From the NCBI RefSeq assembly GCF_000143415.4, contig NW_003314336.1, positions 361,296 to 425,295 of the forward strand: a stretch of 64,000 bases of DNA, written 5' to 3'. This DNA comes from Selaginella moellendorffii. Taxonomy: Eukaryota; Plantae; Lycopodiophyta. This document shows positions 1-64,000 of this stretch, one piece after another (positions within the stretch are counted from its first letter, which is position 1; each line of letters starts with the position of its first letter). A model generated the notes under the pieces. The model saw only the letters and a list, made by a program, of their open reading frames with translations, had not been told where the DNA came from and did not search any database. The position numbers and the translations under genes were made by a program.

Positions 1-1088
1 CTTATAAACCCACCATCATAAACTCAAGGTATCACACTTTAGCACATTTGGTGTCTCCACACCATCGACTCTACGAGCCTACCCTTATAACACTACTTAT
101 TAGTGTCTAGGTCTTGCCAAGACCAATATAGTTGTTCCTCATGCTAACTATCTGTTAGCACCGCACCATAGTGTATGCACCCAACTCTGGGCCAAAGTTG
201 CTTTCTTCTTGGAACATTTTTCCCACAACTTTAGTATGGCACATTCTGCCATCAATGAGATACCTACTGTTCTCATACTTGGATTTTATGATCCTCCCCA
301 TACCTCATGGGGCACCATACACCTCAGTCTAAATGCTCCAACCAATCCCTTATGACCATTCCCTGACTCCGCTTGAGTCATTTAGCATTTTGGACTTTGC
401 TAATCCAACAACCTACAAGGTCTCAGTCTTAGAGGTGCCAACTCACTGGAATACAACTTCTTGTATTCATGTCCTCCTCACAAAGACAATCTTTGCAAGT
501 GTTACTCTGACACTTGATGATTTTCTTGGGGCTAACCTTTGCCCCTTAGGACTACTTGTCCATGTGATGAGAATAGCAACTCATCTTTAAGTACACCCCC
601 AACTCCTTGGGTTGTTCTAGCATTTATTAGAGGTAGCTTCGGCTACCATTTCAAGGACTGGTGTCCTCTTCTGTATTTGACCTCCCATGGTCAACAATTC
701 CGGTCTCAAATTTATGAGTACCAGCCTCAACCATATAAGGGTAATCTTGTGACTCCTTTATTATTTTGGAGTCTACATCTTTCCCGTGATCCCAACTATA
801 GTTGTTTACCACAACTACATTAGCTCGTTTGCTACATCAAACGCTCATCTGGATCACATCCTCAGCTCTCTGAGGAAACCCTTATACTGTTCCCAAGATC
901 CCAAAGTCATTCCCTTACTGGCCCTTTTCCATCCACCATATCGTGCACAAGTTCATGCATGAACTTGAGTGGAGAGCCATGTCCTTTCGACATGCTACTC
1001 CTTGAGGATAGGTCCATATCTAGAACCTTCCGATTCCAATACAAGCGGTGATATACTTGGCCACCAATAAGAGTCGGACTAAGGAACA

Positions 1089-1100
1089 GCTCTGATACCA
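1089..1100 (-). promoter_or_regulatory. Primer-binding site complementary to tRNA-iMet 3' end
   Basis: Plus-strand gctctgatacca = TGGTATCAGAGC on the minus strand, 3 nt from an LTR-like CA end. Confidence 0.85.
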
Positions 1101-2107
1101 AGTTGTAAGCGACTAAATTTTCCATTCTACTTTAGTCACTTAACCACACCTCCAACCACTTTAAGGAGTCTCACTCACAACCTCCATAAGTTCTATTTCA
1201 GACTTGGGCTTGCTAGCCTCGAGAATGGCATCCCCGCCACTCAACCTTTGCACTTGATCTAAGTGCTCCACGTGTCCAATCCCATGACCAACACCCCAAG
1301 GTACCACCGACATATCAGCTTGTTACGCTAAGGCCATGCCCCTTTACCTTGGTCACACCAGTGGTCTAACACCACCTACATCACAGTCCCATCTCTCAAG
1401 GACTGGGCCATCCGTCCATGAGTGATCATTCCAAATCCACTCCTTAGCATCCTTAGGATGCCCACAGACATGGGGAATAGCCTTCCCCAATATCCCTTTT
1501 CCGGTCTTCACCAAGTCCCTTTCTACCCATGACTGTGTTTGCCAACACTGCCACTAAATCGAGGCCCACAAGCCCGACCACTAAGTCCTATGGTCCTCTG
1601 GGACTTCCTCACCACTCGACTGTATCCTTGGTCACTACACCAGAGGACTACTCCTCTTCCTTTCCACAGTCTGGGCCTTTGGGACAACATTTCGGAACAC
1701 CGTGGCCCTACGTGGGCCTCACCCCGCCTTCTGCCTTTGGGTGCTCTAGCCATGGGCTTAGAGCGAAGTTCTGTTGAGCCACACCAGGTATTCAAGTAGG
1801 TAGTGCCACCCACACTTGGATTGGGAGCATCGGTTAGTCGATCTCCCGGGGGAACTAGAGCCGGCTCTTGAACACTTCACCAAGCTACCCCGCTTGTCGG
1901 TCCGTATTCACTCTAGTCTTGGACTTCCCAGTGGTTAGTTCATCACCCAACCCTGGGTATGGCCTTTCTGGGCCCAACTGGCCTTTCTTGGGCCAAACTG
2001 GCTCCACTAGGCTCCAACCCCCACACTCTCCCTACTATACTTTTGGAACCCCCCGCACCCCCCAGGGTCTGGGAGACGAACGCTTTGGGCTTTCACCCTC
2101 TCAGGCT

Positions 2108-2472
2108 CCGGACTCGGACTCGGACTCGGACTCGGACTCGGACTCGGATTCGGACTCGGACTCGGGCTCGGGCTCGGTCTCGGCCTCGGCCTCGGTCTCG
2201 GTCTCGGTCCCGATCTCGGTCTCGGTCTTGGTCTCGGTCCCGGTCTCGGTCCCGGTCTCGGTCTCGACTTCGGACTCCATCTCGGACTCCATCTCGGACT
2301 CCATCTCGGACTCCATCTCGGGTCCATCTCAGACTCTATCTCGGACTCCATCTCGGACTCCATCTCGGACTCCATCTCGGGTCCATCTTGGGTCCATCTC
2401 GGACTCCATCTCGGGCTCCATCTCAGACTCCATCTCGGACTCCATCTCAGACTCCATCTCGGGTCTGTCTCG
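2108..2472. repeat. Compound tandem repeat: (TCGGAC)n grading through TCGGGC/TCGGCC/TCGGTC hexamers into a 12-mer (TCGGACTCCATC)n
   Basis: Directly visible. It explains the low-complexity DS/RT/SV/ISDS ORFs in several frames. Confidence 0.95.
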
Positions 2473-2825
2473 GACACTTTCACGTGTCATGTGTTGGTTC
2501 TTTTTAGGTCCCTTTTTGGAGCCTCGCTTATTGCTCGTTTCATGCTCGTTCCTCGAGCATTTTGTTAGGAGTTCCACTCCCACTCTCGACTTTTTCAAGT
2601 TGGAGCTTTTTAGTCCAAACGTGTTACGCTCGTTTGGTTTTTGCTTCGGCCACCACCACATGGCACCCTTCCGGCTCCACTTTGGGGCCTAGGGATTTTG
2701 TGTCTCACAGTCAGAGGCAATAAACCACTTTACTAATTTGAGCCTTAATCTCATAAGGCCCCACGAACTTATTTAAGGAACTCAAGGTTATTTCATTTCC
2801 AAGAATATATACATTTTACCTGGCA

Positions 2826-3756
2826 GTTGGTGTGATAAAGGTGAATGAGCATGGCCTTAGCGTAACGGGTTGGTATGTTAGTGGTACCTTTGGGTGTCGG
2901 TTATGAGATCAAACACATGGAACACTTGGACCAAGTGCAATGGTTGAGTAGTATGGATGTCATTCTTAAGGCTACTAAGTCCCCAAGTTCGAAATAAGAC
3001 TTATGGAGGTTGTGAGTAAGACTTCTCCAAATGGTCGGAAGTGTGATTAAGTGACTAAAGTAAAATGGAAAATTTAGTCGCTTACAATTTGGTATTGGAG
3101 CTATTCCTTAGTTTAAATCTTATTGGTGCTCAAGTATATCACCACTTGGTTTAGCATTGGGAAGGTCCTAAAAGTGGGCCTATCCTTGAGGAGTAGCAGG
3201 TCGGGAGGACATGGCTTTTCACTACAATTCATATGTGAATTTGTAGGCAAGGTGGTAAATAAAAAAAGCCAACTTTGGGATCTTGGGAATAATATAAGGT
3301 TTTTCTCAAAGAGTTAAAGATGTGATTCATATGAGCATTTAACTTAGCAAATTGGCTAATATAGTTGTGGTAAACAGCTATAGTTGAGATCATAGGAAAG
3401 ATAAAGACTCTAAAACAATAAAAGAATCCCAAGATTATCCTCATATAATTAAGGCTGATGCTCATGAATTTGATACCAGAATTAATGACCGTGGGAGGTC
3501 AAATACGGATGAGGATATGAGTCCTTAAAATGGTAATTGGGGCTACATTTTATAAATGATGGAACAAACCCAAGGAGTTGGGGGTGTACTTAAAGGATGA
3601 ATTAGTATTCTCATCATATGGACGAATAATCCTAAAAAGGCAAAAGTAGCCCACAGCAAATGAAAATTAATTAAATGTTAGAATAACACTTGCAAAGATG
3701 GTCCTTATGAGTAGAACATGAATACAAGAAGATGTATTCTAGTGAACTGACACCTC
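2826..3756 (+). mobile_element. Second, more decayed copy of the same LTR family (LTR 3' part, degenerate PBS, internal leader) in the opposite orientation
   Basis: Reverse-complement similarity to ~432-1362, e.g. gtgactaaagtaaaatggaaaatttagtcgcttaca vs 1104-1140. LTR end CTTACA at 3086, then TGGTATTGGAGC at 3090-3101. Confidence 0.85.
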
Positions 3757-3789
3757 AAACATAGTCAATCTGTTAAAGGCCTTAAGATA

Positions 3790-4800
3790 TTTAGGGTTAA
3801 CCATCCTTCGATTAGACCTCTCGAAATACTTCTCTGATACTTCTTCTAGAGTTAATTTTCCCATAAAAGACTTCAACATATCTTCTAACAACAATTCATG
3901 TGTTTTGTCTACCCATCTAATTATGGATGCTCACCACTACTCTTAATTAGCTTCTTAAAGACTATTTGCCAAAACTTTTGATGTGAATTTAAGATCCTAA
4001 TCATTCACAATATCATCTCATATTCCTTCACTGTAGAGCTGAACATTAAGATATCATTACAGTAATCAAGAAAGGTTGTAAAAATTGATTCATCAACTTT
4101 TGAAAGTGGCAGAAGGATTTGTCAAACCAATGGCATCACCAAATATTGGTAGTGATTTATACTTATTAAGAATGCCATCATTGGAGTATCCTTTGACTTA
4201 ACATAAATCTAATGATACCCTTGTTTCAAATCAATCTTTATAAACTATTGAGTACCACAAGGATAATCAAGCAAATAATTGATACAAATAATTGAAAATA
4301 TATTCTTCACTATCCAATCATTTAGTCCTTTGTAATTGGCACAATTTTTCTTTAACTATCACCACCATAGCAGCTTAAAGAAACTTGTTTATCTGCAACC
4401 ACTTTTTTTGAAGATACTTAATAATTTCTATTGATCTCCTCATCTTCAATGGACTAGTATAAATCAATTGTCGATAATAAAGAGTAGCTCTAGCTATCTC
4501 ATTTTGAATTCACATTCCGAGGGTAAACCATCAAGAAACTCATTTGAAAATCCATGATCCAGAAGGACTCTTGGCCATCATTCCTTGGAACACTTGGAAA
4601 AAACTTTAGACATTCCAACTATGGCATCTCCTTAAGAGCATAGATATAATATGAATAAAGAAAGATTTGATGAATTTATCATTTATGTTCAAAACTTTTA
4701 TAAACTTCAAATAATTGCCACATATCATTTTTGGGATAATAATCAATATTTGTATGAGTTTCCATATGTTTCCAAAATACTACTCTGTAGTAATATAATG
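3790..4800 (-). mobile_element. Highly degenerate Ty3/gypsy pol (integrase) remnant
   Basis: Minus strand ~4030-3860 gives decayed versions of the integrase core motifs GIPxDIVSDRDPKFTSKFW and HPQxDGQT...LEDML, with stops and frameshifts. AT-rich. Outer limits are approximate. Confidence 0.65.
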
Positions 4801-4895
4801 GTTTGAGTGCAACCACTTTTACAGATTATAGGATTTTCTTAATATATTCAAATGTGCATTTGAACATGCTAACAATTGTGATAAGGCAAATATTT

Positions 4896-4931
4896 GATAG
4901 AAATATTTTACTTACAACCTTTTGGCAACCT
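4896..4931 (+). repeat. 36-bp direct repeat, copy 1
   Basis: gatagaaatattttacttacaaccttttggcaacct; 34/36 identical to 6872-6907. Confidence 0.9.
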
Positions 4932-4989
4932 CCTATAAAAATGAGGTAGCAAAGATTTAGGGTTTATCGATTAGGTTGCGTTGATCTTG

Positions 4990-6240
4990 ACGAGCGACAT
5001 CAAAGGAAGAGAGGCAGGGATTCAAGAGTGAGTCAATACACCGAGGAGGAGATTCATGATTATCTTGTGAAGAAAGCCCAAAGAAAGGTACCTAGAGATC
5101 ACTGTTTTTTGTTTTAGTTCTTCGTTACTAAATCCTGTGTTTCAGGCAGCCAAGGTAGCTAAGAAGCTGAAATCACAGTCTGTCTCGGGCTATTCAGACG
5201 ACAGCAACCCTTTCGGAGACTCCAACTTGACTGAGAAGTGAGTAATTTCTTGTGCGGTTTTGGCGAGGTTTCTAGAGCTAATCCTCGGTTTCTAAGTTTG
5301 TGTGGAGGAAGAAGATCGAACGCGACATTGCGAATAAGGCACTGAACTTGAAAGATATCTCCGTGAAAGCTGAAAGGGTGCGCCAGGAGGAACAGATGGT
5401 AAGTTAGAATCTCTTCTTTGGATCGCTTGTTTGTTGCTCGGTTTTGCTCATGTTCTTGTGTTTCCAGAAGGAAATCGAGAAGGTTAAGAAGAAACGGGAA
5501 GAGAGAGCCATGGAGAAAGCAAAGAACGAGGAAGAGAAAGCCATGCTAGCAAGAGAGCGGGAGAAAAAGGAAGAAGAGGTATGATATAGATGTCCTTTTG
5601 CGTATCCTTTTGCAAGTTCTAATTACGCGTGAATGCACTGCAGTTTCTTTTCCACCAACGGGAAGTGCCCAGATACGCATCAAGGAGGGCCGAGCCACGA
5701 AGATTGATCTTCTATCCAAGCTCGACGACTTGAGGATGGCCGAGCCTTACCACACCTTCAAGGGCCTTAGCGTGAAAGAAGTGGAGAAGCTACGTGAAAA
5801 ACTTCGCTTGCATTTGGAGCTGGACAGGAAAAATACCGAGTTCTGGGAGGCCATGACGGTTGTCTGCAACCCAGAGCTAGCATAGGGACGAAAGAGAGAA
5901 GCTGGAGCTTGCGGTGGAGAGGATAGTTTGGTGCTCGACGATGCTGGATCCATACCAGCATTGATCTAGACGTAAACACTCTCCTCCAAAACATGACCTC
6001 GCGTCAACTCCAGGAAGAGCAAGCAAAGATAGAAGAAAAATTGAGATCTGGATCAGCCAAGATCGTCGAGTTCTGGGAGTCCGTCCTAAAGAGAGTGCAT
6101 GGCTTTGAAACGTCTTGTGCTTTGTTTCGCGATTTAAGTTCTGACATATAGATGCAAACTTACAGGCACAGCTCCGAGAAATAGCCATGGATCTTCTAGC
6201 GCAGCAGCTTTCAAGCAAGAAGGTTATAGAGGAAGCGATG
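4990..6240 (+). pseudogene. Cactin (spliceosomal protein) pseudogene fragment, N-terminal/mid domain, introns retained
   Basis: Spliced exons read GYSDDSNPFGDSNLTE / FVWRKKIERD / KEIEKVKKKREERAMEK / QIRIKEGRATKIDLL...EPY...EFWEAMTVVC. In-frame TAG at 5883-5885, apparent frameshifts, no C-terminal Cactin domain. Confidence 0.8.
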
Positions 6241-6442
6241 GCTCCACGCTCTCCTCAGCCGATTCCTCGTCAAGCGGTTCGATGATTTTCCGGCTCCAGC
6301 AGAGGGAAAGTCTAGAGCATTCAATCCATTGAAACGGCTCAAGCAAGAGAATCAAATTTTCTATATGTAAAATGATCTTAGTCAAAACAAACGAAATCGG
6401 TCGTGAGATTGTACAAGTCATGAAGAGACATCTTCGTAGAAA

Positions 6443-6800
6443 GGGATGTAATCAAACATCGGTGGCCATGGGAAACGCCTCTTGTTCCTCTGGACGAAAA
6501 GCTGGATCATCAGGAACCTACTTGGGTAGAAGTCCAAGCATTTCTAAAGGGATGACGGCGTCCTCTTGCTCCTCGTCAAGGCCGTCGTTCTCATCAGGGC
6601 AGGAATTAAAAAGCCGGACGTCCAAACCTTGGAATTTCTCCAGGTTGAGCTCGTGGTGTTTGTCCGTCCTGATCATGAATGCCTGAGCAACAAAAAATGG
6701 AGACACGAACAAGTAAAATGCAAAGCTTGCTAGGTTCGTGGATGCTGGGAAAGCGCATGAAAAACTCCACGATGCACAGGGACTCCTGGCCGTCATCCCC
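6443..6800 (-). pseudogene. 3' fragment of an unidentified spliced gene
   Basis: Exon-like pieces after pyrimidine-rich AG acceptors (GMTARSPCASWSFSCAFPASTNL / AFMIRTDKHHELNLEKFQGLDVRLF...LLPK*). No 5' exons visible. Identity not recognised. Confidence 0.35.
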
Positions 6801-6871
6801 TGGAAAAAACTTAAAACATTTCAACCGTGATATTTTCCTAAGAAAAAACCATGAGGAAATTTTAGTTTATC

Positions 6872-6907
6872 GATAAAAATATTTTACGTACAACCTTTTG
6901 GCAACCT
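6872..6907 (+). repeat. 36-bp direct repeat, copy 2
   Basis: gataaaaatattttacgtacaaccttttggcaacct; matches 4896-4931. Confidence 0.9.
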
Positions 6908-6909
6908 AC

Positions 6910-7955
6910 ATCATGAAACTCTTTTTGAATGTAGTGCAAAAGGAGCTTTATGCCCACAAATGTATTCCAAATCAGACATGATCCTATTAAAATAACATGT
7001 ACACTATAACAAAACTAATTATCTTATATATGCACTTCATGAACTCCAAAGCATTAATCAATGAAGTATCACTATTGTTTGTCTTGACAATCTTTTTTAT
7101 AATACCACCAACTTCGATGCATGGAATATTACACTCCCAATTAATCTACAGCTTTTTATTATAAAACCATTCCTTCCTATGTCATTGTAGATCTTGACCA
7201 GATTCTTGTGATGATTGATATGAGTGATGACATTATCCAAATCTACATGCTGACTGCTGGACCAAAGCTCCAAGCTAATCTTCTGGAATCTCTCGTTCAA
7301 TCCAAAAGTCAACACAGCACTAGTGATCCCCATAAACATTGAGTTCATGTTTCCTCTGAGCTTGTCATGCGCTCCACGTACTTCATGACTGGTTCAGAGA
7401 CACCTTGGCAGCCACATGACATCTGACGGATGATATTCATTTCAGCTGCCCACAACTATTACACAACTCTTGCTTGTTTCTGACGCTGCTCAATCGAAGC
7501 CTCAATTTCCTCTTCTGTCAACCACCAGCTCGTCCATTCACAACATTCAGGAGCTTTTTCTGTGCAAGCTTAGCTTTCACAATGGAGAACTAACGAAATA
7601 TATTCTCATGAGAGAGGAGAAGCTTAGATCCTTCATTTGTTGTGCTTTCCCATGCTCAAAACCATCAGATTACTTAGGATCTCCAAGGTATGTGCATGAT
7701 AGCCACAAGAATTTTGATAATATAGATAGAGGATGAGATCGGGGCTTAAATCTCAAGAGAACCTTAAGATCACTCAAGATTTGGAAATTCCCCTCTTCTT
7801 TGATACCATGATGAAACAAAGGAGAACACATAACAACACGACACACCAACTCTCATATGCCCTTTGTTCACTGTGGATGGAGCCACATGTGATCCATCGC
7901 TCTTTTGAGTTTGACCCCGGTCCAAAAGGTATGTCCAGCGTGGCATATTTAAACA
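6910..7955 (-). mobile_element. Probable Ty1/copia remnant: short LTR (~7809-7955), iMet-type PBS, decayed gag
   Basis: Minus strand: TGTTTAAAT...TTTCATCA directly followed by TGGTATCAAAG (7798-7808). Downstream is a decayed gag-like stretch (xQGxSExVxxYxxR-like) and a degenerate zinc-knuckle-like C...KDC. Confidence 0.5.
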
Positions 7956-7993
7956 AAATTCCCTCGCCCTAATTAGGGCACGGGGAAAGCAGG

Positions 7994-8670
7994 ATGATGT
8001 TCTGGCAGGCCGCGCGGGGATCCATTGCGCGAGGATCCATCGCAGAGGTGGTGGCGGTTGCAGCAGCGCGAGCGCGATCCCGATCGTCGTGCAGGCCCTA
8101 CCATGACAAGGTGGTGGATCACTACGACAATCCCAGGAATGTGGGCTCATTCGACAAGGCGGATCCAAACGTGGGCACGGGCCTGGTGGGCGCACCCGCC
8201 TGCGGCGATGTGATGAAGCTCCAGATCAAGGTGGACGAATCGGGCAAGATTGTGGACTCGTGCTTCAAGACATTTGGGTGTGGATCGGCAATCGCGTCCT
8301 CGTCTGTGGGTGAGTGTGAGTGAGTCACTCCTGATGGATCGATCATCCGTCGCTGCTGCTAATTTGCAGCCACGGAATGGGTCAAGGGAAAGGGCGTGAA
8401 CGACGTGATGGGCATCCGCAACAGGTGAATGGGGAACCAAGGATTCGATTCTCGCTGGTGCGTCGTCATGGTCACTAATTCTGTTGGTCTCTCGTCAGTG
8501 ACATCGCCAAGCATCTGGCACTGCCGCCGGTGAAGCTCCACTGCAGCATGCTCGCCGAGGACGCCATCAAAGCTGCCGTCAAGGATTACAACAAGAAGAA
8601 GGCGGCGGGCGGCGGCATTGCCGCTGCTTCATCATCTTCTGGAGCTGGATCATCCGGAGCCAAGTCGTAG
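7994..8670 (+). CDS. ISU1: Mitochondrial Fe-S cluster scaffold protein IscU/ISU (3 exons)
   Basis: [63 protein letters not shown]. Arg/Ser-rich transit peptide. Stop TAG at 8668-8670. Confidence 0.97.
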
Positions 8671-8723
8671 GATCGGTGTCCACTTCCAAGATTTGCTGAA
8701 TCAAACAAAGCCTTTTACTCTCA

Positions 8724-8744
8724 TAGGGTTAGGGTTAGGGTTTT
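8724..8744. promoter_or_regulatory. Telo-box cluster (TAGGGTT repeats) upstream of CCT6
   Basis: tagggttagggttagggtttt, 15 nt before the ATG. Telo-boxes (AAACCCTA) are known plant promoter elements. Confidence 0.7.
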
Positions 8745-8759
8745 GCGGCACTTTCAAGT

Positions 8760-11208
8760 ATGGCGATCCGGTCGCTCAATCCCAATGCCGAGGTGCTCAA
8801 CCGGTCGGCGGCACTGCACATGAACATCAACGCTGCCAAGGGCCTCCAGGATGTGGTGTGCACCAATCTGGGCCCCAAAGGAACCATGAAAATGTAAGCT
8901 GCTCTCTCTTTGTTCTTGGATTCTTTCTTGGATTGCTTAGACCAGGCTTTCAGGCTCGTTGGGGGCTCGGGCGACCTCAAGATCACCAAAGACGGCAATA
9001 CCTTGCTCAGGGATATGGTAGGCTCTCTTCCTTTCCTCCTTTCTTCCTTCTTGGAAATGCTCACGGCTGTTTTTCGGTGAAGCAAATACAAAACGCCACA
9101 GCCATCATGATTGCCCGAACGGCTGTAGCGCAGGATGACATTAGCGGTGATGGAACTACTTCCACAGTTATCTTGATCGGAGAATTGATGAAACAGTCGG
9201 AGCGGTTCATCAGTGAAGGTAGCCCAAAGCGGATCGTTGTTTCTCGACGCACCTCTCTGTGTGTTTTTTTTTTTTTACTTTTCAGGAATGCATCCGCGCA
9301 TACTGGTGGATGGTTTTGATATTGCCAAGAGGGCCACGCTAGAGTTCCTTGAGAACTTCAAAATTCCAGTCGAGATTGGAGATGCTCCCGACAAGGAGAT
9401 CCTCAAAATGGTCGCGAGAACAACGTTGAGAACGAAGGTAGCCTCTCATCTGTGTTCTTCTTTCTTTGGCACTCAAACAAAATGCTCACCAGGTGCACGA
9501 GGCTTTGGCGGACCAGTTGACTGACATCGTTGTTAATGCGGTATAAAGGAGATGGCCTTTTTTACATGCATTTTGAGTCTAATACACCGGCTTGCAGGTT
9601 CTTTGTGTCAAGAAGCCGCAAGAGCCCCTGGATCTCTTCATGGTGGAAATAATGCACATGAGGCATAAGTTCGATACCGATACACGCCTTGTCTGTCTTT
9701 CTACTTAACCTCATCCGTAATCGGCCTCATCTTTTTCGTCTTTGACAGGTAGAAGGCCTTGTTCTCGACCACGGGTCTCGTCATCCGGACATGAAGAAAA
9801 GGGTGGACAATGCCTTTATTTTAACGTGCAATGTCTCCCTTGAGTACGAAAAGAGGTACACGAGCCCTTTTCTTGCATTCTAAGGTTGTATACATCATCT
9901 CACGCCTTCGGCAGCGAAATAAACGCAGGTTTCTTCTATTCCAACGCGGAGCAGAGGGAGAAGATGGTGGCCGCAGAAAGGAAGCAAGTTGATGACAAAG
10001 TGATGAGAATAATCGCTTTGAAAAAACAGGTACAGGATGTTGCCGGTGTTTTTTTTCCTGACGGCTTCATGTTTGCACCAGGTTTGCGATGGAACGGACA
10101 AATCTTTTGTTGTTATCAACCAAAAGGGGATAGATCCCATCTCGTTGGACTTGTTTGCGAAAGAAGGGGTAGTAATCCGGACTTGTCCATGGGCATTGCT
10201 GATGTTTCATCACCTTGTAGATCATTGCTCTAAGGAGGGCCAAGCGCCGAAACATGGAGAGACTGATCCTCGCTTGTGGTGGACACTCCGTGGATTCGGT
10301 GGAAGATCTCAGTCCGGACGTCCTGGGATGGGCCGGTACCGTATACGAGCACGTTCTTGGTGAAGAGAAGTACACCTTCGTGGAGAACGTTAAAAATCCA
10401 CACTCTTGCACAATCTTAATCAAAGGTTGGTGGCCATACTTTGGCGGTGTTCTCAGCTACTTCTGTTTTGTGTGTGTGTGTGTGTGCAGGTCCAGATGAC
10501 CATACAATTGCTCAAATCAAGGATGCCATCCGAGATGGGTTAAGGTCGGTCAAAAACACCATCGAGGACGAGGCCATTGTTTTGGTAAGTGCATGATTTC
10601 GTTTGGGAATGGGGGTGACTGACCAGCAACGAGCAGGGTGGAGGGGCATTTGAGGTGGCGGCCAGGCAGCATTTGATGAACATTGTCAAGAGAACCGTTC
10701 AAGGGGTATATATGCAGTGACTTCTTGTAATTTGTCGCTGACGCTATTTTTTTTGTCTTGATGGGGTTGATATAGCGTGCTCAACTTGGTGTGGAAGCAT
10801 TCGCTGACGCACTTCTGGTGGTGCCAAAAACGCTGGCCCAGAATGCCGGGCTAGACACGCAGGATGTGCTCATCACGCTCCAGGTACGCAAACAAGTGCC
10901 TTGTTTCCTACGGGAGTGTTTGACGCGCGACACTGTGCAGTCGGAGCACGACAATGGAAACATTGTGGGCTTGAATATCAACACGGGCGAAGCAATGGAC
11001 CCACAGGTGGAGGGTGTGTTTGACAACTATTCCGTCAAGCGCCAGATCGTGGATGCAGCGTACGTTAGCGAATCCCCTCGTCTTGCTTTGCCCCCCTCTC
11101 TCGTTCTAACAGCCCAAGCTTTTCTTTGGTGGCAGGCCGGTGATTGCTTCTCAGCTGCTGCTCGTAGACGAAGTCATCCGAGCGGGGCGGAACATGAGAA
11201 AGAATTAG
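8760..11208 (+). CDS. CCT6: Chaperonin CCT/TCP-1 subunit zeta (multi-exon)
   Basis: [79 protein letters not shown]. Confidence 0.97.
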
Positions 11209-11608
11209 GCGTGGCGTGGCGTGGCGCTGGCGAAGTTTGGTTTTTTTTTTGTTTAAATGCAGGTAGTCTACCAAAACAGATTGAGCGAACTCTCCTCTTT
11301 ATTTAATGCAGGGGCTAGTTTGTCAAACAGGCCTAGTTTAGCTCTTTCTCTTTCCTTTCCTTGGTCAGTCAGTGAGAGAGGACCCTATCAGGTGATGGAG
11401 CCCTGATAGGGTCGGGGCCTGTTGGGGAAAACGATCAATCAGCAACAGTGTTGTAGTAGGGTTGTGCCTGGCAGTGGTAAAAGCAATGTGGTGGAGTTGT
11501 CGCATTTGACTAAAGTAAATCCTGGGCTTGCTGCGAGGCTTGGGCTGGGCCGAGCGTGAGAGAGGGAGATGGCTATGGCGTGGTAAGCGAGGGTCTCTCT
11601 GTGGGGCT

Positions 11609-14600
11609 ATGGCTGTGGATGAGAGGGGAGATGGGAGCCGCGCAGCTCTTAGAGCTGCAGCTCACCTCAGGCGTCCACGCTCGTCGCGCACCTCCAAAGG
11701 AGCGTCAAGAGACCGAGATTTCGACTTGAATGTGGCGCCTGCGGCTGTGGAGCACGAGGCTCTTGTTTCCTGCCAAGAAGAACAAGAGCGCCAAGAAATT
11801 CACAGGCACGAGGCGCAGCCGGATGGGGGAATTGAGGTGCCGCAGCAGGAGGTGGCGAGCAAGCGCAGGAAGCACAGGCCCAAAGTAGTAGCACTCGTCC
11901 CGACTGGGACGTCGACCACCCCGAGCCCGAGCAAGCCAAAGCCAAGGCCAAAGCCGAGGAGTGGTGGCGCGAGACCAGAAAACAATGCCCGGCCCAGGAA
12001 GAGGCGAAAGCAGGAGGTATTCCTGTCGCAGTCCGTGCCGATCGGATCTGAAGCCGGGGGTCTGGGATTCACGGTACAAATCAGGGGGCCTCTCCACCAA
12101 CAGATTGTTTCCGAGCAATCCGTGCTTGTGGAGCGCTCTGTGCTTGTGGAGCAGCAGCGGCAGCTTGTTGTCGATGTCGAGCAATCCAAACAGCGGCAGG
12201 AGGAGGAAGAGGAGATCGACCAGGAGTTTCCCTGGCACAAGCAATTCCTCCAGCTGCAGCAAGCTCAAGGCGGCAAGGCGAGAAAGAACAAGGCACAAAT
12301 GCAATCCGTGGAACAGGGCGTGGAGGTGCTGGCTAGACTGCTCGAGAGGTTGATGCTTAAGGATAACAGCAGCTTGAGCCTGGTGCCCTTTGTTGGCGCT
12401 GGAGCTGTGGTTCCAGCGAGCAATATCAAGAAGAAGAAACCTCGGGCAAAGGTGCAGCTCGATCCGGAGAGCACTCGGGTGTGGAAGCTTCTCATGGCTA
12501 ACGAGGGAGAGAGCGATGAGACGACGAAGAACTGGGAGAAAGAAAGGCAGGACATGAAACAAAAGGCACTCTGTTTCATTGAGAAGATGCATCTCATCCA
12601 AGGTAAAACTGAAATCCAATCTAGCTGAACTTGTTTCTTGTCGAGCAGGAAATCGAAAATTTAGTAAGTGGAAAGGATCAGTAGTGGATTCTGTTATCGG
12701 AGCATTCCTCACGCAGAATGTGTCGGACCATTTGTCGAGGTTTAATCGGTTTAACTTTTACCACAGGCATTGCTTGTTTACATTCATCTCTTGATTTGCA
12801 GCTCCGCATTCATGGCGATGGCCTCGAGATTTCCAGTCAAGAATCAGCCTGATGCTACTTGTTCTTCCTGCTCCTGCGAGCGCGAACATTGCTGCACTGC
12901 TCAAGATGATGTTCGCAGCCAATGCAAGCACAAAGAAGTTGTGTGTGTCGAGGGAGAGGAGGAAGAAGTGTTTATGGAGGGGAGGCGTAAGGTCCGGCGG
13001 GCTTTGTTTACAAAGCATGACAAGGAACAGCCGCCAAGCGTGGATGACGAGGAGCAGCTGCCAAGCGTGGATGACAGGGAGCAGCCGCCGAGCGTAGATG
13101 ACAAGGAGCAGCCGCCAAACGTGGATGAAGAAGAAACTGCTGATCAACAACCGGGAGACGATCTGAGTTCCAGCAGCAACAGCAGCTGCCTCACGGAGGT
13201 AAGCGTAGCAGCTACCATCACCACTTGTGCGAGCACGACAGCTCTGTCGCATGGCGAGGAGAATGAAACCAAGGCCAGCAACAAGAGGTCCCGGAAGGAG
13301 ACGACCGTGACCGGCAAAGAGCGTGCGTTGTTGGAGCATACCCGTGGCAGCACGAAGAAGTCATATGACTGGGAAAGCATCAAGTCTAAGGTGACTTCTC
13401 GGGGACCAAATGGTAAGTCTTGAAAGAATACGAGGAAACAAGTCCCGGACTGATTGGTGTCACTGCAGCACCAAAGCCAGAAGATAGTGCAGATTGGCAT
13501 GCGGTGAGGCTGGCTGAAACGAAGGAAGTGGCGGACGTAATCAAGGAGCGAGGGATGAACAACATCTTGGCTGGCCGGATGAAGGTAAGTTGCATGCATC
13601 TAGAGCACGGGTTGTTGCGGAGATTTAACAAAGTCCGCATTCTTGCAGGGGTTCCTCGATAGGGTGTATGAAGAACACGGCAGCATCGATCTCGAATGGA
13701 TCAGAGATGTGCCACCCCAAGACGCAAAGTTTGTGTGCTTTTCCATCCATCCTGCGCTGTTTTGATTTTGGACTTGTGTCTACAGGGACTTTCTGTTGAG
13801 CATACGGGGCCTTGGACTAAAGAGCGTGGAATGCATTCGATTGTTGGCACTGGACCACCTCGCGTTTCCTGTAAGTAGCTTTACGCAGCTGAGCTAGCAA
13901 GAACTTGGATACTTGTGCCTTGTAGGTGGATACGAACGTTGGAAGAATCTTGGTGCGCCTCGGTTGGGTGCCTATTCAGCCGCTACCAGAAGAACTGGAG
14001 CTTCATCTTTTGGAACTGTGAGCCGTGTTGCCTTCTTTCTCTTGGCCCTGGATTGATCCTCGTCTTGCGCATGTAGATACCCGGTGCAAGAAACCGTCCA
14101 AAAGTATGTATGGCCGAGGCTGTGCACGCTGGATCGACTCACGCTGTAAGGCATGATCTTGTCGCTCACACCTTTTTTCTAACTCCTCATTCAGATACGA
14201 GCTACACTACCAGATGATTACGTTTGGGAAGGTAAAGAAGTCCACACTTAGCTGCACAATGTACTGGACTAAATCGCTGTCTATTCCCAGGTGTTTTGCA
14301 CTAAAACCCGGCCTAATTGCAATGCCTGTCCCATGAGAATGGAGTGTAGGCACTTTGCAAGTGCATATGCAAGGTAAGAAGCTTTTTTTCCTGTTGCTGT
14401 TTGTGCTAACCAGAAAACAAAACGTCTTCTGCTCAGTGCTAGGCTTGCTTTGCCAGCCCCTCCTACACAATGTGAACAACAAGGTGACAAGGCAGGAGCA
14501 CAACAACAAGAAGTTTTGACACTCCCACCTCCAGTCTCGTTGCCTCCAGCCACGCTTACAAATGTTGTTGCAACACCTAAGAAATGCGAGCCAATTATTG

Positions 14601-15782
14601 AGGAGCCTCGATCTCCCGAGCCTGAGCCCGAGTCAGAGTCATGCGAGGGCTCATCAACATGTCCCGACATGGAAGATCTGTTATTCACACAAGGAAGCGA
14701 GACTTTGCATTTGAATCTGATCGAGCAACCTCAGGCACCACCACAATATACTGTCGCATCTGCCTCATCCAAGGAACTCATGGTATTGCCTCCCGAATTT
14801 GCTTACATTCCCGTTCCGAAGTTAAAAAATATTTTTCGCCTTCGAACAGTTCACTATGTGTAAGTTTTGTTTAGATTGTTTCTTGTTACATTCGTCGTGC
14901 CTGACACTACTGTCCTTCACAGGTATGAGCTTCCAGATCACCATCCGCTGGTCCAACAGGTTTATTAATTCATGCAAGGTGTTGATAATTGACTCGGAGG
15001 TGTGAAAATGTTGCAGCTGGAACCGAGGGAGAAAGACGACCCTTGTTTCTACTTACTGGCACTATGGAGCCAAGGTAAGAAAGAGCTTGACACACTCGCA
15101 TGACTCTTTGACGTCTTCTCTGTGAATTGTGAAGACGAGCAACCGCAAAACTCACAGCTTGAGAATCAACAACGCGTTGATGACGAATTTGTGAAAGGAA
15201 CATTGCTGGTGTGTGAGGACTTGGTGATGATTTGCTAATCGATTTATTCGTATTATTGTCTAGATTCCATGTCGAACGGCAATGCGTGGAAGTTTTCCTT
15301 TAAATGGCACCTATTTCCAAGTGAACGAGGTAATCTTCCATTGCTCCTTTCACTTAATATTTGACTCTTTTGCTCGTGTGTAGGTGTTCGCAGACAGTGA
15401 AACAGGCAATTTTCCTTTAAATGTATCACGTAGCCTTTTGTGGAATTTGCATCGAAAGTTTGTATACTTCGGAACATCAGTTCCAGCCATTTTCAGAGGT
15501 ATGTATGGCGGCTTTTTTTTTTCTCTCTCGTGGAAGCCTGAGGCTGGATTTCTAAAATGCAGGTCTAACCGCAGACGAGGTTCAAGCTTGTTTCTGGAAA
15601 GGTAAGATTTTCTTAAGATTGGATTGGATTTTACTCAAGCAAGATGATCTCGCATCACAGGTTACGTTTGTGTCCGAGGATTTGATCGCAAGTCACGATC
15701 ACCGCGGCCACTAGCGGCAAGACTGCATATAGCCCCAAGCAACAGAAAAGGGCAACCCATTTTTAACGATGGCGATGATTAA
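11609..15782 (+). CDS. DEMETER/ROS1-family 5-methylcytosine DNA glycosylase/lyase (multi-exon)
   Basis: Domain A: MHLIQGNRKFSKWKGSVVDSVIGAFLTQNVSDHLSSSAFM. HhH: GLGLKSVECIRLL. AFPVDTNVGRI carries the catalytic Asp. FeS motif CTKTRPNCNACPMRMEC. RRMF region RTAMRGSFPLNGTYFQVNEVFAD. Start codon uncertain. Confidence 0.96.
13018..13128 (+). repeat. Coding minisatellite, 4 x 27 bp (DxEQxPxVD) in the DME linker
   Basis: DKEQPPSVD-DEEQLPSVD-DREQPPSVD-DKEQPPNVD. Confidence 0.9.
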
Positions 15783-15839
15783 CTTCCCGATCGAGGAAGA
15801 TCAAGTGTAACATCGAACCAAAAGAATCTAACTCTCGAA

Positions 15840-17476
15840 TCATTTCATGATGTCTGGCGGGTCCTTGAGGTAATCCGCCTCATCCAGGAATCTGGCTTCA
15901 GTCAGCTCCAGCAGGAAGCTATCCGTCCCGTCCAAGGACTCGTGCTCAAACAGTTCCACCGGCTGCTGCTTGCTCTTGTCTTGCTGCTTGTGTTGCTGCC
16001 GCTGCTGTTCTTGCCGCTCCGACGCCAGCAATCTGTCATACGCCTGCTGCTGCTGTTGCTGCTGATGAAGCTGCGAGGAGCGAGGCATGGTTGTCGGCTT
16101 TGGGAAGGAGGACGTGACCGCGGGGACGGAACGGAAGCCGCTGGGCGAACTCCTGCGAATGTCCTGGAAGAAAGCAACGCAGGACAAAGTCAGCCATCCT
16201 GGCCTCCGAAGAGAATGGCGTTACCATATGCCTGATCGCCGTGTCAAGCGACTTCTTGGAGATGCTCGTCCCGTAAAAGGAGGTCTCCCTTGGGCCGCCG
16301 CTGCAAGCTTTTGTTGTGGCAGGCTTCCTGAGTGGCTCCGACTTGGGGTGGATTAGAGAGTCGTTTGTGGAGGTGACGGCCCTCCTGCTGAAGCTAGACA
16401 TATCACGGTCCAAGTGGTTGTAACTCCTGGTGAGGTGGGATGGCAACGTAGATGCGGCACCTCCCAAATCTGTTCGCGAGATTGCTGCGCCGCGAGAGTT
16501 CGATGACGAGCGCTCGTGAGCTGCCGCTGGCTGCTGCGACCGGCGAACTGGAGACGTGCCCCGCGAGCTTCTGCCGTTGGACATGGTCGAGGTGACGAGT
16601 GTGGAGGTGGGAGTAGACGTAGAGGAGGAGGATCTCCTGGTTGGCGTGGATGACCTCGAGGAAGCTGGCGAGGGCCTTGTTGGCGTGGAAGGCCTGGAGC
16701 TGGTGCTGCTCCTGGGCGCTGGGGTCGGCGTGGACGGGCGACGAGCAGACGAGGAGAGGGACGGGGAAGGAGATGGTGCCGTGGACGGCCTTCTGGTCGG
16801 AGTGGAGGGCCTTGCATTCCCGCTGCTGCCATTGGCGACGGAGGTGGTAGTGGCGGTGCTAGTGGCGGCAACCAGTTGCTTGGGTCTCGAGGAGGAGAAG
16901 GACGTAGTAGCGGGCGGAGCACTCTGCCTTCGGGGACTGGGATTGCCCCTCACGCCGCTGCTGCTGCCGATGCTGTTAGTGTACAGCCTGGAGCCGGATC
17001 CTCCAGAGGAACCTGACGATGACGACGACACCAGCAGCTGTTGGGCCTCGGGCGCAGAGAGCTGTGGAGAAAGAAAGAAAAGAAAAGAAAAAAAACAAGG
17101 AGGCAAAGCAAGAAAGAGAAATGAGCTGAGCAGAGCAGAGCAGGCACATGTTCCAACAAAGCACACTCACTCTGGACAGCTTGCTCGGCCAACGAGACGA
17201 CTCCCGCTCCCTTTGAGGTTCCCTCTCCCTCTCCCTCTCCCGCTGCGTCGGACTTGCGACGAGCCAGTCGCGGTCTAGCGATGGGAATAGCGGTGTGCCG
17301 GGCGGAGTGAGCAGCCTGCGAAAACATCCATGTTTCAATCATCCCATGTCTATACGCGACATACCAATCGTAGTCGTTCTTGTCAGTCTCGGATGTGAGC
17401 AGATCATTGGATCCCCTGCTGCGCGCGTGAGCTAATCCTCCTCGAATGTGGCTTCCTTTGCCTGCGAATGCGAAGG

Positions 17477-17526
<50 letters not shown>

Positions 17527-17829
17527 CGAGGAAGAAAACAAAAACCAATCGGTCAGCAAGTTTCGCACAGAGACAAGAATGAAGAGGAATGTTCTTGTTT
17601 GTAACTAAGCTTTACCGTTGCTGCTGCCATGGAGTGGAGTGTGCTGCTGATCCATTGCTGCCTCCATGCTGCCGTTGTGCTCCTCCCGGATGCGCATGTC
17701 TTGAAACAATGCCAGATCCTCGTCCCGCCGCTGTGGCTGCTGCTGCTGCTGCTGCTGCTGGTAGTGGCGAGCTGCCACCATATCCTCCCACGACGACGAG
17801 GAGCCGCCTCCTCCCGCCCGTCGCAGCAT
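15840..17829 (-). CDS. Basic proline-rich (BPP-like) microtubule-associated protein
   Basis: EDLALFQDMRIRE, KNDYDWLLTPPGTPLFPSLD, repeated RPSTPT motifs, SKKSLDTAIRHMDIRR. Confidence 0.85.
17480..17526. repeat. (GA)n microsatellite in an intron
   Basis: About 20 GA units. Confidence 0.95.
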
Positions 17830-18021
17830 CCTCCTCGCGCTGCTGCCCTAAATCTGCATGACCTCTTCCTTCTCTACTTGCGCTTATTAGGGCAAGGAAC
17901 AAGGAATGTAAGAAGAAAGAGTGAGACGCGCCGTCTACAATGACTCGTTCTGGCACCTAAAAAACACATGGGACTATGCTAGGGTTAGGGCAATCGATCG
18001 ATCCATCGCGAGCAGGATACG

Positions 18022-20673
<2,652 letters not shown>

Positions 20674-20829
20674 ATAAGAGTGGCATATACATACATCAAA
20701 GTAAACAGCTCTTTTGGTTGTGCCAACGAGAAGTGACAAGAATTTTGTAAACTGGTTCGTCATTTACAAGGCTTGAACGACGCGAGAAAGCACCGCAACA
20801 TGTTCGTCCTTATTCGCGCACAGGGAGCC

Positions 20830-21847
20830 TCAGGTGTTTTCGACATCGATGTCTATTATATCCGGGTCCCCGGTCCCCTTGGAAGAGGAGAAGTCATCTC
20901 GTGGTTGCCACACGACGTTCCTGCAACCCCGGCACACGATTACTTGACCTCGGCTGCCAATAAACTGCGTCTTGCAGTTGGGACAAGCTCCCTGCCGACA
21001 AAGCTTGCTTTTAGCACAAGGGGAAAACTCTCCCATTCAGTCGTGTACCTCGACAATGGTGTTCCTTGCAATGGTTCCGATGAGCAAAGGCGCTGCTATG
21101 GGGAGAACCCACATAGAGATAACGAAGACTTTGAATATCCAGCCCGAGAGAACGAGCCACGCAAACATGATCGTCTGGTCGAAACGAGAGAGTGATGAGA
21201 TGGTGAAGAACAAGACGAGAAGTAGGACTTACGCTCACTAACTTGCCCAGAGGAGTGTCGAGGAACTGTGAAACCCGTCTCCTGTACTGCAAGGCAGGAA
21301 TTGAATCAAAAGAGGATGGATGGAGATGGAGGAGCTGAGAGCTTACAGTGGGCCATTTCATCCGCGCATCAACGCCAAACATTCGCGCTCGTTGCCTGAT
21401 CCTGAGGCGCGAGTCCGCGGCGTGGAGCTGGTCCTTGACGTAGTCGACAAACTCGGCCCCCCTGTGCGTGAAGCGGTACTTGCGATTCCACTCGTTGGCA
21501 TTTCTCCTCACCTCAAACCCCATGTCCTCCATTCTCTGGTTGGCACTCCGAGTGAATTGCCGCACACGCTGGCGGACATGCTGCTCCTCCTGGAATTCCT
21601 GCGCCCGCCGCCTGGCATCCCTCAAGAGCTGCTGCGCCGTGTCCGACACCGTCCGCGCCGCTCCTCCCACCTTTTGCCGGGCCTCCTCCGCCAGTCGCTC
21701 CAATGGATCGCCACTCCTGCTGCTGCTGCTGGCGCTGGCCCTCAATCGCACCGGCTGCTGCCGCCCCCGCCGCTGCATCGCCACCGCCGCGGCGCCAGCA
21801 CAGGACCAAGCGCCGCCACCGCCGCCATGCACAAGACCCTCCATCAC
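20830..21847 (-). CDS. Conserved plant (likely plastid) membrane protein with coiled region, TM pair and C-terminal CxxC/CxxC Zn-ribbon
   Basis: Transit-like N-terminus (VRLRASASS), FLDTPLGK, a hydrophobic segment, GACPNCKTQF...CRGCRNVVWQP, DIIDIDVE. Confidence 0.75.
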
Positions 21848-21962
21848 ACCAGGCCTAGGTCGGTTCCCTCATACACGACGCCCATGGTGTTTTGTATTGA
21901 CACGAGAAGAAGATATTTACACAAACAAATGCGCGCTCCACCACCGCTTTAAACTTGCTCTC

Positions 21963-23710
21963 TCAAGAGTACGACTTGACGAGGCCCAGGCCGTGAAAGA
22001 ATCGCTCCGACAGGTTCCCAAACGAGAAGCGCGACCGGCTCATGCCCCCCGCCGCCGCCACCTCCGCCGCCACCTCCGCCGCTCCCTCTCCTCTTCCCTC
22101 CTTGACTTCCTCCTTCACCTCCAGGATTGCCTGCCCAATCTCCAGCCGCAGCGCCTCCACCACCTTCATGCTCACCGCCTTGCCCGATGTGTCCGTCACG
22201 TAAAACACATTGACAGCCCTGTCGCCCCGGGTGGACACATCGGCCCTTGTCACCGACAGCCCCTTCTCCCTGAACACCCTGGTTACGTCCGACAGCAGAC
22301 CAACCCGGTCTCGGGTACACAGCTCCAGTCGCAGCCCCTGGAGCAGCTAGCGTTACTGCAAAGCGAGAGGAGATTTTTAAAAAGTACCTCGGACACTCGC
22401 CGCTCGATTGCTGCCTCCAAGCACTTTACCACGCGCTCCTGCTCGGCATCCAGATCCAGCGTGCAGCCATCCATGTGTCTGATGTAGTACTCCTGCCACG
22501 GACGAACCGGATGAGCGAGAAAAGAGAGAGAGAGAGAGAAAAAAAAAAACTGGCAAACCTGGTATGCGTATGGGCCGTCTGCTCTAGCTGACGCGTGAAA
22601 TACCACATACTCCATGTCTGTCAGCGTGCACACTGTGTCAAAGAGCAGCTTGGGACGGTCCTTGCACTGGACGCTCACGACCGAGTAGCCCTTCTCGAGG
22701 CAGTTCCGCAAGCTTATGACGGGCCTGATCCTGGCATCCAGGACCGCGTTGATGCTGCTTGTGCTGCTGGGAACATCGTAGTCGCGGTCGGCCAGCATCA
22801 TCTGGTGCAATCGTCTCTCTGTGTGCGTCAGGCCCGACGAGAAATCGGTCGTTGCAAGCCTGTTCTCATCGTCCCCTCTCAACACCTGCGAGAGCCGCTC
22901 TTTCATTCTGGCCAGCTTCTCGGGGTCTTTTATCGGGCAGCCTGTCGCCTCGTCGGTCACGTAAACGACGCAGGCAACACGCTTGTTGTGTGTCCACACT
23001 TCGGCTGCCACTACATTGCACGTCATGCCCGTTAGAACCCCCGATATCTCTGACAAGAGACCCGGCCGATCTCTTCCAGAGAGCTCAATTGCCGTGTGCC
23101 CGCCACTGGACTGCGTCCCAACAGTCGGTGCAAGGGAAGTCTTCACCTGACTCGTCGTTGCCTGTGCATCTCCAAGGGACTGCGAAGCATGGTTTTGGTT
23201 TCACAGAAAAGTTGCAAGAAGGAAAACGCCAGACCAACCTGCTGTATGTAGTCGATTATGCCCTGGTCCCTGAGCTTGTGTCCCAGCTTATCGGTGACAT
23301 GGAAAACTGCAGCGAACCATCAACAAAAAAAGCCGCGGAGACGAGAAACCTTACCATCCATGAACCAGCCACCATCCGACGAGATGTACGCCTTTGAAAT
23401 GGTGAGATCCAAGTCCGTGAGCACTTGCACAACTTCCAGTAGAATCCCGTGCTTGTTGGCACTGTCAACCTGCAAAACCACCGCAAACTCTGGGAAAATG
23501 CAGGGGAGAACAAACAACACCAGTGATAGCTACCTTGACAAGCGTTGCATCATCGCAGCTCGAGTTGTCGATGACAACGCTGAGGAGAAAAGAAGCGAAA
23601 TGAAACAAGGGCGGGATAGAAAATGGAAGAACCACGCACCTGGGAGCGTTGAGCCTGGAAATGAGAGTATCGTAGTCAGGATCGAAATAGGGACAGCCTC
23701 GCCCCGACAT
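21963..23710 (-). CDS. ACT domain repeat (ACR) protein with four ACT domains
   Basis: [71 protein letters not shown]. Confidence 0.95.
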
Positions 23711-23994
23711 TCTGGCAGGCAATCCATCCAGCTCAACAAGTTTGCGCGATTTAGCTAAGCTTAGAAACCTACCGCACGCCCGCAACTTGCATGCTGCTCG
23801 ATCACCTCAACAACAGTGGCGCATCCAAGCGCGGCGCGCTTCTCTGGCTTTCCCGACGCCGACGCCGCCGCCGCCGCCACCGACCCCGCCAGTCACATCC
23901 GCCGCCATGGCAGTGCGACGAGGAGACGAACAGTTAACCTTGACAGCTAAAACCTAGGTCCAGGTAATTAGGGTTCTTGGGGGTGTTTCGCAAA

Positions 23995-26113
23995 ATGGGG
24001 GAGGAGAAGCGCGAGAATCTCATGGAGTCGCTCTTCGGGGAGGAGTCGGATGACGACGCCGATGCCGCTGCCTCCTACTCTGTAAGTTGGATCGATCGCT
24101 GCCAACATTGGACTGAAAGATCTGCCGCTGGTGCTCTAGGAGGAGGAGGGCGAAGGCGAAGGCGAGGCAGAGGGCGGTGGTGCCGAGAGCGGTGGCGACA
24201 GGGAAGAGAGCGAGGGCGAGCGGGAAGCCAGTGAGGGCGACAAGGAGGAGAGCGAGCATGAGAGAGTGTCCAGGAGGAGCAGTGATGACGGAGGTGGTGA
24301 AGAAGGGAGCGCCGCCAGCGGCTCTGAGAACGATGGACAAGTCCAGGAAAGGGAAGCAACTCGCAGGTATGCTGTTGGCTTGTTTTCTGGCCTCGCTTCT
24401 CACGGGAAAAATCGCAGCGAGGAGGTGGAGGAGCAGCGTGGTGCTAGAATTCGTGCAGCATTGGGTGATTCTGATGACGACGATCAGGAGGAAGGAGGAG
24501 TTGACGGCCCTCGCAAGCCATCGAGTCCAGAGGTAGGGTGGACGAAGCTGCTTGTTCGTGTCATCCAAGTCAGTCATTGATAGTGTGAAGCAGGGGGAGG
24601 GCTCGGACTTGGAGGGAAGCTACCACAAAGATAGTAAGCGGGGTGCAGAGGATGACGAGGAGCAGTATTACTCTGATGAAGAGCGCGCAGAAATCAAGAA
24701 ACCCAAGGGTGAACCTCTTACAGTAGAAGTTCCACTCAGGCAACCTCCAACTCAGGCTCACAACGCAAGTAGTTTGGCACTTGTTTCTTTTTCATTATCT
24801 CGTGAGCTTACGGGCCTTTGCTTTCAGATGAATCTCGTCAGGATCTCCAACATTATGGATATAGAGCAAAGGCCTTTTGATCCAAAGACATACGTCGAAG
24901 AGGATGGATTTGTTGATGAAACTGGCCGACGCCGTATACGTATAGAGGAGAACGTGGTGCGCTGGAGATACGTCAGGAATCGGGATGGCTCGCGCTCGGT
25001 ACGCTTTTGTGATGAACGGATATTTACTTATACGTGTGTAGGCCGAGAGCAACGCCCGGTTTGTGAAGTGGTCCGATGGTAGCATGCAACTTCTTCTCGG
25101 CAATGAAGTTCTGGATCTTGCTGTTCAAGATGGGCAACAAGACGAATCACACTTGTTTATCCGTCAGCCCAAGGTTCGAACACTTTCTTACTTTTCGCAG
25201 TTCGGTTTGATTATATTCAACTTCTCTCTTGTAGGGATTATTACAAGCCCAAGGGAGGCTGGCACGTAAGATGAGATTCATGCCTTCGTCGTTGAGATCG
25301 AAGTCGCACCGTCTCTTAACTGCTCTCGTGGATTCTACGCACAAGAAGGTGTTCAAAGTGAAGAATGTGATCACGGACTTCGATCCCGAGAAGGACAAAG
25401 AACAAAAAGAGAAGGTTGTACTTGTGCTTGTTACTTAGTTCTGACGCCGTTTTGAATCTCCCAGGCAGCAGAACAGAGGATTAAAAGCAAAGAAGATCTC
25501 CAAAAAAAGCAGGAGAAGACGATGCGTAAATACCCCCCTACACGGGAGAGAGAACCTCAGCTTTCTCCTGGATACCTTGAAGGGGCGCTTGAAGAGGTTC
25601 GTCAACTCTGTTTTACTTCCTTACTTTCTTTGGCAATGGCTTATGGTAATCGTTTTTCAGGAGGATGAAGATTATGACGACGAGGGGCGTAGCAACCGAC
25701 GGTACCAAGACCAGCTTGATGCCGAAAGCAGGGCGGAGAGACGAATCAACCAGGTTAAGCGGGTAAGTAAGCTCATCGAGAGCCGCATACTTAATATCTG
25801 GCTGTTTCTTCGCATGCAGCAACCACCAAAGGCAATGGAGCGACGCCCTTCTTCGCGGAGCAGGAGGGATATTTTGGAAGACGAGGATTCAGACGAGAGC
25901 GACCGCAATAGAGGTGCGCGAGGTGATGAAGGTGAGGAAGAGCAGGAAGATGACGAGGGGGAGGAAGAAGAGGAGGAAGTGGAGGCAAGGGATAGCCGCC
26001 GCAAGAGGAAAGACAGGGACAGGGAACAGCTGCAGCAGCAGCAAAATTCGCCTCCCAGAAAGCAGCAAACGCACAGGCGGAGAGCAGTAGTTAGTGACAG
26101 CGATGAAGATTGA
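23995..26113 (+). CDS. VIP4: PAF1 complex subunit LEO1 (VIP4)
   Basis: [19 protein letters not shown], acidic N-terminus, [56 protein letters not shown]. Confidence 0.93.
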
Positions 26114-26259
26114 TCGGATCTATCGATGGATGGAGCTCACTATTCTTATTTATTATACAAGCGAAAAGATCGTGTTTGCCACTAAGTCCTTCAGGTTTGG
26201 TTTCTCGCCACAGGTTGCAAGAGTAGAATAGATAGGGGCAGCCAGGGAAGTGTGGCGTC

Positions 26260-27357
26260 ATGGCAAGTGTGCATACAAACTGCTATGTTCGTCCAGCAGT
26301 TCCAGGTGATTATTTCATTCTGGCAGTAACGATATGTCTCGTTTCTTCACTGCGGCTGCCGTGTAGCCAGTTCAAGTCGACCGCCATTCAATGCTCCTGC
26401 TACTGCTGCCTGTCCACCGTAAGGGGTATTGGTGCTCTCTTTGCGACTACTGTTTTTTCGTGCTTTCCAGGCTGAGCAAGAGAAATCTCTTATTGCTGGT
26501 GCCTCTGTTGGCGATGCCGGCGACGCCTGTGTTTGCTGCTGGTATTGTACTTGTCAATCGTTCGTTAAACTTTGATGCAAGACAGGAGCCTCAGATGAAT
26601 ATCAAGTATACGAGGAACAAGACAAGTTCTCCCTCACTGTACCCAAAGGTGCTACCTTGTTTTGCAAGTTCTTCTCTAATCGTCTCAGCGTGAATGCAGA
26701 CTGGATAAAAGGCGAGGGGAAAGTCGGATCCAGAAGAGTGGTGGCATTCCATCCATCCAAGGCTACTTTCCCAAACGGTATAACGACGAGAGTTTTCATC
26801 TCTGGATCTCACTCGCTATCGTCGCTCAAGCAGTGAACGTGATCATCACGAACCTGGGTGCCGATTTCACCGGGATCGGCTCACTGGGATCCGTGGACTC
26901 GTTCGCCGCGAGCGTGGTGAGTTGACGTGCGCACAGCCAGAGAGAGTTTTTCTTGAGGATTCACGCAGGTTGGCAGCATGGATAGAAGCTACAAGCGGCC
27001 GCCTGGAACAGCGGCTCGGCTGGTGAATGCTGTGTCGAGAAACGGCATGTATTATCTCGACTACACCGTCCAGACGCCCGGGGAAGCCCAGCGCCATTTC
27101 TTCTCGGTGGCCGGTGTTGGCGAGACACAGTTTTACAAGCAGCTCTACACGGCAACCGGCCAGGTGCTTGTACTGCTTTTGGAAATGCCGAGCTCTCAAA
27201 CAAACTTTACGTGAGTTTGCAGTACTGGGAGGCTGATGGAGACAGGGACAGGAAAGCATTGCAAGAGGTACAAGTTTCGTCATTTTTTTCGTTGCCGCTT
27301 GACTCGTGCTTGTTACTGCTGCAGGCGATAGAGTCATTCCGGATTGTTCACAAGTGA
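26260..27357 (+). CDS. PsbP domain-containing thylakoid lumen protein (PPD3-like)
   Basis: Tat-like KRNLLLL...AxA signal, DKFSLTVPKDW, DRSYKRPPG, YYLDYTVQTPGE, LYTATGQ, IESFRIV. Confidence 0.88.
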
Positions 27358-27642
27358 TGGTGCTCAAACAGCACCAGTTTCCACGCATCCAGAGTGACGT
27401 ACGTTGTTTGGTGAGGAAGCTGTTAAATCGTCCCGAGGCCCATTTATGAAGCACAGAAACCATCGCCACCGCCAGGAAGGATGTGCAATCAGCAGGCGCC
27501 GGCTGTGCTCTTCGGTTTGTTTCAACACTCAATCAATGGATCCGTGAGTTGTATTTAAACGGAGATAGCTCTAGTCAGTTTCGTTCTAAAGTTTTTCTTC
27601 TTGGAGCATTTGGTTTGTAACGCAGCTTGCTCGATCCTCGTC

Positions 27643-28020
27643 ATGGCCAAAGCAGTGGTAGCGATGGCAATGCTGGTGCTGGTGCTCGCGTGTTATGCCG
27701 AGGCTGCTTGCAGCAACAATTACATTCAGCTGGCTGGCTGCCTGAATGCGGTGAGCAGCAGCGCTGGCTACCCGGGCAGCTCGTGCTGCACTGCCGTCTC
27801 CCACTTCAAGAACGATGTAAACTGCCTGTGCAGCACGCTGGTGGCAGCCAAAAACGCCGGAGTCATCCGTAACATGCCCAACGCTCTCACCGTGCCCAAG
27901 CGCTGCGGCTTCAAGAACAACATCCCCAAGAACTTCCGCTGCGCTGGTACGTTTTTCGTCTACTCACTTCGATCATACATACCCGTTTCTTTCTTGGCAG
28001 GCTACAAGGTGGGAAGCTAA
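27643..28020 (+). CDS. Non-specific lipid transfer protein (8-Cys motif)
   Basis: Signal peptide, then C-C-CC-CxC-C-C pattern. One intron just after the last Cys (27947-28000), as in type D LTPs. Confidence 0.92.
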   Translation: MAKAVVAMAMLVLVLACYAEAACSNNYIQLAGCLNAVSSSAGYPGSSCCTAVSHFKNDVNCLCSTLVAAKNAGVIRNMPNALTVPKRCGFKNNIPKNFRCAGTFFVYSLRSYIPVSFLAGYKVGS

Positions 28021-28168
28021 GCAGCCATACCGGCTGGAAAGCTAAACAGCGTATAGCAAGAGAATAAAGGGACGCGCGTTTCTTGCAAGAACAGGGAACA
28101 CAAGAGCGAGAGTGTTGCTCTGTTGCATGCGTTTATCTCGACGTGACGAGAGCTATACTGTAATCTAG

Positions 28169-28891
28169 CTAGACTGGAGTAGCAAAATTCACGGCCTCCT
28201 CAAAGCGCACACTGAGCTCCTGGATGGTTTCTTGCATCTTGAGCCGCTTCCTCTCCTGTTCCTCCTCCAACCTCTGTGTCTCCGCGTCGTGTTCGTCCAG
28301 ATCCCTGATCACCACCTCCAGCGACCGCTTGTTGCTGCTATTGAGATCCAAAGTGGGAGGAGGAGCGAGGGTGGCGGCGGCGGCGGCGGCGGCGGCGGTG
28401 GGAGAGCTGCTGCCACTGGCGGTGTCGGGAGGCGGCGGAAGAGCGGGTCTCGGTTGCCTCTTCCCCGCGGCTCTAGCCACAATCTCTCTGTACTGCTCTA
28501 TCCCAGCCTTGGCTTGGACGATGGACCAGAACACCTCCCTCGCATCAGCAGTTTCCGCGATGCCAGTCGCTTGTTGCAAAGCCTGCTTCATGAAATGCGT
28601 CCCCAGGAGCAGCGTCGCCTCCCACATGAAGATCCGCCGCTTCCTCTCCGCCAGAGCCTCGCATGCCTTCCTCACAAACCCCGCGATGCCATCGTCGGCC
28701 GAGGCGCGGAAGGCGCGAGACAAAGGATTGCGAGAATCACCCCGTTGAGGTTGCTGCCGCCCGCCCGATTGCTTCTTCTTCTTCTTGCCCTTCTTCTTCT
28801 TCCTCTTGCTGTGCTGCTGCTGCTGCTCCTGCTTTTTGCGCGGCGCGGCGGCGCTGGACAGGGCGAGGCGCTCCAGCTCCACCTCGATCAT
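28169..28891 (-). CDS. Intronless divergent PHAX-like (snRNA export adaptor RNA-binding domain) protein
   Basis: Basic NLS tract (KRKKKKGKKKKK) followed by IAGFVRKACEALAERK...LG...VFWSIVQAK...YREIV, resembling the plant PHAX RBD. C-terminal coiled coil. Confidence 0.6.
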   Translation of the reverse strand: MIEVELERLALSSAAAPRKKQEQQQQHSKRKKKKGKKKKKQSGGRQQPQRGDSRNPLSRAFRASADDGIAGFVRKACEALAERKRRIFMWEATLLLGTHFMKQALQQATGIAETADAREVFWSIVQAKAGIEQYREIVARAAGKRQPRPALPPPPDTASGSSSPTAAAAAAAATLAPPPTLDLNSSNKRSLEVVIRDLDEHDAETQRLEEEQERKRLKMQETIQELSVRFEEAVNFATPV

Positions 28892-28932
28892 CGCTCAAAA
28901 GCCAATAAACCCTAGACCTAAGAAAACCATGA

Positions 28933-31900
28933 ATGCTTGTCAATCGCCTCCCGCGCGATCGCCAGCAGCGGCGATGGATGCACGCGGCGGCGATCCCAGC
29001 GGTGGTGGTGCGCAAGCATCGGCCATCGGCATTGAGCAAGGAGAGCGTGGAACGGATGGTCGCGTGCGTGGAGAGGAGCGGCGTTGCGGCGGAGGCGAGC
29101 ACGTATGCCCGGCTGCTCCAAGCGTGTGCGCGGCTCAAGGCGCTGGCCCAGGGCCAGAGGATTCACGCCCACATCCTCTCCAGCCACAGCTCCTCCGGAT
29201 CCTCCTCCACTCTCGTGCTCAACCATCTCATCAACATGTATGGCAAATGCGGTCGCGTGGAGGAGGCCAGGGCGGTGTTCGCGTCCATGGAGCACCCCAA
29301 TCTCGTGTCGTGGAACACCATCATCGCCGCCCACGCCGCCGGCGGTGATGGCCGTGGCGCCCTGGCGGTGTTCCGCGCCATGCAGCTCGAGGCTTCCGTG
29401 GTGCCCGACCGGGTGAGCTTCACCAGCGTTGCCAATGCCTGCGGCAGCGCGAGGGAGGCGCGGATCATCCACGCCAGCGTCGCGGCGCGGGGATTCCTCG
29501 ACGACGTGATCGTTTGCACCGCCGTCATCACCGCCTACTGTCGCTGCAGCAGCCTGGGCGAGGCGCGCGCCACCTTCGACGCCATGGCGCCGCGCGCCAG
29601 GAACGTCGTGACGTGGACGGCGCTCATCGCGGGGTATGCCCAGTCCGGGCATCTGGAGGAGGCGCTGGATCTCTTCTGGAGCATGGCGGAGCACGACGGC
29701 GGCGGGGGCGAGACGTGGAGCGTGGCTCCCAACGCCGTCACCATTGTCACCGTCGTCAACCTGTGCGCCGAGTTTGCGGCGCTGGAGCAAGGCAAAGCCA
29801 TCCACGATCGCTGCATCCACGCCGCCGCCATCCGCGACGATCCGTCCGTCACGGCCGCTCTCGTCAACATGTATGGGAGGTGCCAGCGCCTGGACGAGGC
29901 GTTTGCGGTGTTTGACGCAGTCCAGTCTCCCACTGCCTTGGCGTGGAACGCGATCATCTGTGCCTGCGCCCGCAATGGTCGAAGCGATCGGGGCCTGGAG
30001 CTCTTCCACAGGATGATGGCAGCACTGGACGCCCCGGAGCGAGAGGTTGGCGTCGCCACCTTGTGCGCGGCGCTGGTAGCGTGCGGCGAGTCGGGACTGC
30101 TGGATCAGGGGCGATCGGTCCACGACTTGATCCGCCGCCGCGCCGCCGCTGGGACGGAGCCCAGCGTCCAGATCGGCACGTCGCTCATCACCATGTACGC
30201 CAAGTGCGGCAGCATCGAGGACGCGCGCCTCGTCTTCGACTCCATGGCGGAGAGGAACGAGGTGTCGTGGAACGCAATGCTGTCCGGCTACTCGCAGCAC
30301 GGCCACGGCGCGCAGCTGCTGCACCTCTTCCGCGCCATGCTGCAGGGCGGCGTGCAGCCCAACGCGGTGACGCTCCTGCCGGTTGTGAACGCGTGCAGCA
30401 GCCTGGCGCAGCTGCGGCAGGCTGACGAGTGGTGCACCACGCCGCCGCTGGCCGCCGCTTGCGACGCCATGCTGTGCAACGCGCTCGTCTACATGTATGG
30501 CAAGCTCGGCAGCGTGGAGGACGCCTGGAGCATGTTCCACAGGTGTAGCATCCGCAATGCGGTCACTTGGAACGGTCTCATCACTGCGTATGCCCGTCGC
30601 TGCAGCCAAGGCCAAGGAGGAGGAGGAGGATTTGAAGCGGAGGAGGCGATGGCGGGCTTGCAGCTTCTGCGGCAAATGCATCTAGAAGGCGTGCCGCCGG
30701 ACCGAGTCACCTTCATATCCCTGTGTGGCCTCTACAACAAGCTTACGCTGCTCGGCTCCCCCGGCATGGCGTCCGAGCAGCCACAGCAGCCAGCGGGAGT
30801 GTCCTCGGTCCTGACGGTGGCGGCGAAGGAGATGGTGGCGCAGATCCTGGACACGGGGCTGGAGTGGGATGCCGCGATTGGGACGGGGCTCATCAGCCTG
30901 CTGGGTAAATGCGGGGACGTGGATGGCGCGGCGGGGATGTTTGCCAAGATGGCGGCGGTGCGGGGTGGCGGTGGCGACGTCGTGCCGTGGAACGCGATGA
31001 TGGGAGCGTGCGTTCTCAACGCGCAGCCGTGGCGGGCGCTGCATCTCTACAAGGTCATGCAGCTGCATGGCGTCAAGCCGGACGCGACGTCGGCGGTGTG
31101 CCTGCTGTCGGATGCGTGCCTGGCGGCGTCGCGCGGTATCGGGGAGTGGCTCGAGTCCGGCCTGTCCGGGAGTGGCGTGGAGGAGGAGGTGGCGGTGAGG
31201 AACGCGTGCATCAACATGCATGCCAAGCGTGGCGACGTCGATCGCGCCGCCGCCATCTTCGCCTCCATGGTGGCGGCGCGGGACGTGATCTCCTGGAACG
31301 TGATGATGGCTGGCTACGCCAACGCCGGCAGGGGGGACGAGGCGGTGGTTCTCCTCCGGCAAATGGAGCAGCACGGCTTCCACCCCGACAGGGTCACCTA
31401 CGTCAACTTCCTCAACGCCTGCGACAAGGCGGAGATGGTGGAGCACGGCCGGAGCATCCACGGCAGGATTGTCCTCCAGTCACGCGACACGCCGGCGCTC
31501 TCCCTGCGCACCAACGCCGTGGTCGGCTGCTCGCTGTGCAGCATGTACGCCCGCTGCGGCAGCATCGACGAGGCGGCGGCGGTGTTTGCCGGCATGGAGC
31601 AGCGCAACGTCGTGTCGTGGAACGCCATGATCGGGGCGTACGCGCAGCACGGCCGCGCGCGCCTGGCGCTGGCGGTGTTTGGCGGCATGCAGCAGCACGG
31701 CGTCAAGCCCGACGCCATCACCCTCATCAGCGTGCTGGACGCGTGCGCCGGCGCGGGTGACGCGCGGCGCGGGAGTCAGGTCCACGGCTGGAGCCTCCAG
31801 CTCCAGCTGCGCTCGGCGGCGCTGGACAACGCGGCCGTCAACATGTATGCCAAGAGCGGCAGGGTGGCGGCGGCGCGCGAGGTGTTTGAAGCCATGGACG

Positions 31901-32385
31901 CGCAGCGGCGGACGATCATGTCATGGAGCGCAATGGTGGCGGCTTACGCCGGGGTCGGGCACGCCGAGGAGGCGTTCCGGCTGTTCCACGCGATGCAGCG
32001 CGAGGGCGTCCGCCCGAATCACGTCACCTTGATCAGCATCCTCGGGGCGTGCAGCCACGCCGGGATGCTCCAAGCCGGCTGCTCGTGCTTCGCGTCCATG
32101 GCGGCGGACTACGGCGTGTGGCCGCGGGAGGAGCACACGGGGTGCGTGGTCGACATGCTGGGCAGGGCGGGATGGGTGGAACAAGCGCACCGCCTGGTGC
32201 AGCGCAGTGGTGCCGGCGGCGGCGGCGACGCGCAGGCGTGGATGGCAGTGCTGGGCGCGTGCAGCCAGCAGGGCGACACGCTGCGCGGTACCTGCGTGGC
32301 ATCGAGCTTGATTTCCCGCCACCCCCAGGCCGCGGCTGCCGCCTACGTTGCGCTCTCCAATTCCAAGCTTGCTGCTCCGAGCTAA
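28933..32385 (+). CDS. PLS-class pentatricopeptide repeat protein with a C-terminal E region, no DYW (intronless, ~1150 aa)
   Basis: Many LINMYGKCG / VSWNAMI / GVxPD repeats; ILGACSHAG, HTGCVVDMLGRAG, WMAVLGAC, AAYVALSN. True start could be the Met at 28978. Confidence 0.96.
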   Translation: MLVNRLPRDRQQRRWMHAAAIPAVVVRKHRPSALSKESVERMVACVERSGVAAEASTYARLLQACARLKALAQGQRIHAHILSSHSSSGSSSTLVLNHLINMYGKCGRVEEARAVFASMEHPNLVSWNTIIAAHAAGGDGRGALAVFRAMQLEASVVPDRVSFTSVANACGSAREARIIHASVAARGFLDDVIVCTAVITAYCRCSSLGEARATFDAMAPRARNVVTWTALIAGYAQSGHLEEALDLFWSMAEHDGGGGETWSVAPNAVTIVTVVNLCAEFAALEQGKAIHDRCIHAAAIRDDPSVTAALVNMYGRCQRLDEAFAVFDAVQSPTALAWNAIICACARNGRSDRGLELFHRMMAALDAPEREVGVATLCAALVACGESGLLDQGRSVHDLIRRRAAAGTEPSVQIGTSLITMYAKCGSIEDARLVFDSMAERNEVSWNAMLSGYSQHGHGAQLLHLFRAMLQGGVQPNAVTLLPVVNACSSLAQLRQADEWCTTPPLAAACDAMLCNALVYMYGKLGSVEDAWSMFHRCSIRNAVTWNGLITAYARRCSQGQGGGGGFEAEEAMAGLQLLRQMHLEGVPPDRVTFISLCGLYNKLTLLGSPGMASEQPQQPAGVSSVLTVAAKEMVAQILDTGLEWDAAIGTGLISLLGKCGDVDGAAGMFAKMAAVRGGGGDVVPWNAMMGACVLNAQPWRALHLYKVMQLHGVKPDATSAVCLLSDACLAASRGIGEWLESGLSGSGVEEEVAVRNACINMHAKRGDVDRAAAIFASMVAARDVISWNVMMAGYANAGRGDEAVVLLRQMEQHGFHPDRVTYVNFLNACDKAEMVEHGRSIHGRIVLQSRDTPALSLRTNAVVGCSLCSMYARCGSIDEAAAVFAGMEQRNVVSWNAMIGAYAQHGRARLALAVFGGMQQHGVKPDAITLISVLDACAGAGDARRGSQVHGWSLQLQLRSAALDNAAVNMYAKSGRVAAAREVFEAMDAQRRTIMSWSAMVAAYAGVGHAEEAFRLFHAMQREGVRPNHVTLISILGACSHAGMLQAGCSCFASMAADYGVWPREEHTGCVVDMLGRAGWVEQAHRLVQRSGAGGGGDAQAWMAVLGACSQQGDTLRGTCVASSLISRHPQAAAAAYVALSNSKLAAPS

Positions 32386-33482
32386 GGGATTGGCCAGCCA
32401 TGAACTCTTCAGAGTGACTACCGGAGAGAGAGGAGGGAGGACACTCCTCTTACTTGCGCGATCTTCCCATGCGAGCATGTACGAAGAGTATATGGATTGC
32501 AAGACGTGCAACTCAACGTGTTCCAGCTTAGTTCCAAGGCTGAGGACCAAAATATAAGAGTGTGGAAACTACAACCAGACAGTCATGGACAGGAAAGCTG
32601 CTGCGGTGAAGCTGAATCCGTTGTTGGTTTACTTGCTAAAGGAGTTTGGGAAGGTCGTGCTGCTCGACGGGAAAGGAAAGATCCAGGGCTTGAGCGGTCT
32701 GGAGGTGAGTTTTTGGTGGTGACAAGAGAGATGACGGAGAGTGTTTCAACATGCCAACTCTGGAGATGGCTTAGCTTGGATCTGATTCCTTCGATCAAGT
32801 CTGCGCTCTTCCAACAAAGTCCATGCAAAAAATGGCAGACCATTCGCTCCTTCACTGCTCGGCGGACAAAGGAGAACAAGGATCAAGCGTCCAAATTCAA
32901 TCACGTTGTACAGTAATTGCTAATCGTTGCGGTCAATGTAAAGAGTTCAACAAAAACCACTGGAGATTTATAAAGTTCTTTCGAACTCCCAGCTCCTAGT
33001 ACTAATTCCTCAGCACCCTGTCAAGACCTACAAGAAAGATGGGAGCCGTAACTTACAGCTGATCATGTTCTCAGGAGTCGATGGAAGCAGAGAGTTGGGC
33101 GTTCCAAAAAGCTCCTTTTAGCGATAAAAAGGACCTGCACATTTTAATTCTTTTTCCTGGAGGAGGATTGGATCAGAGATGGGCGGCTATATCAATTCTG
33201 GTAAGGCGCTCTGTGATCATAATCAGACATATCGATGCTGTAGTTCATGGTTGATGAAATGCTGACTTTAAACTCGCTGTGGAATATGATGAAAGTGTTT
33301 TTTTGGCCTCCACAAAACTAGAAAATCAATTACAAAATAGTTTTCTTAAATTAAATATAAACTTGTGTTTTCTTAGGTGTTGAAGACTGAAAATGAGAAC
33401 AAGAAAGATTTTACGTCTTTTCAGAAGCATTGTCTAAGATCTCGACTGCCATCTCCAGTTGCTCAAACTCGCGACCCAGCTT

Positions 33483-33657
33483 GGGATGGGTGGAGTAAGC
33501 GCTGGCGGTGGCATAGGCGGCGGCGACGCGCAGGCTTGCATGGCGCTGCTGGGGGCGTGCAGCCAGCAGGGCGACACGCTGCGCGGTACCTGCGCGGCGT
33601 CTAGGCTGATTTCCCGCCATCCCCTTCGAATTCCAACCTTGTTGCTCCGAGCTAGGG
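33483..33657 (+). pseudogene. Duplicated fragment of the PPR gene 3' end
   Basis: Close copy of ~32170-32388 (GGGDAQAxMAxLGACSQQGDTLRGTC...LISRHP) with deletions. Confidence 0.9.
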
Positions 33658-33702
33658 TTTATTTAGGGTTGGTTGGCCGGGTTTGAATGAGCGCCGAGCG
33701 CC

Positions 33703-36267
33703 ATGGTCCTCCCGCCGCGCACCTCCAAGGCATGGAACGGCAGGCTTTTCAACGTCGACGCCAAGCACATCTGCGCGGTGTGCTCCTCGAATGCGCCATT
33801 GGAGCTGTGCGTAAGCTTTGGTTTTGCTCGCTTCTCATTCGTCTTCCCGCCTTTTTCCCTCGCTCGATCAGGCCCAAGCGCCTCGACATCGTTTCTTTCA
33901 ATGCAGCTCGCGCGTTCGATTGGAAGCCTCTTCCGCTGTTCCAGATCATGGCCCGTGGCGAGAGTGACTACCGGGAGTGGGATAAGCTGCTCACCTTTCT
34001 CGTCGATCACTCCCGGGTAAGAGATGTCTTTCTCTGTCTCTGTCACACGCACTATACACGCACTCGACCAGGTTGCGGTCATCAATGTCGGAGACGTCCA
34101 GCTGCTGTTGAAGCCACCGGGGGAGGAGAACGAGGCCACCAAGAAGATAATGAAGCTTGTGGACGTTGCCTACCGCGCCAGGCCCGGGCCAGTCAAGAGA
34201 CCGATCGCGCAAATGCACCCGGAGTACCTCACCACGCTCAGCCAGACGCATTCGAGTTGGCTCTTTGGTGCAGTCGCCGAGCTCATTGACAACGCCTGCG
34301 ATGCGGGAGCCAAGCGGTGAGCTATCGTTAACTTTTCTCGTGCATGGAACTGATAGCCACTCTCTTTCTCACGTCCAGTCTTGAGATTTCGATTCAGAAG
34401 GGAACGTTGAAAAGCCCCGAGGTATCAGAAGTGCCGATGCTTTGTTTCCTGGACGATGGCCTTGGGATGACTCACAAAGACATTGTGAAGATGGTGTCTT
34501 TTGGCCACAAGAAACCGGAACAAGACGATCCAGAGCAAATCGGGAGGTTTGGAGTTGGCTTCAAGGTTCTTATTTCTTTTCCTTTTCTCAATCTCTTGTT
34601 TACTGGTTTCTTTGTTTGTAAATCAGACAGGGGTGATGCGTCTCGGTAGAGGTGCCCTTGTCCTCACGCAAAGCAAGGAGACGAGGTCAATGGCACTGCT
34701 CTCAACTGGCTATAACGAAGGCAAAGATGTACCGCCTTGCTCGTGTTCTCGTGTCTCTAAGGTACTAAAAGTTTGGCAACAATGCAGGTCCTCGAGGTGC
34801 CGATTGTCACGTATACCAGACGGGCGGGCAGAATGGATATCGACACCGGTTTGCAGACGCTGGAAGACTCACAAAAGCATCGAGACGTGATATGCACATA
34901 CGGACCTTTTGACGAGTATGGAATTGGTGCTGAGTTTCAAAGGCTCGAAGGCGGAACGGGGACTATCATTTACGTTTTCGATCTCGAGAAATGGGGCTCG
35001 TCTTTCTCCTTGGACTGGAACGAAAGTGATGACATCATGATAAGGTCTAGGCGTGTGCGGAGTCGACCTGGACAAACAAGCCCCGAGGTAGGATATATTC
35101 CATCTCTCGTACGCCGTCTTCCAAAACCAGTGTCTATGACAGGTCCCGCTCGACTATTCGCTTCGAGCATATGTGGAAGTCATGTTTTTGGAGCCACGCA
35201 TGATTGTTTCGATCCAAGGGAAGAAGGTCTGAGGATCCAGTTTGAGTGGTTCTTTGATGGACTTGCCTGTTTTGTTCTGCAGGTGACAACAAAATGTCTC
35301 GCCAAGACGCTAAACAGCACCTGGGTGACCAGAGCTACTCTCATGGGGAAACCAGTCCAGTTGACTCTGGGCGTAATGGAGCTAGAGCGGAAGCGCGGAA
35401 ACTGTGGCATTTTCCTCTACTGGCACGGCAGACTTGTCGAGGTATGTTCTACTTGTTGGCTCTCTCACCGTCGTCGTGCATCTCTTCGAACAGTCCTACA
35501 AAAGGGTTGGAAATATGGTGCACAGTGCTGAATGGGGACGAGGAGTGATTGGTGTCGTGGAAACGACCAAACTGATGGTACAACTTTGCATATAGAGTTG
35601 AAACGATAATGTCGGCCATGCAGGAGTTTGACAGAGGCAGAGTAGGCGTGTTGAATAGCAAGCAGGGCTTTGAGGACTGTGAGATGTATGCTGCTCTGGA
35701 GAAATGGCTCGGGGAGGAAGCTGACAAGTACTGGGAAACTCGCGTGGAGAAGTTAACCACGGTAAGCACTGCTAGTTTCTACGAGGAGTATCACTAAGTT
35801 TCTATCCTTTTGTTGAAGGAGGAGAAGGAGGGGCTTGCCCCCGACAAAAGCTGGGTGCAGTGCTCCAAATGCCTCAAGTGGAGGGTGATGGATCCGGAAT
35901 GGCATGGAGAGTTGCCAGACCATTGGTTTGTTGTTTTCTTTTCTTTCCACATCCGGCGATTTCTCACTGGCTTTCCAGGTTCTGCTACATGGCACCTTAC
36001 AAAGGCTCTTGCAACACCCCTGAGGAAAATGTGGAAGACGGTGTGGTGACTACCAAAACCTCTCGCGGCACAGCTGTTCGGAAGAACACACGCGGCAAGG
36101 AAGGATCGGACATCACAGGTGGGGTGATCAGACCATTTCTCATCGTGTTTTTTTATTGACTTTGCTCTGTAGTAGATTCCAGCAAGCCTCTGTCCAGGCT
36201 GACATCCAAAACTACAACTAACTCTCCCAAAGTGAAGCGCACGAGCAAGAGAACCAAGAAGGAATGA
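33703..36267 (+). CDS. MORC-family GHKL ATPase with N-terminal SPOC-like domain and C-terminal zf-CW
   Basis: HPEYL...SWLFGAVAELIDNACDA, FLDDGLGMT, IGRFGVGFKTGVMRLG, LDYSLRAY, GIFLYWHGRL, LNSKQGF. CW: WVQCSKCLKWR...WFCYM...CNTPEE. Exon 1 from ATG 33703 splices in phase to exon 2. Confidence 0.92.
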
Positions 36268-36293
36268 ATCGTCTTTGATCATACATAGCTCAC

Positions 36294-37057
36294 CTAGCTT
36301 GCGATGCTACTACTACCTCGGGACACAGTTTTGGCTGCCAATGCTTGATTAGGAAGGACTGGAAGGAGATAGTTACCAAACGGCGAGTCGAAGCTTTTGA
36401 AACTTCCAGTGGCTCCAACCGACTGTGCACGAACCAAAGCCGCTCTCTTCGCTTGCTGGATCCTCAGCTCGTCCCCGTGCTTTACGAGAGTCGGAGCAGC
36501 GGGTCGCATCCCCTGAATCACCACACACAATAAATACTTCCATCTTCCACCGAGCAAGTTTTACGTGCCTGTGCTTGGCGTCCAAGAGGCCGCGCGTCTT
36601 GAGGCGCTGCAGGATTGAGAGGCGGCCTGCCAATACAGGAGCCAAAGTGTGAGTCGCAAAAGGAGGCGAAGAAATTCATTACCTTCCATGCTTTGGTGTG
36701 TGCTGCTGCTCTTCATTTCCTGCGAAACAATCCAAAGTTGACAGTGGTTTGATCCGAGAGAAACTCTAGCGCAATGGCGCTGAGATTACCTTTGCTGTTG
36801 CTTCTCTTGAGAGGGAGAGGGGGTGTAGCGGACGCCGCCTCGCGCTCGCGCTTGGCGCTATTCAGCCTGAGAAAGGAAGACCATGAGAAAGCGGTAGAGG
36901 GAGAGAGAGAATTACTGTACGAGGAAGCTTTGACCAGGCGGCGCCGTGATGGTGCTGGCTGATGGTGTTCCACTGCTGGATCCGCCGCTCCTCCCGCCGC
37001 CACCACCACCGCCGTCGCCGCTGTCCCTGGCGGCGATGACGAAGACGACGAAGCCAT
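36294..37057 (-). CDS. Small conserved plant protein of unknown function (C-terminal FDSPFGNYLLPV motif)
   Basis: Four exons joinable in frame; C-terminus IQQAKRAALVRAQSVGATGSFKSFDSPFGNYLLPVLP. Confidence 0.7.
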
Positions 37058-37100
37058 CTCTCTCTCTTGCTGTATTCTACTCTACCTAGGTCACGACTCT

Positions 37101-40023
37101 TTAGGATAGCTTTCTTCTCTTGTTGGGCTTGGAGGGCGCCACTTGCGATGCTGCCTTGATCCTCAACTCGTCGAGCGTCTCTCCTTCGCGCGCCCACTCG
37201 AGAACCAAATGCCGCCCATACAAATGGCTGCTCCCAAGCGCCTCAAACGCGTTCTGGGCCTCCTGCTTTGTCACAAACTCCACAAACGCAAAGCCGCGAT
37301 GGTTGCCATCGAACTTCTTGGGCAGCTTCACCTTCTTCACCTGGAGCGAAAGGCTCGAAACGTTTTTCCAAACTCGCTAAACCTCGTACCTGTCCGAAAG
37401 GAGAGAAGAGCTGCTTCAAGTCTTTCCGGGTTGCCTCGAATGCCACGTTCCGCACGATGAGCTTGGAAGAGCTTCCTTTTGCATCGACTTTGCTTGGTTT
37501 CTCGTCGTCGCCAGCGCGACTTGGTTGCAAAACGAGAGCATGACCGTCAAGAACAGACCCCTGCGCTTGGACGATCGATTATCCCCGGTGTGACAGCAAA
37601 ACCTCTCTCTCACCTGCATTTCCTTGCAGACGCGCTCGGCCGTGTCAGCCGAGTCGAACTCCACGAAGCCAAAACCCATTGACAAGGATGCTCCAGTTTT
37701 GGATGGCTTTCTTTTCACCTGCAAGTTCCACAAACCATTTTAGCAACAGTCTAGAAAGGAAAAGCAAACACGCACCGTTGCTGTCCGCAAGGAACCGGCT
37801 TTTACTCGGCCTTCGAAGTGCTTCCTTAGGCTCGCGTCAGTGGTCTTGAAGTTCAAATTCTTCACAAATACAGTGCTTGACTGCCAAGGCCGAATTTCGA
37901 TGAGCTTCATACAAAAGAGTTTAGTAGCGTACCCTCGTTGAAGCGGCCCCTTCGTCATTTGCTACAAGCTGGTCCTTCATCGAAGTTCCCTCAAGCTTTG
38001 CGGGTACAACGCCACCATCTTTCTTTTCGGAAAGAAGATCTTGTGGTGCCCATTCCAGATACAATGGGACGTGCCTGCAAGAGTATATATATATCCGAGA
38101 TTAGACCGTTTCTTCAGCCAGCCGTTACAACTTTACTTGAATTTCCGGTATGCTAGAGATTCGAAGGCTTTGCGTGCCTCAGAGGACTCCAGAAACTCCA
38201 CCTTGTATCAAGCGAACAGATAAACCGATCAGGAGGGAGGCACCAAGACGAAGAAAACTCACATACGATAGCAACGGTTTTCGTCGGTGGAAGCACGAGC
38301 CGTCCAAGACTTCCATACGGGCAAAACACGCCGAAGAGGTCCACTTCCGTTGTGCTGAAGGGAAGATTCTTGACGAGGATGACGCGAGAGCTTCTAGTTA
38401 CTCCAGAGGTTTTACTAGCGCTGATCTTCTCCAACAGTTCCACATTTACGCCTTGCTGAGCTAATGACCGCTTCGTCTCCGAAAGGACGTGCGTTTCTCC
38501 CAGAGCAAGACGTACTGCAACGTCCTCGGCTTCTGGATCCAGAAATTCACGTCTGGAGATCCCATATTGCCTGGCCACGTTTTCTGCCACCTGCGTCAGA
38601 GCAAATTGTAAGAAGTGGCAAGTCAACTCTACACACCGTATCTGGCCGCATGTACAGAGGATTCCATGCTTGCGTATTACCGCTCGACTCCTTTTTCTTG
38701 CGCTCCACCTCCCTCTCTTGTTTCAGGTTCATGGGGCGATCTCTAGAATCCCGGAGATGAGAAGTCAAGCATAGACATGAAACGCAAGAACTCACAGTTT
38801 CTGTTTGACTTGTGAAGTTTGCTGCTTCGCAGGTAGAACATGCAAAAGTCTTCCTTGAAAGATAGAATTGTCGAGCTCCGTCATCGCCCTGGATAAAGAC
38901 GAGAAGTTAGCCCTTCAAAGAATTCAGCACCTGAGAAAATACCTCGTTGCTTCTTCCGGTAGCGTGAAGCCAACATACCCGTAGCCCTTCGAGCGGTTCG
39001 TCTCCTTGTCACAAATCAAATGAACTTGGACAACTTCCCCGTACTGGCCGAACAAGGAAGCCAGTTCCTCTTCACTTGTGAAAAGAAAAACACGAGAATG
39101 AGGCTCCCAGTTTACGTCCTTTGAAGAACTTACCTCGTGGTGTATGCAAGGTTCCGCACGAAAAGCCTCCCAGTATCTGTCTCCGCTACATCCTGAGCAG
39201 CTTCTTCATTCCCGGGACGATCGCCAGTATCAGCTTGCTGTTGCGGCTTGGCTCCTCCTTCCGTTTCCTTCTCGTCGTCACTATCGTCACTCCACTGCTG
39301 CCGGACCTTGCTCTTGAGGTAGTACAAGTCGGAGACTGGTCCCGCATCGTCGCTCGCCTTGCTGCTTGGCTGTTGAGTTGTAAGTTTAGCGTCGTCGTTC
39401 GCCCAGACCTTCGTCTTTGTACGCGGTTGCATCACGCTGAGAAACTCGTCAAGCCCAGGATCTTGCTCTTGATCGCGGTCCACCGAGACGGTTTTCTTCG
39501 GCTTGAGCTGGGCCTTCTCCTCTGGAGCATGCGTCTTCTCGTACGCAGAGCTTCCTTTGGAGTGACGGCTCCATGGCCGCACGGCTGCGTCTCCAACGGA
39601 GCGTGCCACCTGACAAGATCACGAGAATGTGAGTAGCGCCGAGGTTGCGAGAAAGAAAAATCTAGACGCTCCGAGACTGCGAGATTGCGAGAACAAAAAT
39701 TCTATGATGGTCTACCTCGCAAACCAGGCGGGAGGTGTCGAGGAATGACCTGTTGAAATAGGCGACTGCCGATTCGGCTTCCTCCTGGCTGTAGAATCCC
39801 ACGAATCCAAACCTCCGAGACTTGCCATCTCTGCGCGAGTGGAGCAAGGAATCAATGTCGCAATCTCGTCTCCATCCATGGATGAAAAGCAAGCTCTCTC
39901 TCACCTGGTTCGCATCACCTTGGCATCGGTCACCTGTCCCTTGGCGCCGAAATGCTCCCTGAGCTTGTCATCGGTGACATAGGTGGGCAGATTCTTGACG
40001 CACACGCGCGACGACGACCCCAT
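37101..40023 (-). CDS. Multiple-RRM pre-rRNA processing protein MRD1/RBM19
   Basis: [79 protein letters not shown]. Confidence 0.95.
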
Positions 40024-40079
40024 AGCCCAAGCGCGCTCAAAGCCGGCTCAAAGCCCGCTCAAAGCCCTAACCCTAGGCG

Positions 40080-40958
40080 ATGGAGAGTAACAGCAAAATG
40101 GCGCTGGCGGGGATGGAGGAGAGCTTGCACAGCGCGCTCGCCACACTTCATCAGCTCCACTGCTCCGTCTCCTCTTTCACGCTTCCATCGCAGCTGCTCG
40201 TCCTGGAGCGCCTGTAAGCAAGAATTCCTCCCTGGAGCTCAAAAACAATCTTTCCCCCTTCTTGTGAGCGTTAAAGCTGGAATCTCTCTCAAAATCAATC
40301 CTTCTCCCTCTCCTTCTCAGCGTTAGAGCTAGAGCTGGAATCTCCCTCAAAATCAATCCTTCTCCCTCTCCTCAGCGCTGGAGCTGGAGTCTCTCTCACA
40401 CGTTTGATTTAATGTTTTACATGGAACCAGGAATGAGCTTGTCAAGGATCTCAACTTGATGCAATCCTCCTCCAACCAGTGCAACCTTGAGATCCCCGTG
40501 GAGGTGATAAGGTAATCGATCCATCCCAGGGATCCGATTGAGCAACCTGTTTTGCCAGATTCATTGACGAAGGCAAGAATCCCGACGAATTCACCAAGGA
40601 TCTTCTTAACCATTGCATTCAGCGAAACCAGGCAACCAAAGGCAAAGTCGACGCCTTCAAGGCGAGTTCTTCCTGGGACCTCTCTTTGCTCTCTTGTCTC
40701 AAATCTCTTTGCAGGCACTTCGAAAGCACATCCTGGAGGAGGTGGAGGAGGCCTTCCCCGAGGAGACTGAAACATACCGAATGTTACGTACAGCATCGGC
40801 TCTGGTCAGTCAGTCTCAAACTTAGCAAAAAGAAAAAAACAATTCTTTTAGTTCTACTTACACGCGCGCGTGCGCAGGAATCTCGAAGAAGTGCTGCGCA
40901 GCCAATCCCCGGACTGTCCAACGGAGATGCAAGAGTCAAGCCCGAGCACACTGGCTGA
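40080..40958 (+). CDS. MED10: Mediator subunit 10 (NUT2)
   Basis: LHQLHCSVSSF, IPVEVIRFIDEGKNPDEFT, NQATKGKVDAFKALRKHILEE. Confidence 0.92.
40275..40400 (+). repeat. ~58-bp tandem duplication in MED10 intron 1
   Basis: agctggaatctcyctcaaaatcaatccttctccctctc occurs twice, plus partial copies. Confidence 0.85.
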
Positions 40959-41040
40959 AAGGCGGAGCTTATCATACACAATAACACAAATTTACACAAA
41001 ACAAGTAAGTAGGCACAGGCAGGAATCCATCGATCATCGA

Positions 41041-43476
41041 TCAAACAGGCGGCGCTGCGATCCCCGCCGACGTCACCGCAGATCGAGCGTCTTCAAATTT
41101 GTCCCGCTCGTGCTCTTCGTCGAGATAACTCGGCGTGTAGGCAGTGACGATGCTCGAGACGGTGGGGATGTGCTCCTTGGTGAGACCGGTCACCTCCAGC
41201 GGTGGATTCTTGAAGGTGGGATAGTAGATCTTGTTGGTGATGAGAGCGAAGAGCAGTGTGGCGATGGGCAGCGGCACCAAGATGGGACTGAACACAAACT
41301 TCTTGATGGAGAAGTAGCCGAGCATTGCAAGCTGCGAGACGAGAAGAGCTGCAATAATTCTAGTGTGGATGTGAGGCCACATTCGACCGTAGCTCTCATA
41401 AGCCGGCACCACCACCTTCAACGCCTGGAGAAAGAGATCTTAGCACAAAAGTTGGAAGAAACAGCAAAGGGAAGAGAGCTCCAACCTCGTGCCGAGCGAT
41501 GATCCACGCGAAGGCAAAGTAGACAAGCGCAAAAGGAAGAACCATGGGTGCGATCACAGCATAGCAGAGTGCGATGGTGAGTATGAGCATGTCTCCGGGA
41601 ACTCTGGTGGCATAGCTAAAATCTTTGGGTGCCCATGCAGCTCTGATATCCTCTTTCGTCTTGCAGAGGTACTTCTTCTTGATGCGAAACATGATCAGCG
41701 GCACCAGCCTCGAGAGCTGCAAGCCATAGCCAACGAAGAACCTGTGCAAAAATGAAGAAAACTAGCTAAGTTTCCAGAAAGAACTCTTGCGCTACTGACA
41801 CTTACCTGAGGGCGATGAAGGTGATGAAGAAGGATGCCGCGGGTGGAATGGCCGCGCCCAGCAGTGACACGGTCGAGTTGGGCTCCTTCTGGATCTTCTT
41901 GACCGTGTCAAACAGCGAGCTGGTGATGGTGATGCCCAAGAACACGTTGAAGACGTTGAAGTAGAAGTACTTCCCGGCGGCGGCGCGCTCGACATGGCTC
42001 TGCGACACAATCCCCTCCATCCGCGACAGGAAGAGCAGCAGCGTCGGCAAGAGCGCCAAGAACACGATGAGCGCCAGCTGCGGCAAGTAGGCCTGGAGCA
42101 CGGTGCTCAACACCTTGATCTTCTCGATGTTCTTCACAAACGGCACTAGCTTCTCGAGCTTGTCCAGCGTCGAGAAGGCGGACACGAAACCAATGGGTAT
42201 CATGAAGAAGAGGATGGTGAGCGCCACCAGCGTGTAGACGATCGCTTGCCGGATGTAACGCTGGTACCAGGGGATATTCACATTCCCCCAGATCATCTGG
42301 CGTGGCTCCGGCGCCGGGCTCGTCACCCATCGCCCGGCCGAGGAGGCCGAGTAGACGCACTGCCCGCAAGCCGCCGCCGCCGCCGGATTGTTGAAAACCA
42401 GGATCGCCGCTCTCCCCGGCGGCGCCGCCGCCGCCGCGGTTTTACTGCTCTTGTGCCGTTCGCTCGCCTCCCGGAGCTTCTCCTTGTAGAAATCCACGGA
42501 GTCGACGCTGGGACCGAGCAATCCGAGCGTCCCAGTCTTGTGATGCGGGCGATTGCTGCTCGTCACCCCGGCCTGCGCGCGATCCAGCTTCGCCTTGGTG
42601 GATTCCATCGCCTTCCACGTCTTGGACGCGCCGCCGAGATCGCCCACCGGGATGCATCGCTCGTAGGAGTCGGGGTGGATGCGGCGGAAGAAGGCGTCGA
42701 TCTGGGCGGTGTCGCGGTGGGAGCGGGGAATGTCGCGCACCAGCGCCGCGAATTGCTCGGGCCTGGCGCCCGAGGAGAGCACGGACTTGCGGAGCTTGGA
42801 GATTCGGCGGTACTTTGTCCACAGCACGATGTAGACCGCCGCCGAGAGCCAGTAGGCGCCGATGGCGAAGAGCCAGATCTTGGCGTTCCGCTCCTGCGCC
42901 GCCAATGCATCAGGGTGAGTGGTGGCCAAGACGATCGAGACGATTGATTTCCACTCACCGGTATGTTTCCCATGGCCAGCTTGTTCAGGCCAGAGAATGT
43001 AGCATCGGTGGAGTTCGTGGCGGTGGTGGAGCCGCCGGTGCTTGGCCTCGCTTTTCTCGCGTAGTCGTCACTCAGTGCTGCCACCGTGACGAGTACGGGA
43101 AGGCAAAACAGCGCCGCTATGCTCAGGATCTTGAGCGCTGCACAGCCATGGATCGATGGATTTGCCTCGGGAGGGAAATTCTTGCGCAAACGCTCTTACC
43201 GGCATCCAGGAGGTGAATGTAGATGGCGGCGTCCAGGCCCGCGAAGCTCACAATCTCCGACTCGGTGACTCGCCAGGCCTCGCTCAGCCATTGGAAGGGC
43301 GTGCGCAGGCGCGCAACCTCGGGATTTCCCTTGCCTTCCTCCTCGCGGATGAGCACGGCGGGGTAGTAGACTGGGTAATTCTTGGGCCGCCGCGCGAGCA
43401 AGACGTAGAGGAGCGACAGAAAGAGGAAGATTAGCAGCGAGGTGACCAGCGATGTGATGAACGCCGTGGTGTCCAT
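41041..43476 (-). CDS. OSCA/CSC1 family calcium-permeable channel, ERD4-like
   Basis: MDTTAFITSL, AGLDAAIY, APEPRQMIWGN, FFITFIALRFFVGYGLQLSRLVPL, VPAYESYGRMWPHIH. Confidence 0.95.
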
Positions 43477-43871
43477 CGATCTTGGAGGAGAGAGAGAGAG
43501 GGAGAGAGCTTCCTCCTCCCGCGAGCGGGTACTTTACCTTGCTATAATAAAGAAAGCCCTCTTCCTTCCCTCCTGGATTTCTTCCAAGTGCCAAACTTAT
43601 AGAGTAACCACAAACCAGCTCATCACACTCGCCAAAAAGCTGCGGACTCGTTGCGACTCGTTGTCGGTGTATCCAACAAGAATATTCAAAACTTATCCCG
43701 TTTGTTTGGAATCAACCATAACACTAATGGCAAATGTAAAAATCTTTTTCCCGTTGCGCAAAACTGTACAGGCTAAAAGTAAAAACTGAAAGAAAATTTT
43801 TTGCGCTCGCTCTTGATCTTGATTTGATGCTTAAGTTCGTTCTATTAGTAGGCTAGTCTCCTTTGCTCTTC

Positions 43872-45526
43872 TCACAACCCACGCCAGAACTTCCCCTGGC
43901 CTTGCTTCCTTTCCTGTACTCGCCTGGAACGAACGAGAGATTGTCAAGATTTACTAAATGGAAATCCAGCTCTCAAACCTCTGGTTTTGCTTTGCTCTCT
44001 CGCGGAACTCGGTCGCAATGTCACGTCCCTTGTATGACTCGAGAACAGTACGCACATCAGGGGGGCGTTGTCTCGCCACAACTATACGATACGATCCGTG
44101 CTTAGAATGCGAAAGATATGAGAAAGGAATGAATGAGGCTTACATTCGAGAAAGGGAAGGAGGTCGAGAAGAGCGGTATCGTCGCTTTCCAGTTTCCAGG
44201 GCTTGATAGGAACTGCGTTCTCGGGTTGGAGACAAGTGTCCAAAGCATGGCCGCTGATGTACATGATTTTCTTCGGATCCCTGTTTAGTTTGGACAAGTC
44301 CTGGCAGGAAAAACACCAACTTTTAAGTCCACTACCATACCAAAGTTATACTCACTCGAAAGTGCTTCCCATCGAGATAGTTCGTGGCATCCCGTGCTAG
44401 CCGATAGCGGATGCAACCCTTCTGATCAAGCCTCTCCAAAATGGGATCCACGTACTGAGAAAACAAAGAGCCGTGAGCAAAGCAAAGCCACCGGGTGAAC
44501 AACTTACAAAGCTTAGCTGATCAGAATACACAACTATCTCATAGTAGTGTGCTAGCTTTTCGAGAAAAGCTTCAACTCCAGGGCGTTTGAAAGTACCCCA
44601 GCCCCTCTCTCTCTGTAACATCACATTTAAAACGAGGACGGGTTGCTCAAAAGCCACTACCTTCCACTCCGAAAACACCAGCGTCTCATTTAGATCAAGG
44701 ACAATTGTGTAGACATGCTGCTCCTGAGGAATCAAATCGGGTAGCAACTTATCAGACGACGGAGCCGCAAAACCCTGCAAAAGACGAAAACCAAGTTAAA
44801 TCGCCAGAACCGAGCCGTGGTAACAGATAACTTGCCTTAACTTGCTCTTCCACGGACCTCCTCAAATCCAAATACGCGTCGGTTGCTGCCAAGGCAACTA
44901 AGAAAACGATATACTACGTGATCAGCACACCTATTCTTACAAAATTGAAAGAATACCCTCGCAAGACGTGCAGTAAACAAGATCTTGTATTCTCTGCCAA
45001 GTTAGACACAGGAGTTACTATCACAGATTGATAGAGAGGAAATAAATCTCTTCTTACCTCAAGAATTGGCTTGTCTTGAGTAATCAAAGGTTTTTGTTGA
45101 CGCAAAGGCTTCACTACCCTTTCAATATCCTCGTACGAGTAAGCTAGAAAGGAACGAAGTGAGAAAGCAAAAGACATACATTTCTTCTCTCTTACCATAG
45201 GTCACGTAAGAAACCCCGGCAATAGCAGCTGTAGCTGTGAGACCAAAGAGCGCTTTGATCCCTCTCCAGGACGCTTTAGAACCCACCTCCGCGACCATCT
45301 CTTCCACCTCGGAAAAAGATCCATCCTGCTTGGCTGAGCTTGCTGTCGCTTTGGCGACTTCCTGGGCGATTTCCTCGGGCGCCGCGCTGCTGCCACTGGC
45401 GGCCTTGGCGCCGATTGCCTCTTCTGTCGAAAATGTGGTAGAAGAATGCGATCTAGCCGCGCAGAGCCTCGATCGCGCCCGGAACTCCCTCGCAGATGCA
45501 AGCCTTTGGAGCCTGATCATCCACAT
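43872..45526 (-). CDS. TIM50: Mitochondrial inner membrane translocase subunit TIM50
   Basis: Presequence plus TM helix; PSSDKLLPD, TIVLDLNETLV, TFKRPGVEAFL, SKLNRDP, QPENAVPIKPW. Confidence 0.95.
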
Positions 45527-45625
45527 AGCCGCCTGAGCCCTAACCATCCAAAGCCTGCCCAAGAACCCTAAACCCTAGAGTGCATTAAAGGAAATAGCGG
45601 ACCTTTAAATTTATCCATGTTTCTT

Positions 45626-47399
45626 TCACAGTTGTTCTACCCAGCCAAACTTATCTTCGCTTCTACCCATCTGGATGTCGGTCAGGGACGTGCTTAGCGC
45701 TCTTGACACTTTTCCCACGCCGCCATCACTGTAAGTTACCCTGAATTGCAAAACCTCGAATTTTAGTCACTGCTCTAGATTAGAAAAACTCACTCGCACC
45801 TTCTATCACCGTATGTGATCGATCCAACCGGATTGACAACCACGGCCGTCCCCGTGCAAAACACCTCGTCTGCGTCAAGCAATTCCTCCACTGTCACGGC
45901 CGTCTCCTTCACCTGAGATCGAGTGACAGTCTCTCGAGTTATACATATAAAAGCTGAGAGAAGTTTTCTACCTTATAGCCCATGTCTCGAGCAAGTTCTA
46001 TTACGCTCTTCCTGGTAATCCCAGGGAGTATCGTGCCCAGCGTTTCAGGAGTGGAGATCGTGTTACCCTGTGCATACGAGAGTATATTTCTTACCGAAGC
46101 AAAGATGTGAATCAACCTTACCTTCACGGTAAAAATGTTGCAAGACGAAACCTCCTCGACATACTTGTTCTCGGCAGCATCTAGATACAAAACATCCGAG
46201 AAGCCTTGGTCCTTGGCATCGAGTTGTGTCTTTAAAACCTTCACGACACAAAAGTCAGGTTAGAGCGACAAAAACGCAGAAGTGGCGGATCGGTCCCAGT
46301 GCGCCAGTCACGAAAACACTAACTTACAGGAGCGTAGTTTCCAATCGTCTTGACGCCACCAGTTCCTCCAGGTGCTGCGCGGTGGTAAAACGTTTCCACT
46401 TTGAGTGAGATAGGAGCTAAGCCACTCTGCGAGGAAGAAAAAACAAACACGCAGTAGTCAATATAAGAGCAGCGCACTCAAAGCAGTGTAACCTTGAAAT
46501 AATTTCCCACGGGTGACACATAGATGATGAAGCTATACTCCGGAGCTGGTGCAAGGCCTAGAATAGCTCCGGATCCAATGAGCAAAGGTCGGATGTATAG
46601 AGAACCTTTGCCATGAGGAGGTACCTGTCACAGAACCTGTGAAAACAAAAAAAAAAACAACAGCTAAAAGCCGCTAGAGCGAGGCCACATACCCAACGAA
46701 CGTTTGCTTTCACTGTGCTCTTCACAGCGGCAGTGAAATCCCCTACCGATGGTGCCGGCATGCACATTCGTTTTGCTCCGGAGATCATACGAAGTGCATT
46801 TTCTTTTGGTCGAAACAAAACCGCGGAGCCATCTTGTGTCCGGTAAGCTTTCATGCCTTCAAACAAGCCCTGGCAAGAACAACAAAGGATCAAACAGGGA
46901 TTGTACAAGAGAAACAAAGAAAAAAGTTTGTTTACTTGTCCATAGTTGAGCACTCCAGCGGCAGGACTGAGCTCCAAGTTACCAAATGGAAGAAGTTCTC
47001 CCGACCTCCATTCCCCGTTTCGATCGGTCTTCATTACGTACATGAAGTCCGTAGAACGAATTCCAAACCCAATGTTCTCCCAATCGATGTCTGATCCAAG
47101 AGCAGCAGTATCCCTGGCATTTTTGCTTAGAGCGCCACAGCTAGACGCGAATCGATACGAGAGCTTACTTGGTGGTGCTCACAGTCACCCCCGCTTGGAT
47201 CTTGAGTGACTTGTTTTGCTGGAAGGACAGCGAACCAGTCGGATCGAAGCAAAAGGGAAATCGAAATCTCACTCACCCGGAGTCTGGAGATTTCGATGCG
47301 CGGCATGGATCGGCATAGATCGAGACCACGGATTCTGGAATGCCTGTCATTCGAGAGCGCCTGGAGCTGGAGCTGCGATCCATTGAGCGCGCAAGCCAT
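45626..47399 (-). CDS. BCAT: Branched-chain amino acid aminotransferase (organellar)
   Basis: [34 protein letters not shown] (PLP Lys), [20 protein letters not shown]. Confidence 0.96.
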
Positions 47400-47639
47400 A
47401 ATGCGGTAATGAAGAACCCTAACAAGGGCTCAGTGAAATATTTCTCGCGGTTCGCTGCTTGATCCATTGCTCCGCTGCTCCACACTTCCAGTGGATCAAG
47501 AAATTTCCAGATTTCTGCCAATGCCGGGTCATCCCATCCCAGATTTTGAAGCACGAGGAAGGATTCTTTCAAAGATTCTCGCGGATATACCACCATCGGC
47601 CAGTCTAGGGTTTTGGCGTACAATGGACGAGTGACGGCG

Positions 47640-48433
47640 ATGGCGGCAGGTCGAGCGTGGTCGTGGTATCGCAGCCAGCTCGCGGCGCGCCCGGTACGCA
47701 CGCAAGCAATCGTGTCAGGGATCCTGTGGGGAAGCGGCGACGTGATCGCGCAGAAGATTAATGCGTCGATGCAAGACGACGACGAGGAGAGGCCGATCGA
47801 TCTGAAAAGAACAGCGGCGTGCTGCATTTTCGGATTGGGATTCGTCGGGCCGGCCGGTCATTACTGGTAGGCAGCCGATCGATCGCAAATTTCCCTTTTC
47901 CCTCTTTTCCCCTTTGTGCCGATTGTGGAGGAGCTCTTTTGACGAATTGCGCTGCTGCCAGGTACCAGGGGCTGGACAGATTCGTGAAGAGGAAGCTTTT
48001 GCTGACGCCAAATTCTCCGCGATTCATTGTGGCAAAGCTCGTCCCGGACGCTTTACTGGAGCCTGTGCACTTGGGACTCTTCTTCTCATTGATGGGATTC
48101 ACGGCTGGAAAGCCGAGCTCTCAGGTGTTTGCCGACGTCAAGCGAGACATAGTCCCGGCCCTCCTCTCGGGTGGAATGGTGTGGCCTCTGCTCCAGGCCG
48201 TCAACTTTCGCTTCGTCCCGGTAGAGCACCAGCTCCTCTATCTCAACTCGCTCTGCCTGCTCGAAAGCGCCTTCCTCTCGTGGGTCAACAAGCAGGAAGA
48301 CGCGGCCTGGAAGAAGAAACTCATGGCGTTCATCACTCCCTCGTCTCCGCCATCGCCATCGCCATCGCCATCGCCAGCGTCGTCACAGCAGGAGCAAGGA
48401 CAGGCGCCATCGCCATCGCCAGTGAGCTCGTAG
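47640..48433 (+). CDS. Mpv17/PMP22 family membrane protein (SYM1-like)
   Basis: WYRSQLAARPVRTQ, GDVIAQ, GPAGHYWYQGLD, WPLLQAVNFRFVPVEHQLLY. Confidence 0.93.
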
Positions 48434-49214
48434 AAGCTCGTAGAAGATCGATCGATTTATCGATCGCGGTCGGGGGTCTTATATAACCAGGAGCGACAAA
48501 CGAATCCAACAAGGAGTGGGGTCGATCGATCGATCCAGCAGAATGGAAAAACAAAACGAATCCAAGAGTGGGACACTTGGAAAACCTTCCCGGCGAGCGA
48601 TTGGTGGCGGACGTACGTGGAAGATGACAAGATTCCAAAAGAAAAGAGGTGTTATGTGCTAAAACTATAGTTCTTGTTCTTCCAGCAAACAGTGAAGATC
48701 CGCGACCCACCATATTCTTATTCGATTAAATCTTAGTGAGAAAGGGTGGGTGATTTCCTCGATACCATAGAAAATTTGCTACTATACTTTTTCTTGCGAG
48801 GTAGTGCGTGGTTCAATTCCAGATACCAACATTATTCCTTCTTTTTTTTTTCTTTTGATGGCCACGGACAGAAAGAGAAAGAGGCTTTAGCTATAGAGCG
48901 TTCTTCCTCTTCTTCCTATTAGCTCTTAGGTCTTTTTTTCTGGGGAGGATAGATAGATAGATAGCTTTCTTCCGGGGCGTTCTTGCGACCAAGACAAGCA
49001 GCGGCAGCGGCAGAGGAAGGGTTTTTGGGAAGAATGAGGTTTTGGCCATCGCGGCGCGCCTGATGCTCTTGGCGTAAATCTCTCTCTCTCGCTCCTCGCT
49101 GCCGCTGCTGCTCTCGCTGGTGTGTGTGTGATGGTGCTGCTGGCACTGATATTTCTCCTCTCCCTGGCATCGTCTTCCTCCGGGGCATCGATTTCGAGTC
49201 CCTTGCAATCATGG

Positions 49215-52200
49215 ATGCTCGCGTCGGTGCCGTCGGGTCGCCATTCCTCCATCCCCAGGTAAAATATTTCGATTCTCGGCCCCTCTCTCTTCTTGGATGA
49301 TGCTATGCTTATGGGGCAATAGATTGATTGAGCGCTTTCGCTTTGACAGGTCGCTGCCAGCGTCGTCGCAATTTCTGCCGCTCCTGGCTTCTTGGTTCGC
49401 GATACTTGTCTTGTTGTGCATTTCTGGCTCGGTGGGGGGCGATCAAGCGCAAGAGACTGGGAGGAATCTAGTCGTGGACAGCAGCAAGCACGAATCGGGC
49501 ACTGGTAAGCCTGCTGTGCCACTGGCGGACGAGCAGACAAGGGTACCCTGCGAGATCGTCGTTTCCCAACCGGGTTTTGTTGGCTTCCCTGCGCCGCTGC
49601 AGTCATCGGCAGCAGCCCTCAGGGATCATCGCCATCGCTATCAGGATGATCTTGATGCCACTGCTGCTGCTGCTCCGGGACCAGCATCGACATCGTCCTC
49701 TCCCAAAGTTGGGATTTTTCCTCCGTTCTTGGAGTGGGGGGATAGGCCGCTCTTCTCGCCGTCGGCATTGACGGTCACCGTATCCAATCGTTGCAACAGC
49801 ACGCTGCTCAAGATCTTTACTCCTTTCAGCTCCAGCATCCAGTTCTATGCCGCCGCTTTCGCTCCAACCCCATTGGATCTCCGGCCCGGGCAAGAGGTTT
49901 CGCTAGACATCGTCTTCTGGCCCAGGTCGCTAGGACAGGCTCAAGCGGTGGTTTTGCTACAGACCAGCCTCGGTGGTTTCTTCGTCCAAGTACAAGGGAA
50001 TGGTATCGCTTCTCCCTTTGGCCTTGCTCCCTTGGGAAGAAGGACCGTGACCCGCGGACAAACTCTTCGGTTCTCCATCTCACTTCACAACAAGGCTGGT
50101 GATCAAGGTGGCCGAGTTATCAGAGTCAAGGAAGCCCGCGGCTGGCCTGCGGATTCGAGCAACAGGTCGTTGATCCTGACGAATCCTCATAACAACGATG
50201 TTGGTGTCACTCGGTGTTGTTCCTCGGACAGTTCCTCGTGCAGCTGCGTGGGTCATCACCGAGAGCAGGGAAGCTATCTCACCTTGAAACCGGTGGCTCC
50301 GTGGGAGATAAGTCCCGGTTCCGTGTCGGACGTTCTCGAGGTTCACTTCAAAGCTGCCGAATCAACAGGGACCTGGAGCGGATTCATCTACCTCGGACTG
50401 TCCCTCTTTTCTACATTGGCAGCGAAAGAAGTGGACGAGGAAAAGCTTTTGATTCCATTTAACGTGAGAGTTGGAAGTCAAGGACAGGTTTTGGAGCCGG
50501 TCCCAGAGGTGATCAATTTTGGTTTTCTTAGCAGCAGGAGAGAGGTGAAGAAGCAGGCTGTAACGTTACTCAACACAGGGCCCGACAGTTTAGTGATCAG
50601 GCTCGTAAGTCGGGGTGATGCTGTGGATAGTCCGAGTAGAAAAAATCTGATAGCAGTTCGGTACAGGAAAGGCCTTGTTGTTCATCCCGGAACGCAAGCA
50701 CAGGTAGCGGTCGCGTGGTACCAGGGCATCGAGGAAACCTTGTCTTTGGTGACCGATGATGCGGACTCTCCAGGCTTGGAGACGCTGATCATTCACACCA
50801 ACGGCAGCAGCCCTCAAAGTAAGATCATCCGAGTTCCATTTCATGCTGTGGTCTTGCATGGATCAGCGAGCATGGGAGACGACGGCGAAGTTGATGAGCG
50901 AGTCCTTTTCGCTGAAGCTGGAGTTGATATAAAGTTGTCGCAGTTAGAGGTAAAGTTGTCTTGAAAATTACTGTTTTACCTTTTAGTTTTTTCGTCTCAC
51001 TTTTTGCTGATTTTGCAGAAGCTGGAACGTAGAACACTTGGGCAAAACGATATTGAGAGTGGTACTTTTCCCTCCGGTGGTGTTGAGGTGAATGACCATC
51101 AACAGCTGGTTGCGCAATCCCTTTTCGTGCAGTCTGGACTGATTCTTCCTACCGTCCAAGTTGGAGGGTCCGAGGCAGTCTGGCTACATTTCAAAAATCC
51201 CAGTGATGGACCCGTTTCCGTGAAGCTGTTGCCGAGCCACGAGTGGGAAGCCTCTGGTTGTCAATGTTCCATCGGGTTGTCCGGCGATTGCAAAGCTCGG
51301 GACGACAGAAGTCCGTTCGTTTTACAGGAAGGTGGACTTTCTGATACGGTTCTCAGAGCTTATCAGGAAGCTGATCTGGGGCCTCTCTTGTTCCGTCCGA
51401 CTCAGAGATGCACTTGGACAGGTCTTCTAGCTGTGAAGAACAACCTCACAGCAATCGACTGGATACCGGTACGCGGTACCGGAAGCTCAGCCGAATTGAA
51501 GTTCTTGGAGGACAACGTACCGGTCGAGACTCTTCGGCTGGTTGGCACGACATTGCGAATTGTCTCAACTGTGACATCAGGGATTGACGAGAATCTATCG
51601 AGCCTATCCGAGAAGATCAACTCGGAATCTTGCAAGCAGCCTGTGAACGGAAGCTTCGTAGCCAGGAACACAGGTGACATTCCTCTCAGAGTGCACTCGG
51701 TGTCACTTATGAGTGGTGGATGCAGCTCGCAAGGATTTGAGCTTGGTTCTTGCGGTGGATTCCTCCTGGCGGCTGGAGAAACCACTCTGATCGAGCTCTC
51801 GTACAGGTCAAACGACTTCGTCTCGCCGCAAGTACGACACAACAATCTCCAGCTCGTTACTTCGATCGGGACTGTCAACGTCCCTGTGATGGTGGTCCTG
51901 CCTGATCACATGCTTCGTCTCTGTGCCAACATCCCTGCCTACTTCAAGTACCGAAAGCTCTTTGTCTACGTCGGATTCGTCGGCCTGCTTTGCACGGTAC
52001 TGGTTCTCCCAGCCAAAGTTGGCAGCAAGAAACTCAGTAGCTCCGACTGCGACAGTGGTTCCGCAATGGCAGGCAGCCTGCCGCTGTTCAGGGACTTCTC
52101 ACCGAGCAGCATCATCGCTGAAGAGACGACAGGCCCATCAAACTTGTCGAAGATACGTGTCAAGGTAACTGAAGAGGTGGCCGAAGATGGTCGACACCAG

Positions 52201-53355
52201 ACGAGCGACGACGGGATTTCTAAAGGCGAGCTTGGCGCTGGCTCCACGTCTTCTGATTTTCTCCAAGCTACGAAGCAGCAGCACAGCATAGCGATGTCTC
52301 CAACCTCGTCTCCGAGGAAGACGCAGCTGGAACGAGGTGGCAAACGCAAGAGGAAGAAGGGCCCGGTGTCGCTGGTGAAACACGAGGCTTCTAGAAGCGG
52401 AGCTTCTTCACCGAGTTCCTCACCAGCTTCTCCACTGAGCTCGCAGAGGCCCGCCCTCTTCTCCTCCGACGATCACCACCACCACTCCGCCGCCGACTCA
52501 AAACTTTCGAGGCTGGATATCGAAGTTGGCCGAAGAATGACGTCGGCGCCGTCACTGTCATCTTCCTCATCCAACACTTCAGCAGCACACTGGGTTCCGA
52601 AGGACGAGATACGCAAGAAAGTGGTGGCCAGCGAGCTCAAGCCAAGCAAGGAGAAGCAGCGCCACCATCACGCTTCCAAAGCTTCGGGGAATGGAGAATG
52701 GGTGACGGTCGCTCGAAAGTCAGTTACTGATGGTGGTGGTGATGGTGGTGGAAACCCAAAAGCAGGAACATCAACACACGACGATGGAGTTCCAGCCAAC
52801 AAGAAGAAAACGCTGGTGCAGTCCGCTAGCTTTCTAAACAGTTCACGGCTCCAGTCGCAGATAAGTCCGTCTGTCCGAGCTCCAGGGAGCAAGATTCCCA
52901 AGAACAGCAGCAGCGATACTACGAGTGCGAGCGAGCTCAACGATTCCAGCAGCAGCAGTTGCAACACGAGCAGCAGGTTCTCGAGCGATGACGTAATCGA
53001 TCAGGCCTCCTGCTCGTCACCGACAGTCGATCTCGTCTACGACATCTGGGGGGATCACCTGGGAGAGATGACACGCCAGTCCAACTTTGGTGGCGAGGAA
53101 ACCCAGAGCCTGTTCTCGGTGCCGGCCTTCACGCTCCCCAGCAAGCAAGATCACCACCTCTCGGCAGTGGAGAGCTCACCCGAGTTCTCCATGTTTTCTG
53201 GGAACGTCGTTGCAGCTTTCAACCGGGTGGTGATGCCGGACGACGAGCAGCAGCCGCAGCAGGACTATTCTTCCAGCTATTTTCTTCTCTCGCCATTCGA
53301 TTTGTCATACAGCAAGCGTATGCAATTCTCCACCGCGGATGAAATGAAGCTCTAA
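49215..53355 (+). CDS. TMEM131-like type I membrane protein with Ig-like repeats
   Basis: Signal peptide; LQTSLGGFFVQVQGNGIASPF, VKNNLTAIDW, ARNTGDIPL; TM helix; Ser-rich tail with YDIWGDHL. Exon 1 (49215-49258) splices in phase. Confidence 0.85.
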
Positions 53356-53642
53356 AGTTCATATGTTCTTCGTTTGTCTCCTAGAACAAAACTCCAACTT
53401 TGTTTACCAAGGCGTTTGATAATCTTATTCCCAATGTGTGAAAGATTTACCAAAATGTGTCGGCCTCGCTCGCTCTATGGATGGAGCTCACGGACCGCGA
53501 AGAAAAAAGAACGAAAGAAACAAGCCCCACTACGAATAAATACAGAACAAGAGATGTGGAGAATCCATCCATCTTTCCTGGATCGATCCAAAGTGAGGCT
53601 ACAACCATGGAGCAGAATTGAGATGGTTCACCTTTTTGGAAT

Positions 53643-54042
53643 CTATCTTCCACAGTGAATCAAGCTTCCTACACCCAGAAACAGTCCAAACACCGCGGCG
53701 CTTCCTAGCGTAGTCTGTCCAACATAGCGTACTTTAAACATCCCTGGAACCTGGGAAAGAGGGAAAGACAATCGTCAATAGATCGATCGATCGAAAGAAA
53801 AGTTTCGAGCAGGCATCCAAAATCTTGTTTTGAGCAAGCATCCAATCCCAATTTGTGCTTACCTTGAACCGAAACGCCTCGTATGTTCCATACACAGCAC
53901 CTGGAAACGATATAGAACAATCGATCAAAGGAAGAACCAATTGATTGCGTGAATGCCGCTAGGAAGAAATACCTAGAGCTCCGCCCACTGCGCCTCCAAC
54001 AGCGACGCCAGTCGTGACATGAACCAGGCAGTCCCGCGCCAT
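53643..54042 (-). CDS. MGR2: ROMO1/Mgr2 (TIM23 complex gatekeeper), 3 exons, absent from the ORF track
   Basis: Spliced: MARDCLVHVTTGVAVGGAVGGALGAVYGTYEAFRFKVPGMFKVRYVGQTTLGSAAVFGLFLGVGSLIHCGR*. Confidence 0.92.
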
Positions 54043-54060
54043 GCCTCCGGCTCCGGCCTC

Positions 54061-54115
54061 GCTAAAACCCTAGTGTTGGGTAGAACCCTAAAATCTAGTT
54101 TCCGCTAGGGTTTTT
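54061..54115. promoter_or_regulatory. Telo-box-containing bidirectional promoter between MGR2 and TOM5
   Basis: aaaaccctag, gaaccctaaa and ctagggtttt in both orientations within an 86-nt ATG-to-ATG gap. Confidence 0.7.
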
Positions 54116-54128
54116 GGGCGGAGAGGAA

Positions 54129-54414
54129 ATGGTGCGAATCCACGAAGACGATGGCGGCAAGGAGAGCAAGGGCGCGATCGCGGCTGCCTACGAGAGCGCC
54201 TCGGGCTTCGTCCGCGGCGTCAAGCGCCGGATTGAGTTTGAGCTCTACGATGACGAGCGCAGCGCCTTCAACATGGTAAAATCACTCTTGCATTGCCGTG
54301 AATCCATCCATTTATTGATTGATGTATATACCGCAGAGGCTGGCTAGAGCGCTGGGACTGTTTGGAGGAGCAATCTTCTTCATGCGCAATTTTGGAGATG
54401 TTATCGCGATCTAG
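54129..54414 (+). CDS. TOM5: Mitochondrial outer membrane translocase subunit TOM5
   Basis: Spliced C-terminus ELYDDERSAFNMRLARALGLFGGAIFFMRNFGDVIAI* matches the plant TOM5 pattern (NMxLxRALGxFxGxxxxMRxxGD). Confidence 0.88.
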
Positions 54415-54511
54415 CTGAGAAAAAAAAACTCTGGTCTGTTTTAAATCCTTAGCTCAATACCACATAACATCGAAAGCTTCTTCATCATCTTGAATCCACT
54501 CGTCTCGGCCT

Positions 54512-56550
54512 CTAGAATCCAAAGCTGCTCGCATAGGCTTGGGGCGCGTAAGCCATTGGTTTCACGCTTGGATGAGGCTACACCAAAGAAAACGATCGAT
54601 CAAAACGAAAGAAGAGAGAGCGAAGGAAACCACTTTTCACATACCACGTCTTTGAATGTCGTGAACTCGGGCTTCATATGTGGTGCCACGAACCGCACAA
54701 ACGCTCCTTTGTTGCCAATCTGATCGCAGTAGTTTGGAGCAGAGAAGACGGTGATGAGTTTTCCTTTGTGTTCTTGCTCGTAGCCTTCTGGTTTCACCTC
54801 GTGTGATCTTACAACAAGATCTAAAACGACATCAGTTAGAACTGAAAGGTAAAAAGGAAGAAAACGAGCAATACCGAGATTGTTTTGCTCCAAAAACTTC
54901 TCGGTCACATCCGAGCCGAAGGATAATCCAACCCCGCGTTTGCTTGGTTGTCTTCCAAGGCCAGGATGAGGGTCACTCCAGAGCATCTCGCACATCAAGC
55001 CTGCATGGAGGGAGTTGAACGTGGAACACAAAACTGAGCGGATAAACTAGTACCTTCGTCAGGCGGCTGCTTGAATCGGTCGATGGCTCGAATGTCGGAG
55101 AGTTTTACGTTGTCAGTGCTAAACAAACCGCCGTGGACAACGAATACTTTGCTGTTCAAGACGTGTGCAAGCGGAAGAGCACAGAATATCTCGGAAAAGT
55201 ACTCTGGCATAACGTCGGAGAAGTACTTGGCCTTGACTTCACCATCAAAACCGTAGATCTTGTTCATACTTTGACTCTCGTGATTTCCCCTCGCCAGATA
55301 AATGCCTGCAACCAAAAAGTCTCTAGCTCGTCGGAAATCCGGAAAGAACAAAAGGCACACAAACCTTGAGGATATAGGCACTTAAAAGCGAACAAAGTCA
55401 GAATCACCTCCACAGAGAAAGAACCGCGATCCACAAAATCGCCGTTAAAAAGGTAAGGATTCTCATTTGAAGGTAAGCCGTTCATCTCAAAGATGTTAAG
55501 CAGGTCGTAATACTGGAAGTGTCAAAAGTCAGCCGACGATAGTATAAGGAATGAAAGCGGAGTTCTACCTGGCCGTGAATGTCACCACACACAGTTATAT
55601 GGCATTTGTCTGGGATTGTTACTTCCACAAGAGACGGAAGACTAGAGAGTAAATCCAAAGCTTCGCGCATTATCTGATAAGCGTATCTGAAACGTAATAA
55701 TCAGCGCATTGCCAGCAACAACAGTAATCCACACCTTTTGTGCAACCGTTTCTCGTCCTTGAAATCTTGCATCATCTGCTTCACAAACGCCAAATCTAAA
55801 TGCTGGCCTTGTATCCTTGCTCCTGTGTAAGAGTCCTCTACTACTGCAAAACAAAAACAAAACAAACATTAGCAAGGAGCTCTCCAGAACAAAAAGCACA
55901 TAACATACCGAAAGCACTGTAATCTATTGTTCCAGCAACCGAGCGTCTCTCGTCGCTGGCAACCGCTTCCTCGAATCTTAGTTTCTTGATTGCATTCTCA
56001 CACTCCCGGATCTTCCTCATTGCATCTGGATCTTTTGGAACAATTTTGCATACCTTGAAGAAAACCAAACGAAAAAAGCTTCTCGTGACACTTTGTGCAA
56101 AAAGAAAATCTCTACAGTACCTGCCGTAAGTCCTTGAGCCCCTCTTTGAATTTTCCCAAAGCCAAATATGCCGCACCTCGTCGATAGTATCCCTGCAAGA
56201 AGAAAAAGAGAGTTCTCGGAAAGTAAGCACCAAAAGCTAGCTCGGTTTCCTAGAGAAATACCTTCACGTACTTGCGATCCAACTCAATCGCCTTGGTAGC
56301 GTCCATAATGGCGGTTCCATACTCTTCCAGCTTCACATTCGTGAAGGCCCGATTTGCCCAGTACACGGGATTGCTACCATCGAGCTCAATCGCCCGTGTG
56401 TACAACTCCCTGGCGTGGGAGAACTTACAAGCTGGAAAATCCCAAGGAATCAGCTGAGAGAATCCCCAGGAATGAGTGCCTACCTTGAAATGCCGCATTG
56501 GCTTGTTCCTTGAGCTGCTCCGCTTCCGCGCGAATTGATGCGTCGGTCAT
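54512..56550 (-). CDS. PP5: Ser/Thr protein phosphatase 5 (TPR + PPP catalytic domain)
   Basis: TPR ([16 protein letters not shown]), [35 protein letters not shown]. Confidence 0.97.
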
Positions 56551-56810
56551 GGCGGCCGAGCGGCGCTGACAATCGTGCTAGGGCTTCATCGATCCATCCT
56601 CTCTCTCTTGCTCTCGACCTAAACCGAAAGACCAGCGTGGCAAATATCGCCTGAGATCAGGAATTAGGTCATTTCCTCCGCGTATTTATTATGTCTCCGC
56701 CAAGAACACTGGCACCCCGCGAGGATCCAGCGCTCCAGCTAGGGTTTACTTGATCCATCGCCCCATCGCCCCATCGCCCCATCGCCCCATCGATTCATCG
56801 ATCCATTGCC

Positions 56811-58528
56811 ATGAACGATCTTCTCGGGGTGAGTGGTGGCCTGCATTCTCTAAGCTTAGGCTGAATGGAGTGAAAAACAATTATTTCTTTGTTTACAGGA
56901 TATTCAGATCGTCGAGGATGAAGAACCAGAGAAAGAGAAGAAATCCAAGAAGAAAGTCAAGAAAGCGGAGAAGAAAAATGCGGAAGAGGCAGCTCCAGCG
57001 GATGATATGGGAATGACCGAATTCTTTCAGCAGGTTTTTCTTCTACTTCACTCCATAGAGCTTCTCTTTTGCATTTGCTTTAGGTGAATGCGCAAATTGT
57101 TTTCTGCGCATTAGCTTATCTCTTCTCTCGTGCAGGTTGCGGACATTAAAACTGAGATGGCAAACATTCGGAAAGCTCTCAAGAAACTCCAGGTTCTCTC
57201 TCTTTCTTTCTTTTTTTGTTTTTCGGTAACTCAAGTAAGAGCGTTACGTTTAGGACGCCCATGAGGATACCAAGACTGTCACAAAATCCGATGTCATGAA
57301 AGGTATGCTGTTGTCTCAATCGCTTTCTCTTTTTCGGATTGAAATCACACAATGCAATGTCTCTTAGCCAAGAAGAATGAGATGGAAGCACAGGTCGATG
57401 TAGTCACTAAAATAACGCAGGACATTAAACATAAAATAGAGTCACTAGACAAAGCGGTAAGCTATTATATATTCTCTTTTGTATGCTCTAACCATTACTG
57501 CAGAACATTCTGAATAGGAAAAAACCAAACTGTGGGGAAGGATCTAGCACTGACCGCACAAGAATGTCAATGACAGTGTAAGCTCGTTTTCTACTTTCCG
57601 CTAGCAAAGCCTTTGACTGACCTTAAGAATGATACGACAGAACGCTGAAGAAGAAACTCAAAGACGTGATGCAAGAATTCCAGGTACCAAAAGTGCACAA
57701 ACTTTCTCCCGTTTTTCTTGACCACGGAACCGCAGAATCTAAGACAAAAACTACAAGATGAGTATCGCGAAGTCGTAGAAAGAAGGATATTTACAGGTTT
57801 CCGACCATCCTAATCCACAAAGAAACTGGTATATTTCAAGCACTTTGATTTTTTCTTTCTTTCTTTTCTTACACCTTTTGTGTCCTGCTGGTAGTGACTG
57901 GTCAGAAGCCTGACGAAGAGGTGAGTTGGTTCGGGGACTCCGATTCCGAAGCTAACCTCACGTTTGCTTACGTCTTTTGGGTACAGACTGTTGACAAGTT
58001 GATCGAAACTGGAGACAGTGAGACAATTTTTCAAAAGGCTGTTCAGGAACAAGGCCGAGGCCAAGTAAGCACTCTTTGATCCTGCGTTTTCTTTTCTGTT
58101 AGCATCACTATCCTCGCTCTAGATACTCGATACAATTGCTGAGATACAAGAACGGCACGACGCAGTGAGGGACATTGAGAAGAAGCTGCTGGATTTGCAT
58201 CAGGTAGCTCGATAAATTTATCAATCCTTTCACGAGTGTTTGCTCTCAGATCTTCATGGATATGGCCGTGTTGGTAGAAGCTCAAGGAGAGATGCTGGAC
58301 GACATTGAGAACCAAGTAAGAGAAGAACTAGAAAGAGGAGGAAGTTTCTGACGATTAAAACTACTTCAGGTGTCAAAAGCAGTGGATCACGTCCAGACGG
58401 GAACCGCAGCGTTGGAGAAAGTGAAGAAATTGCAACGAGGGACGAGGAAGTGCATGTGTGTTGGCATCATCCTCTTGCTTGTGATTGTCATTATAATCGT
58501 TGTTGCGGTCATACAGCCGTGGAAATAA
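56811..58528 (+). CDS. Plasma-membrane Qa-SNARE syntaxin, SYP13 clade
   Basis: [61 protein letters not shown]-terminal TM, QPWK*. Confidence 0.95.
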
Positions 58529-58652
58529 GTTAGCAAAGATTGTGGTATCAAAGTTTGAATGGGAATCCTTCTATGATATCGTGAAAATCTGATACTTGGA
58601 GGAGAAGTTCAAGGAATTTATTGCAAATGTAAATTTTGATTTTAAAATTGCC

Positions 58653-59477
58653 TTAAACAAATAAGATGTTTTTAAAGAAGTTCATGATGCCTCTTGATTT
58701 TTTGCTCATTTTCTCGTTATTTTGCTCTTGTGAGACTACACAAGTTCCAATTGGAAGCAGGCACTCTGGCATGGAGACTGGTAATGTACGAACTGATTCT
58801 CCATTATCACTGGCAACTTTGGGAATCTGCAAGAGTAATATCATGGTGACTGATCCCATCCCAGGCTTGACGCGGCAATATGGAACAGACACGGATGGAT
58901 CCGTCGCAAAGTACAACACCTGGTACCTGGTCTTTGACGGATCCAGACCAAACTGTAAAATGGACGAAAGGTTCTCTGCGGGGCTCCCATGGAAGCAAAC
59001 ATCAAGCTTACGAAGCCCGCCACCTTGATCTCTGAGAGCCTTGCAGAACTGGAAGTAGCGTTCATGGGTGCTCCTGACGCCACCCTGCAGAAACGGGTTT
59101 GGAGTAACACTCTGTATCCTTGGAAACTGTCTCTGCAACTCTGGCACGATGATCTCCATGAGCTCCGTATCCAAAAGATTGTCCAGAAGCAAAACAGCAT
59201 CATCTCGGCTGACCATCTTGGCTGTGATTCTGGAATTTGATGCCTCTCCTCGCCACGAGTAGACAATCTTGACAGACCGCTTGCAACCAGTTCTTGTGTT
59301 GATCTGTTTCATAGTGCCAAAGTCAATGCGGTATGAATCTCCTGTAGGGTGGGATCTGGAAACAATGACACCGAGATCAAAGGTCGTGGCCCCGGAGTTC
59401 TTCGCAGCCATGATCTTTGAAGACAAGTCGGGACTATATTTCTGCCATCTTAAATTGTCATGCCACAAAACCCCCAT
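58653..59477 (-). CDS. Intronless WWE-domain + PARP-like ADP-ribosyltransferase-fold protein (~274 aa)
   Basis: WWE: LWHDNLRWQKYS...YRIDFGTMKQINTRTGCKRSV. ART: CFHGSPAENLSSILQFGLDP, LYFATDPSVSVPY, CLLPIG. Confidence 0.8.
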   Translation of the reverse strand: MGVLWHDNLRWQKYSPDLSSKIMAAKNSGATTFDLGVIVSRSHPTGDSYRIDFGTMKQINTRTGCKRSVKIVYSWRGEASNSRITAKMVSRDDAVLLLDNLLDTELMEIIVPELQRQFPRIQSVTPNPFLQGGVRSTHERYFQFCKALRDQGGGLRKLDVCFHGSPAENLSSILQFGLDPSKTRYQVLYFATDPSVSVPYCRVKPGMGSVTMILLLQIPKVASDNGESVRTLPVSMPECLLPIGTCVVSQEQNNEKMSKKSRGIMNFFKNILFV

Positions 59478-60280
59478 TCTGTTACCTTGAAAACCTTGCA
59501 CGATCAATATCAATCCAGAGATAAATAGCTTTGATGCCTCCGCAAGATCAGTGAGACAGATCTATCCCGAGATCTTCGAACAAGCAGCTTTGTTTACAAT
59601 TAGCATATTCTATCATTTAGGGTTAGTCTATGGCGAATTCAAAACGCGAAAATTGGAAGAACATACCCGCATAGTTCGGGACGGGCTTGAACCAGCTGGG
59701 AGGAAATCCTTGGAGCAGCCATTTGATCCGATCACCCCAGCTCCCACCACTCGCCATTGAGCGCTCCAGTAGACCACCCACGTCTCTCCCAAAGGAGTTC
59801 AATGATCCAATCCATGTTTTGGATCGATCACTCTGTTGTTACGCCCGATCGATCGCCGAGCTGGAGCCCGCCACCTGAGGCATGTAGCTGACAATGATCC
59901 TCACAGACTCCCTACAGATCTTGTCCGCTCAAAATTCCACCACCACCACCCCGACCACCGGCCCCCACGAGAAATTGTGGAAGCTTGTGGTCACTCCGCA
60001 GGAATCGCTGTAGCGCTCTCCTGGATCGCATAGGTTCGTTCGAAGCTTTGACCGGTCAAGGATTACATTGGAAGATCACCATTGCTTGATCAAGATTGGG
60101 CGGACATAGGCCAAGTTTAGGGTTCTTGGCAACGAATCTTGATGATAAGATGATAGTTGGTGAGGTGAGCATTGTAATTTGAAATAAGCCCAAGATCTGG
60201 TTGGATTAGCCCACAGATAAACGGTACGGTACTGCGCGTTTATGAGTACGGAAAATGCTTGTACAAACTCTTTCTATCTT

Positions 60281-61554
60281 CTAGAGCATTTGGGCGATTT
60301 GATCTCTCTTGTTGAAAGAGCGAGACGAAAAGGAGCGCGAGGAGGACAAATTCTTGTCAACAGTTCTGATGAGATTGTAAGACCACGCCCCACCCAAGGT
60401 GCCGAGCACAGGTCCAACAATGTAAATCCACACGTCGGAATAGTTGTTCCTCGCCACCGCCGGGCCGATGCTCCTGGCCGGATTCATCGACGCTCCGGAA
60501 AGAGGCCTAGACGAACACAAGAGCCAACAAGCCAAAGCTTTAGCACCAAGGAAAACGCAAATCACTATGCCCCGGGGAATGGTTTTCTCCTGCAAAAACG
60601 AAGGTCAATCGCAAGAGAATGATCCAAAGCTTACCTCTCCATGGAGCTCTACAAAAATGCAAAATCGAGAGAGAAAGTATATGAATAGAGAAGGAAGAGT
60701 ACCCTGCAATGAGATTGTTGAGCGCGACTGTAGCTCCAACAGCGAGTCCGGCCAGCTCTCCAACCTGGACCACGCTTAGAGAGCTGAGAGAGGGGGAAGA
60801 GTTTAGCATCTTACGGCTCGAGTGTCAGTGGAAACCGCTGCCACTACAAACATGAGTATGTAACTGACGATGATTTCCAAAACCAAGGCTTGGACCACGT
60901 TGCCAGCGGCAGGAACTGTCGCTCCAATCTTGTTTACTTCTGTGAGAAGCTGCCGGAGCACGAAGCAAGCGCTGACTGACGCGGCGATCTGGGAGCCAAT
61001 GTACAGCGGCACCTGGAACGAGTCACAGACAAAAACAAAAGGGTTAAACAATGAATAGATAAAAGGACTTGGAGAAGCGAAGCTCGAAAAGCACGCAGAT
61101 GCTTTACCTGAGCCCAAGGAAAGTGTCGGACAGTTGCAAAAGCCACGGTAACTGCAGGATTCATGTGAGCCCCGGAGATATGACCAGTAGCATGAATCAT
61201 CATCATAACGACGAGCCCGTTTGCTGCGGCCACTCCAAAGAAAGTCAGCGAGCCGTTTGTAAGTTCGTTCACCATTCCTGCGCCAGCACCGGCGAATACC
61301 AAGATGAACGTGGCAATGACTTCTGCACCGAGCTGATACAACCAAAAGGGAAGCGCGTCAGCAGAGAAAGAACAGCAGGAAGATAGAGTGACCTTCTGGC
61401 ACAATGTAGCCCTCTTCCGGAATCTTGTCCTGGGAATGCAGAGGCTTTTCAGTGTGGGAGGAGAGCAAGGTGAATCCACTTCCATAGCATGATTCTGCTT
61501 CTGCAGATCCAAGTCATGCTTGAAGTTGGGATCCTTCACACTCTCGGAAGCCAT
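60281..61554 (-). CDS. NOD26-like intrinsic protein (NIP aquaporin)
   Basis: [50 protein letters not shown]. Confidence 0.96.
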
Positions 61555-63181
61555 GAAAGAATGCTAAAAACGTTTGCAGAAAGGAGCAAAGCAAAGAAGC
61601 ACGTCGCTGGCTTTCGTCTACGTTGGAAAGGCAAGAATTTATATACCTCGAAACTTGATGGCCATTTCTAAAAGTTCTGTTGATGAGTAGTGAGGACCAT
61701 CCTGTGAAGGAACAGATATTAAGGAGTTTAGAGAAAAGGATTAGGAAAAAGGTGAAGAAAACATACATGAAGACGACGGCTGGGCTGTGGACTTATGAAG
61801 GATGTGTATCTGCCACATATTGCCATCTCCTTGAGTGCTCAACGTCTCCTAGACAAAACGCAAGCTTAGAACAGACTCAATAATGGAAGACTTTGGCTAT
61901 GACCACCACTACGCCCAAGAGCATCAAGGAAAAGCACTCAGCCCACCAGGGGACCATTCCCCGTTTGCACGTTGAGCAAGAGAAAAAGAAAGTGACCGTA
62001 AACTTCCTCGCATAGCCACAAATTCGTGTTATTCCCTGGGACCGTGATCGTATCCCTCACAAACACGACGTCGCTTCCTTTGTCGAGAGAATGTGACTCT
62101 GTGGACGGTGTACGCTTCCCACGTTGAGTGCCTGGTGGAAAGTGAAGGGGAAAAAAACGAAAAAAGAAAACTTCATCAGTCAGGCCCGTGCTCTAAACAA
62201 ATCCTGCAAGAGCAGCGTACTTTGCTGCTGAAGCCCAGAGAATAGCTAAGCATTCTGGCAAAACTAGTACTGAAAGAAATGTAAGTCCAGAGCATACAAT
62301 AATCCACACCATGCTCACCCAAAAAAGGCAAAGAAAAATATGTAAGAAAAATCGATAGAACTCAGTCAAGCACTCACCTGGCAAGAACTGTAGCAACATA
62401 CAACCGAACAACACCTCCAGCCATAAAGGAAGGAAAGAAGACAACGAAGCGCACGAGCAAAAGCTTATCAGAAGGTCGCATTACCGACGAATTGTCCGCG
62501 CCTGGAGCCTCTGAATCGCATCAACCTCGCGCGCTTGCACTGTGTTCCTCCAGCATCTAGCTGAGCTACGCTACTTTTCCCTTTCGCTAATGGAAACCCT
62601 AGGCCTGGATCGCGATCGCGCATCAAATCAACAAAAAAGAGAGGACAACAGCTCGCCGCGCATTGCGAATTGTGATCGCGGTCGCGCGACGCCTGCGCTT
62701 GCGCCAATCTCGCCAATCCCTAGCCCGCCATAGCCGTTTGAGAAGAAAAGGATATAAGAGGATATTCGAGAACTTTTAAAAACATTGCCCTATCTTCGGG
62801 CGGATATTCGCCAGGTTAATATGCCCGCGTTGCCCGTGTGAATCGAAGGAGGATAGATTCGTCCCATCCCCCGCGAGCGAGCGAGCGCGCCGGGACGAAG
62901 ATTGGGAAGGAATGAGCGATCACGCTCGCGATTGCGACGATGGCGTCGTCGCCCTGCCGCCCAGCGCGCGCTCCATCTCCGCGCGGCAGGGTTAGGGCTG
63001 CGAGAACGGAGAAGGAGGAGGAGGAAGCGCCAAGCCCTTCACGAAATCCAAGGTCAGGAAAGGATTTTCGTGGACTAGGGTTCCTAGGATCGCCATAGGG
63101 GCTTTGGCGCATTCCCTGTCTTTCGAATCCATCTCCAGCGGAAGAATTACCATCGCGGCAGAGTAATCTTCACTCGCAAGC

Positions 63182-64000
63182 ATGCTGATTCATGTGGCGG
63201 AGAATGGGCTCTCGTTTGAGCTGGATTGCCAGCCATCGACGAGCGTGGAGGACGTCCAGAGCTATCTCGTGTCGCTCACGGGTGTTCTCCAGCACGAGCA
63301 GCTCCTCATTGTGGGGGATACACGGCTGGAGCCGCACAGGTCTCTTGGGTCGTATCGCTTGCCATCGCAGGATCGAGCAGTGTTTCTCTTCAGCCGCCAC
63401 AAGCTCAGCCCAGATTGTCCCCCTCCACAGGCAGAGTTTGCGGAGAGATTTTCCGAGGCGCTGCGAGAGCCGCCGTGCCCTCCACAGCCGTCTTCCACTG
63501 CTGGGAATGGCCACCCTTTGGACGACTCGAGAGACCCGGCACTGCGAGCTCTACCTTCTTACGAGCGCCAGTTTAAGTTCCACCTCGACAAGGGTCGTGG
63601 GATCTTGAGCTCCAGCCAGAAGAAGTTTGAGGCGTGTAGAACTTTACACCGCGAGCAGCAAGTCCAGGAGATGGCGCTGGAGACGGCCAGAGCCAACATG
63701 GAGCACTACTACAAGATGATCGACCAGCTCTATCAGGAGTTCATGAAACACTTTACGAGGCAGCACCGGCAGCACTCGGAGCTGCTGGCCAACTTTGACA
63801 AAGATTTGGAGCGCCTTCGTCTCTGTAAGTTGCATCCAGCATTGAAATCCGAGAGCAGGAAGACGTTGATGGATTGTGTGAAGGAAAGCAGCCTCAAGAA
63901 GTGGGCGGAGGACTGTGCCTTGTCGCATAAGCAGTTCTTCGCCAAGGTGTCCCAGCTCAAGAACGAGTATGTGATCCTCCAGAGGAGTGTGGAGGATTTG
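63182..64000 (+). CDS. ATG11: Autophagy-related protein 11 (ATG11/FIP200-like), 5' part, runs off the window
   Basis: MLIHVAENGLSFELDC...QLLI...LEP...LPSQDRAVFLF, DPALRALPSYERQFKFH, KLHPAL. Open to the window end. Confidence 0.92.
   Translation, partial: MLIHVAENGLSFELDCQPSTSVEDVQSYLVSLTGVLQHEQLLIVGDTRLEPHRSLGSYRLPSQDRAVFLFSRHKLSPDCPPPQAEFAERFSEALREPPCPPQPSSTAGNGHPLDDSRDPALRALPSYERQFKFHLDKGRGILSSSQKKFEACRTLHREQQVQEMALETARANMEHYYKMIDQLYQEFMKHFTRQHRQHSELLANFDKDLERLRLCKLHPALKSESRKTLMDCVKESSLKKWAEDCALSHKQFFAKVSQLKNEYVILQRSVEDL

What the first reader, a model, noticed from the sequence alone, without database searches (positions are those of the whole stretch)
33703..36267. SPOC-MORC-CW fusion: a candidate transcription-coupled MORC
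Seen: exons 1-3 splice in frame to give WNGRLFNVDAKHICAVCSSNAPLELPKRLDIV...LFQIMARGESDYREWDKLLTFLVDHSRVAVINVGDVQLLLKPP ahead of an intact GHKL-S5 ATPase and a zf-CW, with no long C-terminal coiled coil. This N-terminus follows the SPOC pattern of FPA/PHF3-type proteins (WxG...LPxxL...DxxxxxxFLxYL...RxxV...LxLxPP). Known: SPOC domains can read phospho-Ser marks such as the Pol II CTD, CW fingers read H3K4 methylation, and Arabidopsis MORCs lack CW and act in TE silencing. CW-type plant MORCs are known, but I do not know of an N-terminal SPOC on a MORC. Inference: a chromatin clamp recruited to transcribing Pol II/H3K4me chromatin, loosely analogous to animal MORC2/3 surveillance of transcribed foreign DNA.
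Basis: partly seen in the sequence, partly recalled or inferred. Interest (0 to 1): 0.8.

Follow-up and report, generated by a model that had tools for sequence, protein, structure and literature searches.

The report
Hidden SPOC domain on plant MORC
This expressed spikemoss gene encodes a chromatin ATPase of the little-studied plant "CW-type MORC" group. Its unannotated first ~120 residues fold as a SPOC domain, which silencing complexes elsewhere use as a docking part, and the fusion is conserved from streptophyte algae to crops; however, it lacks the arginine that classical SPOC domains need to read phosphorylated RNA polymerase II.

Summary
Window 33703-36267 (+) holds a 13-exon gene. RNA contigs from two studies show all 12 short GT..AG introns, and raw RNA reads show nine of them. 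[quoted passage not shown]

Residues 128-569 are collinear with the human MORC3/MORC4 ATPase-CW cassettes (E about 1e-55). Residues 9-120 carry no Pfam annotation, but several lines point to a SPOC barrel:
- A family profile hits only the Arabidopsis FPA SPOC domain among PDB sequences (E 0.002).
- A template-free AlphaFold model (pLDDT 88.5) has seven strands and three helices. It matches FPA SPOC at Z 13.3 and Foldseek E 1e-6, followed only by other SPOC/Ku-type barrels.
- Pfam SPOC gives sub-threshold hits in 13 of 49 relatives.

The N-terminal domain is present in 130 of 175 fetched relatives: Closterium, liverworts, a moss, lycophytes, ferns, a conifer and angiosperms.

The beta-3 arginine essential for phosphoserine binding is replaced by a conserved hydrophobic residue, as it is lost in SPOCD1, so reading of the phosphorylated Pol II tail is doubtful. 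A partner-docking role is more likely.

I found no paper describing a SPOC domain on a MORC. I class this as a new variant of a known kind.

The parts
33703..36267 (+). Coding region of the SPOC-MORC-CW gene (628 aa plus stop), 13 exons: 33703-33806, 33872-34016, 34072-34316, 34379-34565, 34627-34728, 34788-35087, 35143-35226, 35283-35441, 35494-35577, 35624-35761, 35819-35925, 35979-36118, 36176-36267
   Evidence: The exon join is open and in frame. RNA contigs show all 12 junctions and stranded raw RNA reads show nine. The product is identical to P0060.
33680..33702 (+). Minimal 5' UTR. It contains an out-of-frame upstream ATG at 33687; the main ATG at 33703 sits in a gccATGg context.
   Evidence: RNA contig X1 record 3 starts at 33680 with no upstream junction. 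Sequence.
33727..34182 (+). SPOC-fold domain, residues 9-120, encoded across exons 1-3 (two introns inside). Strands 11-16, 22-28, 38-46, 57-63, 83-89, 92-96 and 113-119; helices 47-49, 68-80 and 101-106.
   Evidence: AlphaFold model with pLDDT 88.5. FPA SPOC 5KXF matches at Z 13.3 with 113 residues aligned and Foldseek E 9.9e-7. The family profile hits 5KXF at E 0.0016-0.002.
34264..34802 (+). GHKL ATPase domain (Pfam HATPase_c_3, residues 148-266): N-box ELIDNA at 153, DDGLGM at 190, GRFGVGFK at 220
   Evidence: Pfam score 71.8 bits against a cut-off of 25. Motif positions. Alignment to human MORC3/MORC4.
35155..35734 (+). MORC S5-fold domain (Pfam Morc6_S5, residues 366-507), with the NSKQGF motif at 481 aligned to NKQDF of human MORC3/4
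   Evidence: Pfam score 60.9 bits against a cut-off of 26.2. Alignment.
35852..36027 (+). CW-type zinc finger (residues 528-568): Cys 531, 534, 554, 563; Trp 528, 537, 552
   Evidence: Pfam zf-CW scores 43 bits against a cut-off of 27.5. Residue positions. Aligned to the MORC3 CW structures 4QQ4 and 5SVI.
36031..36264 (+). C-terminal tail of 59 residues, 27% Lys/Arg and 34% Ser/Thr, ending in a basic cluster that looks like a nuclear localisation signal. It is too short for the coiled coil of other plant MORCs.
   Evidence: Composition computed.
36171..36175 (+). Tandem acceptor (AG at 36171-36172 and again at 36174-36175) of the last intron. The RNA uses the second AG.
   Evidence: Junction 36118/36176 (skips 57 nt) in the X1 contig and one X22 read. 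P0060 lacks the extra Val.

Best explanation
Shown: this is the Selaginella moellendorffii member of the plant CW-type MORC clade. It is an expressed 628-aa protein with four parts: a divergent SPOC beta-barrel (residues 9-120), a very short linker, a MORC3/4-like GHKL-S5 ATPase with all nucleotide-binding motifs, and a C-terminal CW finger with its cysteines and cage tryptophans. The N-terminal domain sits ahead of the MORC cassette in relatives from a zygnematophyte alga (Closterium) to flowering plants.

Inferred: the ATPase works like animal MORC3/4, as an ATP-driven dimerising DNA clamp, with targeting split between two modules. The CW finger would read the methylation state of histone H3 lysine 4. 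The SPOC barrel would dock a partner protein through the canonical SPOC face. In this family that face is remodelled into a hydrophobic centre (Phe44, Phe/Tyr77) with a basic rim (Lys17 column, Lys21, Lys/Arg83).

Because the phosphoserine-anchoring arginine is absent, I expect assembly-type docking, as in TASOR-MPP8, Chp1-Tas3 or SPOCD1, rather than direct reading of the phosphorylated Pol II tail. The partner is unknown. Plant SPOC-network proteins (FPA, BORDER, AIPP2-type) are the first candidates, because FPA's SPOC is the closest relative in sequence and shape.
For: - Gene, splicing and expression.
- MORC3/4-like cassette: residues 128-569 align collinearly with human MORC4 (7K7T) and MORC3 (6O1E, 5IX1) at E 7e-55 to 5e-54, with the same AELIDNA motif. 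Pfam domains score above their cut-offs.
- SPOC fold, from lines that share the family alignment and models:
  - The family profile hits only FPA SPOC among 177,635 PDB sequences.
  - Template-free models have pLDDT 84.5 and 88.5.
  - VIA-align puts 5KXF first at Z 12.5 and 13.3. In the search with the longer model every row down to Z 5.7 is a SPOC, Ku, INTS13/14, Sld7 or MED25-ACID barrel, and the next row scores 4.1.
  - Foldseek's top hits are 5KXF, SPOCD1 and PHF3 SPOC.
  - ESM Atlas by shape gives plant RRM-SPOC clusters at TM 0.73-0.76, and by features gives SPOC clusters (a lead only).
  - Pfam SPOC matches 13 of 49 isolated domains; no other family matches more than 2.
- Conservation: 130 of 175 fetched relatives carry the domain, and those without are fragments or short isoforms. 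Taxa are listed.
- Remodelled face: FPA K447/R477/Y515/R521 map to columns that are 92% basic, 2% basic (Phe/Ile/Val), 94% Phe/Tyr and 82% Lys/Arg.
- Docking precedent: the TASOR SPOC binds MPP8 and the Chp1 SPOC binds Tas3. SPOCD1 lacks the arginine and does not bind the CTD.
Against: - No binding, ATPase or genetic data exist for any member. A 2017 review calls the function of CW-containing plant MORCs completely unknown.
- The fold rests on predicted models, and this protein itself gives no Pfam SPOC hit.
- The residue mapping relies on one profile-to-FPA alignment. I had no model coordinates, so side-chain exposure and electrostatics were not checked.
- Three of the four FPA patch positions keep their character across the family, so phosphate or acidic-motif binding by another geometry is not excluded.
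- The SPOC-to-ATPase linker ranges from about 7 residues here to more than 100 in angiosperms. That argues against one rigid regulatory mechanism, but does not tell recruitment from autoregulation.
Confidence: 0.6

Rival explanations
1. One reading: the SPOC domain is a phosphoserine reader that docks on the phosphorylated C-terminal repeats of elongating RNA polymerase II. Together with CW binding to H3K4me, it brings the MORC clamp to transcribed chromatin.
For: - SPOC domains of PHF3, DIDO, SPEN and RBM15 bind the phosphorylated CTD.
- The family keeps a basic rim and an aromatic residue at three of the four positions of the FPA basic patch.
- Early-diverging members, this one included, keep the W-x-G start of strand 1 seen in FPA.
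- The closest relative is FPA, a co-transcriptional RNA 3'-end factor.
Against: - The arginine called essential for phosphoserine binding is Phe44 here and hydrophobic in nearly all of the 49 relatives (2% basic in that column).
- SPOCD1, the only SPOC protein that the review's alignment shows without this arginine, binds neither phosphorylated nor unphosphorylated CTD.
- The spikemoss protein also has Asn in place of the strand-1 lysine.
- Even for FPA, no phospho-ligand is known, and patch mutants R477A/Y515A had no phenotype.
Confidence: 0.2
2. The SPOC domain is mainly an in-cis regulator. It packs against the N-terminal strap or ATP lid of the GHKL domain and gates ATP-driven dimerisation, much as the CW finger is said to autoinhibit MORC3 (from my own knowledge, not checked here). 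On this view it is not a recruitment module.
For: In this protein only about 7 residues separate the last SPOC strand (113-119) from the first residue that aligns with the start of the human MORC3/4 ATPase constructs (128). The GHKL N-terminus takes part in dimerisation in this superfamily (established knowledge).
Against: The linker is long and unconserved in most relatives, with the N-box at residue 230-360 against 153 here, so tight geometric coupling is not a family feature. The conserved residues lie on the canonical SPOC ligand face, which in all studied SPOC proteins binds other polypeptides.
Confidence: 0.12
3. The barrel acts like a Ku core and contacts DNA directly, adding a DNA-binding surface to the clamp.
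For: Bacterial and eukaryotic Ku barrels are among the top structural matches (Z 11.2-11.4). The domain carries conserved lysines.
Against: Ku binds DNA through a dimeric ring with extra arms that this 112-residue domain lacks, so only the shared barrel aligns. The best match by every method, and the only sequence-level match, is a SPOC domain rather than Ku.
Confidence: 0.05

Closest known systems
Plant CW-type MORCs (barley HvMORCCW1/2, tomato SlMORC3; Langen 2014, Koch 2017, PMC5651269)
   Same: This is the same family. It has GHKL plus S5 plus a C-terminal CW finger in place of the coiled coil, and the barley, tomato and rice proteins are among the listed relatives.
   Different: Nothing differs in the protein. 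What differs is the description. Of the two plant MORC papers I searched, the 2017 review gives the architecture as ATPase-S5-CW and calls the function completely unknown, and neither it nor the 2018 survey mentions the SPOC domain.
Human MORC3 and MORC4 (PDB 6O1E, 5IX1, 7K7T)
   Same: The ATPase-S5-CW cassette is collinear, at E about 1e-55 over residues 128-569. The N-box is identical, the NKQ motif is shared, and the CW cysteines and tryptophans are conserved.
   Different: By the solved constructs, which align from their residues 5-11, the animal proteins have no domain ahead of the ATPase. They carry a coiled coil after the CW (PMC5651269). This protein has the SPOC domain in front and only a short basic tail behind.
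SPOC domain of Arabidopsis FPA (PDB 5KXF; RRM-SPOC / Spen family)
   Same: It is the best match by sequence profile (E 0.002), by VIA-align (Z 13.3, 113 of 123 residues) and by Foldseek (E 1e-6). It has the same seven strands and three helices, and shares the W-x-G, L-P, F-L-x-[YF]-L, [KR]-[VA]-[AG]-V and P-P landmarks.
   Different: Only about 15% of residues are identical. The domain is N-terminal rather than C-terminal, sits next to an ATPase rather than RRMs, and has a hydrophobic residue in place of R477.
HUSH (TASOR SPOC) with its effector MORC2, fission yeast RITS (Chp1 SPOC-like), and SPOCD1 in piRNA-directed methylation
   Same: A SPOC-fold module and, in HUSH, a MORC ATPase belong to one transcription-dependent silencing pathway. 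These SPOC domains act as assembly surfaces rather than CTD readers. Chp1 and SPOCD1 are among the structural matches.
   Different: In those systems the SPOC module and the MORC are separate proteins, whereas here they are one polypeptide. No functional link to silencing has been shown for the plant protein.

Membership tests
MORC ATPases (GHKL + S5) | Bergerat-fold nucleotide-binding motifs (N-box Glu/Asn, DxGxG, glycine-rich box) | tested here: met
   HATPase_c_3 scores 71.8 bits against a cut-off of 25. ELIDNA at 153, DDGLGM at 190, GRFGVGFK at 220. These align with the same motifs of human MORC3/4.
MORC ATPases (GHKL + S5) | S5-fold second domain with the MORC-type NKQ lysine motif | tested here: met
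   Morc6_S5 scores 60.9 bits against a cut-off of 26.2. NSKQGF at 481 aligns to NKQDF of MORC3/4.
MORC ATPases (GHKL + S5) | ATP-dependent dimerisation and DNA clamping | not testable with these tools
   Needs biochemistry.
zf-CW histone readers | Four zinc-binding cysteines and conserved tryptophans | tested here: met
   zf-CW scores 43 bits against a cut-off of 27.5. Cys 531, 534, 554, 563 and Trp 528, 537, 552 align to the MORC3 CW structures.
zf-CW histone readers | Binding of methylated H3K4 | not testable with these tools
   Inferred only, from conservation of the tryptophans that form the cage in MORC3.
Plant CW-type MORC clade (HvMORCCW, SlMORC3) | CW finger at the C-terminus in place of the coiled coil; closest relatives are plant CW-MORCs | tested here: met
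   The best relatives are plant proteins with HATPase_c_3 + Morc6_S5 + zf-CW. Only 59 residues follow the CW finger. Definition from PMC5651269.
SPOC domain (Pfam PF07744) | Pfam model at or above its gathering score (25 bits) | tested here: not met
   Residues 1-108 and 1-130 of this protein give no hit. 13 of 49 relatives give weak hits, with a best E of 5.8e-5. The rice domain scores 14.3 bits.
SPOC domain (Pfam PF07744) | Seven-stranded, mostly antiparallel beta-barrel with three helices | tested here: met
   The predicted model has seven strands and three helices, as FPA SPOC is described. Z is 13.3 over 113 residues. This rests on a predicted model, not a solved structure.
SPOC domain (Pfam PF07744) | Sequence-level relationship to a bona fide SPOC domain | tested here: met
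   The family profile hits FPA SPOC over the whole domain at E 0.0016 and 0.002 in a search of 177,635 sequences, with no other credible hit. The support is modest.
Phosphoserine-reading SPOC domains (PHF3, DIDO, SPEN, RBM15) | Conserved arginine on strand 3 (PHF3 R1248 / SPEN R3552 / FPA R477) | tested here: not met
   It aligns to Phe44. The column is Phe/Ile/Val/Leu/Met and 2% basic in 49 relatives. Its role is described in PMC10111866.
Phosphoserine-reading SPOC domains (PHF3, DIDO, SPEN, RBM15) | Remaining basic-patch and aromatic residues (FPA K447, Y515, R521) | tested here: inconclusive
   The family columns are 92% Lys/Arg, 94% Phe/Tyr and 82% Lys/Arg. This protein has Asn17, Phe77 and Arg83. 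Exposure was not checked because no coordinates were available.
Phosphoserine-reading SPOC domains (PHF3, DIDO, SPEN, RBM15) | Binding of phosphorylated CTD or another phospho-motif | not testable with these tools
   Needs peptide-binding assays.

The most novel reading that the evidence does not exclude
SPOC-MORC-CW would be a one-polypeptide plant counterpart of the animal HUSH-to-MORC2 axis. The SPOC barrel would couple the clamp to the co-transcriptional machinery, either the Pol II tail by a non-canonical pocket or a nascent-transcript factor such as FPA or BORDER. The CW finger would read H3K4 methylation. The ATPase would then compact transcribed invasive or aberrant loci. This pathway would date from before land plants and be missing from Arabidopsis, which would explain why it has escaped genetics.
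Probability: 0.15. Interest if true: 0.85.

Novelty: new variant of a known kind. Interest (0 to 1): 0.6.

Why it matters
- Plant MORC biology has been built mainly on the coiled-coil MORCs, above all those of Arabidopsis, which has only that type. The CW-type clade occurs in liverworts, mosses, ferns, conifers, cereals and Solanaceae, and a 2017 review calls its function completely unknown.
- A conserved SPOC barrel at the N-terminus gives this clade its first concrete handle: a defined docking surface to mutate, a domain to use as bait, and a short list of candidate partners.
- It also adds a case to a recurring pattern in which SPOC-fold modules sit in silencing systems coupled to transcription (TASOR/HUSH with MORC2, Chp1/RITS, SPOCD1, SPEN). 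Here the two parts are fused, which is the kind of evidence that supports a functional link.
- Practically, genome annotation pipelines miss the domain because it scores below the Pfam SPOC threshold.

Tried and rejected
- Pfam on single exons and on ten full-length relatives gave no N-terminal hit. Only isolated domains scanned at a lax threshold showed SPOC.
- The large representative search with exon 6 did not return the window's own protein. It did give relatives, and through them the exact database entry P0060. That let me avoid typing the spliced sequence.
- I considered a missing upstream exon and rejected it. The RNA contig starts at 33680 with no upstream junction, and an in-frame stop lies just before the ATG.
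- I considered the stronger-looking GTAAGC donor three bases downstream of exon 1. The RNA uses GTGCGT at 33807.
- I considered that the N-terminus might be a lineage-specific or mis-annotated extension. That is rejected by its conservation in 130 relatives back to Closterium.
- I considered Ku-like DNA binding and judged it unlikely (see rivals).
- Literature searches for MORC with SPOC returned only HUSH, SPOCD1 and piRNA papers.
- I did not run the remaining word-index protein searches. A single divergent 108-residue region would mostly re-find the same family, and an alignment query would be limited to proteins of 59-189 aa.
- I could not examine model coordinates, so there is no surface, electrostatics or docking analysis.
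Full report
**1. What is in the sequence**

All introns are 46-65 nt and GT..AG.

I laid two sets of RNA-derived contigs from different studies (X1, X5) and two stranded raw RNA-seq runs (X21, X22) on 32600-36800.
- The contigs show all twelve junctions. This includes 33806/33872 and 34016/34072, which build the N-terminal domain and tie it to the ATPase exons.
- The raw reads show nine of the twelve, each with only 1-3 reads, so the contigs carry most of the junction evidence.
- The raw reads lie with the first mate on the minus strand, as expected for a + strand mRNA in a standard stranded library.
The RNA uses the second AG of a tandem acceptor, so exon 13 starts at 36176.
- The RNA contig begins at 33680 with no upstream junction, and an in-frame stop lies five codons before the ATG. 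The N-terminus is therefore complete.
- Expression is low but real.

**2. Identity of the gene**

A search with exon 6 against 1.84 billion representatives found 57 relatives. [quoted passage not shown] P0060 is identical over all 628 residues to the RNA-supported model.

Pfam places HATPase_c_3 at 148-266, Morc6_S5 at 366-507 and zf-CW at 528-568, all above their cut-offs.

Against PDB sequences, residues 128-569 align collinearly with the ATPase-CW cassettes of human MORC4 and MORC3 (E 7e-55 to 5e-54). The AELIDNA N-box is identical, and the DxGxG and glycine boxes, the NKQ motif of the S5 domain, and the CW cysteines and tryptophans are conserved.

After the CW finger come only 59 basic, Ser/Thr-rich residues.

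**3. The N-terminal domain is a SPOC barrel**

Neither this protein nor ten full-length relatives give any Pfam hit in front of the ATPase. Even so, the region is conserved. A search with residues 1-110 found it in 90 of the 172 proteins fetched at that point, and a profile found it in 130 of 175. The proteins without it are almost all fragments or short isoforms.

I aligned 49 non-redundant copies (A1, and A2 extended by a conserved V-x-Y strand). Several lines then converge; most of them build on these alignments or on models made from them.
- **Sequence profile.** The family profile searched against all 177,635 distinct PDB sequences hits one credible target, the SPOC domain of Arabidopsis FPA (5KXF). 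The hit spans the whole domain at E 0.0016 and 0.002.
- **Predicted fold.** Template-free AlphaFold models reach pLDDT 84.5 (residues 1-108) and 88.5 (residues 1-130). The longer one has seven strands and three helices, which is how the FPA SPOC crystal structure is described.
- **Exhaustive structural alignment.** Against 48,161 PDB representatives, 5KXF ranks first at Z 12.5, and at Z 13.3 with the longer model (113 of 123 residues; model 9-125 on FPA 439-565). With the longer model the following rows, down to Z 5.7, are without exception SPOC domains (PHF3, SPOCD1, SHARP, RBM15, Chp1) or related barrels (Ku, INTS13/14, Sld7, MED25 ACID). After that Z drops to 4.1.
- **Foldseek.** It gives the same order: 5KXF at E 3e-5 and then 9.9e-7, followed by SPOCD1 and PHF3.
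- **ESM Atlas.** By shape, after the protein's own MORC-CW cluster, the nearest clusters are plant RRM-SPOC proteins of the FPA family at TM 0.73-0.76. By language-model features the nearest clusters are also SPOC, but at 0.83 that is only a lead.
- **Pfam on isolated domains.** Scanned at a lax threshold, 13 of 49 domains match Pfam SPOC (best E 5.8e-5), and no other family matches more than two. The rice domain scores 14.3 bits against a gathering score of 25. This explains why annotation pipelines miss the domain.

In window coordinates the domain runs from 33727 to 34182.

**4. Distribution**

Relatives carrying the N-terminal domain come from:
- a zygnematophyte alga (two Closterium proteins);
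- liverworts (Marchantia, Calypogeia);
- a moss (Sphagnum);
- lycophytes (Diphasiastrum, Selaginella);
- ferns (Adiantum);
- a conifer (Cryptomeria);
- many monocots and eudicots, including rice, maize, wheat, barley, tomato and potato.

The fusion therefore predates land plants. No Arabidopsis protein is among the 120 best listed relatives. [quoted passage not shown] This is consistent with loss in that lineage, but I did not test that directly.

**5. How it probably works**

*The ATPase-CW cassette.* By homology with MORC3/4, it is best read as an ATP-driven dimerising clamp whose CW finger reads H3K4 methylation. This is inferred and not tested.

*The SPOC domain.* The decisive question is whether it can read phosphoserine.

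[quoted passage not shown] SPOCD1 binds no form of the CTD. In FPA the equivalent basic patch is K447, R477, Y515 and R521.

I mapped these residues through the profile alignment, which is anchored by the shared Leu-Pro eight residues upstream of the arginine.

| FPA residue | This protein | Column in 49 relatives |
|---|---|---|
| K447 | Asn17 | 92% Lys/Arg (Lys in 44 of 49) |
| R477 | Phe44 | Phe/Ile/Val/Leu/Met, 2% basic |
| Y515 | Phe77 | 94% Phe/Tyr |
| R521 | Arg83 | 82% Lys/Arg |

The canonical ligand face is thus conserved but remodelled. It has a hydrophobic centre with a basic rim, and the hallmark arginine is gone.

I therefore favour a partner-docking role of the kind seen for TASOR SPOC with MPP8 and for Chp1 with Tas3. 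Direct reading of the phosphorylated Pol II tail gets about 0.2. An in-cis gate on ATPase dimerisation gets about 0.12; it is suggested by the 7-residue linker here but weakened by the long, unconserved linkers elsewhere. Ku-like DNA binding gets about 0.05.

**6. Comparison with what is known, and novelty**

The gene itself is annotated. Plant CW-type MORCs have been named before (HvMORCCW1/2, SlMORC3), and the review adds that their function is completely unknown.

I could not find any mention of a SPOC domain on a MORC.
- Two full-text searches returned only HUSH, SPOCD1 and piRNA papers.
- The 2023 SPOC review, which includes a phylogenetic survey, never mentions MORC and recognises TLD-SPOC and RRM-SPOC families.
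- Two plant MORC papers and the MORC origin paper never mention SPOC.

The library is not the whole literature, and structure-based resources (InterPro superfamily entries, AlphaFold DB clusters) could not be checked.

I class the finding as a new variant of a known kind: a known ATPase family with a previously unrecognised, conserved targeting domain. The parallel with HUSH, where a SPOC protein (TASOR) and a MORC (MORC2) act in one pathway as separate proteins, makes the fusion suggestive. It is an analogy, not evidence.

**7. Limits**

- All fold evidence rests on predicted models.
- The residue mapping rests on one profile alignment.
- No coordinates were available for surface analysis.
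- No functional data exist for any member.
- I used the database entry P0060 instead of typing the spliced protein.

Noticed in passing
window 28933-32385 (+) and 33507-33624: An intronless 1150-aa open reading frame, with degenerate repeat units of 70 nt spaced 306-324 nt apart, looks like a pentatricopeptide-repeat gene; that is by eye and was not confirmed by Pfam. A 118-nt piece of its 3' end (32209-32326) is duplicated at 87% identity at 33507-33624, directly upstream of the MORC transcript start.
   Followed up: partly
window 36125-37060 (-): A much more highly expressed minus-strand gene has CT..AC introns at 36512-36567 and 36626-36681 and a first-exon ORF at 36713-37057 with no Pfam hit. 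Its 3' end overlaps the last exon of the MORC gene: opposite-strand reads begin in the 36125-36265 bin. The two genes are therefore convergent and overlapping.
   Followed up: partly
window 37100-39000 (-): A multi-exon gene encodes several RNA recognition motifs (Pfam RRM_1 in two exon ORFs). By eye it resembles the RBM19/MRD1 type.
   Followed up: partly
window 33687-33689: An out-of-frame upstream ATG lies inside the minimal 5' UTR of the MORC mRNA, 16 nt before the main ATG. The main ATG has the better context.
   Followed up: no
window 34399, 35671, 35696, 36216-36699: Single-base differences between the window and the RNA runs are present in only some of the reads in the raw runs. This is consistent with allelic or haplotype variation in this species rather than editing.
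   Followed up: no
window 58653-59477: Another first-stage note on this window flags an intronless WWE + ADP-ribosyltransferase protein. I did not examine it.
   Followed up: no

Follow-up and report, generated by a model that had tools for sequence, protein, structure and literature searches.

What does an intact, intronless open reading frame of Selaginella moellendorffii encode, and where does it come from, if its product joins a WWE domain to a small PARP-like fold? The frame of 274 amino acids lies on the minus strand at positions 58653-59477 of the window, by which we mean the whole stretch of 64,000 nucleotides that was analysed. An initial annotation had described a minimal WWE + ADP-ribosyltransferase (ART) protein, distinct from the RCD1/SRO proteins of plants, possibly immune-related, tethered to membranes and acquired by retroposition or horizontal transfer. 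Published surveys of PARP proteins credit land plants with PARP1-type enzymes, moss clade 6 PARPs and the largely inactive RCD1/SRO proteins. Clade 3, which comprises the WWE-bearing mono-ARTs, was reported without plant members (PMC2964712). A published description of a streptophyte WWE + ART family was not found in the literature searched.

The coding sequence was examined at the level of the locus. It starts with an ATG at 59475-59477 and ends with a TAA at 58653-58655. About 30 codons 5' of the start the frame is closed by a stop, no in-frame ATG intervenes, and the two haplotype copies of the gene occupy the same genomic position. Protein searches returned no entry matching the 274-residue frame of the window haplotype. 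A public model of 213 amino acids exists for the other haplotype. This model is wrong, as it contains a spurious intron that removes the Tyr/Ser motif of the ART domain. The RNA contigs are colinear through the frame and the spliced model is therefore unsupported. The gene was said to be intronless between intron-rich neighbours, and this was borne out by the same colinear contigs and by the spliced introns of the flanking genes, seven in a syntaxin gene and four in an aquaporin gene. All features are listed in Table 1.

Table 1. Features of the gene and its product, with positions in the window
Feature	Position	Strand	Basis or remark
Complete intronless CDS, 274 codons + TAA	58653..59477	-	both haplotypes intact, 15 substitutions, no indel
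WWE domain, residues 1-78	59244..59477	-	Pfam WWE; TRIP12 WWE structural match; profile alignment to HUWE1/TRIP12/DTX1
Linker, residues 79-102	59172..59243	-	AF2: pLDDT < 50 for residues 75-89, then helix 91-101
Shortened PARP-type ART domain, residues 103-251	58725..59171	-	Pfam PARP; Foldseek; structural alignment
H163-G164-S165, NAD-binding His-Gly-Ser/Thr motif	58983..58991	-	H and G invariant in family alignment A4
Y189-F-A-x3-S195-x-S197-x2-Y200-C201, nicotinamide-site Tyr/Ser/Tyr block	58878..58913	-	profile alignment to PARP16/PARP15
T231, most probable residue at the third triad position	58785..58787	-	offset from aligned chain ends of PARP10 and PARP14
C-terminal tail, residues 252-274, basic patch then amphipathic helix	58656..58724	-	absent from all relatives
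100-nt GT..AG stretch, "intron" in the public 213-aa model (other haplotype)	58827..58926	-	unspliced in RNA contigs
Stretch under a single colinear 1200-nt RNA-run contig	58652..59851	strand not determinable	run X1 record 2

In the RNA runs X1 and X2, the neighbouring genes were spliced and the intergenic DNA had no coverage. The 1200-nt contig takes in 374 nt 5' of the ATG, a leader with several upstream ATGs. Run X2 contributed fragments carrying the SNPs of the other haplotype. Contig depth was 14 for the gene compared with 51 and 300-800 for the neighbours, and two raw RNA-seq runs contained no reads on the gene although the neighbours were covered. These data speak neither for nor against the immune role suggested at first. 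The gene is real and weakly transcribed without splicing; the strand of the RNA contig is not determinable. Between the haplotypes, 8 synonymous and 7 non-synonymous changes were counted (dN/dS 0.25, Fisher p 0.008), and purifying selection acts between the two copies.

The N-terminal part of the protein was compared with known WWE domains. Pfam WWE (PF02825) matched residues 5-70 with an E-value of 7.9e-10 and 39.4 bits (cut-off 21.1), and profile matches were obtained with DTX1 (E 1.6e-10) and TRIP12 (E 1.7e-8). The AlphaFold (AF2) model of the whole protein had a pLDDT of 81.5. In this model, the structural matches for the WWE part were the TRIP12 and HUWE1 WWE domains, with residues 1-78 reaching Z 12.3 and an rmsd of 2.0 Å to TRIP12 at 31% identity. 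The ADP-ribose contact residues of the HUWE1 WWE pocket have been named (PMC11269756), and by profile alignment six of these seven contacts are identical here. W5, Y49, Q58, N60, T63 and R67 correspond to HUWE1 Trp1619, Tyr1658, Gln1667, Asn1669, Thr1672 and Arg1676, respectively. The sole differing contact is Asn1674, which is C65 here and Thr825 in TRIP12. Across 24 WWE domains of the family, G2, W5, W11, Y14, G46, Y49, Q58 and R67 are invariant. The first pocket position is Trp, where RNF146 has Tyr, and the acidic Asp7 follows two positions later, as in HUWE1 and TRIP12.

The following part is a compact PARP-like fold, as originally proposed. Pfam PARP (PF00644) matched residues 149-214 above the cut-off (E 8.7e-7, 29.1 bits, cut-off 26.7), spanning just profile positions 45-113 of 199. 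Residues 103-251 of the AF2 model aligned with PARP12 over 141 residues (Z 14.0, rmsd 3.1 Å; Foldseek E 2.3e-5). The catalytic domains of PARP12, PARP14, PARP15 and PARP10 gave Z scores of 12.5-14.0, and the PARP domain of RCD1 gave 12.7. A Z score of at least 8 was reached by 402 of 999 chains, and the rows among the matches listed were nearly all PARP catalytic domains. The ART core has about 149 residues compared with 175-198 in PARP12/15. Relative to a normal PARP catalytic domain, about 35-45 residues are missing, so that the donor loop is incomplete and little of the acceptor-loop region remains. The donor loop is indeed very short, with 26 residues from His to Tyr compared with 31 for PARP10 Gly888-Tyr919 (numbering of PMC9189837).

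Despite this shortening, the pattern of the PARP NAD site is kept. The motifs named in the initial annotation (FHGS, YFA and SxxY) were located at residues 162-165, 188-191 (LYFA) and 195-201 (SVSVPYC). H163, G164, Y189, S197 and Y200 were profile-aligned to PARP16, PARP15 and tankyrase, and the Tyr-to-Ser spacing of 8 equals that of PARP10 Tyr919-Ser927. Two features conserved in relatives have changed in the Selaginella copy. The Arg 20 residues after the His is replaced by Thr (T183), with an Arg shifted by one (R184), and an N-terminal Cys-containing motif is absent.

The third triad position is Glu in poly-ARTs and Ile, Leu or Tyr in mono-ARTs. It was located by counting back from the C-terminal ends, using PARP10 Ile987 and PARP14 Leu1782 (residue numbers from PMC9189837), and both counts gave T231. 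The claim that Thr replaces the catalytic Glu is thus supported indirectly, by two offset counts. The column of T231 is mostly Val, Ile or Met in the relatives. Compared with the family alignment, the AF2 strand begins two residues earlier, which leaves E227 and R230 as less likely third residues. E227, which precedes the modelled strand, was disfavoured as a catalytic Glu since the two offset counts lead to T231 and family column 227 is gapped or variable. A profile of the C-terminal strands alone had no match in the PDB. Most likely, T231 fills the third triad position, which would give an H-Y-Thr site of the mono-ART type.

Just 23 residues follow the ART fold. No RST domain was present among the Pfam matches at E up to 10 (two families in all), in agreement with the original description. 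The tail combines a KKSR patch with a predicted amphipathic helix (hydrophobic moment up to 0.8), so its basic and amphipathic character was recognised correctly. The proposed membrane tethering was not upheld. The best 19-residue Kyte-Doolittle mean was 1.27 and was located outside the tail, and a transmembrane tail anchor was rejected for want of a hydrophobic span.

The WWE + short ART layout recurs in relatives from Mesotaenium (E 1.4e-21), Chara, Netrium, Closterium, Klebsormidium and Diphasiastrum, and in a Selaginella paralogue. Gymnosperm relatives exist in degenerate form. Their C-terminal regions aligned colinearly and weakly with the ART profile (profile-profile, probability 8%, E 0.004), suggesting degenerate ART domains. 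The His is lost in Diphasiastrum, in the Logan protein P0022 and in the gymnosperms, and catalysis therefore seems dispensable in parts of the family. Neither an RST domain nor an SRO-type WWE_5 was found in the Selaginella protein or in ten relatives. A word-indexed homologue search with the single protein returned the allelic 213-aa model alone, and the same search with family profiles returned only relatives from Closterium, Mesotaenium, Ginkgo, Cryptomeria and Diphasiastrum. Angiosperm, fern and bryophyte members did not appear in these word-indexed profile searches, which are non-exhaustive. Since relatives of the same architecture, and the closest ones, come from streptophyte algae, another lycophyte and gymnosperms, vertical descent is favoured and the suggested horizontal transfer is not. 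Judged by sequence comparison, the family was most likely inherited vertically from streptophyte (charophyte) algae, separately from RCD1/SRO.

Based on these observations, we give a probability of about one half to the following reading. The locus would be a functional, low-expressed single-exon gene of a small streptophyte WWE + ART family that came from charophytes, and its product a mono-ADP-ribosyltransferase coupled to an ADP-ribose reader. The ART domain would bind NAD+ and transfer single ADP-ribose units. Mono-transfer is suggested by the probable H-Y-Thr site and by the third position of the family, mostly Val or Ile, when compared with the H-Y-hydrophobic mono-ARTs PARP7, PARP10, PARP11, PARP12 and PARP14. 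The WWE domain would bind terminal or mono-ADP-ribose, given the Trp at the first pocket position together with Asp7, as in HUWE1 and TRIP12. By analogy with what has been proposed for animal PARP11, the protein might recognise an ADP-ribose mark already in place and add a further one close by. The basic, amphipathic tail may in addition act as a signal for peripheral localisation.

The main rival to this mono-ADP-ribosyltransferase is a non-catalytic binder, which is possible, if doubtful. The WWE domain and the ART fold would then serve as a reader or scaffold that maybe binds NAD+ or ADP-ribose without transfer, as an adaptor like RCD1, PARP13 or TASOR. The truncated ART domain, the non-conserved Thr at the probable third triad position and the retention of several His-less relatives as genes all fit such a role, as does the RCD1 PARP domain, which is structurally almost as near as the active PARPs (Z 12.7 versus 14.0). 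However, inactive PARPs typically lack the His (PMC9189837), while this protein and the algal members share the NAD-site His, Gly, Tyr, Ser and Tyr across a very deep split. Moreover, the human PARPs with an H-Y-hydrophobic site are active mono-ARTs (Table 1 of PMC9189837). A decaying, lineage-specific duplicate that has no function and shows background transcription would account for the low RNA depth, the absence from two raw RNA runs and the long leader with its upstream ATGs. The lost N-terminal motif and conserved Arg, the long branch in the ART tree and the novel tail unlike that of any relative point in the same direction. A decaying gene is nevertheless unlikely, as the frame is intact without indel in both haplotypes under the dN/dS given above, the ligand-site residues are all kept and the AF2 model is confident.

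Two further alternatives concern descent. An SRO derivative, that is a truncated pseudogene or offshoot nested in the RCD1/SRO clade (clade 2), would likewise place a WWE domain ahead of a PARP fold in a plant protein, and besides the structural match to RCD1 an SRO cluster of the ESM Atlas scored 0.89 by features and TM 0.49 by shape. In contrast to RCD1/SRO, the Selaginella protein is much smaller, lacks both RST and the WWE_5-type WWE that marks streptophyte SRO clusters in the Atlas, and belongs to a family present in streptophyte algae. SRO proteins have been treated as restricted to land plants, in surveys that had no streptophyte-alga genomes (PMC2848248, PMC2964712). Structure-based identity is 10% to RCD1 versus 17-19% to PARP10/12, RCD1 was absent among the best 60 of 116 chains matched by the family profile, and all hits that could be named or traced (30/30) lay outside SRO. 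NAD-site His and Tyr are kept here, in contrast to the inactive RCD1, which has no such triad (PMC2848248, PMC2964712). Descent from SRO is therefore extremely improbable, and the proposed distinction from RCD1/SRO holds, both for the His, Tyr, Ser and Tyr of the NAD site and for the small, PARP11-like architecture. An origin outside plants (virus, protist or bacterium) or a new retrocopy insertion is very unlikely. Identity of the ART domain is slightly higher with unlabelled metagenomic ART proteins (25-29%) than with algal ones (19-26%), and the free ML tree put the Selaginella pair with the metagenomic proteins at a weak split (78/98). This tree was poorly resolved, leaving 12 of 21 inner branches open and joining the two long Selaginella branches. 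However, the AU test on the ART domain did not reject a single Selaginella + algal clade (p 0.56), the His-Tyr spacing of 26 is common to Selaginella and the algal members versus 30 in the one metagenomic match counted (P0048), and both the best full-length matches and the WWE subfamily belong to streptophytes. WWE and PARP proteins occur in giant viruses, but those matched in the viral structure library stood no nearer than their human counterparts (identity of 10-16% over the ART domain or the whole protein, at most 30% over the WWE domain alone), and a viral origin was rejected on this ground. The absence of introns among intron-rich neighbours would suit a retrocopy. Since the Klebsormidium homologue contains introns, the initially suggested retroposition could have occurred within the lineage, but neither a poly(A) remnant nor another hallmark was visible at the locus, no poly(A) tract lies downstream, and the position is the same in both haplotypes.

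A more far-reaching version, which we consider rather unlikely, makes the family the plant counterpart of the animal WWE mono-ARTs. An active H-Y-hydrophobic ART of the streptophyte ancestor would have survived in algae and Selaginella, degenerated to a pseudo-enzyme in some lycophytes and gymnosperms, and disappeared from flowering plants. It would direct ADP-ribose onto phosphates (phosphorylated RNA or DNA ends) rather than proteins. Such targeting is suggested by the compact, Tpt1-like donor site together with the conserved Arg at the offset of the phosphate-binding Arg of Tpt1.

If the mono-ADP-ribosyltransferase reading applies, early plant signalling would gain, through the family, a candidate mono-ADP-ribosylating writer equipped with its own ADP-ribose reader. 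Its active-looking and His-less members would form a natural series for studying the change from an ART to a pseudo-enzyme. The core of 149 residues is among the shortest PARP-type domains and could serve as a minimal model.

Among known systems, PARP11 is similar in having a single WWE domain directly before the ART domain, a length of about 300 residues and a site probably of the H-Y-non-Glu type. The nearest ESM Atlas clusters were PARP11-like as well (0.93-0.94 by features, TM 0.51 by shape), and PARP12, a WWE-containing clade 3 mono-ART like PARP7 and PARP14, was the best structural match. Unlike PARP11, PARP7, PARP12 and PARP14, to which identity is only 15-19%, the Selaginella protein has an ART domain shorter by the residues noted above, in which the donor loop is reduced and the acceptor loop nearly absent, and its third residue is most likely Thr instead of Ile or Leu. 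Its WWE sequence is nearer to the WWE domains of E3 ligases (DTX1, TRIP12, HUWE1) than to that of PARP11. The WWE + ART architecture shared with clade 3 could be a convergence. HUWE1, TRIP12 and Deltex are the best sequence and structure matches for residues 1-78, although in Selaginella no ubiquitin-ligase domain is attached to the WWE domain.

Tpt1/KptA resembles the protein in the His-Gly-Thr helix region and the compact loop that follows, which align with E 8e-7 to the family profile and E 0.04 to the Selaginella protein. The Arg 20 residues after the His in the relatives matches the spacing of His101 and Arg121 in Clostridium thermocellum Tpt1 (PMC6333775). In contrast to Tpt1/KptA, there is neither a winged-helix RNA lobe nor the Arg-His-Arg-Arg tetrad, and a WWE domain forms the N-terminus. 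Of the tetrad, the fourth Arg alone has a positional counterpart, which is found in the relatives and lies one residue off here. The Tyr-Phe-Ala/Ser-x-Ser/Tyr block resembles PARPs and not Tpt1, and the best 50 structural matches were all PARP catalytic or WWE domains, with no Tpt1 among them. PARP16 was the best match of the ART family profile among solved structures (E 1.8e-7), and is a small mono-ART with a C-terminal extension. It differs in that its N-terminal regulatory domain is helical, its third residue is Tyr and its tail is a true transmembrane anchor, where the Selaginella protein combines a WWE domain with a probable Thr and lacks a hydrophobic span.

The initial annotation had placed an intronless WWE plus PARP-like gene between intron-rich neighbours. 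This was confirmed by Pfam matches to both domains, by the folds that an AlphaFold2 model matched and by colinear, unspliced RNA contigs. A stop codon stands in frame about 30 codons 5' of the open reading frame (ORF) and no in-frame ATG occurs in between, which makes the ATG at 59477 the earliest usable start. Both Pfam matches lie above the curated cut-off. No other Pfam domain was found in the 274-aa protein at E up to 10, in line with the reported lack of an RST domain.

The nearest database protein was SELMODRAFT_429141 of Selaginella moellendorffii (96% identity), the copy on the assembly's second haplotype (L001:6001-6742, GL377676.1). For the window haplotype, no protein equal to its 274-aa ORF came out of the protein searches. 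Aligned over the ORF, the two loci differ by 15 substitutions (8 synonymous, 7 non-synonymous) and 0 indels, and non-synonymous change is significantly depleted (Fisher p 0.008). Splicing out the intron of the public model would take away Y189, S197 and Y200 and change the frame, and the model ends in this shifted frame. RNA contigs of two runs, X1 and X2, cross this stretch unspliced. Thus the 213-aa model is unsupported.

Positions of features in the window (nucleotides) and in the protein (residues), with model matches
Feature	Position	Strand	Observation
WWE + ART ORF	58653-59477	minus	274 codons + TAA, uninterrupted
Intron of public 213-aa model SELMODRAFT_429141	58827-58926		100-nt GT..AG stretch, ART core
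X1 contig	58652-59851		1200 nt, 0 differences, no gap, depth 14
X1 contig part 5' of ATG	59478-59851		374 nt, several upstream ATGs
Intergenic DNA	59912-60179		no X1 coverage
Syntaxin stop codon	58526-58528		convergent gene
Aquaporin gene	60505-60702, 60562-60667	minus	
T183, R184	58926-58931		displaced Arg
WWE domain (Pfam)	residues 5-70		E 7.9e-10
PARP catalytic domain (Pfam)	residues 149-214		E 8.7e-7
WWE region of model	residues 1-78		TRIP12 WWE: Z 12.3, rmsd 2.0 A, 31% identity
ART region of model	residues 103-251		PARP12: Z 14.0, rmsd 3.1 A, 141 residues
ART region of model	residues 103-251		PARP14/15/10: Z 12.5-13.4
ART region of model	residues 103-251		Arabidopsis RCD1 PARP domain: Z 12.7, only 10% identity

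RNA reads and contigs were placed on window 57500-61500. In run X1 the contig over the gene was accompanied by spliced contigs of the neighbouring syntaxin and aquaporin genes, at depths of 51 and 300-800, and by uncovered intergenic DNA. Thus X1 is RNA, and its 1200-nt contig represents a discrete transcript. ORF fragments were also present in run X2, which comes from a different study, and one of them carried two SNPs that belong to the other haplotype. No splice joint was seen inside the ORF in the contigs of either run, which carry no strand information. In two raw RNA-seq runs (about 12% of each read) both neighbours were covered and 0 reads fell on the gene. Expression is therefore low or condition-specific.

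The leader includes a 44-codon upstream ORF, and the haplotypes diverge sharply about 25-70 nt 5' of the ATG, with one 6-bp and one 2-bp indel. At the other end, the X1 contig stops one base beyond the stop codon and so gives no 3' UTR. Another 35 nt or so 3' of this point comes an AATAAA, and the syntaxin gene ends about 125 nt off. On the aquaporin gene, reads differed from the window by an insertion of 1 nt and by deletions of 1 and 2 nt, and contigs also covered the interior of its 196-nt intron, a pattern suggestive of haplotype differences or alternative splicing.

The AlphaFold2 model was built from an alignment of relatives (67 rows). It had a mean pLDDT of 81.5, with two confident domains and a disordered stretch (75-89) between them. 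Foldseek bore out both domain assignments, matching human mono-ART catalytic domains (PARP12, PARP10, PARP15, PARP14, PARP16) and the WWE domains of HUWE1 and TRIP12. Structure-based identity of the ART region to PARP10/12 was 17-19%. The ART domain has about 149 residues compared with 175-198 in the aligned PARP chains. The shortening affects two loops. The donor loop, which had been described as short, lacks a piece, and hardly anything is left of the acceptor-loop region that links the third core strand to the strand bearing the third triad residue.

The NAD-site residues had been read correctly. H163-G164-S165 matches the NAD-binding His-Gly-Ser/Thr motif, and Y189-F-A-x3-S-x-S197-x2-Y200-C reproduces the PARP nicotinamide-pocket block with a Tyr-to-Ser spacing of 8, the same as Tyr919-Ser927 in PARP10 (numbering from PMC9189837). 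The family ART profile aligns this Tyr/Ser/Tyr block to PARP16 (E 1.8e-7), PARP15, tankyrases, PARP12 and PARP1. The last ART strands were out of reach of sequence profiles. The structural alignments end at model 251 versus PARP10 1007 and at model 250 versus PARP14 1801, and the third-position residues are Ile987 in PARP10 and Leu1782 in PARP14 (PMC9189837). Counting back from either end leads to T231. In this register the invariant Pro242 also coincides with the Pro that PARPs conserve in their C-terminal hairpin, and the relatives mostly have Val, Ile or Met in the T231 column. From the counts and this column, the proposed replacement of the catalytic Glu by Thr is probably right, and the family probably belongs to the H-Y-hydrophobic, mono-ART type. 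Less likely alternatives are E227 and R230, kept because the model strand register is 2 residues off the family alignment.

Residues 252-274 occur in no relative and were modelled as a helix with low confidence. As described initially, this tail is basic and amphipathic: after a KKSR patch comes a strongly amphipathic stretch, whose hydrophobic moment reaches 0.8 over 11 residues. The proposed membrane tether fared less well, as no segment of the 274-aa protein is sufficiently hydrophobic to cross a membrane. It is possible, as pure conjecture, that the tail binds a membrane peripherally or a partner.

The WWE pocket was read from a profile alignment to HUWE1, TRIP12 and DTX1 against the published contacts of the HUWE1-ADP-ribose and TRIP12-ADP structures (PMC11269756). 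W5, Y49, Q58, N60, T63 and R67 correspond to HUWE1 Trp1619, Tyr1658, Gln1667, Asn1669, Thr1672 and Arg1676. The sole differing contact is Asn1674 (C65 here); this position is Thr in TRIP12, and its change in HUWE1 had no effect on binding (PMC11269756). All 24 subfamily WWE domains share G2, W5, W11, Y14, G46, Y49, Q58 and R67. Like HUWE1 and TRIP12, the Selaginella domain has Trp as its first pocket residue, whereas RNF146 has a Tyr there, used for iso-ADP-ribose. Asp7 matches the acidic residue of HUWE1/TRIP12 two positions past the pocket Trp. Judged from these residues, terminal or single ADP-ribose is the more likely ligand.

We give a probability of about 0.5 to a mono-ADP-ribosyltransferase in which the WWE domain would dock onto an ADP-ribose mark already present and the ART domain would act as the transferase. 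A protein that binds without catalysis is less probable, although the truncated ART domain and the repeated loss of the His among relatives speak for it. Decay of the gene is improbable, since both alleles are intact and dN/dS is 0.25. In the relatives (family alignment A4) a conserved Asp-Pro-x-x-Arg follows the His-Gly-Thr helix, with the Arg exactly 20 residues past the His; in the Selaginella protein it is displaced by one. By profile alignment, this offset equals His101-Arg121 of Clostridium thermocellum Tpt1, whose Arg121 touches RNA phosphates (PMC6333775). Speculatively, the family could perform phosphate-directed ADP-ribosylation of nucleic acids.

Searched exhaustively with HMMER, 1.84 billion representatives yielded 83 matches. 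The best full-length ones have one or two WWE domains, then a short ART domain. This layout was found in Mesotaenium (E 1.4e-21), Chara, Netrium, Closterium, Klebsormidium and the lycophyte Diphasiastrum; Selaginella has a paralogue (SELMODRAFT_426614/428872), and Klebsormidium nitens a same-strand tandem pair, KFL_000060300 and KFL_000060290 (L003:1-7050, DF236955.1). Ginkgo, Welwitschia and Cryptomeria proteins carry the same WWE subfamily domain and a weakly ART-like C-terminal region without the His, which is also lost in the Diphasiastrum relative and in relative P0022. No angiosperm, fern or bryophyte members were found by these searches, which are no proof of absence. Additional ART-only matches were metagenomic, eukaryote-like proteins with a donor loop four residues longer. 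None of the papers in the literature searched refers to the family, whose members are named hypothetical or "WWE domain-containing" proteins in public records.

Nearly all relatives (P0002-P0006, P0036 and others; family alignments A2, A5) begin with Met-Cys-(Ile/Val/Leu) and continue, a few residues on, with Cys-Ala-Asp-Pro-x-x-Pro-Gly before the first WWE strand. This motif, for which acylation, metal binding or a fold element are candidate roles, is absent from the Selaginella gene and its Selaginella ART paralogue. Two proteins from Logan contigs (P0008, P0014; transcriptomes probably algal) have two WWE copies of the subfamily, then a RING-like Cys/His cluster, a Deltex- or RNF146-like layout. 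The 343-residue Selaginella protein P0005/P0085 (LOC112349277 / LOC112346420) repeats the WWE domain of this subfamily (two clear, possibly a third) and has no ART domain. The closest ART-only relative (L004:4501-4806, ENA assembly ERZ26165376; 33% identity) lies on a 9-kb contig of a eukaryote-like assembly and has an Ile-Pro-Tyr-Cys-Arg-Val stretch in common with the Selaginella protein. In the 4.5 kb 5' of it, no sequence coding for a WWE domain could be detected.

The ML tree of ART domains was poorly resolved. A Selaginella plus algal clade was not rejected (AU test, p 0.56), and the matches to giant-virus WWE and PARP proteins do not exceed those to human ones. Together with the streptophyte relatives, these results speak for vertical inheritance from a streptophyte ancestor rather than for the horizontal transfer proposed initially, and a foreign origin is very improbable. 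Derivation from the plant RCD1/SRO proteins is scarcely credible, as neither RST nor WWE_5 occurs in the Selaginella protein or in any of 10 relatives. Klebsormidium KFL_000060290 takes 3050 nt for 417 residues and thus contains several introns; the Selaginella paralogue takes 916 nt for 289 residues. The intronless state is therefore derived, by intron loss or as an old retrocopy, so that retroposition stands as one of two routes. No poly(A) remnant is visible 3' of the ORF.

In summary, the initial observation is confirmed and its interpretation partly supported. The Selaginella protein is not an SRO. For the animal clade 3 of WWE mono-ARTs, Citarelli et al. reported no plant members (PMC2964712). 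Animal PARP11 has the same layout and site type as the Selaginella protein (PMC10450202).
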